The notes below the pieces were generated by a model. It searched no databases and was not told the origin of the DNA. It worked only from the letters and a program-made list of their open reading frames with translations. Positions 1 through 64,000 of a DNA stretch of 64,000 nucleotides are shown piece after piece. The position numbers were made by a program, and so were the translations under genes. Each line of letters begins with the position of its first letter. Positions within the stretch are counted from its first letter, which is position 1. Source of the stretch: an uncultured Roseivirgaceae bacterium (GTDB taxonomy: Bacteria > Bacteroidota > Bacteroidia > Cytophagales > Cyclobacteriaceae); contig CAYMWA010000002.1 of the NCBI GenBank assembly GCA_964393795.1, positions 15,604 to 79,603 on the forward strand, written 5' to 3'.

Positions 1-702
1 GGAACCGGTCTTAACACGCCCAAAGGATATGATGTGTTGGTGGCGAAGAAGATCGCTGCGCTGACAGGGTATCCGTTTGTTACGGCGCCCAACAAGTTTG
101 AAGCACTTGCTGCGCATGACGCGATGGTGGAATTGTCAGGCGCACTGAAGCGCGCCGCTGTTTCCCTGATGAAGATTGGCAACGACATCCGCATGCTAAG
201 TTCGGGACCGCGTTGTGGTATCGGTGAAATTATCATCCCTGACAATGAGCCGGGATCATCGATCATGCCCGGCAAGGTCAATCCGACACAGCCGGAGGCA
301 CTGACCATGGTGTGCGCACAGGTGATGGGCAATGATACTGCCGTGACCATCGGCGGTGCGACGGGGCACTTTGAATTAAACGTTTTCAAGCCGGTCATCG
401 CAGCGAACGTGCTACAGTCGGCACGACTGATCGGCGATGCGTGTGTTTCATTCACTGACAATTGCGCCGTCGGCATTAAAGCCAATGAGCCGGTGCTGAA
501 GCAACACCTCGAAAATTCACTTATGCTGGTAACGGCCCTGAACACGCACATTGGCTACGAAAACGCGGCCAAAATTGCCAAGAAAGCGCACAAGGAAAAC
601 ATGACCCTGCGGGAGGCTGCGGTCGCACTCGGCTTGCTGACATCGGAGCAGTTTGATGAGTGGGTGAGACCGGAAAAGATGGTGGGAAACCCTGATAAAT
701 AA
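1..702 (+). CDS. fumC: Class II fumarate hydratase, 5' truncated by the window edge
   Basis: Frame is open from base 1 ([10 protein letters not shown]...). It has the fumarase signature [13 protein letters not shown] and the C-terminal [19 protein letters not shown]-type segment. Confidence 0.97.
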
Positions 703-834
703 GGTGCATTGGGGATATCCGAAAATTATTTGTATGTTTATTGTACGTTAAGGTATTGTGCAGCAGCGAGTTTGAGGTGACCGCGGCGCATGGAAGATGC
801 TCCGCTCCTGAAATGAAACTCAATTTTTAACCAT

Positions 835-1473
835 ATGAATCACAGACTTGTCTTATTTTTTTGTCTGGCTTTAATTTTTTCAACTTCAACCAGTTTTGCA
901 CAGCTTTCCAAAAAAGAAAGGAAGGAGTGGAAGAACAAAGCCAAGGAGTTTAAGCGTAACCCTGAAAGCCTCAGGCAGTTGATCGAAGATAAAGAAGCTG
1001 CTGAAGGGCAGGTATCGTCACTCACTGACCGCTTGTCTAAGTTGCAGTCCACCATGAGCAACAAGGATGCGCGCATTGCCGAACTCGAAGACCAACTCTC
1101 GGCGGCGCGTGCGCAACTCACCAGCCTTCGGGCAGAGGTGGCGCAGCTCAAGGCGGCACCTGTGGTGAATGAAATGGATTTTTCGAAGGGAGTTGTCTTC
1201 AAGGTGCAGATCGGTGCTTTCAAGAACAAAGATCTTCAAAAGTACTTTGACAACAACCCGAACCTCGGCGGCGAAGTCAAGGATGGCGAGCCGCAGAAAA
1301 TCACAATCGGTATTTTCCGCGACTACTGGGAAGCTGATCAGTTTAAAAAATACATGCGTGAGATGGGTGTCAAAGATGCGTGGATCGTGCCCTATCGCGA
1401 TGGACAACGTGTTGAAATAAAGGATGTCCTCGAAGGCGTTGTGAGCGAAAAATCCGCCGGGACAAGCAACTGA
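835..1473 (+). CDS. Secreted coiled-coil protein with a C-terminal SPOR-like domain
   Basis: Signal peptide ending FAQ, a long heptad-like coiled coil, then FKVQIGAF...GIFRDYWEADQFKKYMREMGVKDAWIVPY, which resembles SPOR domains. Confidence 0.75.
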   Translation: MNHRLVLFFCLALIFSTSTSFAQLSKKERKEWKNKAKEFKRNPESLRQLIEDKEAAEGQVSSLTDRLSKLQSTMSNKDARIAELEDQLSAARAQLTSLRAEVAQLKAAPVVNEMDFSKGVVFKVQIGAFKNKDLQKYFDNNPNLGGEVKDGEPQKITIGIFRDYWEADQFKKYMREMGVKDAWIVPYRDGQRVEIKDVLEGVVSEKSAGTSN

Positions 1474-1496
1474 TTTTCAAGAGAGAAAAGAGAAAG

Positions 1497-1530
1497 GCAG
1501 GGATGCGGAGACGTATCCCTGCTTTTTTTT
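1497..1530 (+). terminator. Rho-independent terminator
   Basis: GCAGGGATGCG-GAGA-CGTATCCCTGC stem (one G-U pair) followed by T8. Confidence 0.9.
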
Positions 1531-1588
1531 GGATGAGACGCGCTGGCGGGTGCGACATCATCTGATCGTGCATAAACACCAGATGGAG

Positions 1589-1619
1589 TTTGGCCGTAGG
1601 CATTTCCCGACTATTTTTG
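1589..1619 (+). promoter_or_regulatory. Bacteroidota housekeeping promoter (-33/-7)
   Basis: TTTG (1589-1592), a 19-nt spacer, then TATTTTTG (1612-1619), matching TTTG-N19-21-TAnnTTTG. Confidence 0.75.
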
Positions 1620-1623
1620 TAGA

Positions 1624-2403
1624 ATGAGGAGCCTAATCGTATTGCTATTGTGGTGTTGTTGTCTCTCCCTGCAGGCCCAAATCCGCGTAAGCAAATTGAT
1701 CATCAGACCGCATGAGGTCTTCCGTATGGATTCGACCGATATTCTTGTTGCGGATTCGCTTATCATGATGGATTCCTCCACGATCAAACTAAACGGTCTG
1801 AAGGCGGAAAATTTCATTCGGACGAATGTGGCTGTCTTTGGCAAACACACCCGCATCGACGGACGGGGTGTCCGCGGTAAGAAGGGCACCAATGGCACGT
1901 CGGGACTTACGCCAGTCGGTCCCTGCCGGGACGGTGTGCCTGGCAGGAATGGATTGCGGGGCCTTAGCGGAGGGGCCGGAATCAATCTTTTTTTATATAT
2001 TGATAAAATTCACATGGACGGCGACCTGACCATCGACCTCGCCGGCGGAAATGGAGGCGACGGCGGCGATGGCGGCAACGGCGGCGGTGGAAGTCCCGGA
2101 ACCCAGCATTGTAATGGCGGAGACGGCGGAAGGGGTGGCAACGGCGGCGCCGGGGGTGATGGCGGCCGCGGTGGTGTGCTCACTATCGGTGGCCGTGACG
2201 CCATGGTAACCAAAGCGTTGATTGGCAACTTGCTTACAGTTAGAAATAACGGCGGCGCATTTGGATACGGTGGCATTAGTGGCGCAGGCGGTCCGCCCGG
2301 CCTTGGCCCGAACCGGCGGCACGGAAAGCGCGGAGAAAAGGGCATCGATGGCATCTACGGACGTTCAGGTGATGGCGGAACCGTTCTTTTTGAAGAACAA
2401 TGA
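1624..2403 (+). CDS. Secreted glycine-rich (collagen-like/PGII) hypothetical protein
   Basis: Signal peptide ending LQAQ. GXY and GGX tracts are separated by short hydrophobic beta-strand-like segments. The stop lies 3 nt before recJ. Confidence 0.8.
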   Translation: MRSLIVLLLWCCCLSLQAQIRVSKLIIRPHEVFRMDSTDILVADSLIMMDSSTIKLNGLKAENFIRTNVAVFGKHTRIDGRGVRGKKGTNGTSGLTPVGPCRDGVPGRNGLRGLSGGAGINLFLYIDKIHMDGDLTIDLAGGNGGDGGDGGNGGGGSPGTQHCNGGDGGRGGNGGAGGDGGRGGVLTIGGRDAMVTKALIGNLLTVRNNGGAFGYGGISGAGGPPGLGPNRRHGKRGEKGIDGIYGRSGDGGTVLFEEQ

Positions 2404-2406
2404 CGA

Positions 2407-4107
2407 ATGGATAAACGCTGGATATTTAAAGACCTTCCCTCCCGCAGCCAGATCGAACAGCTGGCGCGCGCGATTAATACCAACCCGTACCTGACAACGG
2501 TGCTCCTACAGCGTGGTATTACAGATTTTGAAAGCGCGAAACAGTTCTTCAGGCCGACACTCGATCAATTACACGACCCTTTCCTGATGAAGGATATGGA
2601 TCGCGCCGTGGAGCGCTTGAAAGCTGCGCTCGACCGTGAAGAGAAAATTCTCATCTACGGAGACTACGATGTTGACGGCACCACGGCCGTCGCACTGGTG
2701 TACCGGTACCTCCATAAGTTTTATCCCGGATGTGATATCTACATCCCCGACCGCTATGCTGAGGGTTACGGCGTATCGCGGGCGGGCGTCGAGTTTGCAG
2801 CGGCCAATGGCTACAGCCTCATCATCGCACTTGATTGTGGCATCAAATCTTCGGAACTGGTTCGCCTCGCCGACAACAAAGGCATAGACTTCATCATTTG
2901 CGATCACCACCTGCCTGGCGACACAATACCGGACGCCGTTGCCGTGCTTGATCCGAAACGGGCGGATTGTCACTATCCCTGCGCTGAATTGAGTGGCTGC
3001 GGTCTCGGGTTTAAGTTTATGCAAGCGTTTGCCCGCCGCTATCGCGATGAGGCAGCCGTGTTTGAATACCTTGATCTGGTGGCGGTGAGCATTGCATCTG
3101 ACGTCGTGCCGATCATAGATGAAAACCGCGTCCTGGCCTACTATGGACTAAAGAAGCTCAATGATAGTCCGACGCCCGGTCTGAAAGCCCTCAAAGAGAT
3201 TGCAGGGATCAAAAGCGACCTTGACATGTCAGGTGTTATCTTCACACTGGGCCCGCGCATCAATGCGGCGGGCAGGGTCGCACACGCAAGTGCGGCCGTT
3301 GACCTGCTGATTGCCAAAGATGAGGCGGAAGCAATGGCGCTCGCTGAGAAATTGAACCTGAAGAATGAACTACGCAAAGAGTACGACTCGTCGATTACCG
3401 AGGAGGCGTTGGCCATGATTGCCGACAACGACCAGGAGGGGCCCCAAAAATCAACAGTACTTTTCAAAAACACCTGGCACAAGGGCGTGATTGGCATAGT
3501 TGCTGCACGGTGTATTGAAAAATTTTACAGACCAACTGTGATCCTTACGGAATCGAATAACAAAATCACGGGGTCGGCGCGGAGCGTGAATGGCTTTGAT
3601 CTCTACCAGGCGATTCTCAGCTGCGGCGACCTGCTCGAAAAATTCGGTGGACATAAATATGCAGCCGGTCTGACACTTGACGCCAGCAACCTGGACGCTT
3701 TCCGGCAGCGTTTCGAGGAGGTCGTTTCTTCCACCATTACCGACGACATGATGACACCGGTTATCGAAATCGACTGCTCGATTCCGTTGGATGCCGTGAA
3801 CGCAAAGTTTGTAAACGTGTTAAAGCAAATGGGTCCGTTTGGACCTGAGAACCCGCAACCTGTTTTTGAAACGTCCGGCGTGTTTGCCTTCAATTCTTTG
3901 TCGAGCTTTAAGGACCGGCATATCAAATTTCTCGCGCGGCAGAATGGCGGCGAAAGGGTGGTGCAGGCAGTTGGCTTTGATATGGTCAGTTACTACGAGC
4001 GGATATCACAAAGTGACAACTTCCGCATGGTCTACACGATAGAGGAGAACGTCTACAACGGAACAAGTACTATTCAACTGCGGATAAAGGACATTAAATT
4101 TGACTAA
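2407..4107 (+). CDS. recJ: Single-stranded-DNA-specific exonuclease RecJ
   Basis: DHH motifs GDYDVDG, LDCG, DHH and DHHA1 GSARS...FGGH. Confidence 0.97.
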   Translation: MDKRWIFKDLPSRSQIEQLARAINTNPYLTTVLLQRGITDFESAKQFFRPTLDQLHDPFLMKDMDRAVERLKAALDREEKILIYGDYDVDGTTAVALVYRYLHKFYPGCDIYIPDRYAEGYGVSRAGVEFAAANGYSLIIALDCGIKSSELVRLADNKGIDFIICDHHLPGDTIPDAVAVLDPKRADCHYPCAELSGCGLGFKFMQAFARRYRDEAAVFEYLDLVAVSIASDVVPIIDENRVLAYYGLKKLNDSPTPGLKALKEIAGIKSDLDMSGVIFTLGPRINAAGRVAHASAAVDLLIAKDEAEAMALAEKLNLKNELRKEYDSSITEEALAMIADNDQEGPQKSTVLFKNTWHKGVIGIVAARCIEKFYRPTVILTESNNKITGSARSVNGFDLYQAILSCGDLLEKFGGHKYAAGLTLDASNLDAFRQRFEEVVSSTITDDMMTPVIEIDCSIPLDAVNAKFVNVLKQMGPFGPENPQPVFETSGVFAFNSLSSFKDRHIKFLARQNGGERVVQAVGFDMVSYYERISQSDNFRMVYTIEENVYNGTSTIQLRIKDIKFD

Positions 4108-4110
4108 GGC

Positions 4111-4854
4111 ATGACCCTGCGCGCGGAACATTTATACAAAAAATACAAGTCACGTACTGTCGTCAATGACATATCGGTCCGGGTCGACCAGGGCGAAATT
4201 GTCGGGCTGTTGGGGCCAAACGGTGCAGGCAAGACCACGAGCTTCTATATGATCGTCGGTTTGATCAAACCTAACGACGGCAAGATCTTCCTGGAGGACG
4301 ACGATATCACCGGACTGCCTATGTACCAGCGTGCCAAACGAGGGATCGGTTATCTCGCCCAGGAGGCGTCGGTGTTTCGCAAACTGTCAGTGGAGGAAAA
4401 CATTATGGCGGTTCTCGAAATGCGCGATTACACAAAACAACAACGCCGCGAAAAGACGGATCAGCTCATTGAAGAATTCAGCTTGCAAAAGGTAAGAAAG
4501 AACCTGGGCATGTCATTGTCAGGCGGAGAACGCCGGAGAACGGAGATCGCACGGGCGCTGGCGGTTGATCCCAAATTCGTCTTGCTCGATGAGCCGTTCG
4601 CAGGCGTCGATCCGATAGCAGTGGAAGAGATCCAGATGATTGTCGCCAAACTCAAGCACAAAAACATCGGCATACTCATTACGGATCACAACGTCGATGA
4701 AACGCTCTCGATCACCGACCGCGCATACCTGATGGTAGATGGAAAACTTTTCAAGGCAGGCACAGCTGAAGATCTTGCCAACGATCCGCTGGTGCGGAAA
4801 GTCTACCTGGGCCAGAATTTCAAACTTCGCCGGGCCAACATCAACATGCCTTGA
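4111..4854 (+). CDS. lptB: LPS export ABC transporter ATP-binding protein
   Basis: [34 protein letters not shown] and VYLG, typical of LptB. Confidence 0.95.
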
Positions 4855-4897
4855 TGCATCCTACGGCTACTATCCACGTTGTGTGAACGGTTGTGGA

Positions 4898-5362
4898 TTA
4901 CGGCACTAACGCGCGAATTTCCGTCCACACGATGTCGGCCTCATATCCTTTTTGGATGGCGAATTTTGACAGCTTGTCGCGAAGAACGAACACGTTTTCC
5001 GCTGCGACGGCCTGTTGCTTTTCACGCAACAATGTACGAAGTGTGTCGATGTAGTCGTTGTCGTCGATTTCCTTAAGCGCGATGCGGATACAATTTGAAG
5101 AGACGCCCTTGCCTTCCAACGCGTGTACAATCCGCACTCGTCCCCACTTTTTCATTCTGAACTTGCCGCCTGCAAAAGCTTTGGCAAACCGCTCTTCGTT
5201 GAGGAACCCGTCTGTGACCAGGTCGGAGAGGATCTCGTCCACCTCCGAGCGGTAGAGGCCATATGTATACAGCTTGTTGCGTACCTCGCTATGGGCGCGT
5301 TCCTGATACGCACAGTATTTTTCAATCTTTTCGCGCGCCTGTTGTGGAGTGAGGGTCTTCAT
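4898..5362 (-). CDS. recX: Regulatory protein RecX (likely start MKTLTP)
   Basis: YCAYQER, FLNEERFA, KKWG..I...L..KG and QKGY motifs. Confidence 0.9.
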   Translation of the reverse strand: MKTLTPQQAREKIEKYCAYQERAHSEVRNKLYTYGLYRSEVDEILSDLVTDGFLNEERFAKAFAGGKFRMKKWGRVRIVHALEGKGVSSNCIRIALKEIDDNDYIDTLRTLLREKQQAVAAENVFVLRDKLSKFAIQKGYEADIVWTEIRALVP

Positions 5363-5421
5363 GGCCACTACTGTTTGGTTGCACATCAGCCGGCACTCAT
5401 GCGGTCGCCCTGCCCGAACCG

Positions 5422-5904
5422 CTACGACGTCTTCACCAGCCCCTTGTTGCGCAGTATACTTGAAAGAAACTTGCGCTCATTCTCGGTGTTGAAGATACGG
5501 AACGGCAAATGAATAAGCTGCGCCTTGTTGAGGAAGAGTACGAAGTAGTCTTTGCCGATCACCGCTTGCTTGATCTGGTCCCACTTCATCGGCATGCCCT
5601 CTCGCGGATTGATCTTCATGATAATCTGCTGGCTGCTGATTTCGTAGGAGAACCGTTCGAACAGCATCTTGCCCTGCTCAAGTTGTGTAACGCCGTAGAA
5701 CTGTACCCACCAGAAAAGCATGTAAAGGCCCAGGCCGGTGAAGGCGCCAATGAACCACCAGATGCTGGGGATCCAGATGTAGCCCAGGCAAATTACAAAG
5801 GCGGCCAGCGCGGCGATCCATCCCTGCCGCCGCATGATTTGGCGGAAAGCCAGACGGATATAAGTCTTCTTGTCGAGTTTGTAATTCTTCGTTTTTACAA
5901 TCAT
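5422..5904 (-). CDS. YcxB-family membrane protein
   Basis: Two TM helices followed by a PH-like C-terminus (MKWDQIKQA...FVLFL...LIHLPFRIF). Confidence 0.7.
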   Translation of the reverse strand: MIVKTKNYKLDKKTYIRLAFRQIMRRQGWIAALAAFVICLGYIWIPSIWWFIGAFTGLGLYMLFWWVQFYGVTQLEQGKMLFERFSYEISSQQIIMKINPREGMPMKWDQIKQAVIGKDYFVLFLNKAQLIHLPFRIFNTENERKFLSSILRNKGLVKTS

Positions 5905-5907
5905 ACG

Positions 5908-6783
5908 TTAATTTCTTTTGTGCTGGTGCACGGCCTTCAGGCTGAGGTCCAGACTTCTTACTGCATGCGTCAGTGCGCCCACGGATATATAGTCCACGCC
6001 GGTCTCCGCTATATCACGTATGGTCGCTTCCGAGATGCCCCCGCTCGCTTCGGACTTCGCAGCGTTGCCGATCATCCTGACCGCTTCGCGCATCGTCGCG
6101 AGATCCATGTTGTCGAGCATGATGATATCTACGCCGCCGTTATCCAGCACTTCCTGCACCTCTGAAAGGGTGCGCGTTTCAATCTCCACTGACAGTTTCC
6201 GGCCAGTGGCGCGAAGATAATCTTTTGTTCGATTGATTGCTGCGGAAATTCCGCCCGCCATGTCGATATGATTGTCTTTCAGCATAATCATGTCGAACAA
6301 TCCCATCCGGTGGTTCTTTCCGCCGCCAATGCGCACGGCCCACTTCTCAAGCAATCTGAAGTTCGGTGTCGTCTTTCTCGTGTCGAGCAGCTGTGCGTTC
6401 GTACCGGCAATCAGTGAAGCGTAATGATGAGTTTTCGTCGCGATGGCGCTCATCCGTTGCAGACAGTTGAGCACAACCCGTTCAACAGTCAGTATGGTAC
6501 GTGCACTGCCGCTAACGGTAAACGCGATGTCGCCAGGCTTCGCAGCTTCACCATCATGCAGAAAGACCTGTATGTCGAGCGATGGATCGCGATAGGTGAA
6601 AATATTGCGGGCGAGTTCAATGCCGGCCAGTATGCCATTATCCTTCACCAGAAGTTGCGCGCTGCTTTGTTGGTCAAAAGGAATGGCGGCGAGCGTGCTA
6701 TGGTCACCATCGCCAATGTCTTCATCAAGCGCGTCGGCGATGAACTGCTTCAGGAACTGGTCGGTAATGTATTCCGGTCTCAC
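5908..6783 (-). CDS. nadC: Quinolinate phosphoribosyltransferase
   Basis: LDTRKTTP, HRMGLFDMIMLKDNH, IMLDN and EASGGI motifs. Confidence 0.97.
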   Translation of the reverse strand: MRPEYITDQFLKQFIADALDEDIGDGDHSTLAAIPFDQQSSAQLLVKDNGILAGIELARNIFTYRDPSLDIQVFLHDGEAAKPGDIAFTVSGSARTILTVERVVLNCLQRMSAIATKTHHYASLIAGTNAQLLDTRKTTPNFRLLEKWAVRIGGGKNHRMGLFDMIMLKDNHIDMAGGISAAINRTKDYLRATGRKLSVEIETRTLSEVQEVLDNGGVDIIMLDNMDLATMREAVRMIGNAAKSEASGGISEATIRDIAETGVDYISVGALTHAVRSLDLSLKAVHQHKRN

Positions 6784-6847
6784 TCGGCAAAAATAGACTG
6801 CCTTTCCGGAATTCGAGCGAAACGGGGTTTATTTGTGGGCCGGGGGG

Positions 6848-7255
6848 CTATTCTTTTTCGCGGGAAAACGATATTTCGTGCAGTAGCTGTTGGCGATTGA
6901 CCGACTTGATTTTCATAAAGACCCGGTATGTTTCCTTCCCGCTTTTGTATTGACCAATGGCAAAAGGCTGACCCCCCTTCGACGATCCCTGATGGATGAT
7001 GTTGAATTCGGCGGGAGGATGCTGGCGGAAGAAATCACGGAAAACAAACTCGGCCTGCGCCTTGCTGTAGGACTGGACCTTTCCCTCTATCGTCACATCA
7101 ACCGTCTGGAACAAGTACCGCGACAATTCTTTTGCGCTGCCAGCCTTGATGGTCTCCTTTACCTCGGCAATGACGTCGCCCTGCGCATAGGAGGCGAACG
7201 CTTGTAAGGTCAGGAGGCAAAAAACTATTAACGCTATTGATCTGTTCAAGTTCAT
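6848..7255 (-). CDS. DUF4783-like secreted protein
   Basis: Signal peptide plus YSKAQAEFVFRDFF..HPP, and its position between nadC and gpmI. The family name is from recall. Confidence 0.7.
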   Translation of the reverse strand: MNLNRSIALIVFCLLTLQAFASYAQGDVIAEVKETIKAGSAKELSRYLFQTVDVTIEGKVQSYSKAQAEFVFRDFFRQHPPAEFNIIHQGSSKGGQPFAIGQYKSGKETYRVFMKIKSVNRQQLLHEISFSREKE

Positions 7256-7367
7256 GACAGTGTTGATTAATGGCGAAAACTATGCCATTGTTTGAAAGAT
7301 GGTGAAATTACTTCCTTCCGGGATCGCTTCAAGTTGGTGCGGGTGCAACGAAATCTTCTTATCGTGT

Positions 7368-7375
7368 TATATTTG
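7368..7375 (+). promoter_or_regulatory. Candidate -7 promoter box for gpmI
   Basis: TATATTTG matches TAnnTTTG. No clear -33 TTTG was seen. Confidence 0.5.
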
Positions 7376-7522
7376 CGCCTTTCAGGTCAAACATCCTTGA
7401 AAAATGACGATTGTCAGGGCAGCGCCTGGGTGAAATATACGGGTTGAAAAAAATATTATCGCTGTTTTGATTCTGTTTGGGCCGACATCAGCCGACCGAC
7501 ATAAAATTAAAGTTATTAGCAC

Positions 7523-9049
7523 ATGAACAAAAAGGTTTTATTGATGATTTTGGACGGCTGGGGCATTGCAACGAACAAGAACGTTTCGGCGGTAGACCAG
7601 GCAAAAACGCCCTTTATCGACAGCCTTTATCAGCGGTATCCGCACAGCAAATTGCAGGCGTCAGGTCTCGCTGTGGGACTGCCGGAAGGCCAAATGGGAA
7701 ATTCGGAAGTCGGGCACATGAACATCGGCGCCGGGAGAGTCGTGTATCAGGATCTTGTACGCATCAACAAGGCCCTGGAAGACGGCGAGCTGGCACAAAA
7801 CCCGGTCCTTGGCGCGGCACTTAACTATGCAGTCGAAAATAATAAGGCGGTACATTTCATGGGCCTCCTCTCCAACGGCGGCGTGCATGCACACATTGAG
7901 CACCTTAAGGGATTGCTCTCTATTGCGCACGACAAGGGCGCGCCACGTGTTTTTGTTCACGCCTTTATGGACGGCCGCGATACAGACCCCAGGAGCGGAA
8001 CAGGATTTCTGGACGACCTCCTCGCTCACCTGCAAAAAACCGGAGGAAAGCTCGCCAGCATTGTTGGCCGCTACTATGCGATGGACCGTGATAAGCGGTG
8101 GGAACGTGTTAAACTGGCCTACGATCTCCTCGTAAACGGCGCTGGCGAAAAAACGACGGATCCGGTTGCAGCCGTCAGGCAATCATATGAAAATCAGGTT
8201 ACGGATGAATTCATAAAACCGATCGTTGTTACAGGGGCTGACCAGAAGCCTGTTGCCACCATTCAGGAAGGCGACGTGGTGTTGTGCTTCAACTTCCGCA
8301 CCGACCGCGGGCGCGAGATCACACAGGTGCTCTCTCAAACCGACTTCCCGGAGTTCGGAATGAAAAAGCTCAATTTGTACTACGTGACCCTGACAAGCTA
8401 CGATGAATCATTCAAAGGAGTGCGTCCGGTATTTGAAAAGGATAATCTTGAAAAAACGCTGGGTGAAGTAGTCGCTGATGCGGGAAAAAAACAGATCCGC
8501 ATTGCGGAGACTGAAAAGTATCCACACGTCACCTTCTTTTTCTCGGGGGGAAGGGAAACTGTTTTCGAAGGAGAGCGACGAATCCTTTGTCCGTCGCCAA
8601 AGGTAGCCACTTACGATTTGCAACCGGAGATGAGTGCGCGCGACATCCGCGACAAGATTGTCCCTGAACTGCAGGCGGCATCGGCGGATTTTATCTGCCT
8701 CAACTTTGCGAACCCCGATATGGTCGGGCATACCGGCGTCTTTGAAGCGGCGGTGAAGGCATGCGAAACCGTCGATGCGTGCGCACGCGACGTGACGGAA
8801 GCGGCTCGCAGCCAGGGCTATGCGACGATTATTATCGCGGATCATGGAAATGCCGACATCATGATCAATGAAGACGGCACGCCTAATACGGCGCACACGA
8901 CCAACCTTGTTCCCTGCATCCTCGTGGATGACACCTACAAGGGCAAACTGAAGAACGGAAAGCTCGGAGATCTGGCGCCCACGATCCTTACACTCATGGG
9001 GTTGACGCCTCCCAAACAAATGACGGGCGATGTACTATTGGAGGGGTAA
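7523..9049 (+). CDS. gpmI: 2,3-bisphosphoglycerate-independent phosphoglycerate mutase
   Basis: LMILDGWG, GNSEVGH, DGRDT, YYAMDRD, AETEKYPHVTFF, NPDMVGHTG and ADHGNA motifs. Confidence 0.98.
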   Translation: MNKKVLLMILDGWGIATNKNVSAVDQAKTPFIDSLYQRYPHSKLQASGLAVGLPEGQMGNSEVGHMNIGAGRVVYQDLVRINKALEDGELAQNPVLGAALNYAVENNKAVHFMGLLSNGGVHAHIEHLKGLLSIAHDKGAPRVFVHAFMDGRDTDPRSGTGFLDDLLAHLQKTGGKLASIVGRYYAMDRDKRWERVKLAYDLLVNGAGEKTTDPVAAVRQSYENQVTDEFIKPIVVTGADQKPVATIQEGDVVLCFNFRTDRGREITQVLSQTDFPEFGMKKLNLYYVTLTSYDESFKGVRPVFEKDNLEKTLGEVVADAGKKQIRIAETEKYPHVTFFFSGGRETVFEGERRILCPSPKVATYDLQPEMSARDIRDKIVPELQAASADFICLNFANPDMVGHTGVFEAAVKACETVDACARDVTEAARSQGYATIIIADHGNADIMINEDGTPNTAHTTNLVPCILVDDTYKGKLKNGKLGDLAPTILTLMGLTPPKQMTGDVLLEG

Positions 9050-9080
9050 AACAGCTGCGTATCGGAAACGTGCCGTACTG

Positions 9081-9647
9081 ATGTGGTTGTTCGCGATGGT
9101 CTTTCTGGCCGCCTGCGAACAGAGCCGTCAGCCGGCGACTTTTTATCCGATCGACAGCCTGATTTCCGCACAAATCCACCACCTTGCAGACATCAGGGCA
9201 GGACTCTTTAAGGAAGCGCTGCTCAGCGGGGAGCGCGACACGATTAGCTACGTCCCGCAGGATACCATTGCCTGGCTCGATGAACTGGGTATTTTTCGCG
9301 AACTGGACATCATCAACAAACCGGTGAACAGGGATAGCTACCAGGTGGAAGACGGGCTGGATGATCCGGCCAGCAACCTGACGATCAAGGCGTTTTCGAC
9401 CCAAAAAGAACTGCCTGTTGTTTACATGAAAGTCTTTTATCAGGGCACGCTTGAGAAGCCGAGGAAGATTGAGGCTTTGCTTGACGAAGCCAACGCCCTG
9501 TATTCGAGTTCGCGTCTCCTGTCGCTGCATTTTGAACAGGTAGGAGACAAGACAGTACTGACCCGCTATTCGATCGAAGGCGGGCAGCAAATGATTTTTG
9601 GAGATTCGACGTCGTACTATATAAGTGGGAAGATACTGGTTGATTAA
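9081..9647 (+). CDS. Hypothetical lipoprotein (start uncertain; the ORF extends up to 9030)
   Basis: Lipobox LAAC after a hydrophobic stretch. It is tightly packed between gpmI and the ABC exporter. Confidence 0.7.
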   Translation: MWLFAMVFLAACEQSRQPATFYPIDSLISAQIHHLADIRAGLFKEALLSGERDTISYVPQDTIAWLDELGIFRELDIINKPVNRDSYQVEDGLDDPASNLTIKAFSTQKELPVVYMKVFYQGTLEKPRKIEALLDEANALYSSSRLLSLHFEQVGDKTVLTRYSIEGGQQMIFGDSTSYYISGKILVD

Positions 9648-9655
9648 GGAATAAA

Positions 9656-11440
9656 ATGGCGAAGCGGAACAAAGAGAACACAAAAGAAGAAGAGAAGCGA
9701 AAGCTGACAAAATCGAACCTGCGCAGGCTGATTGGAATTTTCCGCTTCATGTTACCCTACAAATGGGTGTTCACGGTTGGGCTTGTGGCACTGGCCCTCT
9801 CAAGTCTGATTCTGCTGGCGTTCCCGCGACTGGCAGGTGAACTGCTCGACGTGGCAGCTGGCAAGCCTCACTTCTTTACGTCTCTCGACCATGTAGCCAT
9901 TGCGTTGCTGCTTATCCTTTTCGTGCAGAGTATTTTCTCCTTTATCAGGGTGTACACCTTTTCGATCGTCAGCGAAAAAGGAATGGCCGCCGTGCGCGAG
10001 GCGGTTTACCGGAAGGTGGTGTGGCTTCCAATGACGTTTTTCGACAACCATCGCGTTGGAGAAGTGATGAGCAGGCTCACTGCAGACACCAGCACATTGC
10101 AAGACACCTTCAGTTTCGTGCTCGCTGAAATGTTGAGGCAGGTCCTGACCCTGATCTTTGGCATCGCGATCATTTTCTACCTCGCCCCTACCCTTACCGC
10201 TTTCATGCTCATTGTTATTCCGGTGCTTGTGATCACAGCGCTCGTGTTTGGGAAATACATCAGAAAGTTGTCACGGAAGACGCAGGACAAACTGGCCGCG
10301 GCCAACATCGTGGTAGAAGAGTCGCTTCATTCAATCGCAATGGTGAAGGCCTTCACTAACGAGCGCTTCGAACTGGCCCGCTATACACGTGCCATCAACA
10401 ACGTAGTGGAGGTGGCCATTCAGTCGTCGCGCTATCGCGGCTTCTTTATTTCATTTGTGATCTTTGCATTGTTCGGCGGCATTGTCGCGGTGGGCTGGTA
10501 CGGCGCAAGTTTGGTGCAGTCAGATACGCTGACGGTTGGCGAGCTGTTCTCGTTTATCTTTTACACTTCGTTTATCGGGTTTTCGATTGCCGGACTTGGC
10601 GACATTTACACCCAGGTGCAACGCTCGGTGGGTGCCTCGGAACGCATCCTTGAATTGCTCGAACTTCCGGATGAGTCCACTCATGATGCCACGCCGGTTG
10701 AGGTACACGGCGACATCACCTATACCCACGTCACATTTGCCTATCCTTCGCGGAAGGATTATCTGGTGTTGAAGGATTTGAACTTCCACATCCGCGCAGG
10801 CGAAAAGGTGGCGCTCGTGGGGAAGAGCGGGTCAGGGAAGTCAACCATTATTAACCTGCTGTTGCGCCTTTACCAGGTCGACCAGGGAGCGATCCATGTT
10901 GATGATCTTCCGATTGATAGCTTTAACCTGACGGCTTATCGCGCCAATCTGGGCGTCGTGCCTCAGGAGGTGGTGTTGTTTGGCGGCACCATCGCGGAGA
11001 ACATCGCCTACGGGAAAGCGGGCGCCACGTTGGCCGAAATTAAGGCCGCCGCACACCAGGCCAATGCCCTTGAATTTATTGAACGGTTCCCGGAGTCGTT
11101 TGATACAATTGTGGGTGACCGCGGGGTCAAACTCTCCGGGGGACAGCGGCAGCGGATTGCGATCGCGCGCGCCATTCTAAAGGATCCGGCCATTCTTATC
11201 CTTGATGAAGCGACCAGTTCGCTGGATGCGGAATCGGAGGTGCTTGTTCAGGAGGCACTCGAAAAGCTGATGGAGGGCAGGACAAGCATAATTATTGCGC
11301 ACCGGCTGAGTACGATCAAGAAGGCAGACCGTATATTTGTTATTCACGAAGGGCGACTTGCGGAAATGGGCTCACATGAAGAACTTTCCGTACTCGACAA
11401 CGGTATTTATAACAACCTGGTACAACTACAACTTCGATGA
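9656..11440 (+). CDS. ABC exporter, fused TMD+NBD (MsbA/MDR-like)
   Basis: Six TM segments, GKSGSGKST, LSGGQRQR, ILDEATSSLD and IAHRLST. Confidence 0.93.
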   Translation: MAKRNKENTKEEEKRKLTKSNLRRLIGIFRFMLPYKWVFTVGLVALALSSLILLAFPRLAGELLDVAAGKPHFFTSLDHVAIALLLILFVQSIFSFIRVYTFSIVSEKGMAAVREAVYRKVVWLPMTFFDNHRVGEVMSRLTADTSTLQDTFSFVLAEMLRQVLTLIFGIAIIFYLAPTLTAFMLIVIPVLVITALVFGKYIRKLSRKTQDKLAAANIVVEESLHSIAMVKAFTNERFELARYTRAINNVVEVAIQSSRYRGFFISFVIFALFGGIVAVGWYGASLVQSDTLTVGELFSFIFYTSFIGFSIAGLGDIYTQVQRSVGASERILELLELPDESTHDATPVEVHGDITYTHVTFAYPSRKDYLVLKDLNFHIRAGEKVALVGKSGSGKSTIINLLLRLYQVDQGAIHVDDLPIDSFNLTAYRANLGVVPQEVVLFGGTIAENIAYGKAGATLAEIKAAAHQANALEFIERFPESFDTIVGDRGVKLSGGQRQRIAIARAILKDPAILILDEATSSLDAESEVLVQEALEKLMEGRTSIIIAHRLSTIKKADRIFVIHEGRLAEMGSHEELSVLDNGIYNNLVQLQLR

Positions 11441-11853
11441 ATGCGGTTTCAAACCGATTGCTAAAAAGTTTCAGGCTGCGCTCGACGCCGACCCGCCAGG
11501 AGATACTACACCTCTTCCTGAAGACTCCCTATGCGCTATCTCATGGCGACATCGAAAACGAGATTGATGACGCGACAGACCGCGTAACGGTTTATCGCAC
11601 GCTTAAAACGTTTGCAGATCGCGGTCTGATCCACAAGGTGCTCGACGATAGCGGAGGTCTCAAATATGCGCTCTGCAGCGAGGCATGCTCGATCACCGAG
11701 CACCGTCATGACCACGTCCATTTCAAGTGTACGAGCTGCGGGCAAACCAACTGTCTCGATGTCGAGATTCCCCATATCAAATTGCCTAAGGGCTATTCGT
11801 CAAAGGAGGCGAACCTTCTCATCCAGGGCATCTGCGAGCATTGCTCGGTTTAA
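11437..11853 (+). CDS. Fur-family metalloregulator (Zur-like)
   Basis: RVTVYRTL HTH, HRHDHVHFKCTSCG, and two CxxC motifs. ATGA overlap with the upstream gene. Confidence 0.9.
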   Translation: MNAVSNRLLKSFRLRSTPTRQEILHLFLKTPYALSHGDIENEIDDATDRVTVYRTLKTFADRGLIHKVLDDSGGLKYALCSEACSITEHRHDHVHFKCTSCGQTNCLDVEIPHIKLPKGYSSKEANLLIQGICEHCSV

Positions 11854-11957
11854 CACATTTCTCTGCTTTGTTGAAATAAGATCAATATTTTGAAAAATGA
11901 GGCTTCCCGGGATTCAAATATATTTGTAGTTTTGAAATTGAGCGAAGTCTAAAAACC

Positions 11958-11965
11958 TATTTTTG
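11958..11965 (+). promoter_or_regulatory. Candidate -7 promoter box for terC
   Basis: TATTTTTG about 40 nt upstream of the ORF start. Confidence 0.5.
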
Positions 11966-12006
11966 CCGACTACCGTCTTCTCAAACCGAACACCCATTAG
12001 CAAGTA

Positions 12007-12996
12007 GTGTACTGCATACTGACATTTTCGCTCTTTAAAAACCTTCCGGAAGAGGAGACGATACTATTCGGAATATTTGCAGCAATTATTGTCCTTTTCC
12101 TCGTGCTCGATCTCGGCCTGTTCCACAAACGGGCGCACAAGATCAGCACCCGATCGGCGTTGTTTCAGTCCATCTTCTGGGTCGTTATCTCGACGCTTTT
12201 CGGCGTGTTCATCCTGTTGTACGATGAGAGTGGGACCGAAGGGGCGGTGCAGTACTTCTCCGCCTATCTGACGGAATACGCACTGTCGGTCGACAACATT
12301 TTCGTTATCCTTCTTATCCTCAAATACTTCAAGGTAGATGAGAAGTATTACCACAAGGTGCTCTTCTGGGGAATACTCGGGGCCATTGTGTTCAGGGGTG
12401 TCTTCATATTTGTCGGGACATTCCTGATTGAGCGTTTCCACTGGATCCTCTACGTGTTTGGCGTATTTCTCGTTTATTCCGGTATCCGCATTTACTTTGA
12501 GGACGGGGACGAGAAAATCGATCCGGAAAAGAATCCGATCCTCCGGTTTTGCCGGAAATATCTGCCCATGGGAAACCAGGACGATCACGGCAGCTTTCTC
12601 GTCCATCAGGACGGGAAGTACCTGTTTACACCGCTTTTCCTGGTGATTGTGCTGATCGAGACCACTGACTTGATCTTTGCGGTGGACTCCATTCCGGCCG
12701 CTTTCGCGATTACGCAGAATCCGTTTCTGATTTACACTTCCAACATCTTCGCCGTGATGGGTCTGCGAGCGATGTTCTTCTTGCTTGCGGGAATTATTGA
12801 CAAATTTTACCTGCTACAAAAGGGGCTGTCGGTGATCCTGTTCTTCATCGGAGCAAAAATGCTGCTCGACATTTGGGATATTGAAGTCAACGTCTACCTG
12901 TCATTTACCGTCATTATCGTTACCCTGACGCTGTCCATTGTTTTCTCGGTGCTCGTTCCGCGAAAGGAGCAGGAGCCGGAAAAAGAAGAAGTCTAG
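12007..12996 (+). CDS. TerC/Alx-family membrane protein (metal homeostasis)
   Basis: YLTEYALSVDNIFV, ETTDLIFAVDSIPA and IYTSNIFAVMGLRAMFF motifs. Start uncertain. Confidence 0.93.
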   Translation: MYCILTFSLFKNLPEEETILFGIFAAIIVLFLVLDLGLFHKRAHKISTRSALFQSIFWVVISTLFGVFILLYDESGTEGAVQYFSAYLTEYALSVDNIFVILLILKYFKVDEKYYHKVLFWGILGAIVFRGVFIFVGTFLIERFHWILYVFGVFLVYSGIRIYFEDGDEKIDPEKNPILRFCRKYLPMGNQDDHGSFLVHQDGKYLFTPLFLVIVLIETTDLIFAVDSIPAAFAITQNPFLIYTSNIFAVMGLRAMFFLLAGIIDKFYLLQKGLSVILFFIGAKMLLDIWDIEVNVYLSFTVIIVTLTLSIVFSVLVPRKEQEPEKEEV

Positions 12997-13012
12997 GAAG
13001 AAGTCTAGGAAG
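12985..13012. repeat. 12-bp tandem duplication at the terC / LETM1-like convergent junction
   Basis: GAAGAAGTCTAG at 12985-12996 and at 12997-13008, followed by GAAG. Confidence 0.9.
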
Positions 13013-14276
13013 GAATCCCTTCGCTGAACAAACTCTTGGGCAGGATGCGAAGCAACACCGGCAGCGTAAGGAATTTACGTGGCAGCGAGATGATCCCAAA
13101 AGTGGGTATCGACTTCAGAATCTCCACCAGCCCCTGCCGCATCAGTTCTTTTTCATCACTGCTGAGTTCTGTAGCACGTGATTTTCTCAGGAGCGCAATG
13201 ATTTCGCCGCGCTCACCAAGTTCTTTCAAAAGCCGGCTCTTGTTCTTCTCGGCGATTCTGGCGACCCTGCTGATGAACTGTTCGCTCACCTGTCGGTAAT
13301 CCTGATTGTTTTGCAGGTAGGCAAGCTGTTCCCAATTCTCCAGCACAAAACCTTCGATGGCAATGAGGCTGTTCTCCAGGTCCTCTTCGTTGAAGCTCAG
13401 GTGCAGGGCGAAGTTTCTGAGGAAGTCCATTTCGAGCTCTTCCACTTTCTTGTCTGCCCAAATGGTCAGTATGGCGATCTCCAGGAAGAACTTCTTCAGT
13501 ATCCACGAATTGTCCGAAGGAAGCGTGATCTCGTGGAGCTCGATGCCGTTCTCGAAAATGCGCACGGCTTCTTTCCTTTTCTCGGAGGCGAGGTCAGCGC
13601 TGTGAAGAAAGAAGTCAAGCAGCTTCTTTTCTTCGAACTCCACTTCTTTGTTCGCATGTGACGCGGCGGCAATCACCTTGACAACCGAGAAGCGCAATTC
13701 ATCCCGCTCATAGCGGAAAAAATCGGCGACGATGCGGTCGGCATTGGTGTGGATCCATTGACCGAAGATGAACACATCGAGAAACAACAGGCTGTTGTGG
13801 AAAAAGTAAGTCCAGAAGTTGCCCTCGAAGTCGCTTGTGCGGTCAATCCGCTTATCGAGGATGCGCTCGGCCAGTTCAACCGGGGACTTATGCTTTCCAA
13901 AAAACGTCTTTGGCGAGGTGGCAAACTCCGGGAAGATGTTATTATAGAAAGTGGCGATGCTGTCGAGTGTTTTGTCGATGGCAGCGCCGACATCGACCGG
14001 CGTACCATTCTGTTGCTCGTAAAAGAGAAGTGAACTGCTGATCAGACTTTCTGCGAGCAGTACTTTCATTTTCTCTTTGGTATTCCAGCCTTCCTGTTCA
14101 GGATGGGCGGCAACGCCGACAGACTGCCCGTACATCAGCCCGGAAGGTTGAATGATGCGGTACAGCGAGTGCTCCGGATGGGATTGCTTTCGGGCTCCCT
14201 CGGTGGTGACTTCCCGCAGTCCCTCCAAGCGGAAGTCGATATACTCCTTAAGCCAGCCTTTTTCGCTCGGATTCAT
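13005..14276 (-). CDS. LETM1-related/TerB-like domain protein
   Basis: The N-terminus MNPSEKGWL and C-terminus LPRKFLTLPVLLRILPKSLF resemble Bacteroidota 'LETM1-related biofilm-associated protein' (from recall). The central segment AASHANKEVEFEEKKLL...IWADKKVEELE is TerB-like. Confidence 0.6.
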   Translation of the reverse strand: MNPSEKGWLKEYIDFRLEGLREVTTEGARKQSHPEHSLYRIIQPSGLMYGQSVGVAAHPEQEGWNTKEKMKVLLAESLISSSLLFYEQQNGTPVDVGAAIDKTLDSIATFYNNIFPEFATSPKTFFGKHKSPVELAERILDKRIDRTSDFEGNFWTYFFHNSLLFLDVFIFGQWIHTNADRIVADFFRYERDELRFSVVKVIAAASHANKEVEFEEKKLLDFFLHSADLASEKRKEAVRIFENGIELHEITLPSDNSWILKKFFLEIAILTIWADKKVEELEMDFLRNFALHLSFNEEDLENSLIAIEGFVLENWEQLAYLQNNQDYRQVSEQFISRVARIAEKNKSRLLKELGERGEIIALLRKSRATELSSDEKELMRQGLVEILKSIPTFGIISLPRKFLTLPVLLRILPKSLFSEGIPS

Positions 14277-14410
14277 TTTAAATTTTCGGATCAGAGATTG
14301 TCGCGAATAAACATTCGTGATTTTGCCCCGGTGGGCCGGGATAAACGCATCCCGTCGTAAGGGTTTTTGGAGGTATTAAATTTAGAAATTAAAAACCACA
14401 CCTGAAACTC

Positions 14411-14926
14411 CTACTTCAAAGATCCCTTCCAGCCTTTGGCGTCGAGATTTTTTGCCGAGGATTCGATCTTTTCAGCCAGTGATGCTTTGAACTGGTCGAG
14501 TCGTTTACCTAATGCCTGGTCGGATGCGCCGATGATTTGGGCAGCCAAAATGCCGGCGTTCCGCGCGCCGTTCAGCGCAACGGTGGCTACTGGCACACCG
14601 GAGGGCATCTGCAAGATGGAGAGCACCGAATCCCAGCCGTCTATGGAGTTTGATGATTTTACGGGAACGCCAATGACCGGCAGTGAGGTGAGGGAAGCCA
14701 CCATACCCGGCAGATGTGCAGCCCCGCCGGCGCCGGCGATAATGGTGCGCAGTCCGCGCTCGCGCGCTGAAGACGCGTACTCCACCATGCGCAGCGGCGT
14801 GCGATGTGCCGATACCACGGTCAATTCAAATGGAACGTTCAGTTCTTCAAGCATTTCGGCCGCCTCTTTCATGACTTTCAAATCGCTTTCGCTTCCCATG
14901 ATGATCCCTACCATCGGTTTTTTCAT
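14411..14926 (-). CDS. purE: N5-CAIR mutase
   Basis: IMGSESD, VSAHRTP, AGAGGAAHLPGM and QMPSGVPVATV motifs. Confidence 0.98.
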   Translation of the reverse strand: MKKPMVGIIMGSESDLKVMKEAAEMLEELNVPFELTVVSAHRTPLRMVEYASSARERGLRTIIAGAGGAAHLPGMVASLTSLPVIGVPVKSSNSIDGWDSVLSILQMPSGVPVATVALNGARNAGILAAQIIGASDQALGKRLDQFKASLAEKIESSAKNLDAKGWKGSLK

Positions 14927-14968
14927 ATTCCAATTTTTGATGAACCTCTTGCACCGGCTCCGCCGGTA

Positions 14969-16105
14969 TCAGGCAACGACTTTCAGCGCTTGCCTGACGT
15001 GTTCGGCCCTGGATCTCAGGAGGGCCACATCGTTTTCGACGATCGTTACGTGCCCCATCTTCCGAAAGGGCTTCGTCATCTTTTTGCCGTATAAATGTAC
15101 GTAAACCCCGGGGGTTCTCAGCACCTCTTCAAGCCCCTGATAGCGGGCCGGCCCAGAATGGCCAGGCGCGCCGAGCAGGTTGACCATTGCACTGGCGTGA
15201 AGGGTGGCGGTATCCCCGAGAGGGAGATCGAGTATCGACCGCAAATGTTGCCCGTACTGTGAAGTAACATTGGCCTCTATGGTGTGATGGCCGCTGTTGT
15301 GCGGGCGCGGGGCTACTTCGTTCACGAGAATCGCTCCCTCTTTTGTGACGAACATCTCAACGGCCAGAAGGCCTGTCATGCCAAGGGTCGCGATGATCTT
15401 GCGGGCAATGGCGTCGGCATCGCGGGCCACCGCTTCGGAAAGGTCAGCAGGAGCGAAGAGATACTCGACCAGGTTGTGCTCAGGATGAAAGACCATTTCG
15501 ACCGCGGGGAAGGTCTTGATTTCACCGCTGGCGTTACGAGCGACGATAACAGCAATTTCTTTTTCGAAGTCGACGAGTTTTTCGATCAGGCCTGGAGCGT
15601 CAAACGCTTTATCCATATCCTCACGGGTGCGCATCAACTGCACACCGCGGCCGTCATAGCCCTCGCGGCCGAGCTTGTTCACGAATGGGAGAAAGTTGTG
15701 ACGCTGTTGCACATCGGCCGCATTTTCAGTGAGATAAAACTGTGCAGTAGGTATCCCGTTGTCACGATAAAAGCATTTCTGCCTGCGTTTGTCCTGAATC
15801 AGTTCGATGATGTGCGGTTCGGGAAAGACCTTTTTTCCCTGTGCGGCAAGGTCCTTCAAAGCCTGTGTGTTGACATTTTCAATTTCGATCGTCAGCACAT
15901 CGCAATGAGCGCCAAAGGCCATCACCGTATCATAGTCGGTGAGTTTCCCGCACGTAAATTCGGCTATGCCCGAGCAGGGTGCCTCGGGGTCCGGGTCCAG
16001 GACGGCGAAAGGAATGTTGAGATCAATGCCGGATTGAATGAGCATCCGGCCGAGCTGTCCGCCGCCAAGAATGCCAAGTTTAAAATCGAGTTGAAACGAA
16101 GACAC
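14969..16105 (-). CDS. purK: N5-CAIR synthetase
   Basis: GILGGGQLGRM, GYDGRG, NEVAPRPHNSGH and RKMGH motifs. Confidence 0.97.
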   Translation of the reverse strand: MSSFQLDFKLGILGGGQLGRMLIQSGIDLNIPFAVLDPDPEAPCSGIAEFTCGKLTDYDTVMAFGAHCDVLTIEIENVNTQALKDLAAQGKKVFPEPHIIELIQDKRRQKCFYRDNGIPTAQFYLTENAADVQQRHNFLPFVNKLGREGYDGRGVQLMRTREDMDKAFDAPGLIEKLVDFEKEIAVIVARNASGEIKTFPAVEMVFHPEHNLVEYLFAPADLSEAVARDADAIARKIIATLGMTGLLAVEMFVTKEGAILVNEVAPRPHNSGHHTIEANVTSQYGQHLRSILDLPLGDTATLHASAMVNLLGAPGHSGPARYQGLEEVLRTPGVYVHLYGKKMTKPFRKMGHVTIVENDVALLRSRAEHVRQALKVVA

Positions 16106-16137
16106 CGGGTTTGGTTTTGGTACGAATCACGGAAAAA

Positions 16138-18060
16138 TTATTGATCCGTGAAATTCTCCACGATTACATCGGTTATTTTGTCGCCTACCTCCAGGTAGTC
16201 GATCACCGCCTGCCCCTCCACCACATCGCCAAACAGCGTATACCGTCCTTCGAGATGTGGTGTTGGTGAATGGGTAATAAACCACTGCGTCCCTTCGGTG
16301 TCCTTCCCGGCGGAAGCCATGCCGACGCTTCCCGTCACGAAGGGCAGCGGCGAGAATTCAGAGCGGATCGAATAATCTTCGCTACCCCAGCCATCGCCGC
16401 GCTTGCAACCGTCCTGTATTACAAAGTTGGGCACGACCCTGTGAATGCTGAGGCCGTCGAAATAGTGGCGCTGTGCGAGGGTAACAAAATTGGCTACTGA
16501 TCCCGGGGCTGTTTCGACATGCAACTTCAACCGAATGTTTCCACGACGGGTACGGATGACAGCGTGTTGGTCTTCCGGAATTTGCTTGACCAGTGCCCAG
16601 TCGATTGGATGGTTAAATGCATTCTCCACGGGTGTCGGTTCCCTGCCTTCAATGCGTGCGAGCGCGGCCTCTATCGACTGCAGCGCTTCATTGTGCTCCG
16701 GCAGTTGAAGTTTTTTCTTTGCGGCACGCAATGCCGAAGGGTCGTTGATGCGTTGGTCGTAGCCAAGCGTCGAGTCTCCCAACGCCGAGGCTATTGTGCC
16801 CAGCACGGCAGGGTCTTCGGATTCCATCAGCAGACGCTGGTACACGTCACTGAACGGCGCATAGAGTGATTGCGGAAAACGCGGTGACTTGTTCATGGCG
16901 ACGAGGGTCGCTGCTGCTGTCGAGCGCACCACCGGTGCGGCGGCGGTTTGCAATGCATCCACAACAAAGAGATAGCTTGGCGGGTAATCCTGGAGGCTGC
17001 CTAGCAGCGCAGCGCGGGCCCACGGATTTTGGCTTTTTTGAAACGCTTCGCGGATTTCCGCTGCGAGATCTGCGTTCTGACCCGCCTTGAGTGCCGCCCG
17101 GTAAAGGTTGCCTTTGATCCGCCAGTGGTCGACCCGGTTGGTTAATGAAGAGACTTCTATCCAATTGTCAGAAGGGACGACCTCAACGATCACTTCGGAG
17201 GCGGCCACACCGACGTGCACATCCTTGTGTTGCAGGGCTTCGTACAGATAGTGTTTCATCTGCGCAAAGGGGAATGCGCGCAGGGCGCGGATGGCATTGA
17301 TCACGACCCTGTGGTCGGGGTCATTCTTGATGATCTCCTTGAGCGCTTGCAATGAGGAGTCGGAAACTATTTTGCCCAGTGCGAGGGCGGCAGCCATCCG
17401 CACCTCCGGCGAAGGGTCAGCTGAGGCCGATCGCTGAATAGCAGTTTCGTGTTTTTCGAACTCGCGGGCGCCCCGGGCAAAGTAATGGGCGGCGCCGAGA
17501 CGTGCCCGTTCCGGTTGGCGCCGGTCGAGCAGGCGGGCGGCTACCTCATTTGCCGCAGCGTCCGTTTTGCCGCGGAGGCCCGCGCGGTATAATGACCAGG
17601 CAATACCTGATATCCTCACGGAGTCTTCAAACATGCCGGGGTCGAGCTGCCACCGTTTGGTTGTCTTGCCGTACGACTGGAGTATCTGAAACGCGACGCC
17701 CGTGTCTTTCTCTTTTACCAATGCGCCGAGAAGGAGACGTTCGCATGCGGGGTGCATCGTTTGCCCCAGGGCGAAGGCTGCTGCCTTGCGTACTTCGGGG
17801 TCGGCATCCATGAGCAGCAGCCTCCCCAGTTTTTCGACCGGCTCAGGATCTTGCAGCGAGCCAAATGCACGGGCGGCATCGCGGCGGTACCGGGCATCAG
17901 GATGGTTGAAATACGGATAGAGGCTGTCGGCCATCCGGCGGTCCTGAAAATCGGCGATTTTTAGCAGTCCGGGGTCTGAAAACTTGTTCGGAGGGGCCTC
18001 CGGTGACTGACAACAAAAGAGCAGGGCCGCCAGGGCGGGCAGGTAATTGAGTCTTACCAT
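16138..18060 (-). CDS. Lipoprotein with HEAT repeats and a C-terminal cyclophilin-type PPIase
   Basis: Lipobox LFCC. HEAT-like repeats (DPEVRKAAAFALG, SPEVRMAAALALG). Cyclophilin motifs HRVVPNFVIQDG, GMASAGKDTEGTQWFITH and YTLFG. Confidence 0.88.
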   Translation of the reverse strand: MVRLNYLPALAALLFCCQSPEAPPNKFSDPGLLKIADFQDRRMADSLYPYFNHPDARYRRDAARAFGSLQDPEPVEKLGRLLLMDADPEVRKAAAFALGQTMHPACERLLLGALVKEKDTGVAFQILQSYGKTTKRWQLDPGMFEDSVRISGIAWSLYRAGLRGKTDAAANEVAARLLDRRQPERARLGAAHYFARGAREFEKHETAIQRSASADPSPEVRMAAALALGKIVSDSSLQALKEIIKNDPDHRVVINAIRALRAFPFAQMKHYLYEALQHKDVHVGVAASEVIVEVVPSDNWIEVSSLTNRVDHWRIKGNLYRAALKAGQNADLAAEIREAFQKSQNPWARAALLGSLQDYPPSYLFVVDALQTAAAPVVRSTAAATLVAMNKSPRFPQSLYAPFSDVYQRLLMESEDPAVLGTIASALGDSTLGYDQRINDPSALRAAKKKLQLPEHNEALQSIEAALARIEGREPTPVENAFNHPIDWALVKQIPEDQHAVIRTRRGNIRLKLHVETAPGSVANFVTLAQRHYFDGLSIHRVVPNFVIQDGCKRGDGWGSEDYSIRSEFSPLPFVTGSVGMASAGKDTEGTQWFITHSPTPHLEGRYTLFGDVVEGQAVIDYLEVGDKITDVIVENFTDQ

Positions 18061-18087
18061 TCAAAAGGGTATCTGTGAAACGGGTAT

Positions 18088-20208
18088 CTACGACAGGGTT
18101 TGATAGACGATCCAGGCCGAAATATAGGCCAGTCCGGTCATATAGAACAACTGAATCATCGGCCATTTCCAACCACCTGTCTCGCGATAGACGACGGCAA
18201 GCGTGCTCATGCACTGCATCGCAAACAAATAGAAGATAAGCAGCGAAAATCCAACGGCAGGTGTGAACCGCGGGCCGCCGGTCTCGGGATTGATCTCCTG
18301 TCTCATCCGGCTCTTAATGGTGGTGTCGCTTTCATCGTCACCGCTTCCGATGCTGTAGATGGTTGCCATCGTGCCCACGAACACCTCGCGGGCGGCAAAG
18401 GAAGTGACCAACGCGATACCAATTTTCCAATCATAGCCCAATGGACGGATGGCGGGTTCCAGTGCTTTTCCAATTACGCCTGCATACGAATTTTCAAGTT
18501 TGTACGCGGCAATCCGGTCGTCGAGATCGGCACTGCTCAGCGATTCACTGCCCGAGGCGGCCAGCACATTTTCGCGGGCGTTGGCCAACCGGTCGCCCGG
18601 TCCGTAGCTGGCAAGTACCCAGAGTATGATCGAGATGGCCATGATAATTTTGCCAGCCTCCAGAACGAAGGCCTTCGTTTTTTCGATAATCGTGTAACCG
18701 ACGTTGGACCACTTCGGCAAGCGATAGGTGGGCAATTCCATGATGAGGAAGCTACGCTCTTTTACGCGGATAATCTGCTTCATGACCCATGCGGACCCGA
18801 TGGCTGCCACAAACCCCAAGAGGTAGAGTGCCATCAGGGCAATCCCCTGGAGATTGAAGAACCCGAGTGCCTTTTGATCGGGCACAATGAGGGCGATAAG
18901 GATGGTGAACACCGGCAGCCGCGCCGAACAGCTCATCAACGGCGTGACGAAAATGGTGATCATGCGCTCTTTCCAGTTATCAATCGTCCGGGTAGCCATG
19001 ATGGCGGGGATCGCACAGGCGACACCTGACATCAGCGGGACGACACTCTTGCCGTTCAGGCCGAACCGCCGCATGAGCTTATCCATCAGAAAGACAACCC
19101 GGGCCATATAGCCGCTCTCTTCCAGTACCGATATGAAAGCAAACAGAATGGCAATCTGCGGCACGAAGATGACAATACCTCCGATACCCGGAATGATGCC
19201 GTCAGCCAGGAGGCTTGTTAGCGGGCCATCAGGAAGAAGCGTGTGCAGATACGATGACAAATCCGAGAACAGCATGTCGATCATGTCCATCGGCACGGTC
19301 GCCCATGCGAAGATCGCCTGGAACATCAGGAACAAAATTCCGAAAAAGATCAGGTAGCCCCAGACTTTGTGCGTGAGGGCCTTGTCAAGTCGGCGCGAAT
19401 AGTTTTTCCAGGAAAGATCACTTTGGGAAAGTGTAACTTCGTTGAGGAGATCCTGAATGAACGTATAGCGCTGGATCGTTTCAGCGCCCTGAAATTTACC
19501 CGGCGTGAACTGGTACTCCGCGCGAATCTCATCAACGGTTTCCCGGTCTTTTTTTGGAAGGAATTTCAGCGACTCCGGTTGCTCGAGAAATTGGTAGGCC
19601 TCGTAGTCGTTGTCGACGCCGAGCGTTTGGCGAACGGCCTTCACCGGCGCCTTTGCCTCTTCCCAAATCTTGAACACGGGACGGGGAGGCAGGGCCATCG
19701 GCGCGACAATCGCTTTCTTGAGTTCTTCTATTCCCACACCCATTCGCGCGTTGATGGGAATGACGGGTATGCGAAGTTTTTTTGACAGCGTCTGAATATC
19801 GTAGGCGATGCCGGCGCGCGCGACAAGGTCCATCATGTTGAGGGCCAGGATCACCGGAAGCCCGATGTCCATGATTTGCGTCAGCAGAAGCAAGCCGCGC
19901 TTGAGGTTGGTGGCATCTGCCATCACCACAACCTTGTCCGGTGTGGCGGGACCATGGTGGTCAAGTAAGATTTCCGATACGATGCGCTCGTCAAGGCTGC
20001 GCGGGTAGATACTGTAAACGCCGGGCAAGTCGATCACTTCCAGGGTGGAGCCGTCCGGAAGGGTTGTGAATCCCACCCGCTTTTCTACTGTAACACCGGG
20101 AAAGTTGCCGATTTTCTGCTTGAGCCCGGTGAGTTGATTAAAAAGGGATGATTTGCCGGAGTTGGGATTACCTACCAACGCAACTTTCTGCCGCCTCGAG
20201 ATTGCCAT
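18088..20208 (-). CDS. feoB: Ferrous iron transporter B
   Basis: GNPNSGKSS, NFPGVTVE, DLPG and NMMD G-domain motifs. Membrane motifs GKSVVPL.SG.ACAIP, TPLMSCSARLP and FAAREVFV. Confidence 0.97.
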   Translation of the reverse strand: MAISRRQKVALVGNPNSGKSSLFNQLTGLKQKIGNFPGVTVEKRVGFTTLPDGSTLEVIDLPGVYSIYPRSLDERIVSEILLDHHGPATPDKVVVMADATNLKRGLLLLTQIMDIGLPVILALNMMDLVARAGIAYDIQTLSKKLRIPVIPINARMGVGIEELKKAIVAPMALPPRPVFKIWEEAKAPVKAVRQTLGVDNDYEAYQFLEQPESLKFLPKKDRETVDEIRAEYQFTPGKFQGAETIQRYTFIQDLLNEVTLSQSDLSWKNYSRRLDKALTHKVWGYLIFFGILFLMFQAIFAWATVPMDMIDMLFSDLSSYLHTLLPDGPLTSLLADGIIPGIGGIVIFVPQIAILFAFISVLEESGYMARVVFLMDKLMRRFGLNGKSVVPLMSGVACAIPAIMATRTIDNWKERMITIFVTPLMSCSARLPVFTILIALIVPDQKALGFFNLQGIALMALYLLGFVAAIGSAWVMKQIIRVKERSFLIMELPTYRLPKWSNVGYTIIEKTKAFVLEAGKIIMAISIILWVLASYGPGDRLANARENVLAASGSESLSSADLDDRIAAYKLENSYAGVIGKALEPAIRPLGYDWKIGIALVTSFAAREVFVGTMATIYSIGSGDDESDTTIKSRMRQEINPETGGPRFTPAVGFSLLIFYLFAMQCMSTLAVVYRETGGWKWPMIQLFYMTGLAYISAWIVYQTLS

Positions 20209-20441
20209 TAACTAACGATTGAAATGGTCGCGGCCTCTTCAATTCTCAGGGAGAGCTCGTAACCGGAAACACTGATACACACCGGATCTCCAAAAGGAGC
20301 TGTGAAATTAAATCGCACCGGAATCCCCGGAAGACACCCCATCTCCATGAGTTTAACTGACAGGTATTCGTCCGTAAAGCCTGAAATAATGGCGACATCG
20401 CCGGGTTGCATTTCAGATACTTTTGTTGGATGTGGGGTCAT
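20208..20441 (-). CDS. feoA: Ferrous iron transport protein A
   Basis: KLMEMGCLPG...APFGDP...LSLR SH3-like pattern. 1-nt overlap with feoB. Confidence 0.95.
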   Translation of the reverse strand: MTPHPTKVSEMQPGDVAIISGFTDEYLSVKLMEMGCLPGIPVRFNFTAPFGDPVCISVSGYELSLRIEEAATISIVS

Positions 20442-20444
20442 GTC

Positions 20445-20467
20445 TTATTTAGATTAAATTTAAACAA
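20445..20467. promoter_or_regulatory. Putative iron/metal repressor operator at feoA
   Basis: TTATTTAGA-TTAAA-TTTAAACAA imperfect palindrome lying between the promoter and the feoA start codon. Confidence 0.55.
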
Positions 20468-20469
20468 GG

Positions 20470-20500
20470 CAAAGATATGGGCGATTCCTGTCCTGTGCAA
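20470..20500 (-). promoter_or_regulatory. feoAB promoter (-33/-7)
   Basis: Minus-strand TATCTTTG (20477-20470) with TTG 20 nt upstream (20500-20498). Confidence 0.65.
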
Positions 20501-20547
20501 TGATTTGGCTCAGTATTGTGTTGACCTGAAAGGAAACTACTTGTCCG

Positions 20548-20718
20548 ATGCGCACGAAAAAAGAAAACAAACCGAAACCCCCGAAAGAGGCACCGAATCC
20601 ACCGGCGCGCCCCGCAAATGAACCGGCCGGCGCAGCGGTCGAACAGCGCGAAGATGACCGGGACGACTACGGCGGGTTTCCCGACCGTGACCTCAAGAAA
20701 AATCTCGGATGCGGCTAG
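20548..20718 (+). CDS. 56-aa small protein ending GGFPDRDLKKNLGCG (not in the ORF track)
   Basis: Manual translation: MRTKKENKPKPPKEAPNPPARPANEPAGAAVEQREDDRDDYGGFPDRDLKKNLGCG*. It fills the feoA-alr gap and stops 9 nt from the alr stop. Confidence 0.7.
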   Translation: MRTKKENKPKPPKEAPNPPARPANEPAGAAVEQREDDRDDYGGFPDRDLKKNLGCG

Positions 20719-20727
20719 CACGGCGAC

Positions 20728-23151
20728 TCAAATGCTTTCTGCCGTAAAGACGCGCTTTACGCGTTCACTTGTATTCGTCAGAATCTCATAGGGAATCGTG
20801 TGGATGCTTTCGGCCAGCCCCTCAATAGGAAGGTCTTTTCCAAAAACAATGGCTTCGTCACCCTCCCGTGCCGGAATGCCGGTAATATCGACCATGGTCA
20901 TGTCCATGCACACATTGCCAACGACAGGTGCCGGTTTTCCATGCACCAATACCTGTCCGACTCCCTGACTAAAGGCCCGGCTGAACCCGTCGGCGTAGCC
21001 AATAGCAACGGTGGCGATGGTAAGCGGCTTGTCTGCCGTTCCCTTACGTCCGTAGCCAATACTCTCGCCTGTGGCAACGTGCCTGATTTGGGAGATGATG
21101 GTCTTGAGTGTCGCAACAGGTCTCAGGTTGTGTCCCGACCGTGTCGGATCGATGCCGTAGAGCCCGATGCCGAGTCGCACCATGTCGAACTGGAACTCCG
21201 GTAAGCGCAGGATGCCCGGCGTATTCAGGATATGGTATAGTGGACGTGCCGGAAGTTCGGCCGCGATCGCATCGGCGATGGACTTGAATCGTTCGGCCTG
21301 GGTCTTTGAAAACGCATCGTGAACCGCCTCATCGGCACCCGCCAGGTGGCTGAAGATGGAGGCCACATGAAGGTTGCGGTGTTCTTTCAGCAATGCGATC
21401 AACCCGGCCACTTGATCGACATCGAAACCGAGCCGTCGCATGCCGGTGTCGATCTTGATGTGGATGCTGCACGGCCTGTTGTCCAGGAAACGGATGAGGC
21501 TTTTGAGGATCCGGAAGCTGTACACTTCAGGCTCAAGCCTGTATCGCGACATGGCCTCGAATCCCTCTTCGGCGGGATTCATCACCATGATGGGTAAATC
21601 GATGTTGTTCTTTCTGAGCTCGACACCTTCGTCCGCATAAGCGACACCCAGATAGTCGATGCGATGGTACTGCAGCACGTTGGCAATTTCCACGCTGCCG
21701 CTTCCATACGCGAAAGCCTTCACCATCGCCATAATCCTCGTTTCCGGTTGCAGGCGGCTCTTGAAATAATGAAGGTTGTGCACGAGGGCGCCGAGATCGA
21801 TCTCCATGACAGTACCGTGAACCTTTCGCTGGATGTGGTTGACGATCTTTTCGAATGAAAAGACTCTTGCGCCTTTGACAAGAATCGCCTCATCCTGTAA
21901 TGTGGAGAAATCAAAGTCCGTTAGAAAATCTTCGGTCGAGCGATAGAAAATCGAATCGGAAGGGAATTGTTCCTGATGGGCAAAGAGCACCGGTCCTATA
22001 CCGACGAAGTGATCAATGTGCGCAGCCGAAACAAGCGACGCCATTCGCCTGACCACCTCCAGCGCCGAAAGTCCTGACTGATGGATGTCGGACAAAATCA
22101 CTCGCTTTCTTTGCTTTTGCTTTTGTTGTGAAAGAAAATCCAGACTTATCTGCAATCCGGCCAGATCGTTGTTGTATGTGTCGTCGATGATCTGGCATTG
22201 GTTAATCCCTTCCTTGATCTCCAGGCGCATGGGGATGGCGCGCAGCGATTGGACACGCGACTGAATTTCTTCCGGGGAAAGGCCAAAGTATAGCATCACC
22301 GCAACGCAGTGAAAGCAGTTCTCGATCGATGCAGGATCGGAGAAAGGAAGCGTAAGGTCAAACGACTTACCGTTGGTGATTATCGTATAGCCGCCCGACG
22401 CTTTGGCTATTTGGATGGTCGCACTTTCCTGGGCGCCCCACGAAAGACCACTTATGCCCGCCTCGCGGATGGCCTGGTCAATCGCCGTATGATCCTTGCA
22501 GTATACGACGACCTTTGACCCGGCGAAGAGCCGGAGTTTCTCCCGGATCTTTTCGTCGGTATTGCCAAAACCTTCATCATGTGCTGAACCGATGTTGGTG
22601 AACACACCAATGGTGGGGCGTAATATCTTTTGCAACCGGGCCATCTCTCCTGTGGTTGAGATCCCGGCTTCGAAGATGCCAAGCGTATGGTATGCTTGCA
22701 GCTGCCACACGGAAAGCGGCACTCCGAGTTGCGAATTGTAGCTTGCGGGGTTCTTGGCAATCTTAAAGTCTGGAGAAAGCAGCTGGTACAGCCATTCTTT
22801 GACAATCGTCTTTCCGTTACTGCCAGTCACCGCGATCACCGGCGCGTCGGTCTCCTGCCGATGAACCGATGCGATATCCTGAATAGCGCTGATGGAAGAA
22901 GCTACCTGCAACACGTTGGCATCACCACCGATCGCCACCGGTTTTTCGACGACAAACTGTCGAACACCGGCTTCATACAAAGCGTCGACGAACTGGTGCC
23001 CATCGTGGTGTAAGCCGTTGATCGCAAAAAACACAGCGCCCTCCGACACCAGCGCCTTCCGGCTGTCGGTCAGGAGATGGGTGACGGGCCGGTCCCCGAA
23101 ATGCTGAAGGATTTTGCCGCCGGTGATTCCGGGGAGTTGCGAAAAGAGCAT
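20728..23151 (-). CDS. alr: Bifunctional MurF-like ligase / alanine racemase
   Basis: VTGSNGKT Mur-ligase N-half. Racemase motifs MVKAFAYGSG (PLP Lys), IKIDTGMRRLG, VRLGIGLYG, IGYADG and VCMDM. Confidence 0.95.
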   Translation of the reverse strand: MLFSQLPGITGGKILQHFGDRPVTHLLTDSRKALVSEGAVFFAINGLHHDGHQFVDALYEAGVRQFVVEKPVAIGGDANVLQVASSISAIQDIASVHRQETDAPVIAVTGSNGKTIVKEWLYQLLSPDFKIAKNPASYNSQLGVPLSVWQLQAYHTLGIFEAGISTTGEMARLQKILRPTIGVFTNIGSAHDEGFGNTDEKIREKLRLFAGSKVVVYCKDHTAIDQAIREAGISGLSWGAQESATIQIAKASGGYTIITNGKSFDLTLPFSDPASIENCFHCVAVMLYFGLSPEEIQSRVQSLRAIPMRLEIKEGINQCQIIDDTYNNDLAGLQISLDFLSQQKQKQRKRVILSDIHQSGLSALEVVRRMASLVSAAHIDHFVGIGPVLFAHQEQFPSDSIFYRSTEDFLTDFDFSTLQDEAILVKGARVFSFEKIVNHIQRKVHGTVMEIDLGALVHNLHYFKSRLQPETRIMAMVKAFAYGSGSVEIANVLQYHRIDYLGVAYADEGVELRKNNIDLPIMVMNPAEEGFEAMSRYRLEPEVYSFRILKSLIRFLDNRPCSIHIKIDTGMRRLGFDVDQVAGLIALLKEHRNLHVASIFSHLAGADEAVHDAFSKTQAERFKSIADAIAAELPARPLYHILNTPGILRLPEFQFDMVRLGIGLYGIDPTRSGHNLRPVATLKTIISQIRHVATGESIGYGRKGTADKPLTIATVAIGYADGFSRAFSQGVGQVLVHGKPAPVVGNVCMDMTMVDITGIPAREGDEAIVFGKDLPIEGLAESIHTIPYEILTNTSERVKRVFTAESI

Positions 23152-23306
23152 GGCGCAAAAATCAGAAACTTTTGATGCTTTCGGTGCAGAAGGGCATAAA
23201 AGTTGCGGCTATTTCAGGTAGGTGCCCTTGATTATCCGGGTTTATTTCGTATTATTCGACGTTTTATTTCAAAATATATTGACGAAACCTGCTTTTGCCG
23301 AAGTTC

Positions 23307-23672
23307 ATGAAGGGTTTGCTTCCACATATGCTGTTCTGCGCCGTCTTGCTGACGGTCTGTGCAACGGCCGCCCAGGCGCAGGATGCGGGGATGTCTGATG
23401 TGGAAATCGTCGATGAAGCCCACACCGGCAGCAAGGTCATCTATGCACCCGGCGAAGACCTTCGATATGTGCCTCAGGGCAGCGCGGTAGTCAAACCAAG
23501 TGATTCTGTTTACCTCCAGATACAGGACTTTCCGATGCAACAGGCAACCATGAGGCCTCCGGAAGATCCTTCGTCGAAAGAATCTGAGAAGTCAAAGGAC
23601 GATTCAATTCTCACCTTCAACTTTCTGTACTACATCATTCAGAAGTACAAGTTGCAGGATATCATCGACTGA
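23307..23672 (+). CDS. Hypothetical secreted protein
   Basis: Signal peptide ending AQA, a low-complexity middle, and C-terminal SILTFNFLYYIIQKYKLQDIID. Confidence 0.7.
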   Translation: MKGLLPHMLFCAVLLTVCATAAQAQDAGMSDVEIVDEAHTGSKVIYAPGEDLRYVPQGSAVVKPSDSVYLQIQDFPMQQATMRPPEDPSSKESEKSKDDSILTFNFLYYIIQKYKLQDIID

Positions 23673-23751
23673 CCTGCCCGTCAACCGTTCAACACTCTCT
23701 TTCTTGAACATTATGCAGCGTGTTTCCCATTTTTGCATATACTTTCTATAT

Positions 23752-23766
23752 TGCAACGTTGTTGCA
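23752..23766. promoter_or_regulatory. Putative Zur/Fur-family operator
   Basis: Perfect inverted repeat TGCAAC-GTT-GTTGCA just upstream of the likely TBDR start (GTG 23774 or TTG 23777). Confidence 0.6.
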
Positions 23767-23773
23767 TAAAGCT

Positions 23774-26170
23774 GTGTTGAGATTCGTCCGCCTTTACTTC
23801 CTTCTGATACTATTTTCGGCCCTCGCCCCAGCAGCGCGCGCACAGACGTGTTCGGACGCTTTGGCGGGTGTTATTGCCGATGAGCAAGGCGGACCGTTGC
23901 CGGGCGCGGTGATCACCGTGGAGGAAAACGGTCTTCAGGCTATTTCGGATGCCAATGGCTCATTTCGATTGTCGGGATTTTGTCCGGGAAGCTATTCCCT
24001 TCGCATTACCTTTATCGGATACGAACCGCTGACGCGGTCGGTGACGGTTCCGCAGCAGCGAGCGCTCACCTTACGGCTACAGCCATCGGAGACGATGCTC
24101 GAAGATGTGACCGTGGAAGCGCATCGGGCGTCGAAGAGCGCGACACAAACAGTAGCCACCCTGCACACAGATGAACTTCAGAATTTGCATGGAAAACCGC
24201 TTGGGGAATCGCTTAAGGAGATCCCCGGTGTAAATGCGTTGCAGACAGGGCCATCGATTTTCAAGCCTGTGATCGACGGCCTTCACAGTCAGCGCATACT
24301 GATCCTGAATAACGGCATCCGGCAGGAGGGCCAGCAATGGGGTGTGGAGCATGCGCCTGAAATTGACCCGTTTATCGCCTCCGAGATTGTGGTGCTGAAG
24401 GGTGCTGAAACGGTGCGATACGGGTCGGCTGCTATGGGTGGCGTGATCATCATCAATCCGCCACCGTTGCACGAGACGAAAAAAGTAGGGGGCGAATTGA
24501 ATCTCGGCTTGATGTCGAACAACCGGATGGGGGTATTTTCCGGATTGGTGGAAGGCAATCTCGCCGCAGAGTCCAGGTGGAGCTGGCGGCTCCAGAGTTC
24601 CGTCAAGAAGGGTGGGGATTATCATACGCCCGACTATAATCTTTCGAACACCGGTGTCGAGGAATTCAATTTTTCGGGCGCTTTGGGTTTTAAGGACGAA
24701 GGCAGAGGACTTGAATTTTACCTCAGCAGCTTCAATTCCGAAACCGCTATATTGAGGGCGGCACATACAGGCAACCTCGATGACCTTTGGCGCTCAATCT
24801 CTACGGAACGTCCGTGGTACATCGATGATTTCAGTTACACGCTGGACCCACCACGGCAGGAGACAAGACACCATCTGCTAAAGGTCAGCGGCTACCAGCA
24901 GATCAAAGGCCTTGGGAAGCTGACGATGCTTTACGGCGGACAATACGACGATCGTCAGGAGTTTGACATCCGGCGCTCAGGAAGGAGCGCTCGACCTTCT
25001 CTTTCGCTCAACCTCTTGAGCCATGTCCTCGATGTATCGGTTGATCACGCTCACGCCACACACAGTGGGAGCTTTGGCATTAACGGGACATTAAAAGTAA
25101 ATCGAAACGATACAGAGTCAACGGGTGTGCGACCATTGCTGCCCGATTTTCGTCAGGCGTCTGCCGGCGTGTTCGTGTTGGAAAAATGGAAGAACGACAA
25201 CCTGATTTTGGAGGGAGGCCTGCGGTATGATTTTCAGCACCTGCAGGTACTTACCTTCATCCAAAATCAGCAATTGATCAAGCCTCGTTTCAATTTCAGC
25301 TTTCTGTCGGGCACCCTTGGCGCTACGGTCCTGTTCAGTCCGAAATGGCGGCTGTTGTCAAATTTGGGAATTTCGTCGCGGCCCCCACATGTCAGCGAAC
25401 TGTATAGTGAAGGCCTGCACCACGGAACCGCTTCCATTGAAGAAGGATTGATGCGTCAGGGCGGCAACGTCAATACGGAACAATCGACGATTAACAACGA
25501 GCATTCGCGCAAGTGGATCAATACCCTTCAGTACACTGGTGAGAAGCTTTCGGTCGACTTCTCAGTCTACTACAACGCCATCAACAACTATGTGTATTTA
25601 CGGCCGATGGGTACGCGTTTTACCGTCCGTGGATTTTTTCCGGTCTTTAGATACGAGCAAACGGATGCCGTGCTTGCGGGCAGTGATGCAGCGGTAAAGT
25701 GGGCGATCAGTGAGAAGTTTTCCTTCAGCAGCAAGTTCTCCTACATCTACGCGAAGGACAAAGTAAAGAACGATGTAGTGATCTATATTCCACCAGCCCA
25801 ATGGGAAAACGGATTGAGTTTCACCCTCCCTGCGCTTGGTAAGCTGAAGGACTTCCGCGCGGGCATCAGTGTCCCGCTGACCTTCCGCCAGAACAGGGCA
25901 CCCGAAGCTGTCGATCCGCGTAGCATTGATGAAGGAGATGTGCCGGACCGGGTTTTTGATTTTGCGCCGGCACCCAGGGGCTATGCGCTGCTCAATGCCA
26001 ATATCGGGTTCAAATGGCCTGTTGGCGACCATATGCTTGGCATCTCACTCACAGGCGAAAATATTCTCAACGCCCGGTACCGGAACTACATGAATCGACT
26101 GCGCTACTATGCAGACGACATCGGCTCGAATTTTATACTGCGCGTATCGTATAACTTCCTTTCACACTAA
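23774..26170 (+). CDS. TonB-dependent receptor (likely metal uptake); start uncertain
   Basis: Signal peptide, carboxypeptidase-regulatory-like N-domain, plug (PVIDGLHSQRIL..GQQWGVEHAPEID), LYSEGLHHG and a beta-barrel-type C-terminus. Confidence 0.92.
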   Translation: MLRFVRLYFLLILFSALAPAARAQTCSDALAGVIADEQGGPLPGAVITVEENGLQAISDANGSFRLSGFCPGSYSLRITFIGYEPLTRSVTVPQQRALTLRLQPSETMLEDVTVEAHRASKSATQTVATLHTDELQNLHGKPLGESLKEIPGVNALQTGPSIFKPVIDGLHSQRILILNNGIRQEGQQWGVEHAPEIDPFIASEIVVLKGAETVRYGSAAMGGVIIINPPPLHETKKVGGELNLGLMSNNRMGVFSGLVEGNLAAESRWSWRLQSSVKKGGDYHTPDYNLSNTGVEEFNFSGALGFKDEGRGLEFYLSSFNSETAILRAAHTGNLDDLWRSISTERPWYIDDFSYTLDPPRQETRHHLLKVSGYQQIKGLGKLTMLYGGQYDDRQEFDIRRSGRSARPSLSLNLLSHVLDVSVDHAHATHSGSFGINGTLKVNRNDTESTGVRPLLPDFRQASAGVFVLEKWKNDNLILEGGLRYDFQHLQVLTFIQNQQLIKPRFNFSFLSGTLGATVLFSPKWRLLSNLGISSRPPHVSELYSEGLHHGTASIEEGLMRQGGNVNTEQSTINNEHSRKWINTLQYTGEKLSVDFSVYYNAINNYVYLRPMGTRFTVRGFFPVFRYEQTDAVLAGSDAAVKWAISEKFSFSSKFSYIYAKDKVKNDVVIYIPPAQWENGLSFTLPALGKLKDFRAGISVPLTFRQNRAPEAVDPRSIDEGDVPDRVFDFAPAPRGYALLNANIGFKWPVGDHMLGISLTGENILNARYRNYMNRLRYYADDIGSNFILRVSYNFLSH

Positions 26171-26172
26171 CC

Positions 26173-26736
26173 ATGACCAATACATTCATCCACCTTAGGC
26201 GCGAGTGGCCAGCCATGCTGATGTTGTTTTCCGGGCTCCTCCTGACCGGCTGTAAAAGCGAAGATCCGAAACCGGTCAACGAAGAGGAGGTGATCACCAC
26301 TGTTGAAGTGACGCTTGTGCCCGATGACGGCGGTGCTACCGTGACGCTAAAATTTTTCGATGAGGATGGTGAGTTTGGAAGTATTGCACCGGTAACAACG
26401 ATCAGCGGGCCGCTTAAAGCCGGCGCGACCTACGCGGGAGCGATCACATTGCTCAACGAGACACTTGAACCTGCTGAAAGTGTTTCCGATGAGGTTGCAG
26501 AAGAGGCAGACGCACATCTCTTTTGCTATACCACGAGCAACGTTGAAGTGGCTTATTCGGATCAAGATGCAAACGGGTTGCCTATCGGGTTGCTGACGAC
26601 ATGGACAGCGGGTGCTGCCGGGAACGCAGAGGTGGAAATCGTGTTGCGTCATCAGCCCGGGACGAAAGATGGGAAGTGCCCCGGCACGGGCGAGACCGAC
26701 GTTCAGGTGACTTTCCCATTGCAGGTCGTGGAGTAG
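26173..26736 (+). CDS. TBDR-associated surface lipoprotein
   Basis: Lipobox LTGC. Motifs EEEVITT, F.DEDG, EADAH and LRHQP...GETD. Starts 2 nt after the TBDR stop. Confidence 0.8.
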   Translation: MTNTFIHLRREWPAMLMLFSGLLLTGCKSEDPKPVNEEEVITTVEVTLVPDDGGATVTLKFFDEDGEFGSIAPVTTISGPLKAGATYAGAITLLNETLEPAESVSDEVAEEADAHLFCYTTSNVEVAYSDQDANGLPIGLLTTWTAGAAGNAEVEIVLRHQPGTKDGKCPGTGETDVQVTFPLQVVE

Positions 26737-26775
26737 GGATGACCATGCACGCAACAGACGTGCAGGGGCGCCGCG

Positions 26776-27516
26776 CTAGGAGGCCTTCACAAGAAAATGC
26801 TCTACGTCTTTGAGATTGAGCACGCCTTCATAGTAGGCTTTGCCAAAGATGACGGCGAAGATGCCCATGTCATTGAGGCGTCTGATATCATCCATGCCAC
26901 GCACACCGCCGCTGGCCAGCACGCACAGTTCCGGAAACGCATCGATAATTTGTTGGTAGTAATCAAAGGCGGGACCTTCGAGTACACCATCTCTTGAGAC
27001 ATCAGTTGACTTGAGGTACTTCAAGCCGCGATCGTAGAAAAAACGGAGGTGCTCAAAGAGCATGAGATTGGCGCGTCGCTGCCATCCACGGTAGAGCAGC
27101 TCTTTTGACTCCTGGTTGATGACATCCGCGCCAAGCGTCATTTTTTCCCGACCGTAAGAGACAATCCATGAGGCAAACAATTCCGGATCAGTTACCGCGA
27201 TGCTGGCGGCAGTGATGTATGCGGCACCGTACTCATATGCCTTCGCAATATCGCCATCGGTTGAAATGCCGCCGGTGAAGTCGACCTTGAGGTCGGTGTG
27301 CCCGGAGACAGCTTCGAGCACATGCCAATTGGCAGGATGTCCTCGTTCGGCGCCATCGAGGTCGACGAGGTGAATCACTTCAATGCCATGATCCTGAAAT
27401 CGCCGCGCCAGGTCCAGCGGATTTTCGTCGTACGATTTTTCGCTGGACTTATCGCCTTTGCGCATTTTCACCACACTTCCTTTCCTGATTGCGATTGAGG
27501 GAATTACCTGAATCAT
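26776..27516 (-). CDS. HisA-like TIM-barrel paralogue (degenerate active site)
   Basis: HLVDLDGA, GW, TDVSRDG.LEGP, ASGGV and FGKAYYEG are HisA-like, but strand 1 reads IPSIAI instead of IPAIDI. Confidence 0.85.
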   Translation of the reverse strand: MIQVIPSIAIRKGSVVKMRKGDKSSEKSYDENPLDLARRFQDHGIEVIHLVDLDGAERGHPANWHVLEAVSGHTDLKVDFTGGISTDGDIAKAYEYGAAYITAASIAVTDPELFASWIVSYGREKMTLGADVINQESKELLYRGWQRRANLMLFEHLRFFYDRGLKYLKSTDVSRDGVLEGPAFDYYQQIIDAFPELCVLASGGVRGMDDIRRLNDMGIFAVIFGKAYYEGVLNLKDVEHFLVKAS

Positions 27517-27702
27517 CTTCACTGTACTTTTTGTTCACGCAATTTAGTATGCAGCGTGGAAACATCCGCCTGTCGCGGGCAAAACCGATGAAGGAATATT
27601 TCATTATTTTTACCCGAACTATACTGTCAGCATATTACCATGGCGTATGTGTTCGTATTAAGCTTAGACATCCGAAGTGCACTTAGACTAACGAATCTGC
27701 TT

Positions 27703-29307
27703 ATGAAGTTGAGAATGACGTACGGTTGCTTCGCCCTCATCGGCATGTTGCTGTTCCCGGTAGCATCGAAGGGCCAGGCAAGTGTGAGAAAAATGTCTTC
27801 GACGATCAACCATCCTTCGCTTAACGTTTATGCTCCCTATATCAGCGCCGATGCCAATGCGATTGTCTTCCTGTCTGACAACGCCGAAGACCGTGTGCTC
27901 ACGCCCTTTTTCTCCTACCGGGAACGCGGCGACTGGAAGGAGCCACAGGTACTACCGAAGGCCGTCAACACACGTTTAAACTTCTTGCGCGGATACGGGC
28001 TAAGTGCCGACGGCAGCACATTGTACTTTAGCACCCTGAAGTCTCCAGGTGTAGGTGGTTTTGATATCTGCACCAGTGAATGGCGCGGTGGTGCGGCATG
28101 GACCAATCCGGTGAACCTGGGCAAACCCATCAACACGCGGGCACATGAGGCATGCCCTTCCATCACCCCTGACGGACGCATGTTGTACTTCATGCGATGT
28201 GAGAAGATGAGCCAGAACGCCGCAGCGGGCTGTGTACTTTTTCGCGTGGAAAAAAAATTGAACGGATTATGGGGAGAACCCGAAGCGCTTCCTGACTACA
28301 TCAACACCGGGAATTCACAAACACCGCGTATCATGGCAGACGCAGAGACACTTATTTTCTCTTCTGATCAAATGGGAACGACAAGAGGCGGTATGGATCT
28401 GTACATGACGCGCTACCGCGACGGTGTCTGGAGTACTCCGGTTCCTCTTGACTTCGTGAATACCGAAAGCGACGATCAGTATGTATCTGTAACCGGATTA
28501 GGGCGCTACCTGCTGCGCGATTCACCGGGCGAGCGCAGGAATCACCTTATGGAATACCTGATCCCCGAATCGCTTCGTCCGAAAGGGATGATGAAAATTG
28601 TCGGCACAGTGGTGGATGAATCCGGAAAGCCGGTGCAGGCATATATATCGCTGCTGAATACCGACACCGGTGAACGCGTTTACAACAGCCGGCCTGACAG
28701 CGATGGTACGTTTCTACTCTATGCGATGGAGGGAAGCCGGTATGAATTGGCGGTGGATCCGGACCATGGCAATCAGACCTGGTTCACACAGTCTTTTGAC
28801 CTGACCGCTGATGACATTCCACAGCAGGAGAAGGTGCATGCCGTACTGAAACCGGTTGCCGAGGGCGACGAGTGGACCCTTGGGGACGTGGTGTTCAATC
28901 CGCATTCCGATGTGATCGACATGGCCGCGTCACAGCGTGAACTACAACGGTTTTCAAGGGTAGTGACAAGCAATCCGCATCTGGCCTTCGAGTTGGAGGT
29001 GTTGTTTGAAGGTTATGCCGAGGATTCCATTGCTTCAGCACCCGACATGACCGAGATTCGGATAGACACGGTGCATTGGCTTTACATCGACATTGATACA
29101 CTCGGGCAATTGTACGAACGCGATACGGCGAGTATCAAGGTGGTCTATCACAACGACCGGACCCCTGCCCAAGTGCAGGCCCTGGTGTCGTACCTCATCT
29201 CCAGGGGTGTGCCGCCTGACAACCTGCGCGGCATTGCCACGGCTATTCCGGCGATATTGCCTGGCGACAGAAAGACGACAGTGAGCGTGCGGGCGGTCAA
29301 AAAGTGA
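27703..29307 (+). CDS. Secreted PD40 beta-propeller + beta-sandwich + degenerate OmpA-like domain protein
   Basis: Repeats such as PYISADANAIVFLS, LSADGSTLYFS, PSITPDGRMLYF and GGMDLY, then DSDGTF, then VVFNPHSD. Start uncertain (27640 or 27703). Confidence 0.75.
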   Translation: MKLRMTYGCFALIGMLLFPVASKGQASVRKMSSTINHPSLNVYAPYISADANAIVFLSDNAEDRVLTPFFSYRERGDWKEPQVLPKAVNTRLNFLRGYGLSADGSTLYFSTLKSPGVGGFDICTSEWRGGAAWTNPVNLGKPINTRAHEACPSITPDGRMLYFMRCEKMSQNAAAGCVLFRVEKKLNGLWGEPEALPDYINTGNSQTPRIMADAETLIFSSDQMGTTRGGMDLYMTRYRDGVWSTPVPLDFVNTESDDQYVSVTGLGRYLLRDSPGERRNHLMEYLIPESLRPKGMMKIVGTVVDESGKPVQAYISLLNTDTGERVYNSRPDSDGTFLLYAMEGSRYELAVDPDHGNQTWFTQSFDLTADDIPQQEKVHAVLKPVAEGDEWTLGDVVFNPHSDVIDMAASQRELQRFSRVVTSNPHLAFELEVLFEGYAEDSIASAPDMTEIRIDTVHWLYIDIDTLGQLYERDTASIKVVYHNDRTPAQVQALVSYLISRGVPPDNLRGIATAIPAILPGDRKTTVSVRAVKK

Positions 29308-29851
29308 AAGGCACAGACACCAGCGTCTTGTCCCACATCAGCACCATTTCAGCGTCTTCACCGGTCTTTTCAAAGGCGATGGTAAACTGTTCAAAAACCT
29401 GCTCCTGTTGAAGGGCGTGCACGTCTACGGTCAGCACATCGAGATCAGGATCGCGGTTGGGTTCGCCTTTTGAGTCGAGGCCCCACTGACCATATTCGGA
29501 ATTAAAAATAATGGTCCATGTGTTGGGACGTGGGATGGTCCACAATGAGTACTTCCCCGCTTTCAGAACGTCACCTTCGAACTGGAGATCCTTGTTGGTT
29601 TCGAATGTAGTGGCCTCGTTGGCACCGGTGCGCCACACCTTGTCGTACGGCACAAGCCCGCCAAAAATAACGCGTCCCTTTTTTGAAGGACGGTTGTAAA
29701 AGACTTTGATCGCGAGGTCGCCCTGCTGATAATAGACCTCTTCTTCAGGGCTGAATGACTTTGTGTTTCTCTTCTGCATGTAGCCGATGAAGGCTACAAT
29801 TCCGGCAAGAACGGCTATTCCAATAAGACTGAACATCAAAAACTTCCGCAT
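29297..29851 (-). CDS. DUF2911-family protein
   Basis: YNRPSKKGRVIFGGLVPYDKVWRTGANEAT, GKYSLWTIP and W..GY/QWG motifs. Confidence 0.9.
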   Translation of the reverse strand: MRKFLMFSLIGIAVLAGIVAFIGYMQKRNTKSFSPEEEVYYQQGDLAIKVFYNRPSKKGRVIFGGLVPYDKVWRTGANEATTFETNKDLQFEGDVLKAGKYSLWTIPRPNTWTIIFNSEYGQWGLDSKGEPNRDPDLDVLTVDVHALQQEQVFEQFTIAFEKTGEDAEMVLMWDKTLVSVPFTF

Positions 29852-29945
29852 ATTCGAAACAGCTAAAAATCAAATGCCTGTCTGCAAAGGGCTTAACTTA
29901 AAAACAATTTTCTATTCTTTCCATTAAAAATAGATTAATAGGGGC

Positions 29946-29953
29946 TAATTTTG
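29946..29953 (+). promoter_or_regulatory. -7 promoter box upstream of the sORF and LOG gene
   Basis: TAATTTTG within an AT-rich intergenic region. Confidence 0.55.
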
Positions 29954-29981
29954 CCTGTATTGAGAACGAAATCGTATCGAA

Positions 29982-30095
29982 ATGGATTGGTTACCTTTTT
30001 ACGTCGTTGTGGTGTTGTTTATCCTTGCCATTATTTCCCCTTTCGTCTTCCCTAACAAGACGGTAAGCGAGCACGAGGAAGACAACAAATTCTAG
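29982..30095 (+). CDS. 37-aa single-pass membrane peptide (not in the ORF track)
   Basis: Manual translation: MDWLPFYVVVVLFILAIISPFVFPNKTVSEHEEDNKF*. It has one ~20-aa hydrophobic helix and an acidic tail, and lies downstream of a -7 box. Confidence 0.65.
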   Translation: MDWLPFYVVVVLFILAIISPFVFPNKTVSEHEEDNKF

Positions 30096-30111
30096 TTCGC
30101 GCTCACAGCAC

Positions 30112-30657
30112 TTGATGAACATCTGTGTTTTCTGCGGTTCCGGAAACGGTTTTGATTCCGTTTATGCTGCGGCTGCAGGAAAGCTGGGAACGTTGCTCGG
30201 CTCGGCGTCCATGCGCCTCATATACGGTGGTGGTAACGTTGGACTGATGGGCGTCATCGCCGATGCGGTACTTGCGGCCAATGGCCGGGTTACCGGTGTG
30301 ATCCCCACCTTTCTTCTCGATCGGGAGGTCGGCCATCGTGGTATCACAGATTTGGAAGTGGTGGAGAGCATGCATGAGCGAAAACAGCGGATGGCCGACC
30401 TTGCCGACGCATTTGTGGCGCTTCCCGGAGGATGGGGCACCCTCGAAGAACTTTCGGAAATCCTTACCTGGAAACAGCTCGGGTTGATCACGCAACCTGT
30501 CTGTTTACTAAATATTAATCGTTTTTTTGATCCCCTTCTTGACCAGATGCGTTTAATGGTGAGAGAAGGTTTTCTCAAGTCAGACTACTTCGATCTTTTA
30601 CACGTCGAAAACAAGCCGGAAAACGTGATTTCTCTTTTCACCGGCAAAGGCCGCTGA
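30112..30657 (+). CDS. LOG-family nucleoside monophosphate phosphoribohydrolase
   Basis: ICVFCGS, YGGGNVGLMG, MHERK and PGGWGTLEE motifs. Confidence 0.93.
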   Translation: MMNICVFCGSGNGFDSVYAAAAGKLGTLLGSASMRLIYGGGNVGLMGVIADAVLAANGRVTGVIPTFLLDREVGHRGITDLEVVESMHERKQRMADLADAFVALPGGWGTLEELSEILTWKQLGLITQPVCLLNINRFFDPLLDQMRLMVREGFLKSDYFDLLHVENKPENVISLFTGKGR

Positions 30658-30705
30658 AAGCAACTGTCTCGGATTTTCACTATATTGAGATGACCCGCAA
30701 TTGTC

Positions 30706-31941
30706 GTGATCATGCGCCTGTTTCTGTTGTTGGTATTTCTTTGTCTTTCCGCACCGGGAGCCCTTGGCCAAACCCTTGGCTTTGGACTTGCCGATGGACG
30801 GAAACGCGTGCGCATTCCCATTGAGGTCTACAATAATCTCGTTATTGTGCCGGTCGTGTTAAACGATGCATTGCCGCTGAAGTTTATTCTCGACACCGGG
30901 GTGCGCACTGCAATCCTTACGCAAAAATCCTTTTCCGATATCCTCAATCTTGACTATTCCCGGAAGTATTCGATATCCGCTCCCGGAGGACAACAGATCA
31001 TCGACGCCTATATCACCAATAACGTATCGCTTGAACTGCCCGGCGTTTTGGGTCGCGGGCATGCCATGCTGGTACTGGGTGAGGACTACCTGGAACTGAG
31101 AAACTATCTCGGCACTGACGTACACGGAATACTCGGTTACGAACTCTTCAGCCGCTTCATTGTCGAAATTGACTACGAAAGAAAATTGCTGACACTCACA
31201 CTGCCTTCAGCGTTCAAAAAACGGAGACGATTCCAGACCATTCCCATCCGTATCGAAGACACCAAGCCTTATATGACTACTTCCGTTGTGTTAGACGATG
31301 GGACACAGCTTACCGCGAAGTTGCTTGTCGACAGTGGTGCCAGTCACGGTCTCATGCTGGAGCCCACTTCCGACAGAAGGATTCACGTGCCGGACAGCAC
31401 GATCAGCAGCATCATCGGTCGCGGACTCGGTGGTGAAATTACCGGCAAAGTGGGGAGAATCCAGATGCTCAGAATGGGCACGTACGAAATTGATGATGTC
31501 ATCGCCAGTTTCCCCGACCCCAACAGTTATTTTGACAGTCTCAAACTCGGTGCTACAGGAAGGAACGGAGCGGTGGGTGGCGAGGTATTAAGCCGGTTCA
31601 CCGTGATTTATAATTTTCCGAGGGAGGAAATGTACATTAAGAAAAATGCATCGTTCAGGAAGAAGTTTCATTACAACCTCAGCGGTCTGACGATCAAAGC
31701 CAAAGGGTCGCGACTCAACGTATTTGAAGTGATCGAAGTACGGGAGAAGTCCGTGTCGGATTTGGCCGGCGTATTGGCGGGCGACCTGATCGTTAACATT
31801 AACGGCTACAATGCCGCCATACTCGACCTCAATACCTTGAATGGGTTCTTCAATAACAAACCGGGGAAGCGTATCAGGTTGACGGTCAATCGCAACGGAA
31901 CGCTTCTCAAACTGAACTTTGAACTAGCCGATCAGATTTAA
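30706..31941 (+). CDS. Secreted double retropepsin-like aspartyl protease with PDZ domain
   Basis: FILDTGV and LLVDSGA motifs, GILG..LFSRF, and a C-terminal PDZ (AGVLAGDLIVNING). Confidence 0.88.
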   Translation: MIMRLFLLLVFLCLSAPGALGQTLGFGLADGRKRVRIPIEVYNNLVIVPVVLNDALPLKFILDTGVRTAILTQKSFSDILNLDYSRKYSISAPGGQQIIDAYITNNVSLELPGVLGRGHAMLVLGEDYLELRNYLGTDVHGILGYELFSRFIVEIDYERKLLTLTLPSAFKKRRRFQTIPIRIEDTKPYMTTSVVLDDGTQLTAKLLVDSGASHGLMLEPTSDRRIHVPDSTISSIIGRGLGGEITGKVGRIQMLRMGTYEIDDVIASFPDPNSYFDSLKLGATGRNGAVGGEVLSRFTVIYNFPREEMYIKKNASFRKKFHYNLSGLTIKAKGSRLNVFEVIEVREKSVSDLAGVLAGDLIVNINGYNAAILDLNTLNGFFNNKPGKRIRLTVNRNGTLLKLNFELADQI

Positions 31942-32412
31942 CTAGGCACGCAACCTGCGCAGCTGTCTTTTGCGTCGTTCGTAAGCCCTGTCGAGAAACA
32001 TTTGCGTGCGCTTGAACTTGGTGGAATTTCCCAAACTGCTGTTAAAAGATTCAGCTGAAAAATTTTGTTTCAGGACGTAATCAAGTATTCCGTTAGTGGC
32101 CGATTCATGATAATTTGAATTCTTGATAACGGTGATGGGCACCTCTCTTGTCTTTCGCCCTTTGCGAAGTGCTTCAATCGTCTCCGCCAATTCCGTCCTG
32201 CCGATATTGTCGTCGATTAAAATAAAGTCAGGCGTGAACGCAAGTAAACGTTCGACGATACTTCTCAAATCGAAAGCGATCTCCGTCACGATTCTCCGCC
32301 CGCGGATCTGGTTGATCTTCTCAAGCGTTTTCGTGAGGTCAATAGGGTTATTGCCAATCAGCAGGACGTTGAGAGGCTCGGTACGTTTCGACAATTGAAT
32401 CTTCGTTTCCAT
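31942..32412 (-). CDS. Atypical stand-alone receiver-domain protein
   Basis: REC-like pattern (PDFILID, ..PI.V, DYVLK), but beta1 is LLIGNN with no acidic pair. Basic C-terminal helix. Confidence 0.7.
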   Translation of the reverse strand: METKIQLSKRTEPLNVLLIGNNPIDLTKTLEKINQIRGRRIVTEIAFDLRSIVERLLAFTPDFILIDDNIGRTELAETIEALRKGRKTREVPITVIKNSNYHESATNGILDYVLKQNFSAESFNSSLGNSTKFKRTQMFLDRAYERRKRQLRRLRA

Positions 32413-32454
32413 ATTCCGCAGTTATTTAACTGTGACTTCGACTGAAAGGTTGCA

Positions 32455-32471
32455 AGCAACCTTCGTTCCAA
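32455..32471 (-). promoter_or_regulatory. Putative sigma54 promoter for the receiver gene
   Basis: Minus strand TTGGAACGAAGGTTGCT has GG-N10-GC spacing and lies about 43 nt upstream of the ATG. Confidence 0.55.
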
Positions 32472-32540
32472 CGCTTAAATTGCGCACTTTTGAATGCCAG
32501 CTGGCAGTTTTAGTGCCATTTTGAAACGATTCAAACTTTA

Positions 32541-33647
32541 TTGGGAAAAATCATCGTTATCGGCGGCGGTCTTGGCGGATTGGTTTCTTCTATACAACTG
32601 ATCCGGGCAGGACTATCGTGCACGGTGATCGAAAAAAAATCGTACCCGTTTCACCGCGTCTGCGGGGAATATGTTTCGAATGAAGCCCGTTCTTTTCTTA
32701 CTGCTTCAGGATTGTATCCCACCGGGCTGGATTTGCCACAAATACAATTTCTCAATGTGTCTTCGATTTCCGGTCACTCTTCTAAACTCGCTCTCGACCT
32801 TGGTGGTTTTGGGATCAGTCGATACACATTCGACCATCATTTGTACAACATCGCCCGGGAGGAGGGCGTCACTTTTCATCTCGACGCGGAGGTAACCGGT
32901 GTGCATTTCGAAGACGGCGTTTTCCAGGTCACCACGAAATCAACAGTACTGACCGCCGATGTGGTGATCGGCGCGTTTGGAAAGCGATCCAGAATCGATC
33001 ATCAACTGGACAGGGCTTTTATCAAAACACGATCGCCGTGGGTAGGTGTCAAGTACCATGCGCGAACAGATCATCCTGCGGACGTCATTGCGCTGCACAA
33101 TTTCCCCAGGGGTTACTGTGGCGTGTGCAGGGTAGACAACGGCCTGACTAACGTATGTTACCTGACGCATAGGGAAAACCTTAAAGAAGCAGGAGATCTG
33201 CACGCCATGGAAGAATCAACGCTGTTCGTCAATCCACTGATACGGGATCTTTTCGAACGAGCACAGTTTGTTTTTGAAAAACCGGAGGTCATCAATGAAG
33301 TCTCGTTCCAAACGAAGATGCCCATAGTGGATCACGTGTTAATGGTAGGTGATGCAGCGGGCATGATTACACCCGTGTGCGGAAACGGGATGGCCATTGC
33401 GATCCACTCCGGCAAGATCGTGGCCGAACTCGTCGCACAGTTTTGCGCCGGCACGATTGATCGGGCGACGCTTGAATTGCGCTATCGCGAGGCCTGGAAT
33501 GACCAGTTTAAACGCCGTCTTTGGTTCGGCCGCGCCATACAGAAACTGTTTGTACAGCCCTCCTTGTCCAAACTTGTAGTCCGAATGGCGATGGTGCGAC
33601 CGCTGGCTGGACATATTTTACGAAGCACGCATGGCCAACCCTTCTAG
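32541..33647 (+). CDS. FAD-dependent oxidoreductase (geranylgeranyl reductase/monooxygenase-like)
   Basis: IIVIGGGLGG, HRVCGEY.S.E, GAFGKRS and VGDAAGMITPVCGNGMAIA motifs. TTG start. Confidence 0.9.
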   Translation: MGKIIVIGGGLGGLVSSIQLIRAGLSCTVIEKKSYPFHRVCGEYVSNEARSFLTASGLYPTGLDLPQIQFLNVSSISGHSSKLALDLGGFGISRYTFDHHLYNIAREEGVTFHLDAEVTGVHFEDGVFQVTTKSTVLTADVVIGAFGKRSRIDHQLDRAFIKTRSPWVGVKYHARTDHPADVIALHNFPRGYCGVCRVDNGLTNVCYLTHRENLKEAGDLHAMEESTLFVNPLIRDLFERAQFVFEKPEVINEVSFQTKMPIVDHVLMVGDAAGMITPVCGNGMAIAIHSGKIVAELVAQFCAGTIDRATLELRYREAWNDQFKRRLWFGRAIQKLFVQPSLSKLVVRMAMVRPLAGHILRSTHGQPF

Positions 33648-33693
33648 CATAGGTGCAATCAATATTTTTTTACTACCTTAAACCACAAAAAGA

Positions 33694-34656
33694 ATGAACC
33701 GTCACGATTTTCTAAAATCACTGGGTTTTGCCGCACTGGCTGGCCCTACTGCAATTTCTGCGCTTTCCTGCGGCCCCAAGAAATCCACCGATCAGGCAGC
33801 CGCGACCACAGTCGAAACAAGTAGCGATCTCTTCTTCAAGATTTCGCTGGCAGAGTGGTCTTTGAACAAGCAATTGTTTGCCGGACAAATGAATCATCTC
33901 GACTTTCCTGCACGGGCAAAGAATGACTTTGGTATTGAGGCGATTGAGCATGTCAACCAGTTTTTCAAAGACAAGGCAAAAGACAAGGCCTATCTGGGAG
34001 AGTTGAAAATGCGATGTGACGACCTCGGCGTAAAGAGTGTGCTCATTATGTGCGACGGTGAAGGCGGATTGGGCAACACTCAGGAATCCGCAAGAATGCA
34101 AGCGGTTGACAATCATAAGAAGTGGGTGGAAGCCGCGCAATTCCTGGGCTGTCATGCCATCCGGGTGAACGCTTTTGGCGAGGGCACGGCAGAAGCCGTC
34201 GCGGCAGCTGCAACGCAAGGCCTGACCGCTTTATCACAGTTTGCGAAAGATTACAACATCAATGTCATCGTCGAGAACCATGGCGGCTATTCTTCGAATG
34301 GAAAATGGCTGGCCAATGTTATTGCCGGCACGCAAATGGACAACTGTGGAACGCTTCCTGATTTTGGTAATTTCTGTATTGTCCGTGAGAACAACGAATG
34401 CAAGGAGGAGTATGACCGCTACCAGGGTACCCGGGAGATGATGCCTTATGCCAAAGGGGTAAGTGCAAAAAGTATGAACTTTGATGCCGAAGGCAATTGT
34501 ATCGAGACAGACTATGAAAAAATGCTTCGCATTGTTCGTGATGCCGGCTACACCGGCCACATCGGTATAGAATACGAAGGCGACAAGCTGTCAGAGGAAG
34601 AGGGAATTCTCGCTACGAAAGCGTTGCTTGAACGCGTTGGAGCAAGCCTCTCATAA
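33694..34656 (+). CDS. Exported sugar-phosphate isomerase/epimerase (xylose-isomerase-like TIM barrel)
   Basis: [33 protein letters not shown] and IGIEYEG motifs. Tat-like N-terminus with lipobox ALSC. Confidence 0.85.
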
Positions 34657-34718
34657 ACGGAAATATTCTATCAGGACAGGGCGGCCACGCCCCGGGGTTG
34701 GAGCACCGCCCAGCCGGT

Positions 34719-35597
34719 CTATACGATCGCCTGAGTGCTGAAAAGCCACAGGAAATACGCGTTCAGGCAAATGCCGGAGATCAGGTTCATGCGCATGGCA
34801 TGGCGGTAATTGGCCGCACGTGCGTCTTTTGCTACCCGAACGAACCAATAGAAAAAGAAGGACAGCATTGGGACAAGCGCCAACAAGAAAACCCAGGCAT
34901 AGACATTTCCGAACGTCAATTTAAGATACACCAGAAAGCCTGCCAAAGCCACGGCAAAAGCCGTTGCCGCAAAATAGAAGGTGCCGGTAACCCCTAGTTT
35001 TGCACTGAGGGTTACATCACCCCTTTTTAAATCTTCTTCATGCTGGTAAACCTGCGTCAGCGGGTAGTTCGCCCACAGCATCGCACTCGTGAGCAGGCCC
35101 GGAATGACTACACTGATGTCTGCCACGCTTTCATGTTTCAAATCATTAACGCCGATGTATGCCATCGCGAACGTAAACAGTCCCTGGAAGATACCCGTAA
35201 TGAGCCAACTTGTCCACGCCAGCTTTTTCAAGCGGATCGCCGGATGGCTGTAAGCTTTGGAGACCAACCCGTAAATCAGCACCATGATGGCAAACGTGGT
35301 ATTGATTTTTATAAAACTCAGCATGATGGCGACAACATCGAATGACAGCGCCAGGAAGTAGAGGCCTTTGTTTACCGGGGGTGGGTTTTTCAGACCGCCG
35401 ATGCTTTTTTCATCCTTGTCGAAATAACTGTTGTATCCGTTGCTTGCCGGATATAGCAGGAAGTGAAGGATAAAGAACACCCAGAAGATCCTATCCCACT
35501 CCAGGTGGCGTGATATGCTCAAGCTGAATAGGAATATCGGTAGCAGGAAGAACGAGAACGGTATCCGTAAATGGAGCCAGGCAGCGCGCGAAAACAT
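34719..35597 (-). CDS. UbiA-superfamily prenyltransferase
   Basis: About 8 TM segments with the Asp-rich motifs NGYNSYFDKDE and YQHEEDLKRGDVT. Confidence 0.88.
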   Translation of the reverse strand: MFSRAAWLHLRIPFSFFLLPIFLFSLSISRHLEWDRIFWVFFILHFLLYPASNGYNSYFDKDEKSIGGLKNPPPVNKGLYFLALSFDVVAIMLSFIKINTTFAIMVLIYGLVSKAYSHPAIRLKKLAWTSWLITGIFQGLFTFAMAYIGVNDLKHESVADISVVIPGLLTSAMLWANYPLTQVYQHEEDLKRGDVTLSAKLGVTGTFYFAATAFAVALAGFLVYLKLTFGNVYAWVFLLALVPMLSFFFYWFVRVAKDARAANYRHAMRMNLISGICLNAYFLWLFSTQAIV

Positions 35598-35646
35598 AGG
35601 CGGCGGTTTTACATCAAGTTAGGGCTTTTAACTGTATTATTGAATT

Positions 35647-36750
35647 ATGAGTTACATCACGGCGATCGGCACCGCCAACCCGGCGAATCGCTACAGCCAG
35701 TCGCGAATTGCAGCTTTCATGCATCGGAGTATGCAATTCAGCAACGGAGAAGAGCGCAAGCTGAAGGCCGTGTTCCGCGCGAGCGGGATTGCCTATCGCC
35801 ATTCGGTCCTTGAAGACTATGGCAGGTTGGAGGGATATACCTTTTATCCAGACACCGCCGACCTTGAACCCTTCCCGACCACCGCCAAGCGCCTCGAGGT
35901 CTTCCGAACGCATGCGCTGAGTCTCAGCCTTGCATCGGTCGATGACATGCTGCAAGACTCCCCGCAGTTCCACATCGAGCGGGTAACACATTTGATCATG
36001 GTATGCTGTACCGGTATGTACGCGCCCGGTCTTGATATCGACCTGGTCAATTCCCTGGGCCTGTCCCCTTCAGTGAGTCGCACGGCCATCAACTTCATGG
36101 GATGCCACGCGTCCTTCAATGCGTTGAAGGTGGCAGATGCTTTTTGCAAAAGTGATCCGGATGCAAAAGTGCTGATCGTGTGTACGGAGCTGTGTACGAT
36201 ACATTTTCAACGCGTCGCGACCGACGACAATATTCTTGCAAACGCTTTGTTTGCGGATGGCGCTGCCGCGGTGTTGGTCGAAGCCGAGACCGAAAACCCT
36301 ATGCGCCTCGTCCTGGAACAATATCATTCGGTGCTCGCGCGCGAAGGTGCACGCGATATGGCATGGACGATAGGTGACCTCGGTTTTGAAATGCGGCTTT
36401 CTTCGTACGTGCCTGACCTGATCAGCGATGGTATTGGCGAATTGATGACCCGGTTGCTGACAAAGGGAGGCATTACCCGATCGCAGCTTGCGCACTACGC
36501 CATTCACCCCGGCGGAAAGAAAATACTTGAAGTGGCAGAACAGGCCCTGGAGATCACCAGGCACCAAAATGCTGCAGCGTATCACGTCTTGAAAAACTAC
36601 GGTAATATGTCTTCTCCCACCGTGTTATTTGTACTCAAAGAAGTCGTGCGAAAACTCAACGACTCCAATCACGGTGAACGCATTCTTGGCCTCGCCTTTG
36701 GCCCGGGGCTTACACTTGAAAGCATGATTCTTCGAATAGACAGACCTTGA
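35647..36750 (+). CDS. Type III polyketide synthase
   Basis: Catalytic triad context FMGC(H), IHPGG and YGNMSS. Also TELCTIH, LFADGAAA and AFGPGL. Confidence 0.95.
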   Translation: MSYITAIGTANPANRYSQSRIAAFMHRSMQFSNGEERKLKAVFRASGIAYRHSVLEDYGRLEGYTFYPDTADLEPFPTTAKRLEVFRTHALSLSLASVDDMLQDSPQFHIERVTHLIMVCCTGMYAPGLDIDLVNSLGLSPSVSRTAINFMGCHASFNALKVADAFCKSDPDAKVLIVCTELCTIHFQRVATDDNILANALFADGAAAVLVEAETENPMRLVLEQYHSVLAREGARDMAWTIGDLGFEMRLSSYVPDLISDGIGELMTRLLTKGGITRSQLAHYAIHPGGKKILEVAEQALEITRHQNAAAYHVLKNYGNMSSPTVLFVLKEVVRKLNDSNHGERILGLAFGPGLTLESMILRIDRP

Positions 36751-36753
36751 ACG

Positions 36754-37461
36754 ATGCCTGACTTTTCTCATCGCGCCACGGTTCAGGAATTGATGGACGA
36801 CCTTACGTCCGGAGGGAATGATCTTCACCAGGCGTTGCGCGAACTTGATACGATCAACGCCCTTCTCGGTGGGAACAGGGTGACCCTCGACGGAATTGCT
36901 GCGCTCCTGCGAGAGACACCCGAATCGGTGCACCTTCGCATTGCCGATGTCGGGTGTGGAAGTGGCGATCTCCTCAGGCTGACAAGAAACCTGTTAGTGA
37001 AGCAATCCCGCGCTGCCTCCCTTACGGGAATCGATGCCAATCCCAATGTTGTTGCGTACGCTGTGGCCCATACCCCTGCCCGTTACAAGATAGACTATCA
37101 GGTCATGAACATCTTCTCCGAAGCTTTCGACAACACACAATTTGACATTGTGATGGGCACACTCTTCTTTCACCACCTGAACGACGCGCAGTTGACTACC
37201 TTCCTCAGGAAGATGAAGGCGCAGGTCTCCATTGGTATGGTCATCAATGACATTCACCGGAATTGGTTTGCGTACTACGCGATCATGTGGCTCACGCGGT
37301 TCTTCTCACGTTCACCGATGGTGCGCCATGATGCCACACGCTCCGTGCTGAGGGCGTTCAGGAAGCATGAACTCGAATCCATCCTGAAGGTTGCGGGCAT
37401 TGCGCGGTACACCTTAAGGTGGCGATGGGCATTTCGCTGGCAGTTGATTATCCGGTTTTAG
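36754..37461 (+). CDS. SAM-dependent methyltransferase (PKS-associated type)
   Basis: ELMDD N-motif, DVGCGSGD, TLFFHH, INDIHR and HDA..SVLRAF. Starts 3 nt after the PKS stop. Confidence 0.9.
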   Translation: MPDFSHRATVQELMDDLTSGGNDLHQALRELDTINALLGGNRVTLDGIAALLRETPESVHLRIADVGCGSGDLLRLTRNLLVKQSRAASLTGIDANPNVVAYAVAHTPARYKIDYQVMNIFSEAFDNTQFDIVMGTLFFHHLNDAQLTTFLRKMKAQVSIGMVINDIHRNWFAYYAIMWLTRFFSRSPMVRHDATRSVLRAFRKHELESILKVAGIARYTLRWRWAFRWQLIIRF

Positions 37462-37596
37462 CGTCTCCCTGCCACGGCCATGTGAAAGGCATATGCGGGC
37501 ATCAAAGCGCGGGGTTTCGGCCGAACGCGCCAGAAAAGTCACAAGTGATGGAAAGTGGCACAATTTTTCGTAATTCGTAAGAAAATAAATACCATC

Positions 37597-38145
37597 ATGA
37601 AACCTCACTTCATACTATTTGTAGCATTCCTCATGCTCGGCGCTTGTTCACAGGGTCCTCTCGGCAAGAAAGTGAAGGAGCCCTTTAGCGGTAACGCTTA
37701 TAAATCGAACAACCGCTTTTTCAGGGCGACCGGTAAAGGCGAAAGTGTTAAGGACAACATCGCCAGAGGAAAGGCGGACATCGAAGCCAAAACCTTACTG
37801 GCGGGACAGGTCAACACGACCATGAAACAAGTGGCCGACCAATACCTGGGGCAGACGGAGAATGCCGATGCCGCTGATGTGGCAGATAAGTTTCAGAGCC
37901 TGGCGCGGGAGGTGATGAACACCGACCTTGCCGACCTGCGCAAAATTGGCGAACAAAAATACTTTGATGAAACAGACCGGAAGTACACCGTGTTCATCGC
38001 CTATGAAATCAAGAAAAACGCCATGCTGCGTTACATGAAAAAACAAGCGAAGGTCGACAAAACCGTGAATGAGCGGCAACGCGCTTTGATTGAAAAGATC
38101 ATCGACGAAGAGCTCGAAAAGGCCGACGCGGCCGACCACGATTAA
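37597..38145 (+). CDS. LPP20-like lipoprotein
   Basis: Lipobox LGAC, with RATGKG...AK..LAGQV pattern. Confidence 0.7.
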   Translation: MKPHFILFVAFLMLGACSQGPLGKKVKEPFSGNAYKSNNRFFRATGKGESVKDNIARGKADIEAKTLLAGQVNTTMKQVADQYLGQTENADAADVADKFQSLAREVMNTDLADLRKIGEQKYFDETDRKYTVFIAYEIKKNAMLRYMKKQAKVDKTVNERQRALIEKIIDEELEKADAADHD

Positions 38146-38235
38146 GAACACGAGCTTTTTCGAATACTTCCCTTAAATGCGCTGGCGTGGCTCGCTTTTT
38201 TAAAGAATGGTAATAAATTGCACGCCTGCAACGCT

Positions 38236-39186
38236 ATGATACGTGTTTTTACCTTTAATGACGGAAAGATAGAGCAGTTCAAGAGCCCCGCCCTTGACGA
38301 AGTGACGCAGTATCAGAATATTGTCTGGATCGATCTGCAGTCGCCCACATCGCAGGAGCGTGCCTTCATTGAAAAAAGTTTTCGGATCGAATTTTTCACC
38401 TCACAGGAGATTCAGGAGATCGAAAGTAGTTCGCGGTTTTTTGAAACGGAGGAAACGATTGAAATCAACCTGAGCTTTGTGTCTACGGATGTCGAGCTTT
38501 CAGTGCAAAACGTTACCTTCATTTTGAAGAGCACCATCCTGTTTACCTACCGGCAGGGTGATGTGAAAACGTTTGCCGAAGCGGTCAGGCGTCTAAAGAC
38601 GATGAATACCGAGACGAAGGATCATGGACTCAACGTATTTCTCACGATACTTGAAACGCGCATTGACGGTGACGCCGACTTGATTGAAAGCCTTAACCGC
38701 CGGGTGAATCACGTTAGTAAATCGCTGATCTCGCAAAAGTCACTGAAGGAAGATTTGTTGCTCGGCATCGCGCAACTGCAAGAGAACGTCATGATGCTAC
38801 ACCAGGCCATCACGGAGAAGCAGCGTGTCGTCAGCTCCTTGATCCGCATACCGGAATTCAACCGCATGGGCAATGAACGCCTGACGATTATCATCCGCGA
38901 TATCTCCTCGTTGATTCAACACTCGCAATTCAGCTCGCAACGGCTGGAGTATCTGCAGAACACATTCCTTGGTCTTGTCAACATCGAACAAAACCAGGTG
39001 ATCAAGATCTTTACGGTGGTGACGGTGATCTTCATGCCACCAACGCTGATCGCGAGCATCTACGGGATGAACTTTGTACACATGCCGGAGCTGGACTGGA
39101 TGGCGGGCTACCCGTTTGCCCTCGGCTTCATGATTGTTTCATCATTGACCTTTCTTTGGTACTTCAGGCGCAAGAAATGGTTGTGA
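38236..39186 (+). CDS. corA: Mg/Co transporter CorA
   Basis: EIESSSRF and KIFTVVTVIFMPPTLIASIYGMNF..MPEL.W motifs. Confidence 0.95.
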   Translation: MIRVFTFNDGKIEQFKSPALDEVTQYQNIVWIDLQSPTSQERAFIEKSFRIEFFTSQEIQEIESSSRFFETEETIEINLSFVSTDVELSVQNVTFILKSTILFTYRQGDVKTFAEAVRRLKTMNTETKDHGLNVFLTILETRIDGDADLIESLNRRVNHVSKSLISQKSLKEDLLLGIAQLQENVMMLHQAITEKQRVVSSLIRIPEFNRMGNERLTIIIRDISSLIQHSQFSSQRLEYLQNTFLGLVNIEQNQVIKIFTVVTVIFMPPTLIASIYGMNFVHMPELDWMAGYPFALGFMIVSSLTFLWYFRRKKWL

Positions 39187-39225
39187 GTGTCGCGCCGTCA
39201 TCTGCATAAATGAAACCTGCATCCA

Positions 39226-39978
39226 TTGGTCGAGAGCTTCGGTTTTGAATTTTCCTATAACGAGCTTGCGCTGTTCTTTCTCGTTGCTGTCTTCATTGGC
39301 ATGTCAAAGACCGGGATCCATGGCGCCGGAATGATGGCCGTGCCGTTACTCGCGCTGATTTTCGGAGGGCAACTGTCGAGTGGTGTGTTGCTGCCGATGC
39401 TGTGTCTTGCTGACGTAATGGGCGTGTGGTACTACCACCGTCACGCCTCCTGGTATCACCTAAGAAAACTTTTTCCCTGGGCAGCCCTTGGTACGGTACT
39501 GGGCACGGTGGTCGGTGGTGCCATCGACGACGCCACTTTCAAACTGGTCATGGCGGTGATCATTGTGATCAGTGTCTTTATCATGCTCTGGCTGGAACGC
39601 GGCAACAAGGGTGAAATTCCCGATAATAAATGGTTTGCCCGGCTCACCGGTGTTGCCGGTGGCTTTACGTCGATGATCGGTAACCTGGCTACATCTGTGC
39701 TGGCCATCTACTTTCTGACCATGCGGCTTCCCAAGAACGCCTTCATCGGAACGACTGCCTGGTTTTTTCTTGTCATCAACTGGTTCAAAGTTCCGTTTCA
39801 CATCTTCAGCTGGCACACCATCACCTGGAACACGTTTCTGCTTGACTTGATCACACTGCCCTTTATCGGTCTCGGCGCGGTGCTCGGCATTTTTATCGTG
39901 AAACGTATAGACGAGCGGGCCTATCGATGGTTCATTATTGCGACTACTTTGATCGCCGCGCTGTTCATGGTCATCTGA
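39226..39978 (+). CDS. TauE/SafE-family transporter
   Basis: GMSKTG..G, LLP.L..AD, GGFTSMIGNLA and F.GT.AWFF..IN.FKVPF motifs. Start uncertain. Confidence 0.85.
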   Translation: MVESFGFEFSYNELALFFLVAVFIGMSKTGIHGAGMMAVPLLALIFGGQLSSGVLLPMLCLADVMGVWYYHRHASWYHLRKLFPWAALGTVLGTVVGGAIDDATFKLVMAVIIVISVFIMLWLERGNKGEIPDNKWFARLTGVAGGFTSMIGNLATSVLAIYFLTMRLPKNAFIGTTAWFFLVINWFKVPFHIFSWHTITWNTFLLDLITLPFIGLGAVLGIFIVKRIDERAYRWFIIATTLIAALFMVI

Positions 39979-39992
39979 TCGCGGCTGGCACG

Positions 39993-40877
39993 TCACCCGC
40001 CTGCCTGAAGGCCGCCCGTGTGAAGGAACAGGACGGTATCCCCCCGACTGAATGTGCCTGACTTCATCTGGTCCAACAATGCGTGAAAAGCCTTCGCGGT
40101 ATAGATGCGGTCAAGTGGAAGATTCCAATCAGCACGCATCTCCCGGATAAAATCCAACAGAACGGGTGTATCCTTGGCATATCCACCATAATGATAATCC
40201 GTGAGCAACGACCAGTGGGGCCACTTGCCGGAAGTTGCCGACGCCATCCTGGAAATGTCCTCCGACAAAAAAGCACCGTTTTTCAATACGACTACTCCAA
40301 TCACATTTTTGTTCTCTTTCATTCCGCAAATAAGACCTGCCATTGTGCCGCCGGTGCCCACCGGCAGTATGAGATGATCGAAATTGACCGGAGCGAGATG
40401 CCGGGCGGCAAATTCAGCACAACCCTTGACAGCGAGCAGGTTTGAACCCCCTTCGGGCAGCAGATAAAAGTTGCCGAATTTTTCCCGTAGGTGATCAAGA
40501 AAGACAGGGTCGTCTTTTTCACGGTAGTCGCTGCGGCTGATATAATGCAAATGCATCCCCTGATCGACTGCAAAACGAAGCACGGGGTTGAGCGGTAACA
40601 CTTCCTCGCCGCGGATAACGCCGATTGATTTCAGATTGGCATGCGCACAGGCCGCGGCGGCGGCGTAAATATGATTGGAGTATGCACCGCCGAATGTCAG
40701 AAGTGTCGATGCTTGCATCCGTTGTGCTTCTTGCAAGTTGTATCTGAGCTTCCACCATTTGTTTCCGGAAACGGCCGGATGGTTGAGGTCCTCGCGCTTG
40801 ACGATCAATCGGACACCGGCCGTTTTGGCAATGGGGTGCTCGCTTAAGTCCTGGATGGGCGTTGATCGGTATTCCAC
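39993..40877 (-). CDS. PLP-dependent D-cysteine desulfhydrase/ACC deaminase-family enzyme
   Basis: KREDL, SGNKWWKL, TFGGAYSNH, PEGGSN, VGTGGT, LD.IYTAK and LHTGGLQ motifs. Confidence 0.9.
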   Translation of the reverse strand: MEYRSTPIQDLSEHPIAKTAGVRLIVKREDLNHPAVSGNKWWKLRYNLQEAQRMQASTLLTFGGAYSNHIYAAAAACAHANLKSIGVIRGEEVLPLNPVLRFAVDQGMHLHYISRSDYREKDDPVFLDHLREKFGNFYLLPEGGSNLLAVKGCAEFAARHLAPVNFDHLILPVGTGGTMAGLICGMKENKNVIGVVVLKNGAFLSEDISRMASATSGKWPHWSLLTDYHYGGYAKDTPVLLDFIREMRADWNLPLDRIYTAKAFHALLDQMKSGTFSRGDTVLFLHTGGLQAGG

Positions 40878-40918
40878 GCTTTTCGTGCAAAGGTAACACT
40901 CACCGTCAGGGAAAATAA

Positions 40919-40952
40919 CTAAATATATTAGTATGGCAGCTAAATATATTAG
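40919..40952. promoter_or_regulatory. Tandem CTAA-N5-TTAG boxes (putative SOS/LexA-like operators)
   Basis: CTAAATATATTAG at 40919-40931 and, identically, at 40940-40952 (21-bp period). Confidence 0.7.
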
Positions 40953-40994
40953 TTATTTGTATTGGCGTTATATTGATCGGATGTTAATGCATAC

Positions 40995-42059
40995 GTGATG
41001 GAGGACGAATATTTCAAAGGCAGGGGCGCACAGATAAAAACCGGCAACAAATTTCTCAAAGCCGACTACGTAACCGAGCACATCGAAGGGCTCGATGAGC
41101 CGATGTTGTCTTCTCCGGCGACGCAGGTTTTTCACGAGCGTCCGAAACAGATTGTCAACAAAGTGACAAGCCCTGATCTCGGAATGATGTACTCGCTGAA
41201 TCCTTATCAGGGATGTGAACACGGATGTATATATTGTTACGCGAGAAACTCCCACGAATATTGGGGTTTCAGCGCGGGACTTGATTTCGAAAGCAAGATC
41301 ATCGTGAAGGAGTCGGCACCCGCACTGCTGGAAAAATTTCTGCTTCGTCCCTCCTGGCAGGCAGTGCCGATCTCCGTTTCAGGCAACACCGATTGCTATC
41401 AGCCGCTTGAGCGCAAATTTGAAATAACGCGAAATATCCTCAAGGTTTTTGCCAGGTACCGCCATCCCGTGGGAATCATCACGAAGAATTCACTCATCCT
41501 TCGCGACCTTGACCTGCTATCTGATTTGGCAAAAGATCACCTGGTGCACGTCTACATTTCCATCACCTCATTAGACGAAGAACTCAGAAGAGCAATGGAG
41601 CCGCGCACCGCCAGTGCTTTGAAACGACTGAAGACTGTTGAGGCACTGTCGAAGGCGGGCATTCCTGTTGGCATCATGAACGCACCCATTATCCCCGGGC
41701 TCAACCACCATGAAATCCCTGCGATACTGAAAGCCGCCGCCGAACACGGGGCGCTCAATGCCGGCATGACGGTCGTGCGACTTAACGGTTCCATTGGGAA
41801 AATCTTTGAAGACTGGCTTCGAAAGAATTTCCCTGACCGTTTCGACAAGGTGTGGAATCAGATATGCTCGCTGCATGGAGGCAATGTCAACGATTCTTCT
41901 TTTGGCAGGCGCATGGTGGGAGAAGGCAACTTCGCCGATACCATCCATCAGCTCTTCCGCGTTTCGAAGAAGAAGTACCTGGCTGATCGCCATATGCCGC
42001 CGATTAACCTGACCCGGTTTCGCCGGGGCGGCAACCTGAGTCTGTTTGGCAACGCGTGA
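40995..42059 (+). CDS. PA0069-family radical SAM protein (SplB-like, DNA repair-associated)
   Basis: GRGAQ, NPYQGCEHGCIYCYAR (CxxxCxxC), GLDFESKI, TDCYQP and MEPRT motifs. Confidence 0.92.
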   Translation: MMEDEYFKGRGAQIKTGNKFLKADYVTEHIEGLDEPMLSSPATQVFHERPKQIVNKVTSPDLGMMYSLNPYQGCEHGCIYCYARNSHEYWGFSAGLDFESKIIVKESAPALLEKFLLRPSWQAVPISVSGNTDCYQPLERKFEITRNILKVFARYRHPVGIITKNSLILRDLDLLSDLAKDHLVHVYISITSLDEELRRAMEPRTASALKRLKTVEALSKAGIPVGIMNAPIIPGLNHHEIPAILKAAAEHGALNAGMTVVRLNGSIGKIFEDWLRKNFPDRFDKVWNQICSLHGGNVNDSSFGRRMVGEGNFADTIHQLFRVSKKKYLADRHMPPINLTRFRRGGNLSLFGNA

Positions 42060-42095
42060 GTTTCCGTCAGCGTGTGAGCGCGTATGTTATTACCG

Positions 42096-43454
42096 TTACT
42101 GCGCGGAGGCGTAGTGCTTGTAAAACGCAACGATCGTTTCAATTCCCAACATGAAATTCTTGACACCATAGTGTTCATTGGGGGAGTGAATCGCATCGCT
42201 GTCAAGGCCGAAACCCATGAGCACTGTATCAAGTCCAAGTTCCTGCTTGAAGAGCGCCACAATGGGAATGCTGCCGCCGTCGCGTGTCGGTATCGGCGTC
42301 TTCCCCCAAACTTCTTCAAATGCCTTGCTGGCGGCCTTAAAGGCAGGCGAGTCAGTAGGCGTAACGGCGGGTTCGCCACCATGGTGTGCCGTGACTTTTA
42401 CTTTGACCGTTTTTGGAGCAATGGACTGTATATGTTTAGTGAACAGTTCGGTGATCTCTGCACTCACCTGATCCGGGACCAATCGCATCGAGATTTTTGC
42501 ATGGGCCTTTGAGGGAAGGACCGTTTTCGCGCCTTCCCCGGTGTACCCGCCCCAGATCCCATTGACATCCAGTGACGGCCGGATGCCCGTGCGCTCGACG
42601 GTGGTGAATCCTTCTTCTCCCGCAACCTCAGCTATACCGAGGTCCTGCTTGTAGTCATCAAGATTGAAAGGTGCGCGATTGATGGACTTTCTTTCCGCGT
42701 CTGTCAGGACGGCCACGCGGTCATAAAAACCGGGAATGGTCACGCGTCCGTTCTTGTCGTGAAGAGAGGCAATCATCTGACAGAGTACGTTCACCGGATT
42801 GGCGACCGCACCCCCGTATACCCCTGAATGGAGATCGCGGTTAGGACCGGTCACTTCGACTTCCATGTAACTCAAACCGCGCAGGCCTGTAGTGATAGAG
42901 GGATGTTCGAGCGAAATCAGCGCCGTGTCAGAGATGAGGATAATGTCCGCCTTGAGCAGTGTCTTGTTTTCTTTGACGAACGTGCCCAGGTTGTCCGATC
43001 CGACTTCTTCTTCGCCTTCGACCATGAATTTCACATTGCAGGGAAGGGCGTTGTTCTTCATCATGGTTTCGAACGCCTTGACGTGCATATACACCTGCCC
43101 TTTGTCGTCACATGACCCCCGTGCGTAGATCTTTTCATCTTTGATGACCGGCTCAAAAGGAGGCGAATCCCATAATTCAAGTGGGTCGGCAGGTTGCACA
43201 TCATAGTGGCCGTAGACCAGCACGGTTGGTAGTGATGCGTCTATGATCTTTTCGGCATATACGATGGGATGGCCTTTCGTTTCAAAAATCACAGCCTTGT
43301 CCACACCGGCGATGGTGAATTTTTCTTTCAGGAATTCCGCAGCCTTTCGCACATCGCCCTTGTGCGCACTGTCGGCGCTGATGGATGGTATGCGAAGCCA
43401 GGCGAAAAGTTCATCGAGGAAACGATCTTTGTTGGAGGAGATGTATGCATTCAT
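42096..43454 (-). CDS. M20/M25/M40-family dipeptidase
   Basis: YGHYDVQP, ARGSCDDKGQ, EGEEEVGS, DLHSG, GGSIP and HSPNE motifs. Confidence 0.93.
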   Translation of the reverse strand: MNAYISSNKDRFLDELFAWLRIPSISADSAHKGDVRKAAEFLKEKFTIAGVDKAVIFETKGHPIVYAEKIIDASLPTVLVYGHYDVQPADPLELWDSPPFEPVIKDEKIYARGSCDDKGQVYMHVKAFETMMKNNALPCNVKFMVEGEEEVGSDNLGTFVKENKTLLKADIILISDTALISLEHPSITTGLRGLSYMEVEVTGPNRDLHSGVYGGAVANPVNVLCQMIASLHDKNGRVTIPGFYDRVAVLTDAERKSINRAPFNLDDYKQDLGIAEVAGEEGFTTVERTGIRPSLDVNGIWGGYTGEGAKTVLPSKAHAKISMRLVPDQVSAEITELFTKHIQSIAPKTVKVKVTAHHGGEPAVTPTDSPAFKAASKAFEEVWGKTPIPTRDGGSIPIVALFKQELGLDTVLMGFGLDSDAIHSPNEHYGVKNFMLGIETIVAFYKHYASAQ

Positions 43455-43543
43455 CGCGTTTCTTTTGATCGCAAATTAGGGAAATAGCCGGGATGGAAGC
43501 AATGAAAGGACAATAAGTTGGTTGATGCGAGGCGCACCTGTCA

Positions 43544-46500
43544 TCAGAAGCCGTCGTCCTCGACTTCTTCCTCTTTTTTCACCGGCGGCGGCACTTGCTC
43601 AACGGCCTCTTCCCGCTTGTCGGGCTGCGGCTCAACGGAAGGCGGCGTAGTATCAGGTGGTGTCTGGGGGTTGTCCTGACCAGGGCCTGGTATTGTCTGA
43701 ATGGGCAAGGTGTTCATAAACGGCGTGGTCTCCAGTGGCGCGGGTCCTTCGTATAAACTGTATGGCACATCAATGCCGAGGTATTGTTTTCTGAATCGGT
43801 TGATGAAAGCCACGGTCTCTTCGTCGCTGCCGGGAACGAAGGCGACTTCGCCGATCTTTGCTTTGCCGGCGTTTGTCTTTTTGGTGATGATGTCGTTAAA
43901 CTCCTTGTTGGATGAATGGACGAGCAGCCGGTTGTCTTCAATACCGAAGTAGTACCACGACTCCGCCGAAGCCTTGAAAAAGACGTTGAAGATCGAAATG
44001 CCGTCGCTTGTCCTGCGGAATTCCATGAACCCTTCGAAGCCGCCGTTAATGTCGGTTCTGTTGCTGTGTGAAATTCCAAGCTTGCCTTCACTGTAAAATG
44101 CCTTGTGTTCTGGTGACCACTTCAACTTGACGTTAGAAAACACCAACGGCTTTACCAGTTGAGGCAACGTGGAGAGGGAGACATACCCCTGACGGCTTTG
44201 TGCTTCATATTCTTTGACAGGACGCTCACCCACAATGTTGGCGATCTTGTAAAGCAGTTCAGTCTGATCACCGAGTCCTTCCTCGGCCCCTTCATTCTTG
44301 ATGACGTCAACCAGCTCACGCGCCATCACATCAAAGGCGGCGGAAGGAACATCGGTTTCCATCATGATAAACGAATTCAGATTGACATCCTGGCCGTTAA
44401 AGTTGGCTGAGCCGATCGCTGTCGCCGTGATATTAAAGTTCTTCCCGCCAGAATAAAGGTTGACGTTCCCTTCGAACTTTGTTTGCGTCGTTTCATCGCT
44501 ATAGGTGAATACTTTGCCCGACAATTTGTTGCCCGCTGCCTTTTCTGTATCCTCAATTTTATATTCCTTCGATTCGTTGTCATAGAAAAGCTTGCCCGAC
44601 GGTGTAAAAAAGTCGTCGTCGTACTCCGACCGCTTGTCACTGGCAAACGTGAGATAAAGGCTGTTGTCGGCGGCAGAGAAATGAAGCCCGGCGTTTAACT
44701 TCTTGCCATCTTCATCAACGGCGTTGTCAAAGTCCAGGATCACTTCCGTCTCATCGCCGGTCTGGCTGTATTCAATCCAGGTGTTGTAGTCTTTTATTTT
44801 TTTGATGTCGAGCTTGATGTAGCCGTCCAGTTGTAGGGCGGGCCTGGTCGCGTACATCGTCATGTCGCCTTTGTAGAACATGCCTGCACCCAACACCAGG
44901 TTTTCGCTCTCTCTGACCGATCCTTTTGCAACGGTTTGCATAGATGCTTCTGATCGGCGACGGCTGGACCGTCTCGCGCCTTCCTCGGGAAGGATGGGCT
45001 CGAGATGGAAATCCGTCATCTTGATCGCAAAGGTATCGCTCAGGAAGTTGACATATTGATACGTAGCATAGCCCGAGAACTCTTTTCGGGAAATGATGTC
45101 GACCACGCCCTCGGTAAGGCGGTGATAGCCGTTCAGGGTGTCGAGCACAATGGTTGTATTTTTCAGTGTGCCGATCCGTGCATTTTCATGAATGAGTACC
45201 TCGTTGTTTTCGGGCGTGATGCGCGCGTCGGCGACAATGATATACGGAATGCCGCTGACTTTCAGCTCCTGCTTCTTGAGATCGTATTCAGCCTTTTCCG
45301 CATTGAAGTAAAGGGAGTCGAGTTCTTTCCGTGTGGTGTAGAAGTACGAGTTTTCTATCGGCACGTCAGGTGCTTTGCTCATCGTAATCTTCTGGGCTGT
45401 CAGATCCCATCGCGCACGCGGAATGGACGTCTTGAATTGCGCGTACGGGAACTCGATGGCCGCCGTCCCTTCTATCTCCGGGCTGATATCGGCATAGTTC
45501 TCTTCGAGGTTGAATTTGAGCCGGATGTCATCTCCCGCGAGCAGGTTCTTGTTGGGGTCATCCGACTTTACCTTGAACCGCGCGTGTCGAGCGCCGAATT
45601 CCTTACCAAGGAAATTCATTTCCCGTGAAACCAGTTCGGTACCGCGGGTCTCCAGCCTTCCTGCACCGGCCACCCCCTTTTTGGAGATCGTAATCACGCC
45701 GCGCATTTGTGCTGTTGAGTCGTAAAAGTTGAACGGTGCCTGCAGGTTCTTGAGTTGCATCCTGTCCTGCTTGGGCAACCACTTCATCTGAAAATCAGGG
45801 AGGGATGCCTGCGGGAACAGCACCGAGCCGAACTGCTTCTCCTGAATGTAAGCCCGGTTGCCTCGCGCCACTACTGAGTCCGGATAGAATGTAAAATCGC
45901 GCGATCGCACACTGGCTGCGAGAAAATCAATCTGCCCCTGACCGCGCAAACCGCGGGTGTTCATCGTCAGCACGCCGTTCATCTTGCCATCACCCTTATA
46001 GAGCTGATAACCGGGTGGTGGAATGTAGTGTTCGAAGCCCAGCGATTTGTCAGGCATGGTGTGTAACGTTTCCTTGATCGAAGGGAACATGCCACTGGAT
46101 ATGAATGTGCCGTCGAACTTGATGGAAAGGGGATCCGCGTTGTTCAAACTGTCAAGCTTGAAAGGCGGGACGACGAAGAACATCGACCTGTCGTAGACAC
46201 CACTTAGGATTTCCTCTCGGTCGAAGTAAATGACCCCGCCCGTGGTCGCGTCGAGACGCGGATAACCCGGAACGTCTTCTTTCCCTGATTTATTGTTGGC
46301 GCGGCTGATGTACAAGGTTCCCGATGAAGCGGAAGCGTTTCCGAGTCCTCCGGCAGCCGCAACAGCCGAGTCAGCACCTACCATGGCGTTGTTGACCTTT
46401 CGGCGAATCAGCTGGCCCCTTGCATTCTTCTCAGTAACGTAAAAATTGATCGAGTCAATGTGCGTGAGACTGATGAAGAAACTGTCGTATTTCAGCGTGA

Positions 46501-48505
46501 AGCCCTTTCCGGTGATCTCGAAATTGCCTGCGTAGACTGTTCCGTCGAACTTGATGTCGCGGTTCTGCAAAATGGTGATCACGCTGCTGTCGGGAACGAT
46601 GTGTACGTTGAGTGAATCGCTCACCTTGAATTCTTCGACACCCCTCACCCGCATGTTCCGTTCATCGAAATTGACGGTGGCATTGGGATGCGTATCGATC
46701 ACGCTGTGGATTTTCAGATTGTCATAGTCTTCTTCGCCCTTGTTTGCGAGGTAAATATCGATCGCCCGCTGCTTTACCTGAACGATGTCGGTGCGCGCGT
46801 CGTAGTTGACAAGGCCTTTCTCCTTCAGGAATATCATGGCGTTTTTGATTTCCATCGGATTCTTGCGTACAAACTGAGCAAGATCACCCGAGTAAAATTC
46901 GCGCACGCCGTTTTTCAATGCATAGTTGGCGACCAGGGCCACGGGGTGGAAAGTGAAGCCGACACCTTTCAAAACGCGGTAGTCGTTCGGGTCATAAAAA
47001 TCGACCGATTCGATAATCACGGGCACGGCATTGCGCGCACCGTCTATCTGCACGTTAAGACTGTCGGAGTACAAATCCCAGCGCAGCGCATCAGCAGAGA
47101 AGTCGACGTTGAAAAAACTTGAGCTGTAAGGAGCGTTGCGCATGGCCCCCTTGTCTTTCTGCAGGAGCAGCCGTTGTGTGCTGTCGGCCCCATAGGTGTA
47201 CTTGAGCCGCACCATCTGATGCACGATGGAGTCATTGCCCTGATGAATGCTGATTTTTGTTTTTTCCGATGAGATAACACCCGGAGAAAAATCGAACTGT
47301 CCTGACCGGGCTGTAAATTTTTTTTGCCCCCGATTGTACACTTCTATGACAGCCGGATCGCCGGCTACGCTCGCGCTTGAGATCTTGTTTCCGGTCAACG
47401 AAAAGCCGCCTTTGTAGCGGACGTTATCATCTGCGATGCCAGTGATCACGAGGTTGCTTTCGTATGATTTGAAGCGTGGGTATGAGGCGTACGTAGAATC
47501 TTTACGCGTCTCGGATTTGTATTCAAAAGTTCCCGGGATAAAGCCGGGTGTCTTGCCTACGTAGTTGAGCTTTACCAACGCCGATGTGAGTTGCGGTCTC
47601 CTGGTGTCGAAGTCGTAGGTGGTCATATTGCAAATAAGCGAATCGGGACTCAGACCCGCCTCGGTCCAGTCAAATGATCCGCCTTCTCCTGCGAAGACTG
47701 GTTCACTCAGCGAAAATGTGCCCTTCGTGTTACGCAAGAAAACAGAGTCGTAACGCGTGACAAAGTTGAGGGTTACCCTGTCAAATTGGATCACTGGTCC
47801 GCTGAGTTCTTTCGGCAACGGCGGTGTCATCCAACTGGGCATGAAGTCTTGCGCTAACGGAGCCGCGTCTTCTGTGTACGTGTTGTCTTGCCATGCATCT
47901 TCCGACCAGGGGTCAGAACCATTATCGGCAGGAGCCGGATCATCCCAGCCCGACGAAGGTGCGTTGTCTGCGGGTGGAGGATCGTCCCAGCTCAACGTTT
48001 CCTGCGGAACAACCTCCAGGAACTCGAATGAATAGGAATCATCGCGCGCGTACAACCGGAACGTATTGTCATATGACAAGGCATGGTGTTGGAAGAAGCG
48101 GCGGCTGGCTTCAAAAAAATATTGCGTCTGGGCAGCGGTGGAGTTTTCAATCACTTTGCCAGCGACAGCAAGGTAGCCGGAGAGCGTGTTGGCATCGGCA
48201 CGTTCGATGCTGACCGCATTCACAATCGCGCCGAAATAGTTGACGATGTGCGGTCTGAGTGCGAGCTTTCTCCGGCGCATCTGCTGCGTTTGTTTCTTGA
48301 TAAGCATTTGTTGATCAAGACCCAGCTGGCCCCAAATGGAGAAGAATCCTGATCCGACAACCGTTGCGTCAAGGCTTCGCGTATTTTCCAGTACCACGCG
48401 GATGCTATCGGGAAAACTGAGCGGCAATGCCGCACGATCGCCCTGAGCATAGCTCAACGCCGAAGCGGCAAGGATCACACATGGTAGAATAAAAGCTCGT
48501 TTCAC
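43544..48505 (-). CDS. Very large (~1650 aa) secreted hypothetical protein
   Basis: Uninterrupted ORF. Probable GTG start at 48505 gives the signal peptide MKRAFILPCVILAASALSYAQ. The body is beta-strand-rich and the tail is Pro/acidic. Confidence 0.85.
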   Translation of the reverse strand: MKRAFILPCVILAASALSYAQGDRAALPLSFPDSIRVVLENTRSLDATVVGSGFFSIWGQLGLDQQMLIKKQTQQMRRRKLALRPHIVNYFGAIVNAVSIERADANTLSGYLAVAGKVIENSTAAQTQYFFEASRRFFQHHALSYDNTFRLYARDDSYSFEFLEVVPQETLSWDDPPPADNAPSSGWDDPAPADNGSDPWSEDAWQDNTYTEDAAPLAQDFMPSWMTPPLPKELSGPVIQFDRVTLNFVTRYDSVFLRNTKGTFSLSEPVFAGEGGSFDWTEAGLSPDSLICNMTTYDFDTRRPQLTSALVKLNYVGKTPGFIPGTFEYKSETRKDSTYASYPRFKSYESNLVITGIADDNVRYKGGFSLTGNKISSASVAGDPAVIEVYNRGQKKFTARSGQFDFSPGVISSEKTKISIHQGNDSIVHQMVRLKYTYGADSTQRLLLQKDKGAMRNAPYSSSFFNVDFSADALRWDLYSDSLNVQIDGARNAVPVIIESVDFYDPNDYRVLKGVGFTFHPVALVANYALKNGVREFYSGDLAQFVRKNPMEIKNAMIFLKEKGLVNYDARTDIVQVKQRAIDIYLANKGEEDYDNLKIHSVIDTHPNATVNFDERNMRVRGVEEFKVSDSLNVHIVPDSSVITILQNRDIKFDGTVYAGNFEITGKGFTLKYDSFFISLTHIDSINFYVTEKNARGQLIRRKVNNAMVGADSAVAAAGGLGNASASSGTLYISRANNKSGKEDVPGYPRLDATTGGVIYFDREEILSGVYDRSMFFVVPPFKLDSLNNADPLSIKFDGTFISSGMFPSIKETLHTMPDKSLGFEHYIPPPGYQLYKGDGKMNGVLTMNTRGLRGQGQIDFLAASVRSRDFTFYPDSVVARGNRAYIQEKQFGSVLFPQASLPDFQMKWLPKQDRMQLKNLQAPFNFYDSTAQMRGVITISKKGVAGAGRLETRGTELVSREMNFLGKEFGARHARFKVKSDDPNKNLLAGDDIRLKFNLEENYADISPEIEGTAAIEFPYAQFKTSIPRARWDLTAQKITMSKAPDVPIENSYFYTTRKELDSLYFNAEKAEYDLKKQELKVSGIPYIIVADARITPENNEVLIHENARIGTLKNTTIVLDTLNGYHRLTEGVVDIISRKEFSGYATYQYVNFLSDTFAIKMTDFHLEPILPEEGARRSSRRRSEASMQTVAKGSVRESENLVLGAGMFYKGDMTMYATRPALQLDGYIKLDIKKIKDYNTWIEYSQTGDETEVILDFDNAVDEDGKKLNAGLHFSAADNSLYLTFASDKRSEYDDDFFTPSGKLFYDNESKEYKIEDTEKAAGNKLSGKVFTYSDETTQTKFEGNVNLYSGGKNFNITATAIGSANFNGQDVNLNSFIMMETDVPSAAFDVMARELVDVIKNEGAEEGLGDQTELLYKIANIVGERPVKEYEAQSRQGYVSLSTLPQLVKPLVFSNVKLKWSPEHKAFYSEGKLGISHSNRTDINGGFEGFMEFRRTSDGISIFNVFFKASAESWYYFGIEDNRLLVHSSNKEFNDIITKKTNAGKAKIGEVAFVPGSDEETVAFINRFRKQYLGIDVPYSLYEGPAPLETTPFMNTLPIQTIPGPGQDNPQTPPDTTPPSVEPQPDKREEAVEQVPPPVKKEEEVEDDGF

Positions 48506-48599
48506 CTCAATAAACCTTGAAATTCGCAAATTATCGGTAAATAAACTACGGTCTTTTTGAAACGGGAAAATGTGGTGGTTATGGTGACGTTTATGCAAA

Positions 48600-48812
48600 T
48601 TATTGCCTTGCCTTGTTGATCAGAAACAGAATGATGGAGAGGAGGATGCTGATCAGAATGCTGGTAGTAATCGGGAAGTAGAACTTGAAATTGCCCTTAT
48701 CGACAACAATGTCGCCGGGCAGTTTCCCCAGCCACGGCAGCCGTGGCAGAAAGTGAACGATCACGCCCGCGAGGATGAGCAGAATACCTGCGATTATCAA
48801 TATTTTTGCCAT
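48600..48812 (-). CDS. DUF2905-family small membrane protein
   Basis: GKLPGDI...FYFPITTSILISILLS motif. Start at MAKILII. Confidence 0.85.
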   Translation of the reverse strand: MAKILIIAGILLILAGVIVHFLPRLPWLGKLPGDIVVDKGNFKFYFPITTSILISILLSIILFLINKARQ

Positions 48813-48842
48813 CTTCAAAAATATAAAACAGCGTACACTCGG

Positions 48843-49553
48843 ATGCCTAACAGGGGAAATTTGTTTTTGATTCCGACGGTCATTGCTGCGGGCACGCAAG
48901 AGGATGTGATTCCGGCAGGGCTGCGGACAAAACTTGCGGACATTCATCATTTTCTTGCGGAAGATGTACGAACAGCGCGACGGTTCCTCTCAAGCCTGAA
49001 GGTCTACGAGCAGATCGAGGCGCTTTCGTTTTCCGTACTCGACAAGAGTACCCCTGAAGCGAGCATAGCCGATTTGTTTGCTCCCGTTTTCGACGGATAT
49101 CATCTCGGCGTTCTCTCCGAGTCAGGATGTCCCGGCATCGCCGACCCCGGCGCATTGGCAGTGAAGTATGCCCATCAGCACAACATTCGCGTGATCCCGC
49201 TCGTGGGACCGTCGTCCATCTTGCTCTCGTTGATGGCGTCAGGCCTGAATGGACAGCGGTTTGCCTTTCAGGGATACCTGCCCATTCGTGCGAAAGAACG
49301 AACCAAAGCTATTCGCGAGTTGGAGAAGGAATCGCGGCTGCAAAATCAAACGCAGATCTTTATTGAAACACCTTACCGGAACAATGCGCTCTTTGAGAGT
49401 CTGCTAGCTGCCCTCACACCTGAAACGCGCTTGTGTGTGGCCAGCGATGTTACCGGAGCGCGCGAATTCATCCTGACCAAGACCGTCAGACAGTGGCGGG
49501 CTCAACCGCAAGCGTTTCCCAAAGTGCCTTCTGTCTTTTTATTTCTGGCATGA
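48843..49553 (+). CDS. Tetrapyrrole-methylase-family SAM-dependent methyltransferase (RsmI-like)
   Basis: GNLFLIP, SESGCPGIADPG, LVGPSSI..LMASG.NGQ.F.F.GYLP and FIETPYRN motifs. True start is MPNRG, not 48603. Confidence 0.88.
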   Translation: MPNRGNLFLIPTVIAAGTQEDVIPAGLRTKLADIHHFLAEDVRTARRFLSSLKVYEQIEALSFSVLDKSTPEASIADLFAPVFDGYHLGVLSESGCPGIADPGALAVKYAHQHNIRVIPLVGPSSILLSLMASGLNGQRFAFQGYLPIRAKERTKAIRELEKESRLQNQTQIFIETPYRNNALFESLLAALTPETRLCVASDVTGAREFILTKTVRQWRAQPQAFPKVPSVFLFLA

Positions 49554-49588
49554 GCACCGCTTCCGTTTTTTCATTTGCGCATTTCGTC

Positions 49589-49596
49589 TAAATTTG
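49589..49596 (+). promoter_or_regulatory. -7 box of the metK promoter
   Basis: TAAATTTG 24 nt upstream of the ATG. Confidence 0.6.
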
Positions 49597-49620
49597 CCCG
49601 ACCTAATTTAATCGTTAATT

Positions 49621-50874
49621 ATGCCTTACTTATTTACTTCAGAATCTGTTTCTGAAGGCCATCCTGACAAGGTTGCTGACCAGATCTCGGACGCACTCAT
49701 TGACTATTTTTTGGCCTACGATGCCAACTCGAAGGTAGCTTGTGAAACCCTCGTCACAACAGGGCAGGTCGTGCTCGCCGGGGAAGTAAAATCTGAGGCT
49801 TATCTTGATGTGCAGGATATCGCCCGTGAAGTGATCCGAAAAATCGGATACACGAAGAGCGATTATATGTTTGAGGCGAACTCTTGTGGAATTCTCTCTG
49901 CAATCCATGAGCAGTCACCTGATATTAACCAGGGTGTTGAACGAAGGAAAAAGGAAGATCAGGGCGCCGGCGATCAGGGGATGATGTTCGGCTATGCCAC
50001 GAATGAAACGGACAGTTACATGCCCCTTCCCCTTGAGATTGCCCACCTCCTGCTGCGCGAACTGTCTGCTATCAGAAAGGAAGGCAGGACTTTGAAATAC
50101 CTCCGGCCCGATGCGAAATCCCAAGTCACCATAGAGTATGGCGACGACAATCGTCCTATGAGGATTGATACGATTGTGCTGTCCACCCAACACGATCCGT
50201 TCGCAAGCGATGCAAAGATGCTGAAGCAAATTCGCGAGGATATCATCCGTGTTGTCATTCCCCGCGTGAAGAAAAAACTGCCCAAGCGTGCACAAAAGCT
50301 TTTTACTTCGGACATCAAATACCATATCAACCCGACCGGCAAGTTCGTCATCGGCGGACCCCACGGTGACACAGGGTTGACCGGCCGCAAGATCATTGTG
50401 GATACCTATGGCGGAAAAGGTGCACATGGTGGGGGTGCCTTTTCGGGCAAGGATCCCTCTAAAGTTGATCGATCCGCCGCCTATGCCACGCGACATATTG
50501 CCAAGAACCTGGTAGCCGCGGGGGTCTGCGACGAGGCACTTGTACAGGTAGCGTATGCAATCGGAGTAGCAAAACCAGTAGGGCTGTTCGTCAGCACCAA
50601 CGGCACCGCGAAGGTCAACCTCACCGATGGCGAAATCGCCCGGAAGGTGGAAAAGATTTTTGACCTTCGCCCCTATTTTATCGAACAACGCTTTAACCTC
50701 CGTACGCCGATCTATTTTGAAACTGCCGCCTACGGGCACATGGGAAGGGAGCCACGGCGTGTAGAGAAAATATTCAACGCTGGCAAACCCAACCAAAAGA
50801 AGATCAAGGTAGAACTGTTCCCCTGGGAAAAACTCGACTATGTCGACCAGGTGAAAAAAGCATTCCGCCTGTAA
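49621..50874 (+). CDS. metK: S-adenosylmethionine synthetase
   Basis: [34 protein letters not shown] and [16 protein letters not shown] motifs. Confidence 0.98.
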
Positions 50875-50909
50875 AAACAAACCGGTCCGACCTGTGGAGG
50901 CCGGACCGG
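50873..50909 (-). terminator. Terminator hairpin between convergent metK and hpf
   Basis: CCGGTCCG-A-CCT-GTGG-AGG-C-CGGACCGG stem. The A-tract on the plus side gives a U-tract on the minus transcript. Confidence 0.7.
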
Positions 50910-50934
50910 CATCGGAGGATTAACCCAGTCCCAC

Positions 50935-51267
50935 TCAGCTTGTCATTTGCAGTTGCGTCAACCGTTTGCTGTCGCGGTTGCGCAGTTTTTCCTTGAACTT
51001 TTTCAGTTGCATGCGCAACGAATCAGCAGCCAGGTCAGCGGCGGCCTCGAACGTACGCGCTTTCTCAATAGCAAAAAGCTGTGTTCCGGGAAGGTTTATT
51101 TTTATTTCCACGGTCTTGTTTTCGATTCCTTCATTATTCAGGCGCAGGAAGACCTCTCCGTCGACCAACCGATCATAGAACGTTTCAAGCTTGTTGACTT
51201 TTTTCCGAATAAAGTCAACCAGCTTCCTGTCTGCAACAAAATGGATGGAATGAACTTGCAACTTCAT
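50935..51267 (-). CDS. hpf: Ribosome hibernation promoting factor / RaiA
   Basis: QVHSIHF.AD.KL..FI..KV.KL, NKTVEIKI..PG and TFEAA.D.A...L..QL.K patterns. Confidence 0.9.
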   Translation of the reverse strand: MKLQVHSIHFVADRKLVDFIRKKVNKLETFYDRLVDGEVFLRLNNEGIENKTVEIKINLPGTQLFAIEKARTFEAAADLAADSLRMQLKKFKEKLRNRDSKRLTQLQMTS

Positions 51268-51365
51268 AATGAAAAGATTTAGAGTTAAACAATAAACCGC
51301 TCCGGTTTTTTTCTGACTACCGGAAAGTCAGCGCAAGATTCGTGCTCGTCTGCCGCCGCAGGCAG

Positions 51366-52247
51366 TCAGGCTTTCGGGTGTGCCTGTTCGAAAATCTTCT
51401 TTAGCTTTTCCATGGAGTTGTGTGTGTAGACCTGTGTTGCGGCGAGGCTCGTGTGGCCAAGCAGGTCCTTGACGGCATTTAAATCGGCACCTTTGTTCAA
51501 CAAATGCGTTGCATACGTGTGCCTGAGAATGTGGGGGCTTTGCCGCTCTGAAGCGGTAAATGCACCCAGGTATTTCTTGACGATCTTATAGACCATCACC
51601 GGATAACAGGGTGCACCATTGTCGCGAACAAAAAGCCGGCCATGAAGCTGGGGCGCTATCTCGCGATTCCGCACAGCCAGATATTCCCTGATCAGAGGCT
51701 CGATACTCGACGGAAACGGGATGATCCTTTCTTTGTTGCGTTTGCCCAACACCCTGATGGTGTGGTGTTCAAAATCAATCGACTTCTCCTTCAGATTGAT
51801 CAGCTCTGAAAGCCGGATTCCGGTACCGTAAAACAGTTCCAGGATGAGTTGTTCGCGAAGTCCCGCCAGGGTTTTGTCAAAGGTGTGCTTGTCGAGCAAA
51901 TTTACCATTTCGGTTTCTTTTACGAACACGGGTAATCGCTTGCTCGTTTTGAGTACGGTAATCCTGGTCATCGGGGTTTGCCGGATTTTTTTTTCTGCGA
52001 GCAGGAAATGGAAGAATGTTCTCAGGGAAGCAATCTTGCGGTTCACAGAAACCGGCTGCCGTCCGGATTCGACGAGACTGACGATCCAATCACGGATCAT
52101 CGTGTGGTTTGCAGTTGCGATGTCGTCGACTGAAAAGGTAGTGTGAAGGAAGTCGCGGAATTGAATCAGATCGCCTTTGTAAGCCCCAACGGTGTGAGGG
52201 CTTAATCGCTTTTCAGATTCGAGGTGTTTCAGGAAGGATTCAATCAT
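51366..52247 (-). CDS. xerC: Housekeeping XerC-like tyrosine recombinase
   Basis: GIRLSEL, GKRNKER, PHILRHTYATHLL and LGH.SLAATQVY (R-K-H-R-H-Y set). Sits in the rpsU-xerC-hpf context. Confidence 0.85.
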   Translation of the reverse strand: MIESFLKHLESEKRLSPHTVGAYKGDLIQFRDFLHTTFSVDDIATANHTMIRDWIVSLVESGRQPVSVNRKIASLRTFFHFLLAEKKIRQTPMTRITVLKTSKRLPVFVKETEMVNLLDKHTFDKTLAGLREQLILELFYGTGIRLSELINLKEKSIDFEHHTIRVLGKRNKERIIPFPSSIEPLIREYLAVRNREIAPQLHGRLFVRDNGAPCYPVMVYKIVKKYLGAFTASERQSPHILRHTYATHLLNKGADLNAVKDLLGHTSLAATQVYTHNSMEKLKKIFEQAHPKA

Positions 52248-52282
52248 GCCTTGCCGCTTGCCGCCAAACTTTAGTACAATGT

Positions 52283-52324
52283 AAAAAAATAATCCCCCAA
52301 AGGGAATACCCTTCAGGGGATTAA
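52283..52324 (-). terminator. Terminator downstream of rpsU
   Basis: TAATCCCC..AGGG-AATA-CCCT..GGGGATTA stem. A7 on the plus strand gives a U-tract on the minus transcript. Confidence 0.8.
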
Positions 52325-52361
52325 AGTTATTTCTTAGGCAAGGAGCCTGCCGGATGGCAGA

Positions 52362-52556
52362 TTAGCTGTTTTCCTTCATGCGCTGACGCTCGCGATAGGC
52401 CGCGCGAATGACTTCATTCCTTCTCCTCACAGACGGCTTCTCAAAAGAAGTGCGCGCACGCAACTCCTTCAATACGCCGGTCTTTTCAAATTTCTTCTTG
52501 AAACGCTTTAGCGCCTTGTCGATGGATTCGTTCTCTTTGACGTTTACTATGATCAT
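52362..52556 (-). CDS. rpsU: 30S ribosomal protein S21
   Basis: [22 protein letters not shown]...FEKPSVRRR. Confidence 0.98.
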
Positions 52557-52583
52557 ACGCTTTACTTTCTTAATTCAGGGCTG

Positions 52584-52614
52584 CAAATATAGCAAATCGC
52601 GCTGAAAGATGCAA
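52584..52614 (-). promoter_or_regulatory. rpsU promoter (-33/-7)
   Basis: Minus-strand TATATTTG (52591-52584) with TTG 20 nt upstream. Confidence 0.7.
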
Positions 52615-52617
52615 GTA

Positions 52618-53787
52618 TCACCTCAGTATTGCCCTGGATATGACCAGTTTCTGAATTTCGGAGGTCCCTTCACCGATGGTGCACAGCTTAGCGTCACGGT
52701 AATACTTTTCCGCGGGGTAGTCCTTGGTGTAGCCGTAGCCGCCGAAGATCTGTACGCATTCGTTGGCGACCTCGACGGCCACCTCGGAGGCGTATAGCTT
52801 CGCCATGGCCGATTCCTTGTTGACGTCCATGCCCTTGTTCTTGAGGTCGCCGGCGCGATACGTCAGCAGTTTTGCCGCTTCGATTTTTGTCGCCATGTCG
52901 GCGAGTTTGAACGCGATTCCCTGGAAAGACGAGATAGGCTTGTTGAACTGGTGTCGCTCTTTCGAGTATTGAAGCGCCGCTTCGAACGCCCCGGTCGCGA
53001 TACCCAGCGCCAGCGAGGCGATGCTGATCCTTCCGCCTTCCAGCACTTTCATGGCCTGGATGAACCCTTCTCCTTCAGCGCCGAGCATTTGCGACCGCGA
53101 CACCCGGCAGTCGGAAAAGATCAATTCGGTCGTTTCCGAGGCGCGCATCCCCAACTTGTTTTCTTTCCTGCCCGCGCTGAACCCCGGCGTCCCCTTTTCC
53201 ACAATAAAGGCGGAGATTCCGTGTGAGTCGCCCGTCTCGCCGGTGCGCACCATCACAACGGATACCTGACCTGATCGCCCATGGGTAATGAAATTCTTGG
53301 CGCCGTTGATGATGTAGTTGTCCCCGTCGCGGACCGCTACCGTGCGCATGTTTCCCGAATCGGATCCGGTGTTCGGTTCGGTCAACCCCCAGGCACCAAT
53401 CCATTCGCCACTGGCCAGCTTTGGCAGGTACCTGCGCTTCTGCTCTTCGTTCCCGAAGGTGAGGATGTGGTTTGTGCATAAAGAGTTATGCGCCGCCATT
53501 GACAGCCCAATCGACCCGTCAATTTTCGAAAGCTCTACGATGGCAGTGATGTATTCAAGATAGCCGAAGCCCGCCCCTCCATATTCTTCCGGTACAAGCA
53601 CACCCATTAATCCGAGGTCACCCATCTGGTGGAAGAGGTCAACGGGGAACTCCTGGCGTTCATCCCACTCCATCATGCTGGGTCTGATCTTCCTTCCGCC
53701 AAATTCTCTTACCATTTCGGCAATCATTTTCTGGCTCTCCGTCTCTTCAAAATTTACCTCCGGTAAATTTTCCGTCATTTCGCTCAT
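52618..53787 (-). CDS. Acyl-CoA dehydrogenase
   Basis: [40 protein letters not shown] and IGEGTSEIQ motifs. Confidence 0.95.
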
Positions 53788-53957
53788 ATATTTCGCTTTA
53801 TTTGCGGAATAAATCTAATCAATAAGACTGTGCCCGCTTTTGAATCGCGCGGAAATAACCGTACTGCTGGAATAGTTTTTTACCTGTGGAAATATAGAAA
53901 CAGCTGACAAATTCGCATTATTGTGCTAGAATCACCAGATGACACTAAACTAAAAAC

Positions 53958-55271
53958 ATGAAAATTGCTGTCGTTGGTACTGGTTACGTTGGTCTTGTAA
54001 CCGGTACTTGCTTTGCGGAAACGGGGAACACCGTCACGTGCATCGATATTGACCAGGAAAAAGTAAACAAACTCAAGAGTAGCAAGATCACCATTTATGA
54101 ACCAGGGCTTGAGCAGTTGTTTGAACGCAACATCAAACAAAACAGGCTCATGTTTACCACCAGCCTCGAAGAGGGGATGAAAGACGCCGCCGTCATTTTC
54201 CTCGCCTTGCCCACACCACCTGGTGAAGACGGATCCGCCGACCTGAAGTACATTCTGGCAGTAGCGGATGAACTGGGACCCCTGTTGACCGATTATACGG
54301 TGATCGTAGACAAGAGCACCGTTCCGGTAGGAACAGCTGACAAAGTAAGGGAGCGCATTGCCGCGCGCAGCAAAGTGCCCTTTGATGTGGTGTCGAACCC
54401 TGAGTTCTTGCGCGAAGGTGTCGCTGTCGATGATTTTATGAAGCCCGAACGTGTCGTCATTGGCACGAGCTCGGAGCGCGCCAGAAAGCTGATGGAAACA
54501 CTGTACTCGCCGTATGTTCGCCAGGGCAACCCTCTCGTGTTCATGGATGAACGTTCGGCGGAATTGACGAAGTATGCGGCGAATTCTTTTCTCGCCACGA
54601 AGATCAGCTTTATGAATGAGGTGGCCAACCTGTGCGAATTGCTTGGCGCAAACGTAGATGCTGTGCGCAAGGGTATCGGTACCGACAGCCGCATCGGCAA
54701 GCGCTTCCTGTTCCCCGGTATCGGCTACGGCGGAAGCTGTTTTCCGAAAGATGTTCAGGCACTGGCGAAATCCGCGGAGGATTCGAAATACGATTTCAAA
54801 ATTCTACGGGCGGTTATGGATGTTAACCAGTACCAGAAAACGAAGCTCATGCCACGGATGAAAGAATATTTCGGCAGTGACTTGAAAGGCAAGAAGGTCG
54901 CCGTCTGGGGACTGGCATTCAAGCCCCACACGGATGACATCCGCGAGGCGCCTGCGCTTTATAATATTGAAGCGCTTCTGAATGCAGGAGCGATTGTTCG
55001 CGCGCACGATCCGGAGGCGATGGAAAACGTCAGGAAGATTTTCGGCGACCGGATTGAGTACTACGCCAGTCCCTATGATGCGGCAGATGGTGCCGATGCG
55101 GTGTTTATTGCGACGGAATGGCCGGAGTTCAGGACGCCGGATTTTGAAAGGCTTTCAAAGGCGGTCAAAAATAAAGTCATTTTCGATGGCCGCAATGTGT
55201 ATGAACCGGATATCATGAAGGAACACGGCTACACATATTACAGCATTGGCAGGGAGGTGGTTCATGGCTAA
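53958..55271 (+). CDS. ugd: UDP-glucose 6-dehydrogenase
   Basis: [33 protein letters not shown] and FKPHTDD.RE motifs. Confidence 0.95.
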
Positions 55272-56253
55272 AGAAAAAGTGCTCATCACCGGCGGCGCCG
55301 GTTTCCTTGGATCGCATCTTTGCGACCGGTTTCTCAAGGAGGGCTTTCATGTCATCGCCATGGATAACCTCATTACCGGCGACTTGAGAAATATCGAGCA
55401 CCTTTTCAAGCACGGTGACTTCGAGTTCTATCATCACGATGTCTCCTCTTTCGTGCACGTGCCGGGGGAGCTCCGCTACATCCTGCACTTTGCCTCGCCG
55501 GCAAGTCCGATCGATTATCTGAAGATACCGATTCAGACGCTCAAGGTTGGATCGCTTGGAACGCATCACCTCCTCGGACTGGCCCGGGCCAAGAAGGCGC
55601 GCATATTGGTAGCGTCAACTTCTGAAGTGTATGGAGACCCGCTGGTACATCCGCAGACAGAAGAGTACTATGGCAACGTCAACCCGATCGGCCCACGCGG
55701 TGTATACGATGAAGCAAAACGATTCCAGGAAGCCATGACGATGGCGTACCACACTTATCACAACGTTGATACGCGTATCGTCAGGATTTTCAATACGTAC
55801 GGTCCGCGTATGCGGCTTAACGACGGGCGCGTGTTACCAGCCTTCATCGGGCAGGCACTGCGCGGCGAAGACCTTACCGTGTTCGGCGACGGATCGCAAA
55901 CGCGCTCATTCTGCTATGTCGACGATGAAGTGGAAGGCATCTTTCGCCTGCTCATGTCTGACTATCACCTTCCAGTCAACATCGGGAATCCCGACGAGAT
56001 CACGATTCGCGAATTTGCTGAAGAGATTGTCAAGCTGACGGGCACCTCGCAGAAGATCACCTATCAACCGCTCCCGAAAGACGATCCGAAACAGCGAAAG
56101 CCAGACATTACGAAAGCCCGTCAACTGCTCGGATGGGAACCGAAAATCGCCCGTGCCGAGGGACTGGCTGCCACATACGCGTATTTCAAATCTCTGCCGC
56201 GTGAGGTGCTGTACCAACGCGAGCACAAGAACTTTGACAAGTATATCCGTTGA
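55264..56253 (+). CDS. UDP-glucuronate decarboxylase-like SDR
   Basis: [33 protein letters not shown] and [10 protein letters not shown] motifs. Start at MAKEK overlaps the ugd end. Confidence 0.92.
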
Positions 56254-56289
56254 GTGATTTTGTTCAGCAGGATTATTAAAGCATAAGAA

Positions 56290-57348
56290 ATGAAGCAGGA
56301 AACGATTATTATCACAGGCGGCGCCGGATTCATTGGCTCACATGTGGTCCGGCTGTTTGTTAACAGGTACAAACGGTATCAGATCATCAATCTGGACAAG
56401 CTTACCTATGCGGGCAATCTCGAAAACCTCAAAGATGTCGAGCACGCACCAAACTACAAATTTGAGAAAGGAGACATCCTTGATCTCAAGTTTCTGTTTG
56501 AATTGTTCAGAAAGTACGACGTTAACGGCGTTATTCACCTCGCTGCCGAGTCACATGTAGACCGGTCGCTGCACAACCCCGCCGAGTTCGCCAATACAAA
56601 CATTATCGGAACGCTCAACTTGCTTCAGGCGGCCATGGGGGCATGGCAGGCCGACATGACCGGCAAACGGTTTTACCATATTTCGACAGACGAAGTGTAC
56701 GGCAGCGCCGCCCATGGTGAGTACTTCACTGAAGAGACCGGCATCGATCCGCGGTCACCTTACTCTGCATCGAAGGCGAGCAGCGACCATTTTGTGAGTG
56801 CTTTCCATCACAGCTTCGGCTTGCCCACCCTTATCAGCCGTTGTTCGAACAACTATGGGCCTTTCCATTTTCCGGAAAAGTTGATACCGCTGATGATTAA
56901 TAACATCATTCAAAAGAAGCCGCTCCCCGTTTATGGACAAGGTGAAAATATTCGGGACTGGCTGTACGTCGAAGACCATGCGCGCGCCATTGACATGATC
57001 TATCACAAGGGCCATCCCGGAGAAGTGTACAACATCGGTGGCAGCAACGAGTGGAAGAACATCGACCTCGTCATGCTGCTTTGTCGTATCATGGACAAGA
57101 AGTTGAGCCGCGAAGACGGCGAATCGGAAAAACTTATCACGTACGTCAAGGACCGTCCCGGGCATGACTTACGGTACGCGATCGATGCCTCCAAGTTGAC
57201 GAGTGAAACCGGATGGCGCCCTGAGACGTCGTTCGAAGTGGGGCTTGAGAAAACGGTCGACTGGTACCTCACCAATCAGGAATGGCTGCGAAATGTCACT
57301 TCCGGTGCCTATCTTCAGTACTATGCAAAAATGTACCAGGAACGATAA
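56290..57348 (+). CDS. rfbB: dTDP-glucose 4,6-dehydratase
   Basis: TGGAGFIGS, LDKLTYAGN, AAESHVDRS, ISTDEVYG, YSASKA and DRPGHD.RYA motifs. Confidence 0.96.
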   Translation: MKQETIIITGGAGFIGSHVVRLFVNRYKRYQIINLDKLTYAGNLENLKDVEHAPNYKFEKGDILDLKFLFELFRKYDVNGVIHLAAESHVDRSLHNPAEFANTNIIGTLNLLQAAMGAWQADMTGKRFYHISTDEVYGSAAHGEYFTEETGIDPRSPYSASKASSDHFVSAFHHSFGLPTLISRCSNNYGPFHFPEKLIPLMINNIIQKKPLPVYGQGENIRDWLYVEDHARAIDMIYHKGHPGEVYNIGGSNEWKNIDLVMLLCRIMDKKLSREDGESEKLITYVKDRPGHDLRYAIDASKLTSETGWRPETSFEVGLEKTVDWYLTNQEWLRNVTSGAYLQYYAKMYQER

Positions 57349-57378
57349 CTTAAAACTTATCACTTAAAACTTACAACT
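57344..57378. repeat. Heptamer tandem array (5 units, TAAAACT-like)
   Basis: GATAACT TAAAACT TATCACT TAAAACT TACAACT fills the rfbB-rfbA spacer. Confidence 0.85.
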
Positions 57379-57381
57379 CAA

Positions 57382-58248
<867 letters not shown>

Positions 58249-58250
58249 TT

Positions 58251-58335
58251 TGGCGGTTGGCTGTTGGCTGTTAGCTTTTGGCGGTTGGCTTTTGGTTGTT
58301 AGCCAACAGCCAACAGCTAACCGCCAACAGCCAAC
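58251..58335. repeat. Inverted heptamer array (7 forward + 5 reverse TTGGCTG-like units)
   Basis: TGGCGGT TGGCTGT TGGCTGT TAGCTTT TGGCGGT TGGCTTT TGGTTGT, then TAGCCAA CAGCCAA CAGCTAA CCGCCAA CAGCCAA. Confidence 0.92.
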
Positions 58336-59337
58336 CTACTGCTCATAATACAGTGTATTCAGCACTGTTGTCCCAACGATACCGAGCATTCTGCTGCTGA
58401 TCAGCTCGAGGTTGTCCTTGTGCGTATGGTGAAAATCGCCGAAGTAGCCAATGCCTGGTTCGTAGTGTACGATATCGATCATTGGTATTCTTGCGATTGT
58501 ATTGACGAAGAAGTGATCGTCTGTGATGGGCTCCTGTGTTTTGCGAACAAAGGCGTAACCATAGCCCAGCCGCTGGGCGTGATCCCAGACACGGTCGACG
58601 ATGCTTGGGGCGAATTGCATCGAGTATCCCTCTCTGTGAAATTGTGCATTTTGCGCTCCCACCATGTCGAGGAGGATGCCATAGTAGGCTGAGTAGTTGG
58701 GTTTGTGTTTGTTCTTTGACCAGTACTGCGAGCCGAGGCACCACCATGCATCCAAGCCCTGCGGCAGCGGATGGGTACCCTGTTCGCCTTCGCGTTCGCC
58801 CCAGTCTTCGCCATCGAACAGGATAATGTCGATCCCCACTTCGGGCAGCGGAGAAGAACTCAGGACGCGTGCAATTTCGAGCAGTACGGCCACGCCGCTT
58901 GCGCCGTCGTTTGCCCCGGGAAAGGGTTTGTTCGGCGCTTCGGCATCCTTATCGGCAAATGGTCGCGTGTCCCAATGCGCAGCGAGCAGTATCCGCCTGG
59001 TTTTGTCTGGGTTGAAGGAAGCGATAATATTCCTGAGGTTTAGTTTTACCCCGTCAAAAGTCTCCATCTGGAATTCCTGCACAGTTACATCTGCCCCATA
59101 CCGTGTAAACGTTTCGACGAAATAGTCGCCAGCCTGACGATGTGCCGCGGTGTTCGGGATCCGCGGGCCAAACGACAGTTGTTTTTCGACGAAGTGATAG
59201 GCCGAATCGGCGCTAAATACGGGGACGACAACGTTCCGGGGAAGTTCATCCTGTTCGACTGCTTGCTTTTTATCGCGATCTCTGCCGCAGGAGGCCAGCA
59301 AAAGCATGATGAAGGGTAGTACCAATCTCTTGTTCAT
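58336..59337 (-). CDS. M28-family peptidase / glutaminyl-cyclase-like lipoprotein
   Basis: Lipobox LASC. AHWDTRP, GANDGASGV, FDGEDWG, LLDMVG, DDH and HHT motifs. Start at MNKRL. Confidence 0.92.
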   Translation of the reverse strand: MNKRLVLPFIMLLLASCGRDRDKKQAVEQDELPRNVVVPVFSADSAYHFVEKQLSFGPRIPNTAAHRQAGDYFVETFTRYGADVTVQEFQMETFDGVKLNLRNIIASFNPDKTRRILLAAHWDTRPFADKDAEAPNKPFPGANDGASGVAVLLEIARVLSSSPLPEVGIDIILFDGEDWGEREGEQGTHPLPQGLDAWWCLGSQYWSKNKHKPNYSAYYGILLDMVGAQNAQFHREGYSMQFAPSIVDRVWDHAQRLGYGYAFVRKTQEPITDDHFFVNTIARIPMIDIVHYEPGIGYFGDFHHTHKDNLELISSRMLGIVGTTVLNTLYYEQ

Positions 59338-59357
59338 GCGGTTAATTAACACAATAT

Positions 59358-59388
59358 TTTGATGGAATCTCAAAATGTCATAATTTTG
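59358..59388 (+). promoter_or_regulatory. rimP-nusA-infB promoter
   Basis: TTTG (59358-59361), 19 nt, then TAATTTTG (59381-59388). Confidence 0.75.
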
Positions 59389-59411
59389 CGGAGCTTCTGA
59401 AAAACAATTTG

Positions 59412-59440
59412 GAGGGGACAAGTTAGTCCCCTCTTTGTTT
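59412..59440 (+). terminator. Leader terminator/attenuator-like hairpin upstream of rimP
   Basis: GAGGGGAC-AAGTTA-GTCCCCTC followed by TTTGTTT, between the promoter and the ATG. Confidence 0.7.
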
Positions 59441-59454
59441 ATACAATATTTTTT

Positions 59455-59922
59455 ATGGATCAGGCCGGTGAAATCCGAAGTCTCGCGGAAGAGAATTTGT
59501 CACCTGATAAATTTGTGGTGGCGGTCCGAGTGTCCGGAAAAAAGAAAAGTGCGAAGCGGGTGTCGGTGATCATTGATGGTGACACCGGCGTCAATATTGA
59601 CGATTGTGCTAATCTCAGTCGCGTGCTGTCGAAAGCGTTTGACGAGCGCGACATCTTTGGCGATGACAACTATGAGTTGGAAGTCTCGACGCCGGGGCTG
59701 GACCAACCGCTTTCCATGAAACGGCAGTATGCCAGGAACGTTGGCCGGAACATGAAGGTCGTGAGCGGCGACAGCATTGTGCAGGGTAAACTCGCTGAAG
59801 TGACAGCCGACAAAATTGTGCTGATTCAGGAGAAGGGCACCGGTAAGAAGAAGGTGACGAGCGAACACGAAATTCCGTTCTCCAACATCGACAAGGCTTT
59901 TGTACTTGCATCCTTTAAATAA
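59455..59922 (+). CDS. rimP: Ribosome maturation factor RimP
   Basis: IDGDTGVNIDDC..LSR, LEVSTPGLDQPL and QY.RNVGR motifs. First gene before nusA. Confidence 0.95.
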   Translation: MDQAGEIRSLAEENLSPDKFVVAVRVSGKKKSAKRVSVIIDGDTGVNIDDCANLSRVLSKAFDERDIFGDDNYELEVSTPGLDQPLSMKRQYARNVGRNMKVVSGDSIVQGKLAEVTADKIVLIQEKGTGKKKVTSEHEIPFSNIDKAFVLASFK

Positions 59923-59934
59923 TATTTTAACTAT

Positions 59935-61203
59935 ATGGATATTGCAACATTAATAGAATCGTTTGCTGAGTTCGCAAAACAGAAGAACATTGACCGGCCT
60001 ACGATGATCCGTATACTGGAAGACGTCTTCCGGAACATGATCAAGAAGAAGTACGGGGTGGACGAAGACGGCAGGGTGATTCCTACGGATAACTTTGATA
60101 TCATTATCAACGCCGACAAGGGAGACCTCGAGATTTACCGGATTCGCGAGATTGTGGAGGATGATTCCGAAGACATCTGGGATCACGACAAGATCAGCCT
60201 GACGGAGGCGCGAAAGATTGAACCTGATTTTGAAGTAGGCGAGGAAGTGTCCGAACAAATTGACATTGAGGCGTTTGGACGAAGGGCCGTCACGACGGCT
60301 CGGCAGACGCTGATGCAAAAGGTGAAGGATCTTGAAAAGGATATCCTGTATCAGAAGTACAAGGATATTGTAGGGGAGATCATCACGGGTGAGGTGTACC
60401 AGGTGTTGAGCAAGGAGGTATTGCTTATTGACGGCGAGGGCAACGAGATTTCGATTCCCCGCGGTGAGCAGATACCGAAAGACCGCTATCGCAAGGGCGA
60501 AAACGTGCGGGCCATTGTCCACAAGGTGGAGATGGTGAACGGAAACCCGAAGATCATCCTGTCACGCACATCGCCTGTCTTTCTGGAACGCCTGTTTGAG
60601 CAGGAGGTGCCTGAAGTATATGACGGATTGATCACCATCAGGAAGGTGGTGCGCGAGCCGGGCGAACGGGCAAAGGTCGCTGTTGAATCGTACGATGACC
60701 GGATCGATCCTGTAGGTGCGTGTGTGGGGATGAAGGGGTCGCGTATTCACGCAATTGTACGTGAATTGCAGAATGAGAACATTGATGTGATTAACTTTAC
60801 GGAAAATCTCGAACTCTACATTCAGCGTGCGCTGAGTCCGGCAAAGATCACATCCATCAAGATCGACAAGGAAAGCGGCCGTGTATCGGTATATTTGAAA
60901 CCGGATCAGGTTTCACTAGCTATCGGGAAGGGAGGGTTAAACATCAAGCTTGCCAGCCGCCTGGTAGGATATGAGATTGACGTCTTCCGCGAACTTGCCG
61001 AAGGACAGCAGGATGAGGATGTTGATCTTGATGAGTTTGCTGATGAGATCGAAGATTGGGTGCTCGACGAACTGAAGCGCATCGGGTTGGATACCGCGAA
61101 AAGCGTGCTGAACCTAAATAAAGATGAGCTTGTTCGCAGAACAGATCTTGAAGAGGAAACAGTTGAGAGTGTTCTCGGTGTCTTAAAGAAGGAATTTGAG
61201 TAA
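59935..61203 (+). CDS. nusA: Transcription termination/antitermination factor NusA
   Basis: FGRRAV, REPGERAKVAV, DPVGACVG..GSR and AIGKGG.N..LA motifs. Confidence 0.98.
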   Translation: MDIATLIESFAEFAKQKNIDRPTMIRILEDVFRNMIKKKYGVDEDGRVIPTDNFDIIINADKGDLEIYRIREIVEDDSEDIWDHDKISLTEARKIEPDFEVGEEVSEQIDIEAFGRRAVTTARQTLMQKVKDLEKDILYQKYKDIVGEIITGEVYQVLSKEVLLIDGEGNEISIPRGEQIPKDRYRKGENVRAIVHKVEMVNGNPKIILSRTSPVFLERLFEQEVPEVYDGLITIRKVVREPGERAKVAVESYDDRIDPVGACVGMKGSRIHAIVRELQNENIDVINFTENLELYIQRALSPAKITSIKIDKESGRVSVYLKPDQVSLAIGKGGLNIKLASRLVGYEIDVFRELAEGQQDEDVDLDEFADEIEDWVLDELKRIGLDTAKSVLNLNKDELVRRTDLEEETVESVLGVLKKEFE

Positions 61204-61248
61204 ATAATTCACACTCGAACACAGAAATTACAAAATACATAGGGATAT

Positions 61249-63951
61249 TTGAGCATGGCTGAACAAAAGATGATACGGTTAGGGCAAGCGTCGCGGAAAC
61301 TTAATGTCGGGCACAACACCATATTGGAGTTCTTGACTCAGAAGGGTTTCTCCGTTGACAACAATCCTAACACCAAACTTACAAGCGAGCAGTATGCTGT
61401 GCTCGCGAAGGAGTTTGCATCTTCTGCCTCAGAGAAGCGGGAAGCGTCTGAATTGACGATTGGTACCAAGCACATTGAGAATATTACGGCCGAGCGCGAG
61501 AAGGAAGCAGCGAAGAAGCGAGTTGATGAGGAGGAAAGCATCCTGATCAAGAATCTGGGTTCGAAGGACCTGAAGGCGAAGGAAGAGCGGGCGGAGAAAG
61601 TCGAGAGCGAAGCACCGAAGCTTGAGGGCATCAAGGTGCTCGGCAAGATCGACCTGGAGAAGAAACCGGCTGCGAAAAAAGAAAAGGAAGAACCATTGCC
61701 TCCGGCACCCGCGCCCGAACCGGCACCTGCACCTGTCTCGGAGGTCGCACCTCCCCCTGCTGAAGAAACACCGGCACCCGCTGCTACAGAAGAAAAGCCG
61801 GCGGATCATCAGGAGCTGATCAAGGCACGCGCTGACAAGCTGCAGGGCCTCAAGGTGGTGGACAAGATTGAACTTCCCGTTGACAAGCGGCGTGAGGCAC
61901 CACCGGTCGCCTCTTCCGATGTGCGGGAAGACAGGAAAGGGAAACGACCACGGAAGCGCATCTCTACCGATGGTGCGGCACAGAAGGGTGGCGGAACAAG
62001 ACCGCAGCAGCGCGGCCGTCCTGGTCAAAGAATTCATAAGGAAGAACCTTCCGAAAAGGAAATCCAGGATCAGATCAAAGCGACGCTGGCGAAACTCAGC
62101 GGCGGTGGCAAGAAGACCAGCGGTTCCAAGTACCGCCGCGAAAAACGCCAGGCATACTCCGACGCCCAGGAGCAACAGATGCTGCAGGAAGAAAAGTCGT
62201 CCAAAATTCTGAAGGTAGCGGAGTTCATCTCCGCCAACGACCTCGCATCACTGATGGATGTTTCCGTCAATGACGTGATCTCTGCCTGTCTCGGATTGGG
62301 GATGTTCGTTTCCATCAACCAACGACTTGACGCGGAGGCGATAACAGTAATCGCTGATGAGTTCGGCTATGATGTGCAGTTTACCTCCGCCGATGACGAC
62401 CTGGTCGTCCAGGAAGAAGAGGATGCTGAAGAGGAACTGGAACCGCGTGCGCCGATTGTGACCATTATGGGCCACGTCGACCACGGAAAGACGTCATTGC
62501 TCGACTACATTCGCAATACCAAAGTTACCGCATCTGAAGCCGGTGGCATCACGCAACACATCGGCGCCTATGACGTCACGACACGTAGCGGCAACAAGAT
62601 CGCTTTCCTCGATACCCCTGGTCACGAAGCTTTTACGGCCATGCGGGCACGGGGTGCAAAACTGACCGACATCGCTATTATCGTAGTGGCAGCAGATGAC
62701 GACGTGATGCCTCAGACGAAAGAGGCCATCAACCACGCCCTGGTCGCGGGGGTGCCGATCGTTATTGCGATCAACAAGATCGACAAACCCAACGCCAACC
62801 CAGACAAAATCAAGGAATCCCTTTCCAAAATCAATATTCTTGTTGAGGACTGGGGTGGAAAATATCAATCGCAGGAAATCTCGGCTAAATCGGGGGCAGG
62901 AATCGAAGACCTGCTCGAAAAGGTGCTGCTTGAAGCGGAACTCTTGAACCTGCGCGCCAATCCGAACAGACCTGCGACCGGTTCAGTCATCGAAGCGACC
63001 CTCGACAAGGGCCGTGGATATGTTACTACCGTGATGATTCAAAGCGGTACACTGCGCACGGGGGATATCCTCCTGGCAGGTCCGCACTACGGCCGCGTAA
63101 AAGCGATGTTCGACGATACGGGCAAAAGAGTGAATGAAGCGGGTCCGGCAACACCGGTTGTGGTACTCGGTCTCGACGGCGCCCCTCAGGCAGGTGAAAA
63201 GATCAACGTGATGGAGACGGACCGCGAAGCAAGGGAACTTGCGACAAAGCGGAACCAGCTGTTGCGGGAGCAAAGCATGCGCACGAAGAAGCACATCACC
63301 CTCGATGAAATTGGTCGTCGCCTCGCCATAGGTAACTTCAAGCAGTTGAACGTGATCGTGAAAGGTGACGTGGACGGATCGGTCGAAGCCCTTTCCGACT
63401 CCCTGCTCAAACTGTCGACGCCGGAGGTGGAGGTAAGCATTATCCATCGCGGTGTTGGACAAATCTCCGAATCGGATGTATTGCTGGCATCGGCGTCTGA
63501 TGCCATTGTCGTCGGCTTCCAGGTGCGGCCTTCACAGGCGGCACGACGCATCGCTGAGCATGAAGAAATCGAAATACGCCTCTACTCTATTATCTACGAT
63601 GCGATTGCAGACGTGAAGGATGCGATGGAAGGCATGCTTGCGCCGAAGGTGGAAGAAGTGATCGTCGGCAATGCGGAAGTTCGCGAAGTGTTCAAGATCT
63701 CCAAGGTAGGAACGATTCTCGGTTGTATGGTGACGGATGGCACGATCAAACGGTCAAATCCGATCCGCCTTATCCGCGACGGGATTGTCGTGTATCAGGG
63801 GAAACTCTCGTCGCTCAAGCGATTCAAAGACGACGTGACCGAAGTCCGCTCAGGATTCGACTGTGGAATCGGCATCGAAGGATTTAACGATATGAAGGTC
63901 GGGGACGTCATAGAAAGTTACGAAAACCGCGAAGTAAAGCGGAGTCTATAG
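61249..63951 (+). CDS. infB: Translation initiation factor IF-2
   Basis: [35 protein letters not shown] and [11 protein letters not shown] motifs. Confidence 0.98.
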
Positions 63952-64000
63952 GTTGCAAAACTACAGGCCTCGCTGCCAAAGCCATCGCAGGATAGCGCGC

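Follow-up and report, generated by a model that had tools for sequence, protein, structure and literature searches.

A small, predicted disordered protein encoded beside feoAB carries a conserved C-terminal Gly-Cys motif in Cytophagales

Of all that bacterial genomes encode, small proteins are the least understood, and one candidate lies in a 64,000-nucleotide stretch of DNA (hereafter the window) from an uncultured Roseivirgaceae bacterium. A short open reading frame (ORF) takes up most of the 286 bp that separate feoA from a murF-alr fusion gene; an earlier note, made from the sequence alone, had read it as an iron, Fe-S or redox effector, or else as a modified peptide. Is this frame a gene, and does its position beside an iron transporter reveal what the product does? 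The locus is laid out as follows.

18088-20208, minus strand: feoB, with FeoB_N, Gate and FeoB_C domains
20208-20441, minus strand: feoA (PF04023)
20548-20718, plus strand: small protein gene, 56 codons plus TAG (20716-20718), with ATG 20548 as its sole start
20548-20664, plus strand: residues 1-39, variable and predicted disordered, Lys/Pro-rich at the start and acidic in the second half
20665-20715, plus strand: residues 40-56, the conserved motif D-Y-G-G-F-P-D-R-D-L-K-K-N-L-G-C-G
20710-20712, plus strand: TGC, encoding Cys55, the sole invariant cysteine, which Gly always precedes
20728-23151, minus strand: bifunctional murF-alr fusion gene, with Mur ligase and alanine racemase domains

A short gene between feoA and murF-alr

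The ORF is divergent from feoA, with the two start codons 106 bp apart, and lies tail-to-tail with murF-alr, the stop codons being separated by 9 nt. An in-frame TGA is present upstream at 20527-20529 and no ATG, GTG or TTG occurs in frame between it and 20548, so that ATG 20548 is the only possible start. The product, MRTKKENKPKPPKEAPNPPARPANEPAGAAVEQREDDRDDYGGFPDRDLKKNLGCG, is 56 residues long and agrees with the earlier description of a frame divergent from feoAB whose N-terminal half is rich in Pro and Lys, whose middle is acidic and whose end reads YGGFPDRDLKKNLGCG. That description also called the frame unannotated, which holds for the ORF list from which it was drawn up but not for public data: the exact 56-residue product is already in a public protein collection, with NCBI and Logan as its sources, and homologues in RefSeq and UniProt are labelled “hypothetical protein.”

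The frame is open in all 123 unique homologous ORFs, while each of the five other frames is open in at most 23% of them. In a Nei-Gojobori (NG86) analysis of 13 core codons from 43 unique sequences, pS was 0.90, i.e., saturated, and pN was 0.147, giving a pN/pS of 0.16 for the motif; the nonsynonymous change falls mostly at two variable positions. Codons under invariant residues interchange freely (GGA/GGC/GGG/GGT, CTN/TTR, AAA/AAG, AAT/AAC, TGC/TGT). Since synonymous sites are saturated, residues are fixed and only one frame is open, conservation acts on the protein and not on a DNA or RNA element. The earlier note had proposed a dN/dS comparison and had named frame-disrupting changes in close relatives as evidence against its reading; the motif is under strong purifying selection, and all 123 homologous ORFs keep the frame open. 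These comparisons show that the ORF is a genuine protein-coding gene.

The opposite reading, in which a chance frame overlies a conserved nucleic acid element such as the feoA control region, a murF-alr terminator or a small RNA, draws on the confinement of the ORF to a short intergenic gap, on the antisense ORF that overlaps it and on the weak terminator-like hairpins close by. It does not account for saturated third codon positions beneath fixed residues, for the conservation of this one frame, or for the retention of the motif in unrelated genomic contexts. An Rfam search of 20300-20900 also gave no match (the best, at 16 bits against a threshold of 70, is a chance hit). The reading is vanishingly improbable and is refuted as far as sequence analysis reaches.

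The antisense ORF itself, of 90 codons (20449-20721, minus strand), overlies the small gene. It is not conserved, each antisense frame being open in 28 of the 123 homologues only. The Lys codons (AAR), read on the opposite strand as stop-free YTT, probably account for it, and it is considered incidental because only the small-gene frame stays open across homologues. The stops of the small gene and of the convergent murF-alr gene lie within ~10 nt of each other in ~40 related loci. Packed this closely they leave no room for terminators, so the 3' ends of the two transcripts must overlap in antisense. Hairpin-plus-T sites, both weak, fall within each other's coding sequence, at 20749-20765 on the plus strand and 20591-20577 on the minus strand.

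An uncatalogued family with one invariant cysteine

Homologues are abundant among close relatives. A six-frame search recovered an intact copy from 22 of the 24 genomes of the same genus, and within the GTDB family a narrow profile matched 115 of 301 genomes, spread over 53 of 132 genera, whereas in a sample drawn across the phylum it matched none of ~390 other Bacteroidota. A profile combining the two subfamilies described below was positive in 32 of 37 sampled genomes of the GTDB family, and a few plausible members (...IPENHFKKVLGCGG-stop) were seen in two or three other Cytophagales families. In a collection of 5.8 billion proteins, a profile built from the sequences of the genus retrieved 1,921 proteins (E≤0.01); every one is either without a name or called “hypothetical,” and Pfam domains are absent from all. 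A further 226 proteins of the collection also matched. An exhaustive search yielded 520 cluster representatives at 50% identity, nearly all of 44-100 residues with the match reaching the last residue. The gene is single-copy in the genomes of both the 301- and 37-genome samples, and a six-frame regular-expression scan of the whole genome from which the window comes revealed neither a paralog nor a larger protein carrying the motif. The pattern shows a vertically inherited, single-copy gene of Cytophagales, specifically GTDB Cyclobacteriaceae in the broad sense. The expectation of a conserved small protein whose homologues keep the C-terminal motif was thus borne out by the genus, family and database searches, and the database matches also bear out the earlier note's mention of similar C-termini in short Bacteroidota hypotheticals.

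Two subfamilies can be distinguished. Named carriers of subfamily 1 include Fulvivirga, Chryseolinea lacunae, Ohtaekwangia, Dawidia cretensis and Chryseosolibacter histidini. Weak profile hits led to subfamily 2, in which the same core is followed by a Lys-rich tail (...EEWDFxEGFGG[IL]PxD[VI]xLT[KQ]N[IL]GC[AV][SGP]-(K-rich, 6-25 aa)) and whose named carriers include Algoriphagus, Echinicola, Belliella (Belba_1227), Aquiflexum, Cecembia and Mongoliitalea. The two are connected by hhalign with 96.5% probability (E 7e-10). Neither the window protein nor 43 diverse members matched Pfam or NCBIfam; a PDB sequence search with the profile and the 23-residue motif returned nothing at E≤10, and a full-text literature search with motif strings found no paper on the family, the hits being on unrelated subjects (a DARPin clamp for GFP and HDX-MS of ribosome-nascent chain complexes). 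On these searches the protein belongs to no described family, its motif is new, and it is the founder of an uncatalogued family almost confined to a single order (Cytophagales) of soil and water Bacteroidota.

Median length is 54 residues in subfamily 1 and 58 in subfamily 2, and conservation is concentrated at the C-terminal end. Across 22 congener loci the last 15-17 residues are near-identical (D-F-G-G-L-P-x-R-D-L-K-K-N-L-G-(G)-C-G-stop) while the first 35 can barely be aligned. The selected motif spans ~20 residues, an acidic-aromatic stretch followed by F-G-G-[LI]-P, a further two or three residues and [DN]-[LF]-[KT]-K-N-[LI]-G-C-[GAV]; the 22-residue motif peptide is EEKPFDFGGLPDRDLKKNLGCG. 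The subfamily-1 consensus is E-K-P-F-D-F-G-G-L-P-x-R-D-L-K-K-N-L-G-C-G, of whose residues G, G, P, K, K, N, L, G and C each occur in no fewer than 241 of 243 sequences, and the invariant core common to both subfamilies is G..P....L..N.GC. Exactly one Cys is present in 91% of subfamily 1 and 100% of subfamily 2. The motif Cys is found in 43 of 43 unique core sequences, with TGC and TGT alternating, and in all 243 subfamily-1 proteins, and is likewise invariant in subfamily 2. In both subfamilies a Gly invariably comes before it and a small residue after it.

What precedes the motif is conserved in its charge pattern and not in its sequence: net charge is +5.5 in the first half and -1.0 in the second half for subfamily 1, and +3.4 and -3.7, respectively, for subfamily 2. 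Polybasic segments are N-terminal in subfamily 1 and lie on both sides of the motif in subfamily 2, so that Cys and polybasic flanks are the common denominator of the two. Subfamily 1 ends one or two residues past the Cys, whereas in subfamily 2 the Gly-Cys is internal and 6-25 more residues follow. With the Cys this far from the C-terminus in subfamily 2, a free Cys-Gly carboxylate cannot be an essential feature.

AlphaFold2 models built from 120-sequence alignments have no fold (pLDDT 65 and 67, pTM 0.16 and 0.23 for the two subfamilies). Residues 1-39 lack regular structure (pLDDT 58-67), and the sole element is a four-residue helical turn at L49-N52. The protein is accordingly predicted to be intrinsically disordered, a prediction that counts as negative evidence only. 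It has no hydrophobic segment (hydrophobic fraction 0.25) and no signal peptide, and should for these reasons be cytoplasmic. The Lgt lipobox of bacterial lipoproteins follows an N-terminal signal peptide with a hydrophobic core and ends [LVI][ASTVI][GAS]C. A lipoprotein was rejected here, the L-G-C being at the C-terminus with neither of these elements before it. Resemblances to EF-hand and IscU sequences were also dropped, each being based on few letters only.

Position beside feoAB

Does the neighborhood of feoAB identify the function? Within the genus and its close relatives the genes run purE-purK-(HEAT-cyclophilin)-(MutS-domain protein)-feoB-feoA, then the divergent small gene, then convergent murF-alr. 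Insertions fall between the small gene and murF-alr, and the small gene remains beside feoA. Across genera the inherited order is purK, the MutS-domain gene, (feoBA), the small gene, and murF-alr or mscS. In subfamily 2 and several subfamily-1 genera the locus has no feoAB, and the small gene lies between the MutS-domain gene and a convergent mscS, or elsewhere. Because loci without feoAB keep the position of the small gene, it is the position that is inherited and feoAB that is the variable occupant. Clustering of ORFs at ~60 loci for a conserved functional neighbor recovered inherited synteny only. Overall, the comparison indicates that the small gene is a core gene and not an accessory one.

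Two of the persistent neighbors deserve description. A ~600-residue protein with N-terminal hydrophobic segments and MutS domain V (PF00488) as its only domain is encoded between purK and the small gene or feoB (cluster c17; loci L067, L042, L045, L049 and L162-L170), and appears to be a membrane-associated MutS-related ATPase. Directly downstream of feoB, at 16138-18060 on the minus strand, lies a gene for a 640-residue HEAT-repeat and cyclophilin (PF00160) protein whose position is conserved in many genera (cluster c4). A 710-residue divergent neighbor considered as a second FeoB was rejected, since its sequence reads as an S9 peptidase of the prolyl-oligopeptidase/oligopeptidase-B type.

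The iron reading of the earlier note, generalized, is that the protein handles thiols or metals in iron or redox homeostasis, its Cys-Gly end binding Fe(II) or another metal or acting as a redox buffer, under common regulation with feoAB. The 106-bp divergence from feoA in this genus accords with this, as do the ~41 of 115 carriers in which feoB lies within 1 kb of the small gene, the operator-like elements conserved in the shared region and the Asp and Cys conserved in the motif. However, FeoB occurs in 94 of the 115 carriers (82%) and in 243 of all 301 sampled genomes (81%), leaving 21 carriers without it (E≤1e-30), and in many others the small gene is located tens to hundreds of kb from feoB or on another contig. 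A single Cys, with no His and no second thiol, offers no redox couple, and in subfamily 2 the Cys-Gly element does not stand at the terminus. The adjacency that suggested an effector tied to feoAB is therefore one of inherited gene order, and the occurrence data indicate that the small protein is not a dedicated component of the Feo transporter. The broader role in iron or redox homeostasis is distinctly unlikely.

Two known classes had seemed close. FeoC and related Feo accessory proteins are also small and encoded beside feoAB, but FeoC folds as a winged helix, has a Cys cluster and is encoded after feoB within one operon, whereas the small gene is on the opposite strand, its product is disordered by prediction with one Cys, and its presence is independent of FeoB; a FeoC-like class was rejected on all of these grounds. 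The tail of high-Mr thioredoxin reductases (GCUG or GCCG), to which the earlier note compared the Gly-Cys-x-Gly-like end, has two adjacent redox residues on a ~55 kDa flavoprotein. The small protein ends G-C-G followed by TAG, not TGA, so that its one Cys has no adjacent Cys or Sec partner; at 56 residues and predicted disordered, with no Pfam or NCBIfam domain, it also lacks the pyridine-nucleotide disulfide oxidoreductase domain. With the Gly-Cys internal in subfamily 2, the analogy fails. Each of the two classes thus differs from the small protein in two defining features.

What remains is the sequence between the two genes.

20442-20547: 106-bp divergent control region common to the small gene and feoA
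20445-20467: AT-rich imperfect palindrome, conserved, between the -7 box and the feoA start (leader)
20477-20470, minus strand: Bacteroidota -7 box of feoA, TATCTTTG, conserved across the genus
20501-20512: TGAT-N4-CTCA box, FNR/CRP-like, conserved as the TGAT-N4-ATCA type

Alignment of 20 loci of the genus reveals the conserved blocks ATTTAGATTAATTTTAAACAAGGCAAAGATATGG and GCAATGATTT...TCAG.ATTGTGTTT. The strongly conserved elements of the region can be assigned to the feoA promoter. The TGAT-N4-(A/C)TCA box, perfect as TGAT-N4-ATCA in several congeners and CTCA in this genome, has its center ~41 nt ahead of the inferred start site of feoA. This is the classic position of a class II activator and, by analogy, suggests an FNR/CRP-type site combined with a Fur-like operator; the AT-rich palindrome is where an iron-responsive repressor would sit. 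In E. coli feoABC is activated by FNR and repressed by Fur, and the placement of the box suggests a similar logic for feoA here. No convincing promoter of the small gene was recognized: across 59 loci the 160 nt upstream of it showed no consistent site for the Bacteroidota -7 box TAnnTTTG, and a sigma-70 scan found none. Via the common 106-bp region the small gene may share iron- or oxygen-responsive control with feoAB in this genus, and the remaining connection to iron is regulatory and clade-specific only. The neighboring gene is a poor guide to function, the adjacency of feoAB reflecting inherited order without dependence.

A proposed portable tail and its possible partners

If the neighbors do not define the function, what does? 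The most informative genomes are those in which the motif is attached to an enzyme. In Fulvivirga lutea its only copy forms the last 15 residues of a 279-residue alpha/beta-fold hydrolase. A related species has a second hydrolase fusion of 278 residues, 67% identical over the queried C-terminal region; the linkers differ (SNVYPSNNSYDTGM vs. SQFESESDSSTSGT) while the LPDRDLKKNLGCG end is identical. In another genus an independent fusion places the motif at the end of a 261-residue NAD-binding epimerase-like protein, and congeners of this genome retain the free-standing gene. The fusion genes, each with a C-terminal motif of 13-15 residues, are listed here.

L051, 7224-8066: fusion gene of Fulvivirga lutea (P0260)
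P0261: fusion gene
L028, 1498-2337: fusion gene

The genomes with hydrolase or epimerase-like fusions have no free-standing small gene, and a database search for longer motif-bearing proteins returned only the two Fulvivirga-type hydrolase fusions. Divergent linkers before an identical motif mean that the hydrolase fusion is maintained under selection without the Lys-rich N-terminal part. Because the N-terminal half is unconserved and the motif alone has been fused to unrelated enzymes, the motif is the functional unit. Both fusions could also be neutral accidents, with the motif retained for another reason.

The best reading of these data, at a probability of roughly 40% and thus tentative, treats the motif as a portable docking tail that bears a thiol and is mounted on a disordered carrier. 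Such a tail peptide would dock onto a conserved cellular partner, with the LKKN turn and the invariant Gly-Cys thiol making contact, either by a mixed disulfide or as a ligand of a metal or an active site. An anionic surface such as nucleic acid, the ribosome or a membrane would in addition attract the polybasic segments electrostatically, and the small protein would regulate or tether its docking partner. With no fold of its own, there is no basis for catalysis by the small protein. The single invariant Cys fits a ligand, a nucleophile and a modification site equally well.

A small disordered protein with a conserved docking tail is a familiar kind of molecule. CP12 of cyanobacteria and chloroplasts is a disordered protein of ~80 residues whose Cys-containing C-terminal segment docks into its partner enzyme in a thiol-dependent manner. 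The overall plan is alike, but CP12 has Cys pairs that form intramolecular disulfides and an AWD_VEEL core, whereas the small protein has a single Cys and no sequence similarity to it. FlgM and the glutamine synthetase (GS)-inactivating factors IF7 and IF17 are disordered regulators that fold on binding, and SSB, FtsZ and SspB carry docking tails. They too present a disordered chain with a short conserved terminal peptide, portable in principle; they differ in that there is no homology, their motifs are without an invariant Cys and their partners are known. Lack of a stable fold and a short selected motif, the features of docking-tail regulators, are both found here (pLDDT 65-67, pTM 0.16-0.23, pN/pS 0.16). 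The likeness would be one of working principle, with no common ancestry with CP12, FlgM, IF7, SSB, FtsZ or SspB.

Could the conserved residues instead act before the protein leaves the ribosome? Arrest peptides with NAP-stop and NSP-stop ends have been described in Bacteroidota (PMC10987492). On such a reading the product would be a cis-acting nascent peptide causing translation arrest or stalling at termination, its conserved residues acting inside the exit tunnel. The pattern of conservation fits these motif-stop peptides, which are likewise short ORFs with a variable N-terminal part and a conserved motif directly before the stop (PMC10987492), and in subfamily 1 the invariant 15-20 C-terminal residues reach the stop codon. 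In subfamily 2 this proximity is only loose, 6-25 codons following the motif. The described arrest peptides lie upstream of secDF or secA and have N-terminal localization signals, and the small gene has neither: a co-directional downstream gene is almost never present, the next gene being convergent (murF-alr, mscS) or unrelated and variable, and the class was rejected for want of a regulated same-strand gene directly downstream. The motif is, moreover, kept as the end of full-length enzymes. Translation arrest is therefore considered highly improbable.

The earlier alternative of a modified peptide fits the same conservation in a different way. The protein might be a precursor or scaffold whose C-terminal segment is recognized by an enzyme encoded elsewhere and whose Cys or Gly-Cys bond is covalently modified, the product being lipidated, cross-linked, conjugated to proteins or excised as a small thiol compound, with the N-terminal half a mere carrier. 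Conservation limited to a short C-terminal core with one invariant Cys, the ability of that core to work as an appendage on unrelated proteins and the end of subfamily 1 one or two residues after the Cys all accord with it. However, known RiPP and cofactor precursors adjoin their maturases and usually have conserved leaders, whereas the conserved neighbors at ~60 loci include no gene of the radical-SAM, cyclodehydratase, LanB-like, peptidase-transporter or ligase type and are instead housekeeping genes (purEK, MutS-domain, feoAB, murF-alr, mscS); without maturase adjacency at these loci, a RiPP or peptide-cofactor precursor was rejected as a class. The N-x-x-C spacing of a thioether motif was also dropped, N being replaced by F, L, V or A in some members. 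A precursor or scaffold in the general sense is unlikely. RiPP precursors, arrest peptides and lipoproteins each part from the small protein in one tested defining feature.

A related and very doubtful proposal is that the ~15 residues [LI]P-x-x-D-L-K-K-N-L-G-C-G are a portable C-terminal tag in which the Cys or the Gly-Cys bond is covalently processed. The Cys would be S-acylated beside the polybasic patch, or an N-to-S acyl shift would generate a reactive Gly thioester. If true, this would be a new bacterial system of post-translational targeting or conjugation, which in most Cytophagales would act on a dedicated disordered carrier and in the fusion lineages on enzymes. The modifiers Pup and UBact are disordered proteins of ~60 residues; Pup ends GGQ or GGE and needs PafA/Dop. 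They resemble the small protein in size, disorder and a conserved C-terminal part ending in small residues, but its end is G-C-G (or an internal G-C-A/V-S) and no ligase is linked to the gene. Pup-like conjugation of the small protein is pure speculation. The remainder of the probability goes to functions outside the readings considered here.

Nearly all members of a large family of Bacteroidota from soil, freshwater and the sea, among them Algoriphagus, Echinicola, Belliella, Fulvivirga, Ohtaekwangia and Chryseolinea, carry the small protein. Its conservation has lasted long enough for synonymous sites to saturate, yet it has had no family entry, structure or publication. Its function is concentrated in ~20 residues and one Cys, twice transplanted onto enzymes, which makes it unusually tractable. 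If the Cys is modified, this would be a new post-translational chemistry in the phylum; if the protein is simply a regulator, it would be a lineage-specific control element of a core process.

Follow-up and report, generated by a model that had tools for sequence, protein, structure and literature searches.

A Cytophagales HisA paralogue that lacks the beta1 catalytic aspartate, carries a lysine at position 169 and is kept where no histidine pathway genes were found

Introduction

HisA, TrpF and PriA are a textbook system for the study of how enzymes change function, and the aspartate on strand beta1 is the catalytic residue of the ProFAR isomerase HisA. PDB entries 5a5w and 5ahe are structures of the S. 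enterica enzyme (SeHisA), and 2y85, 4axk and 4tx9 are structures of the PriA/subHisA/HisAp type. Laboratory-evolved SeHisA variants with TrpF activity have reportedly been described by Nasvall 2012, Newton 2017 and Lundin 2020, among them L169R (5g2h) and lineages carrying G102A.

The published mutants define which positions of the SeHisA pocket direct it toward one substrate or the other. The single change L169R is enough to remove HisA activity and to confer TrpF activity (PMC7591586 Table 1; PMC13643763), and in simulations R169 of this variant touches D129 and the carboxylate of PRA, the smaller substrate (PMC9088769). Residues G79-G81, R83, G102 and S103 of SeHisA lie at the ProFAR phosphate that is attached to the non-reacting ribose, and mutations at these distal-phosphate positions, including G102A, favour PRA (PMC7591586, PMC9088769). 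None of the TrpF-gain mutations published for SeHisA removes the beta1 base (PMC7591586). In PriA, an Arg shields D130 (PMC9088769).

Here we describe a HisA paralogue encoded in a 64,000-nucleotide stretch of DNA from an uncultured Roseivirgaceae bacterium (order Cytophagales; assembly GCA_964393795.1, contig CAYMWA010000002.1, positions 15,604 to 79,603), which we call the window. The protein resembles HisA (EC 5.3.1.16, TIGR00007) in having the same (beta-alpha)8 barrel, a full-length PF00977 domain, the loop-1 hairpin, the proximal phosphate loops and, in SeHisA numbering, H47, D129, W145, T171 and D176. Unlike HisA, it has no beta1 Asp, has Lys in place of a hydrophobic residue at 169, has replaced G79, R83 and G102, is encoded apart from the his operon and persists in genomes in which a search for his pathway genes found none. 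With the laboratory TrpF variants of SeHisA it shares a basic residue 169, Ala102 and altered positions 79 and 83, and some members of its clade add W145R or the loss of D176; the laboratory variants, however, keep D7, whereas the natural family has lost it and does not depend on tryptophan synthesis.

Two other groups invite comparison. The actinobacterial PriA/subHisA/HisAp enzymes are likewise natural HisA homologues, with a substrate range shifted through changes in active-site loops, and the loop-5 Arg that shields D130 in PriA resembles the role that we propose for Lys169 of the paralogue. These enzymes nevertheless retain the two catalytic Asp residues, serve in histidine and/or tryptophan synthesis and take the place of hisA and trpF, whereas the paralogue coexists with both in its own genome. 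WbuZ and AglZ/HisF2 (TIGR03572, NF038364) are HisA/HisF superfamily members in non-histidine roles, but they derive from HisF, work together with a HisH-like protein and are encoded in glycan gene clusters; the paralogue shares none of these features. Our literature search returned no paper on the paralogue family, on which a 2021 survey of Bacteroidota his genes is also silent. The link between Lys169 and L169R, the comparison of rates with canonical HisA and the carriers in which no His or Trp genes were found are new here.

Results and Discussion

A second HisA-like gene outside the his operon

The gene occupies 26776..27516 on the minus strand and, from the list of open reading frames and the sequence, encodes 246 amino acids plus a stop codon. 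Translation starts at the ATG at 27516, where the homologues start too (MIQV...); the GTG at 27522 is a less likely start and would add two residues. The gene forms a unit on its own: a lipoprotein gene that ends at 26736 converges on it, and a PD40-repeat gene that starts at 27640 diverges from it. No riboswitch or other RNA was found 5' of the paralogue, and a promoter and terminator scan gave a site count not above that of shuffled sequences.

The protein matches PF00977 over its full length (191 bits against a gathering cut-off of 23.6; profile positions 1-227 of 228). AlphaFold, run with a clade alignment, gave a model with a pLDDT of 92.7, whose closest structural matches are SeHisA structures (TM 0.92). 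By sequence and predicted structure the protein is assigned to the HisA/HisF superfamily (PF00977, (beta-alpha)8 barrel). Its score falls below the cut-off of the HisA equivalog TIGR00007 (187.4 against 228.95 bits), while against the HisF, WbuZ and AglZ-HisF2 equivalogs it reaches 52-60 bits, far under cut-offs of 295-310. A search of the ESM Atlas returned HisA-named clusters only. The charge and pI of the protein are ordinary.

The same genome has a canonical hisA, which reads IPAIDI, begins MRIIPAIDIIDGK and is cut by a contig end. It belongs to an operon with the order hisG-hisD-hisB-hisH-hisA on contig C219, outside the window. A first, sequence-only reading of this DNA had stated that the window holds no other his genes and had advised looking for a canonical hisA elsewhere; both points were borne out, all five of these genes lying on C219, and the paralogue is not the only hisA. 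We did not find hisF in the contigs of the genome, and it probably lies past the contig end of C219. A trpF gene is present on contig C89. The paralogue is 40% identical to the canonical HisA of its own genome. Each of the 24 other same-genus species searched has a counterpart of the paralogue, and almost every one shows a second match at 35-42% identity; in each of the 17 same-genus genomes from which the second match was fetched it is a canonical hisA.

The beta1 motif IPSIAI is found in all 120 of the closest homologues (81-100% identity), and the GCA codon is unchanged in independent contigs from landfill, chicken-gut and soil metagenomes of three other studies. The substitution is thus not a private error, the outcome that the sequence-only reading had named as a possible refutation. 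The loss of a catalytic residue would by itself suit a decaying pseudogene or a sequencing or assembly error, but it is the one feature that does; no homologue examined has a broken frame, the motif is shared 120 of 120 times, the independent contigs agree and dN is 0.30 of that of the true HisA. We therefore rejected both decay and error, which we consider barely credible.

Changed and retained residues of the active site

In the HMMER alignment, IPSIAI of the paralogue falls on IPALDL of SeHisA, and Ala9 (codon GCA, 27490..27492, minus strand) falls on the catalytic beta1 Asp, D7, which confirmed the Ala-for-Asp replacement seen by the sequence-only reading. The Asp is invariant in 118 of 118 canonical HisA sequences. 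Across the clade to which the paralogue belongs, nine residues occur at this position (S/A/Y/H/W/F/L/P/T) and Asp never does. Conservation of the change to Ala, which the sequence-only reading had advised checking, holds for the 120 close homologues but not for the wider family, in which beta1 is variable.

The change at position 169 is more diagnostic than the loss of the beta1 Asp and had gone unmentioned in the earlier reading. Lys169 (codon AAG, 27010..27012, minus strand) aligns without gaps to L169 of SeHisA, and the top PDB sequence match of the paralogue is 5g2h, the L169R variant of SeHisA, with R169 of which K169 aligns in sequence, as distinct from coordinates. Lys169 is the hallmark of the clade: it occurs in 23 of 24 diverse members, against none of the 118 canonical HisA sequences, which have L, I, M or another uncharged residue there. 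By analogy with that variant, the side chain of K169 would point into the pocket.

The distal phosphate site of HisA is altered. The loop T81-G82-G83-I84-S85 (27262..27276, minus strand), which corresponds to the 'phosphate 2' loop, replaces G79 and R83 of SeHisA and keeps G80 and G81. At A104-S105 (27202..27207, minus strand), G102 has become Ala, the same change as the laboratory-evolved G102A, and the S103 gripper is kept. SeHisA positions G79-G81, R83, G102 and S103 thus read T, G, G, S, A and S, and T81, S85 and A104 stand where the HisA site has G79, R83 and G102. Over the clade, G102 is replaced by Ala in 14 of 24 members and R83 is retained in 8 of 24.

The proximal phosphate site is intact. 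S202-G203-G204 (26905..26913, minus strand) forms the phosphate-binding loop of the C-terminal half, with G203 and G204 invariant in the clade, and by the clade alignment G225-K226-A227 (26836..26844, minus strand) forms the second part of the site. The open reading frame and the alignment agree with the sequence-only reading that the GGGIR motif is altered, to TGGIS, and that SRDG (within TDVSRDG), ASGGV and FGKA are kept. Asp131 (27124..27126, minus strand), the counterpart of SeHisA D129, is kept in 22 of 24 clade members, and Asp176 (26989..26991, minus strand), the counterpart of the loop-6 catalytic acid D176, is kept here and in 17 of 24. Other samples show an A>G change at 26989, which is synonymous. 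Residues retained in the clade are D52, D131, G82-G83, S202-G203-G204, G225-K/R226-A227 and G177, although the Gly-Gly loops may be conserved for the fold and not for phosphate binding. Other pocket positions are looser: W145 is kept in 14 members and has become Arg in 5, D176 is absent from 7 and H47 is kept in 18 of the 24.

On these residues the paralogue very probably no longer isomerises ProFAR. If it were a second HisA, still acting on ProFAR with another residue as base, its overall similarity to HisA (40% to its own copy) and the retention of D131, D176 and W145 in this lineage would be accounted for. We nevertheless find this very improbable: the protein scores under the HisA equivalog cut-off, it lacks an Asp that none of the 118 canonical sequences has lost, its distal phosphate grippers are altered, and a basic residue at 169 abolishes activity in SeHisA (PMC7591586, PMC13643763). 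In addition, it co-occurs with a canonical hisA in nearly all of the 24 same-genus genomes searched, and it also occurs in genomes that yielded no his pathway genes.

Extent and origin of the clade

Orthologues at 42-49% identity, with Ser, Thr or Ala at beta1, occur in other families of the same order, and further members came from a search of 1.84 billion cluster representatives. In a FastTree tree, 30 of 33 non-Asp sequences formed one group (support 99), and IQ-TREE, run without the beta1 and 169 columns, placed the 24 diverse members on one side of a branch (SH-aLRT 96). With a HisF-domain outgroup the clade nests inside HisA, grouped with the canonical HisA of Cytophagales (support 86-88), a position that makes a hisA duplication in or near the Cytophagales ancestor its likely origin.

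Among the genomes searched, the clade was found only in Cytophagales, and the family is widespread in those of soil and water. A scan with the single protein returned close relatives only, named as Chryseolinea, Chryseosolibacter, Ohtaekwangia, Dawidia and related MAGs; Chryseolinea serpens DSM 24574 and Chryseosolibacter histidini are carriers that can be cultured. The clade-profile scores of paralogue and canonical HisA overlap, and presence across the order and the phylum was settled by fetched sequences; the best ten non-Cytophagales matches fetched (401 genomes of the phylum sampled) were all canonical, with IPAID and a hydrophobic residue 169. A search for longer, fused forms gave canonical HisA-HisF or HisH fusions and one read-through artefact (P0273) only.

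In three other HisA-like cluster representatives (P0179, P0226 and P0243) the beta1 Asp is replaced by His, Glu or Asn. They nest among canonical HisA and keep Ile169, and judging by their sequences each seems to have lost the catalytic Asp on its own. A 329-aa open reading frame contains a weak PF00977 match at G000:C294:1314-1514, of 41 bits and limited to profile positions 53-119. Such matches recur in other Cytophagales genomes, and this one is probably an unrelated TIM-barrel protein.

Selection and constraint

The paralogue changes more slowly than HisA within the genus. Over the 17 same-genus genomes, amino-acid identity averages 85.5% among the paralogues and 62.1% among the canonical HisA sequences. 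The paralogue is the better conserved copy in 136 of 136 pairs, with a dN 0.30 times that of HisA; synonymous sites are saturated, and the comparison uses dN and amino-acid identity only. Between families the order is slightly reversed (41-48% identity for the paralogue, 43-59% for canonical HisA), so the tight constraint on the paralogue is lineage-specific. That the paralogue retains a selected function is well supported by these sequence comparisons.

Constraint is also distributed differently over the two proteins. In the paralogue clade the column entropy is 1.58 bits on the catalytic face and 2.03 bits over the rest of the protein, against 1.20 and 2.11 bits in canonical HisA. The opposite (stability) face is more conserved in the paralogue (1.64 bits) than in HisA (2.02 bits). 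That the catalytic face of the paralogue remains better conserved than other parts of the protein favours neofunctionalisation, and its weaker constraint than in real HisA (1.58 against 1.20 bits) counts against that reading.

These patterns bear on the main rival to a neofunctionalised metabolic protein, namely a non-catalytic pseudoenzyme whose barrel serves in binding, scaffolding or regulation, for example as a metabolite receptor or a protein partner. We regard a role of this kind as possible but doubtful. It would suit the nine residues, from Ala to Trp, that occupy beta1 and the relaxation of D176, W145 and H47 across the clade; a catalytic face less conserved than that of HisA beside a stability face that is more so, as a protein-protein interface would be; and the very high conservation of the whole protein within the genus. 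Against it stands the continued conservation of the catalytic face, of D52, D131 and K169, and of the two Gly-Gly phosphate loops. The relaxed pocket (beta1, W145, D176 and H47) fits either a non-catalytic protein or several functions within the clade. A new enzyme and a non-catalytic binder have in common the loss of HisA function and the retention of a selected function, and this common part is well supported by the sequences.

Carriers without histidine and tryptophan genes

In several Cytophagales genomes that are at least 90% complete, the paralogue is the sole strong HisA-like gene. Two of them, G071 (one contig, 99% complete) and G111 (1.6 Mb), keep the paralogue, and hisD, hisG, hisF, canonical hisA, trpF and trpC were not found in either. 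Two others, G134 and G031, have the paralogue, trpF and trpC, and hisD and hisG were not found there. Over five paralogue-only genomes, trpF and trpC were both found in three and both not found in two, and none of the five has trpC without trpF. The paralogue persists where no his pathway genes were found and is in this respect not tied to the histidine pathway.

Since G071 and G111 show none of these His and Trp genes, ProFAR, PRFAR and PRA cannot be ligands in all carriers. This removes the sensor of ProFAR or PRFAR that the sequence-only reading had suggested, as the gene is kept where hisG, hisD, hisF and canonical hisA were not found and ProFAR could not be made; it also weakens a role as a TrpF. 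The other two options of that reading, a pseudoenzyme and a neofunctionalised barrel, survive in the part that they share: a lost HisA function and a retained selected one, in keeping with the canonical hisA, the monophyletic and conserved family and Lys169.

A TrpF-like phosphoribosylanthranilate isomerase, back-up or specialised, would be the natural counterpart of the HisA-to-TrpF switch. K169, A104 (G102A), the changes at 79 and 83, W145R (5 of 24) and some losses of D176 fall at sites of single mutations that gave TrpF activity in the laboratory (PMC7591586), and all of these would follow from such a role. Several observations make it improbable, however. The paralogue's own genome and three of the five paralogue-only genomes have a dedicated trpF, two paralogue-only genomes keep the paralogue though trpF and trpC were not found in them, and no genome was seen with trpC but without trpF, so that in the genomes examined there is no missing trpF for the paralogue to fill. 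A PRA isomerase also requires a general base on beta1 (Asp, or Cys in TrpF); the paralogue, with Ala9, lacks this base of the accepted Amadori mechanism, which the published TrpF-gain mutations never remove.

Public databases label these paralogues ProFAR isomerase, and pathway reconstructions consequently credit a histidine step to genomes that lack the pathway. Because the paralogue is in this lineage more conserved than real HisA and is kept without histidine synthesis, the family marks a probably important piece of metabolism or regulation.

G050 (97% complete; L133, L194:8729-10929) has adjacent hisG and hisD genes as well as trpF and trpC. Its sole strong PF00977 match is the paralogue, which reads IPTISI there, and canonical hisA and hisF were not found. 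The gene after hisD in this genome is not a his gene.

A proposed history and function

Our preferred reading, which we hold at about even chances, is that the gene is a neofunctionalised HisA descendant that acts on or binds a small phosphorylated core metabolite. A Cytophagales ancestor would have duplicated hisA. In one copy the catalytic Asp of beta1 would have disappeared, and a buried Lys (K169) on strand beta6, directed into the former ProFAR pocket, would have arisen. The distal phosphate site for ProFAR would have degenerated through G79T, R83S and G102A, with the HisA barrel, the proximal phosphate loops (SGG, GKA and RDG), D131 and, in this lineage, D176 retained. The resulting shortened, positively charged pocket may bind, and probably transforms, a smaller metabolite of the ribose-phosphate type, presumably one from core metabolism with a single phosphate and an anionic group, by a chemistry that would not need the beta1 base.

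A more specific version takes the protein to be a new enzyme that followed the mutational route from HisA to TrpF (a basic residue 169, G102A and loss of the distal phosphate site) and then dropped the beta1 base. It would catalyse an undescribed reaction on a small phosphoribosyl-type core metabolite, with the pair Lys169-Asp131 as the new catalytic centre. We put this forward tentatively and think it rather unlikely in this exact form; if it is true, the reaction is important enough to be kept in streamlined Cytophagales genomes of 1.6 Mb. In sequence, the natural family unites several of the laboratory changes that turn SeHisA away from ProFAR with the loss of the base, and it looks like a natural, ancient outcome of the kind of change seen in the HisA-to-TrpF experiments.

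Gene neighbourhood

A comparison of 30 loci, drawn from about 10 families, by all-against-all clustering and with Pfam and NCBIfam showed no conserved operon around the paralogue; lysA, purK and an rprX/rprY-like pair are the only neighbours that recur among these loci. Within the family the order is FAD monooxygenase, Asp-protease/PDZ, LOG, DUF2911, (PD40), paralogue, (lipoprotein, TonB receptor) and murF-alr, a synteny no greater than relatedness would give. The diaminopimelate decarboxylase gene lysA (TIGR01048, about 400 bits) is a divergent neighbour in 5-6 loci from three families (L140:7030-8262; also L144, L145, L148, L149 and L136), an adjacency that may be a remnant of the ancestral gene order. 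In 2 loci purK lies near the paralogue.

A two-component pair resembling rprX/rprY lies directly upstream of the paralogue, on the same strand, in three lineages (L131:3754-6720 of G111; L136:3775-6720 of G064; protein P0273), and the response regulators are 50-56% identical. In P0273, of 505 aa, the response regulator and the paralogue are joined through a junk linker, and the fusion is probably a read-through or gene-call artefact. The same-strand pair lends something to a non-catalytic role, in the variant in which the barrel is possibly connected with this two-component system, whose genes come before its own in some lineages, but these neighbours are missing from this window and from most loci. 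Neither lysA nor purK nor an rprX/rprY-like pair is found near the paralogue in the window.

The neighbours that the window does hold lie on both strands. At 20728-23151 (minus strand), an 807-aa open reading frame with MurF-like Mur ligase domains and a complete alanine racemase encodes a MurF-Alr fusion. At 23720-26736 (plus strand), a TonB-dependent receptor is followed by a small lipoprotein without a Pfam match, convergent with the paralogue; not all relatives have the receptor and the lipoprotein (34 and 17 of 80 loci). A DUF2911 gene at 29297-29851 (minus strand) has the same orientation as the paralogue. In relatives without the PD40-repeat gene (L098 and L072), the DUF2911 gene is directly upstream of the paralogue, and this gene order suggests that the PD40 gene was inserted between two genes, DUF2911 and the paralogue, that had earlier been adjacent.

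Follow-up and report, generated by a model that had tools for sequence, protein, structure and literature searches.

Within the 64,000-nucleotide stretch of soil Bacteroidota chromosome analysed here (the window), open reading frames and family scans define a locus made up of a flavoprotein, a TIM-barrel gene, a UbiA-type prenyltransferase, a type III polyketide synthase (PKS) and a methyltransferase (MT). The flavoprotein, an FAD-dependent oxidoreductase of a PKS-associated family (32541..33647, plus strand; PF01494 54.7 bits in the Pfam scan), is followed on the same strand by a xylose-isomerase-like TIM-barrel lipoprotein (33694..34656). The UbiA-type membrane prenyltransferase, a member of a divergent subfamily (34719..35597, minus strand), and the PKS18-like type III PKS (35647..36750, plus strand) diverge from an intergenic region of 49 nt between their two start codons (35598..35646), and the class I SAM-dependent MT (36754..37461, plus strand; PF13649 48.7 bits) starts 3 nt past the PKS stop. 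Two genes lie between the PKS and the flavoprotein, and the TIM-barrel gene alone between the latter and UbiA. The gene coordinates and spacings of the first-pass annotation, which had placed the flavoprotein one gene away, are thus confirmed by the open reading frames and family scans. In relatives the gap between the UbiA and PKS reading frames has a median of 52 nt, and we infer that 35598-35646 is a control region common to both genes. Near-identical contigs from a soil metatranscriptome cover the UbiA/PKS junction (35483-35706) and the MT gene.

Two further genes at the locus encode lipoproteins. The TIM-barrel protein (PF01261 76.3 bits; match to PDB 4ovx, E 3.5e-98) carries an N-terminal signal peptide and lipobox, which mark it as exported. 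Its family occurs in 17 of 80 related genome loci; in other loci the position is empty or taken by a TetR and MFS insert. The gene is probably an optional insertion between flavoprotein and UbiA, outside the pathway. Downstream of the MT lies a conserved 196-aa lipoprotein (37555..38145, plus strand) that has no Pfam or NCBIfam match. It follows the MT in most UbiA-containing Cytophagales loci (64-84% identity) and is missing where UbiA is missing. No counterpart turned up in the operons of Saprospiraceae and Dyadobacter described below, so its linkage may be plain synteny and its membership of the pathway is uncertain.

Polyketide synthase, methyltransferase and prenyltransferase

Both CHS-like domains that identify a type III PKS are present in the window enzyme (PF00195 at 90.4 bits, PF02797 at 87.5 bits; both cutoffs are 27). 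Its best solved relative is M. tuberculosis PKS18 (1ted), a distant match (E 1.6e-47, 165 bits, 360 residues). The Cys-His-Asn triad C153/H287/N320 aligns with the PKS18 motifs NFMGC, AIHPGG and GNM, whose aligned residues we take to be the catalytic residues of PKS18. All three residues, together with C183, are invariant among 12 aligned orthologues, and the triad is thus intact as the first-pass annotation had read it. Cys183 aligns with Cys205 of PKS18, the sole position at which 1ted differs from the C205F mutant 1tee. Judging from this alignment, the small residue at the entrance of the long acyl tunnel, which it would keep open, is shared by the two enzymes, as expected of a synthase primed by long-chain acyl groups. 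We propose that the window PKS is a long-chain alkylresorcinol (or alkylpyrone) synthase.

PKS18 itself makes alkylpyrones. Since this closest solved structure is a long-chain alkylpyrone synthase, the products of the locus might be methylated, possibly prenylated, alkylpyrones instead of resorcinol or quinone lipids. We consider this unlikely: operons combining a type III PKS, an MT of this kind and an FAD enzyme gave alkylresorcinols wherever they were tested (PMC10896814, PMC6836626, PMC9927152), and a ring hydroxylase is chemically sensible with a resorcinol. The cyclisation determinant is a Trp at the ArsB-281 position, replaced by Gly in pyrone-forming ArsC (PMC9927152); neither ArsB nor ArsC is among the PDB matches listed for the window PKS. 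The MT is PRK06202-like (141.5 bits, under the cutoff of 243), and its family also stands beside a PKS in Lentisphaeria (123.7 bits) and in alphaproteobacterial PKS operons (32-35% identity).

The prenyltransferase belongs to the UbiA superfamily (PF01040 64.8 bits, cutoff 34.2). Its AF2 model (pLDDT 96.3, pTM 0.93) predicts the nine-helix UbiA fold, and the best Foldseek matches of the model are DGGGP synthase 7bpu, AfUbiA 4tq4 (TM 0.70), and UBIAD1 and ApUbiA (8djk, 4od4). Both Asp-rich motifs for diphosphate and Mg binding occur in variant form, N55-x3-D59-x-D61 and Q184-H185-E-E-D188-x4-D, with a spacing that departs from the canonical NDxxDxxxD; N55, D59, D61, R121, K123, Q184, H185 and D188 are each kept by 90% or more of the 24 subfamily members compared. 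The ChlG model scored far under its cutoff, no homologue occurred in the plasmid collection searched, and phmmer returned only 779 relatives among 1.84 billion representatives (E<=1e-3). By these sequence comparisons the enzyme represents a small, deeply divergent UbiA subfamily.

Could the enzyme simply be MenA, the menaquinone prenyltransferase of an MK-7-producing lineage? Relatives do use MK-7 (PMC9296434), and some database records of UbiA orthologues are auto-named 1,4-dihydroxy-2-naphthoate octaprenyltransferase. However, the protein scores 19 bits on the NCBIfam MenA model NF004750, against a cutoff of 346, the phmmer search never reaches the large MenA and UbiA families, a sequence search of the PDB gave no match, and the gene is linked to the PKS without linkage to men genes. 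An identity with MenA, which had been considered in the first-pass annotation, is therefore extremely improbable.

Gene linkage within and beyond the Cytophagales

We surveyed 80 related genome loci, counting UbiA and flavoprotein over the 74 with enough upstream sequence and the MT over 77. In 61 of 74 Cytophagales loci the PKS has UbiA as its divergent neighbour, and in 74 of 77 the PKS is followed by the MT. In 55 of 74 loci a flavoprotein orthologue is found upstream of the PKS; in seven it adjoins the PKS directly, and there UbiA is absent. Across at least five differing upstream contexts the UbiA-PKS-MT unit is retained. The linkage goes far beyond what chance would give. Housekeeping genes on the flanks are kept too, so that much of the conservation among the 80 loci is ordinary synteny. 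Where UbiA is missing, we found PKS-MT alone in Ohtaekwangia and Dawidia and FAD-PKS-MT in Pontibacter and Rufibacter.

The coupling recurs in other lineages. In Saprospiraceae the genes form one overlapping operon, YceI>UbiA>PKS>MT>FAD, in which the UbiA stop overlaps the TTG start of the PKS and the four enzymes are 33-36% identical to those of the window. Dyadobacter carries a 652-aa single UbiA-PKS reading frame followed by MT and FAD genes, present in six cluster members on separate contigs; its PKS part opens at an in-frame TTG, the PKS start codon of the Saprospiraceae operon. With nine helices, UbiA is expected to have its C-terminus outside the cytoplasm, which makes it doubtful that a fused cytosolic PKS would be functional in Dyadobacter; as evidence of coupling this single reading frame is weaker than it looks. 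A Lentisphaeria locus combines a PKS, a PRK06202-type MT and a window-type UbiA, and two more metagenome lineages have the order PKS>small ORF>UbiG-like MT>UbiA. The first-pass annotation had looked to a synteny survey for co-occurrence with the PKS in relatives, and this has been found both for UbiA (Cytophagales, Saprospiraceae, Dyadobacter, Lentisphaeria) and for the flavoprotein (upstream in Cytophagales, operonic in Saprospiraceae and Dyadobacter).

We also started from UbiA: of 45 metagenome loci built around its relatives, 36 carry a type III PKS no more than 700 bp away. Eight have no PKS nearby, two of them adjoining a PF04240 carotenoid-biosynthesis protein, and hence the UbiA subfamily is not uniformly PKS-linked. 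UbiA might be independent of the PKS module and prenylate a different substrate, such as a carotenoid or some other aromatic. PKS, MT and flavoprotein would in that case yield an alkyl-methoxy-phenol or quinone of hierridin or PkQ type without a prenyl group, and the adjacency to the PKS would reflect shared regulation or inherited synteny. The existence of UbiA-less PKS-MT and FAD-PKS-MT loci and the synteny of the flanking housekeeping genes would suit such an arrangement as well. However, UbiA-PKS adjacency recurs in three forms (divergent, colinear-overlapping and single-ORF). It is spread over Cytophagales, Saprospiraceae, Lentisphaeria and unassigned metagenome lineages, among which the remaining neighbouring genes are unrelated, and we judge the independence of UbiA to be quite unlikely.

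Function of the flavoprotein

We propose that the flavoprotein is a ring hydroxylase with a role like that of SrsC, PkqC or HidB. Its homologues (25-29% identity) take third place in PKS-MT-FAD operons carried by plasmids of Paracoccus, Roseomonas and Novosphingobium; because these alphaproteobacterial operons are without UbiA, the family may be expected to act on the polyketide ring. Orthologues that adjoin PKS-MT without UbiA nearby, in Pontibacter and Rufibacter, likewise point to the polyketide as substrate. In the alignment with the alphaproteobacterial homologues P36, C41-G42-E43, G191-Y192 and G270-D271 are invariant.

The best PDB matches of the flavoprotein are halogenases (5buk, E 7.5e-12). 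We take WxWxIP and a conserved catalytic Lys to be the defining features of the flavin-dependent halogenase family; the window protein has GYCGVCRV at the motif position and WxWxIP nowhere in its sequence, and we rejected this assignment.

A second possibility is that the flavoprotein resembles geranylgeranyl reductases (GGR) and, rather than hydroxylating the ring, saturates the double bonds of the prenyl chain laid down by UbiA. Parallels would be the dihydrogeranyl group found in Actinoplanes products and MenJ, which acts on menaquinone; the pathway would then end in a prenylated alkylresorcinol methyl ether and not in a hydroquinone. The geranylgeranyl-reductase superfamily TIGR02032 is the best NCBIfam match, although its 95.7 bits fall below the cutoff of 158.8; the MenJ and DGGGPL reductase models match weakly, PDB 3oz2 (a GGR) is among the top matches, and the invariant C41-G42-E43 resembles the GGR cysteine motif. 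We nevertheless regard a reductase as rather unlikely. Orthologues with 46-53% identity directly adjoin PKS-MT in genomes that lack a UbiA gene within 8 kb, the alphaproteobacterial operons have no prenyltransferase nearby, and NCBI's pipeline names their flavoproteins FAD-dependent monooxygenase. In addition, a U32-like protein stands in the place of the flavoprotein in two anaerobe-type loci, and the U32 family includes O2-independent hydroxylases.

Proposed pathway and related systems

The four enzymes are identified and intact, and their genes are tightly and repeatedly coupled in genomes. The precedents that the first-pass annotation had cited were found in the literature. The polyketide quinone operons srsABC (Streptomyces griseus) and pkqABC (Mycobacterium smegmatis, Streptomyces sp. 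MNU77) encode a type III PKS, an MT and an oxidoreductase that turn alkylresorcinol into alkyl-methoxy-benzoquinone (PMC9927152). Their PKS-MT-FAD order is also that of the alphaproteobacterial homologues of the window proteins. By gene content, the window encodes the same three classes together, as do hid-type operons; srs and pkq have no prenyltransferase, whereas the window has UbiA. The three-enzyme module is shared as well by hidABC of picocyanobacteria (hierridins) and the mtr-fdo-t3pks operon of Planctomycetota (PMC6836626, PMC8086630, PMC10896814), where it is widespread and phylum-conserved, and the operons tested gave C15/C17 alkylresorcinols (PMC6836626, PMC10896814). These systems differ from the window in their MT-FAD-PKS order and their non-prenylated methoxy-phenol end products, and they are without UbiA, save for a single prenyltransferase predicted in a cluster of Raphidiopsis (PMC8086630).

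A prenylated counterpart is agqABCD of Actinoplanes missouriensis, which according to the accounts in PMC4044012 and PMC10896814 makes alkyl-O-dihydrogeranyl-methoxyhydroquinones (Awakawa et al. 2011) through O-prenylation with a C10 unit. In these accounts the agq PKS makes alkylresorcinol, the UbiA-type enzyme acts on a small polyketide, and PKS and MT are clustered with a membrane UbiA-type prenyltransferase and an oxygenase or oxidoreductase; by gene content the window has these four classes in one cluster too. The two loci differ in phylum (Bacteroidota versus Actinomycetota), gene order and strand layout, and the window locus lies in conserved core chromosome, not in a sporadic biosynthetic island. 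The related Micromonospora los cluster (PMC7587189) also contains a UbiA, an MT and a PKS. As the first-pass annotation had stated for a characterised product, our literature search found no paper on a Bacteroidota product of such a pathway.

The locus is best read as an alkylresorcinol-to-hydroquinone module of the srs/pkq/hid type joined by a prenyltransferase, which would make it analogous to Actinoplanes agq. The PKS18-like PKS would turn a long-chain fatty acyl thioester and three malonyl units into a 5-alkylresorcinol or alkylresorcylic acid. The remaining steps could take any order among themselves: the MT would methylate the ring; the FAD enzyme would hydroxylate it, as reported for SrsC, PkqC and HidB, to give an alkyl-methoxy-hydroquinone/quinone pair; and the UbiA-type enzyme, drawing on a diphosphate donor, would attach a prenyl or polyprenyl unit to a carbon or hydroxyl of the ring, in the manner of AgqD in Actinoplanes.

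Hence we think it reasonably probable that the locus makes a prenylated, methylated long-chain alkylresorcinol or alkylhydroquinone lipid of the cytoplasmic membrane. For polyketide quinones an electron-carrier role has been demonstrated in actinobacteria (PMC9927152). In two anaerobe-type loci the window-type UbiA lies directly upstream of cytochrome bd genes, and this arrangement gives a hint that the product could act as a quinol, that is, as an alternative electron carrier. The lipid may serve these bacteria as an envelope lipid, an antioxidant or a redox carrier.

The PKS locus and its enzymes

The window represents ordinary core chromosome of a soil Cytophagales bacterium, carrying RecJ, iPGM, PurK, FeoB, MurF-Alr, MetK and NusA, with an even GC content of about 0.48-0.57. 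Nearly identical DNA is present in metagenomes from soil, landfill and manure. In 185,579 species genomes, the closest type III polyketide synthase (PKS) shares only 68% identity and is found in Chryseosolibacter and Chryseolinea MAGs. By ORF calls and family scans we identified genes for an FAD oxidoreductase (32541-33647, +), a TIM-barrel protein (33694-34656, +), a UbiA prenyltransferase (34719-35597, -), the PKS (35647-36750, +) and a class I SAM methyltransferase (MT; 36754-37461, +). This bears out the genes and coordinates of the first-pass annotation, which had also described a 49-nt gap between the divergent UbiA and PKS genes and a 3-nt gap between PKS and MT; both are correct in the window sequence. 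Elsewhere in the window we noted a 1684-aa ORF (43544-48598, -) without a Pfam match at E<=1e-3 and an 807-aa ORF (20728-23151, -) in which a Mur ligase domain is joined to an entire alanine racemase, as in MurF-Alr-type fusions. Genes 3' of the cluster encode a PA0069-family radical SAM protein (40995-42059, +; 493 bits) and a PLP enzyme resembling ACC deaminase and D-cysteine desulfhydrase (39993-40877, -); they adjoin a TauE sulfite-exporter-like gene, and nothing evident ties them to the PKS locus.

Soil metatranscriptomes contain contigs that hardly differ from the window sequence over the UbiA/PKS junction and the MT gene; as evidence of expression this is weak. At the junction, one single contig (35483-35706) runs from ~115 nt inside UbiA across the 49-nt gap to 60 nt into PKS, and reflects either a transcript start of one gene inside the other or DNA carry-over in the RNA library. 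A scan for sigma-70 promoters and terminators performed no better than on shuffled sequence and is therefore uninformative for Bacteroidota.

The closest solved relative of the PKS in a PDB search is M. tuberculosis PKS18 (E 1.6e-47). The Cys-His-Asn triad, described before as intact, is indeed so: C153, H287 and N320 align with the catalytic PKS18 motifs, and they are invariant in orthologues. Cys183 aligns with Cys205 of PKS18, which lies in the tunnel and is mutated in entry 1tee, and this fits a long-chain acyl starter as the probable substrate.

The best curated model of the flavoprotein is the geranylgeranyl-reductase superfamily, but its score of 95.7 bits is below the cutoff of 158.8. 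Although its best PDB matches are flavin halogenases, we rejected a halogenase on motifs: an invariant C41-G42-E43 is present and WxWxIP, the motif that defines halogenases, is absent. In PKS-MT-FAD operons of Paracoccus and Roseomonas plasmids, homologues with 25-29% identity take the third position, and a Novosphingobium homologue adjoins a type III PKS. PKS and MT of these loci are also homologous to those of the window, and we found no prenyltransferase near the flavoprotein in any of the three genera. Together with the FAD>PKS>MT> order of Hymenobacteraceae (arrowheads give the direction of transcription), these prenyltransferase-free loci indicate that the flavoprotein would act on the polyketide ring rather than on the prenyl chain. 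Such a role matches that of the hydroxylases SrsC, PkqC and HidB (PMC9927152, PMC6836626). The neighbouring TIM-barrel protein, closely related to the structural-genomics structure 4ovx, carries a signal peptide and a lipobox, and its gene is present at 17 of the 80 related genome loci. As an exported lipoprotein of such limited distribution it was rejected as a pathway enzyme, and we regard its gene as an unrelated insertion.

Linkage of the UbiA subfamily to type III PKS genes

The first-pass annotation would have abandoned its reading if the UbiA enzyme were simply MenA. It is not: the protein scores 19 bits with the MenA model, whose cutoff is 346, and among 1.84 billion representatives a full HMMER search returned only 779 relatives at E<=1e-3. 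The subfamily is therefore small and deeply divergent. Sequence searches gave nothing significant in the PDB and no match among plasmids. An AlphaFold model built from 24 members is confident (pLDDT 96.3) and shows a nine-helix UbiA fold, with DGGGP synthase, AfUbiA (TM 0.70), UBIAD1 and ApUbiA as best Foldseek matches; variant Asp-rich motifs, N55-x3-D59-x-D61 and Q184-H185-x2-D188, are conserved in the subfamily. Some members deviate in architecture. Members of one sub-clade (P0142, P0170, P0213, P0240 and P0256) measure ~500 aa and carry an additional C-terminal domain, ~200 aa without Pfam match, and in the two of its loci that we examined (L086 and L089) no PKS lies nearby. A YceI gene and a ~230-aa protein of no known family flank UbiA both in L086 and in L091, where the UbiA protein has normal length. 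The 920-aa protein P0220 from a JGI metagenome joins a UbiA domain to a YdbH-like intermembrane phospholipid-transport domain (PF11739, 82.9 bits).

In 80 genome loci surrounding orthologues of the PKS (53-68% identity) we located the window proteins and every ORF family. MT lies 3' of PKS in 74 of 77 loci; in 61 of 74 the divergent neighbour of PKS is UbiA, and in 55 of 74 the flavoprotein gene is located upstream of PKS. Much of this conservation is plain synteny, because DUF2911, LOG, Asp-protease/PDZ and downstream lipoprotein genes are conserved too; the informative loci are the exceptions. The unit UbiA<PKS>MT> is kept beside at least five unrelated upstream neighbourhoods, including the flavoprotein, the TIM barrel, an MFS/TetR insert, ScpB/RluB genes, an acyl-CoA ligase with PolA, and assorted singletons. 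FAD>PKS>MT> without UbiA occurs in Pontibacter, Rufibacter and others, and PKS>MT> alone in Ohtaekwangia and Dawidia. In three Cytophagales loci (L037, L047 and L080) a ~550-aa protein encoded directly upstream of UbiA, beside polA, has the hallmarks of an AMP-dependent long-chain acyl-CoA ligase, as read by eye from its translation; it may supply the PKS starter or be there by coincidence. The lipoprotein 3' of MT (37555-38145, +; 196 aa, no family match) is, with 64-84% identity, better conserved than the biosynthetic enzymes. In Cytophagales it follows MT in most loci that have UbiA, but it is missing from the distant operons, and since it follows UbiA within one syntenic clade only, its part in the pathway is uncertain.

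The gene contexts of distant subfamily members provide an independent test of the UbiA-PKS link. A Saprospiraceae operon reads YceI>UbiA>PKS>MT>FAD, with the UbiA stop overlapping the TTG start of PKS, and its UbiA, PKS, MT and FAD proteins are each 33-36% identical to those of the window. In Dyadobacter a single 652-aa UbiA-PKS ORF, present on different contigs in six cluster members, is followed by MT and FAD. We downgraded this ORF as Rosetta-stone proof: its PKS part opens with an in-frame TTG, the start codon of PKS in the Saprospiraceae operon, and the C-terminus of a nine-helix UbiA is expected to be extracytoplasmic. It is therefore to be read as tight operonic coupling, not as a proven fusion enzyme. 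Two unassigned metagenome lineages show PKS>small ORF>UbiG-like MT>UbiA, then YceI or an NnrU/ICMT-like gene, and in Lentisphaeria (MAG GCA_003516325.1, loci L081 and L082) the order PKS<MT<U32-like<glyoxalase< is divergent from UbiA>cydA>cydB>. Co-occurrence of UbiA and the flavoprotein with PKS, on which the earlier reading depended, thus holds in Cytophagales loci and in the Saprospiraceae and Dyadobacter operons.

A metagenome scan seeded with the Lentisphaeria UbiA protein gave 80 further loci, in 45 of which at least 1.3 kb flanks UbiA on either side. Among these 45, a type III PKS lies within 700 bp of UbiA in 36, an MT is present in 28 and a flavoprotein in 23. PKS is absent in eight, of which two adjoin a PF04240 carotenoid-biosynthesis protein and one reads UbiA>cydA>cydB. 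The link is therefore strong, not universal across the subfamily. In L111 and L114 (6320-7870) the UbiA-subfamily gene overlaps the end of the PF04240 'carotenoid biosynthesis protein' gene. The arrangement resembles the haloarchaeal lycopene elongase/hydratase pairing, and by that analogy some members may prenylate carotenoids rather than polyketides.

Predicted product and possible redox role

The window PKS, MT and flavoprotein are counterparts of the enzymes in the srs/pkq/hid-type module, for which alkylresorcinols and alkyl-methoxy-quinones or -phenols have been established by experiment (PMC9927152, PMC10896814, PMC6836626). A membrane UbiA-type prenyltransferase is added to such a module in Actinoplanes agqABCD (PMC4044012, PMC10896814); the Micromonospora los locus is a further precedent (PMC7587189), and one cyanobacterial hid-like cluster has a predicted prenyltransferase (PMC8086630). 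By analogy, a long-chain acyl starter and three malonyl-CoA would yield a 5-alkylresorcinol or alkylresorcylic acid, methylation and flavin-dependent hydroxylation, in either order, would give an alkyl-methoxy-hydroquinone, and the UbiA enzyme, acting before or after these steps, would add a C- or O-linked prenyl or polyprenyl group. The residue that decides between resorcinol and pyrone formation is Trp281 in ArsB. Enzyme identities, recurrent UbiA-PKS linkage and these precedents support the first-pass interpretation as a prenylated phenolic-lipid or quinone pathway. The first-pass annotation knew of no characterised product for the Bacteroidota version, and our literature search found no paper on such a product or on a PKS-MT-FAD-UbiA cluster in Bacteroidota. 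Judged from its genes, the cluster is a known kind of pathway in a new phylum, with an orphan UbiA subfamily and a predicted product.

Neighbouring genes in other lineages hint at a redox carrier. UbiA lies directly upstream of cydAB in two anaerobe-type lineages (L081 and L162), and a U32-like gene takes the flavoprotein's place within the PKS-MT cluster in L081 and L143. The U32-like protein is a distant one (PDB 5d88 at E 3e-10; Pfam U32 24 bits) and may be an O2-independent replacement of the flavin hydroxylase. NDH-2 is encoded near the Dyadobacter operon, and YceI polyisoprenoid-binding genes adjoin UbiA in several loci. It is conceivable, though we consider it improbable, that the UbiA-PKS-MT-hydroxylase set makes prenylated polyketide quinols of a class not recognised before. 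These would be a second quinone, respiratory or redox, that feeds cytochrome bd in Bacteroidota and the PVC group beside MK-7, the reported major quinone of relatives (PMC9296434); in anaerobe-type lineages an O2-independent variant would have a U32-family protein instead of the flavin hydroxylase.

As the cluster is small and conserved and has cultured carriers (Chryseolinea serpens DSM 24574, Chryseosolibacter spp. and Dyadobacter sp.), the question is directly testable. If the prediction is true, many Cytophagales and Saprospiraceae of soil and water, and some bacteria of the PVC group, would use a compact and readily transferable gene set to make a prenylated phenolic lipid not described so far. 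Bacteroidota membranes would gain a lipid class, and the orphan UbiA subfamily, now lacking any solved or curated relative, would have a substrate. If the linkage to cytochrome bd is meaningful, the idea of polyketide quinones as alternative carriers would reach beyond actinobacteria to other phyla.
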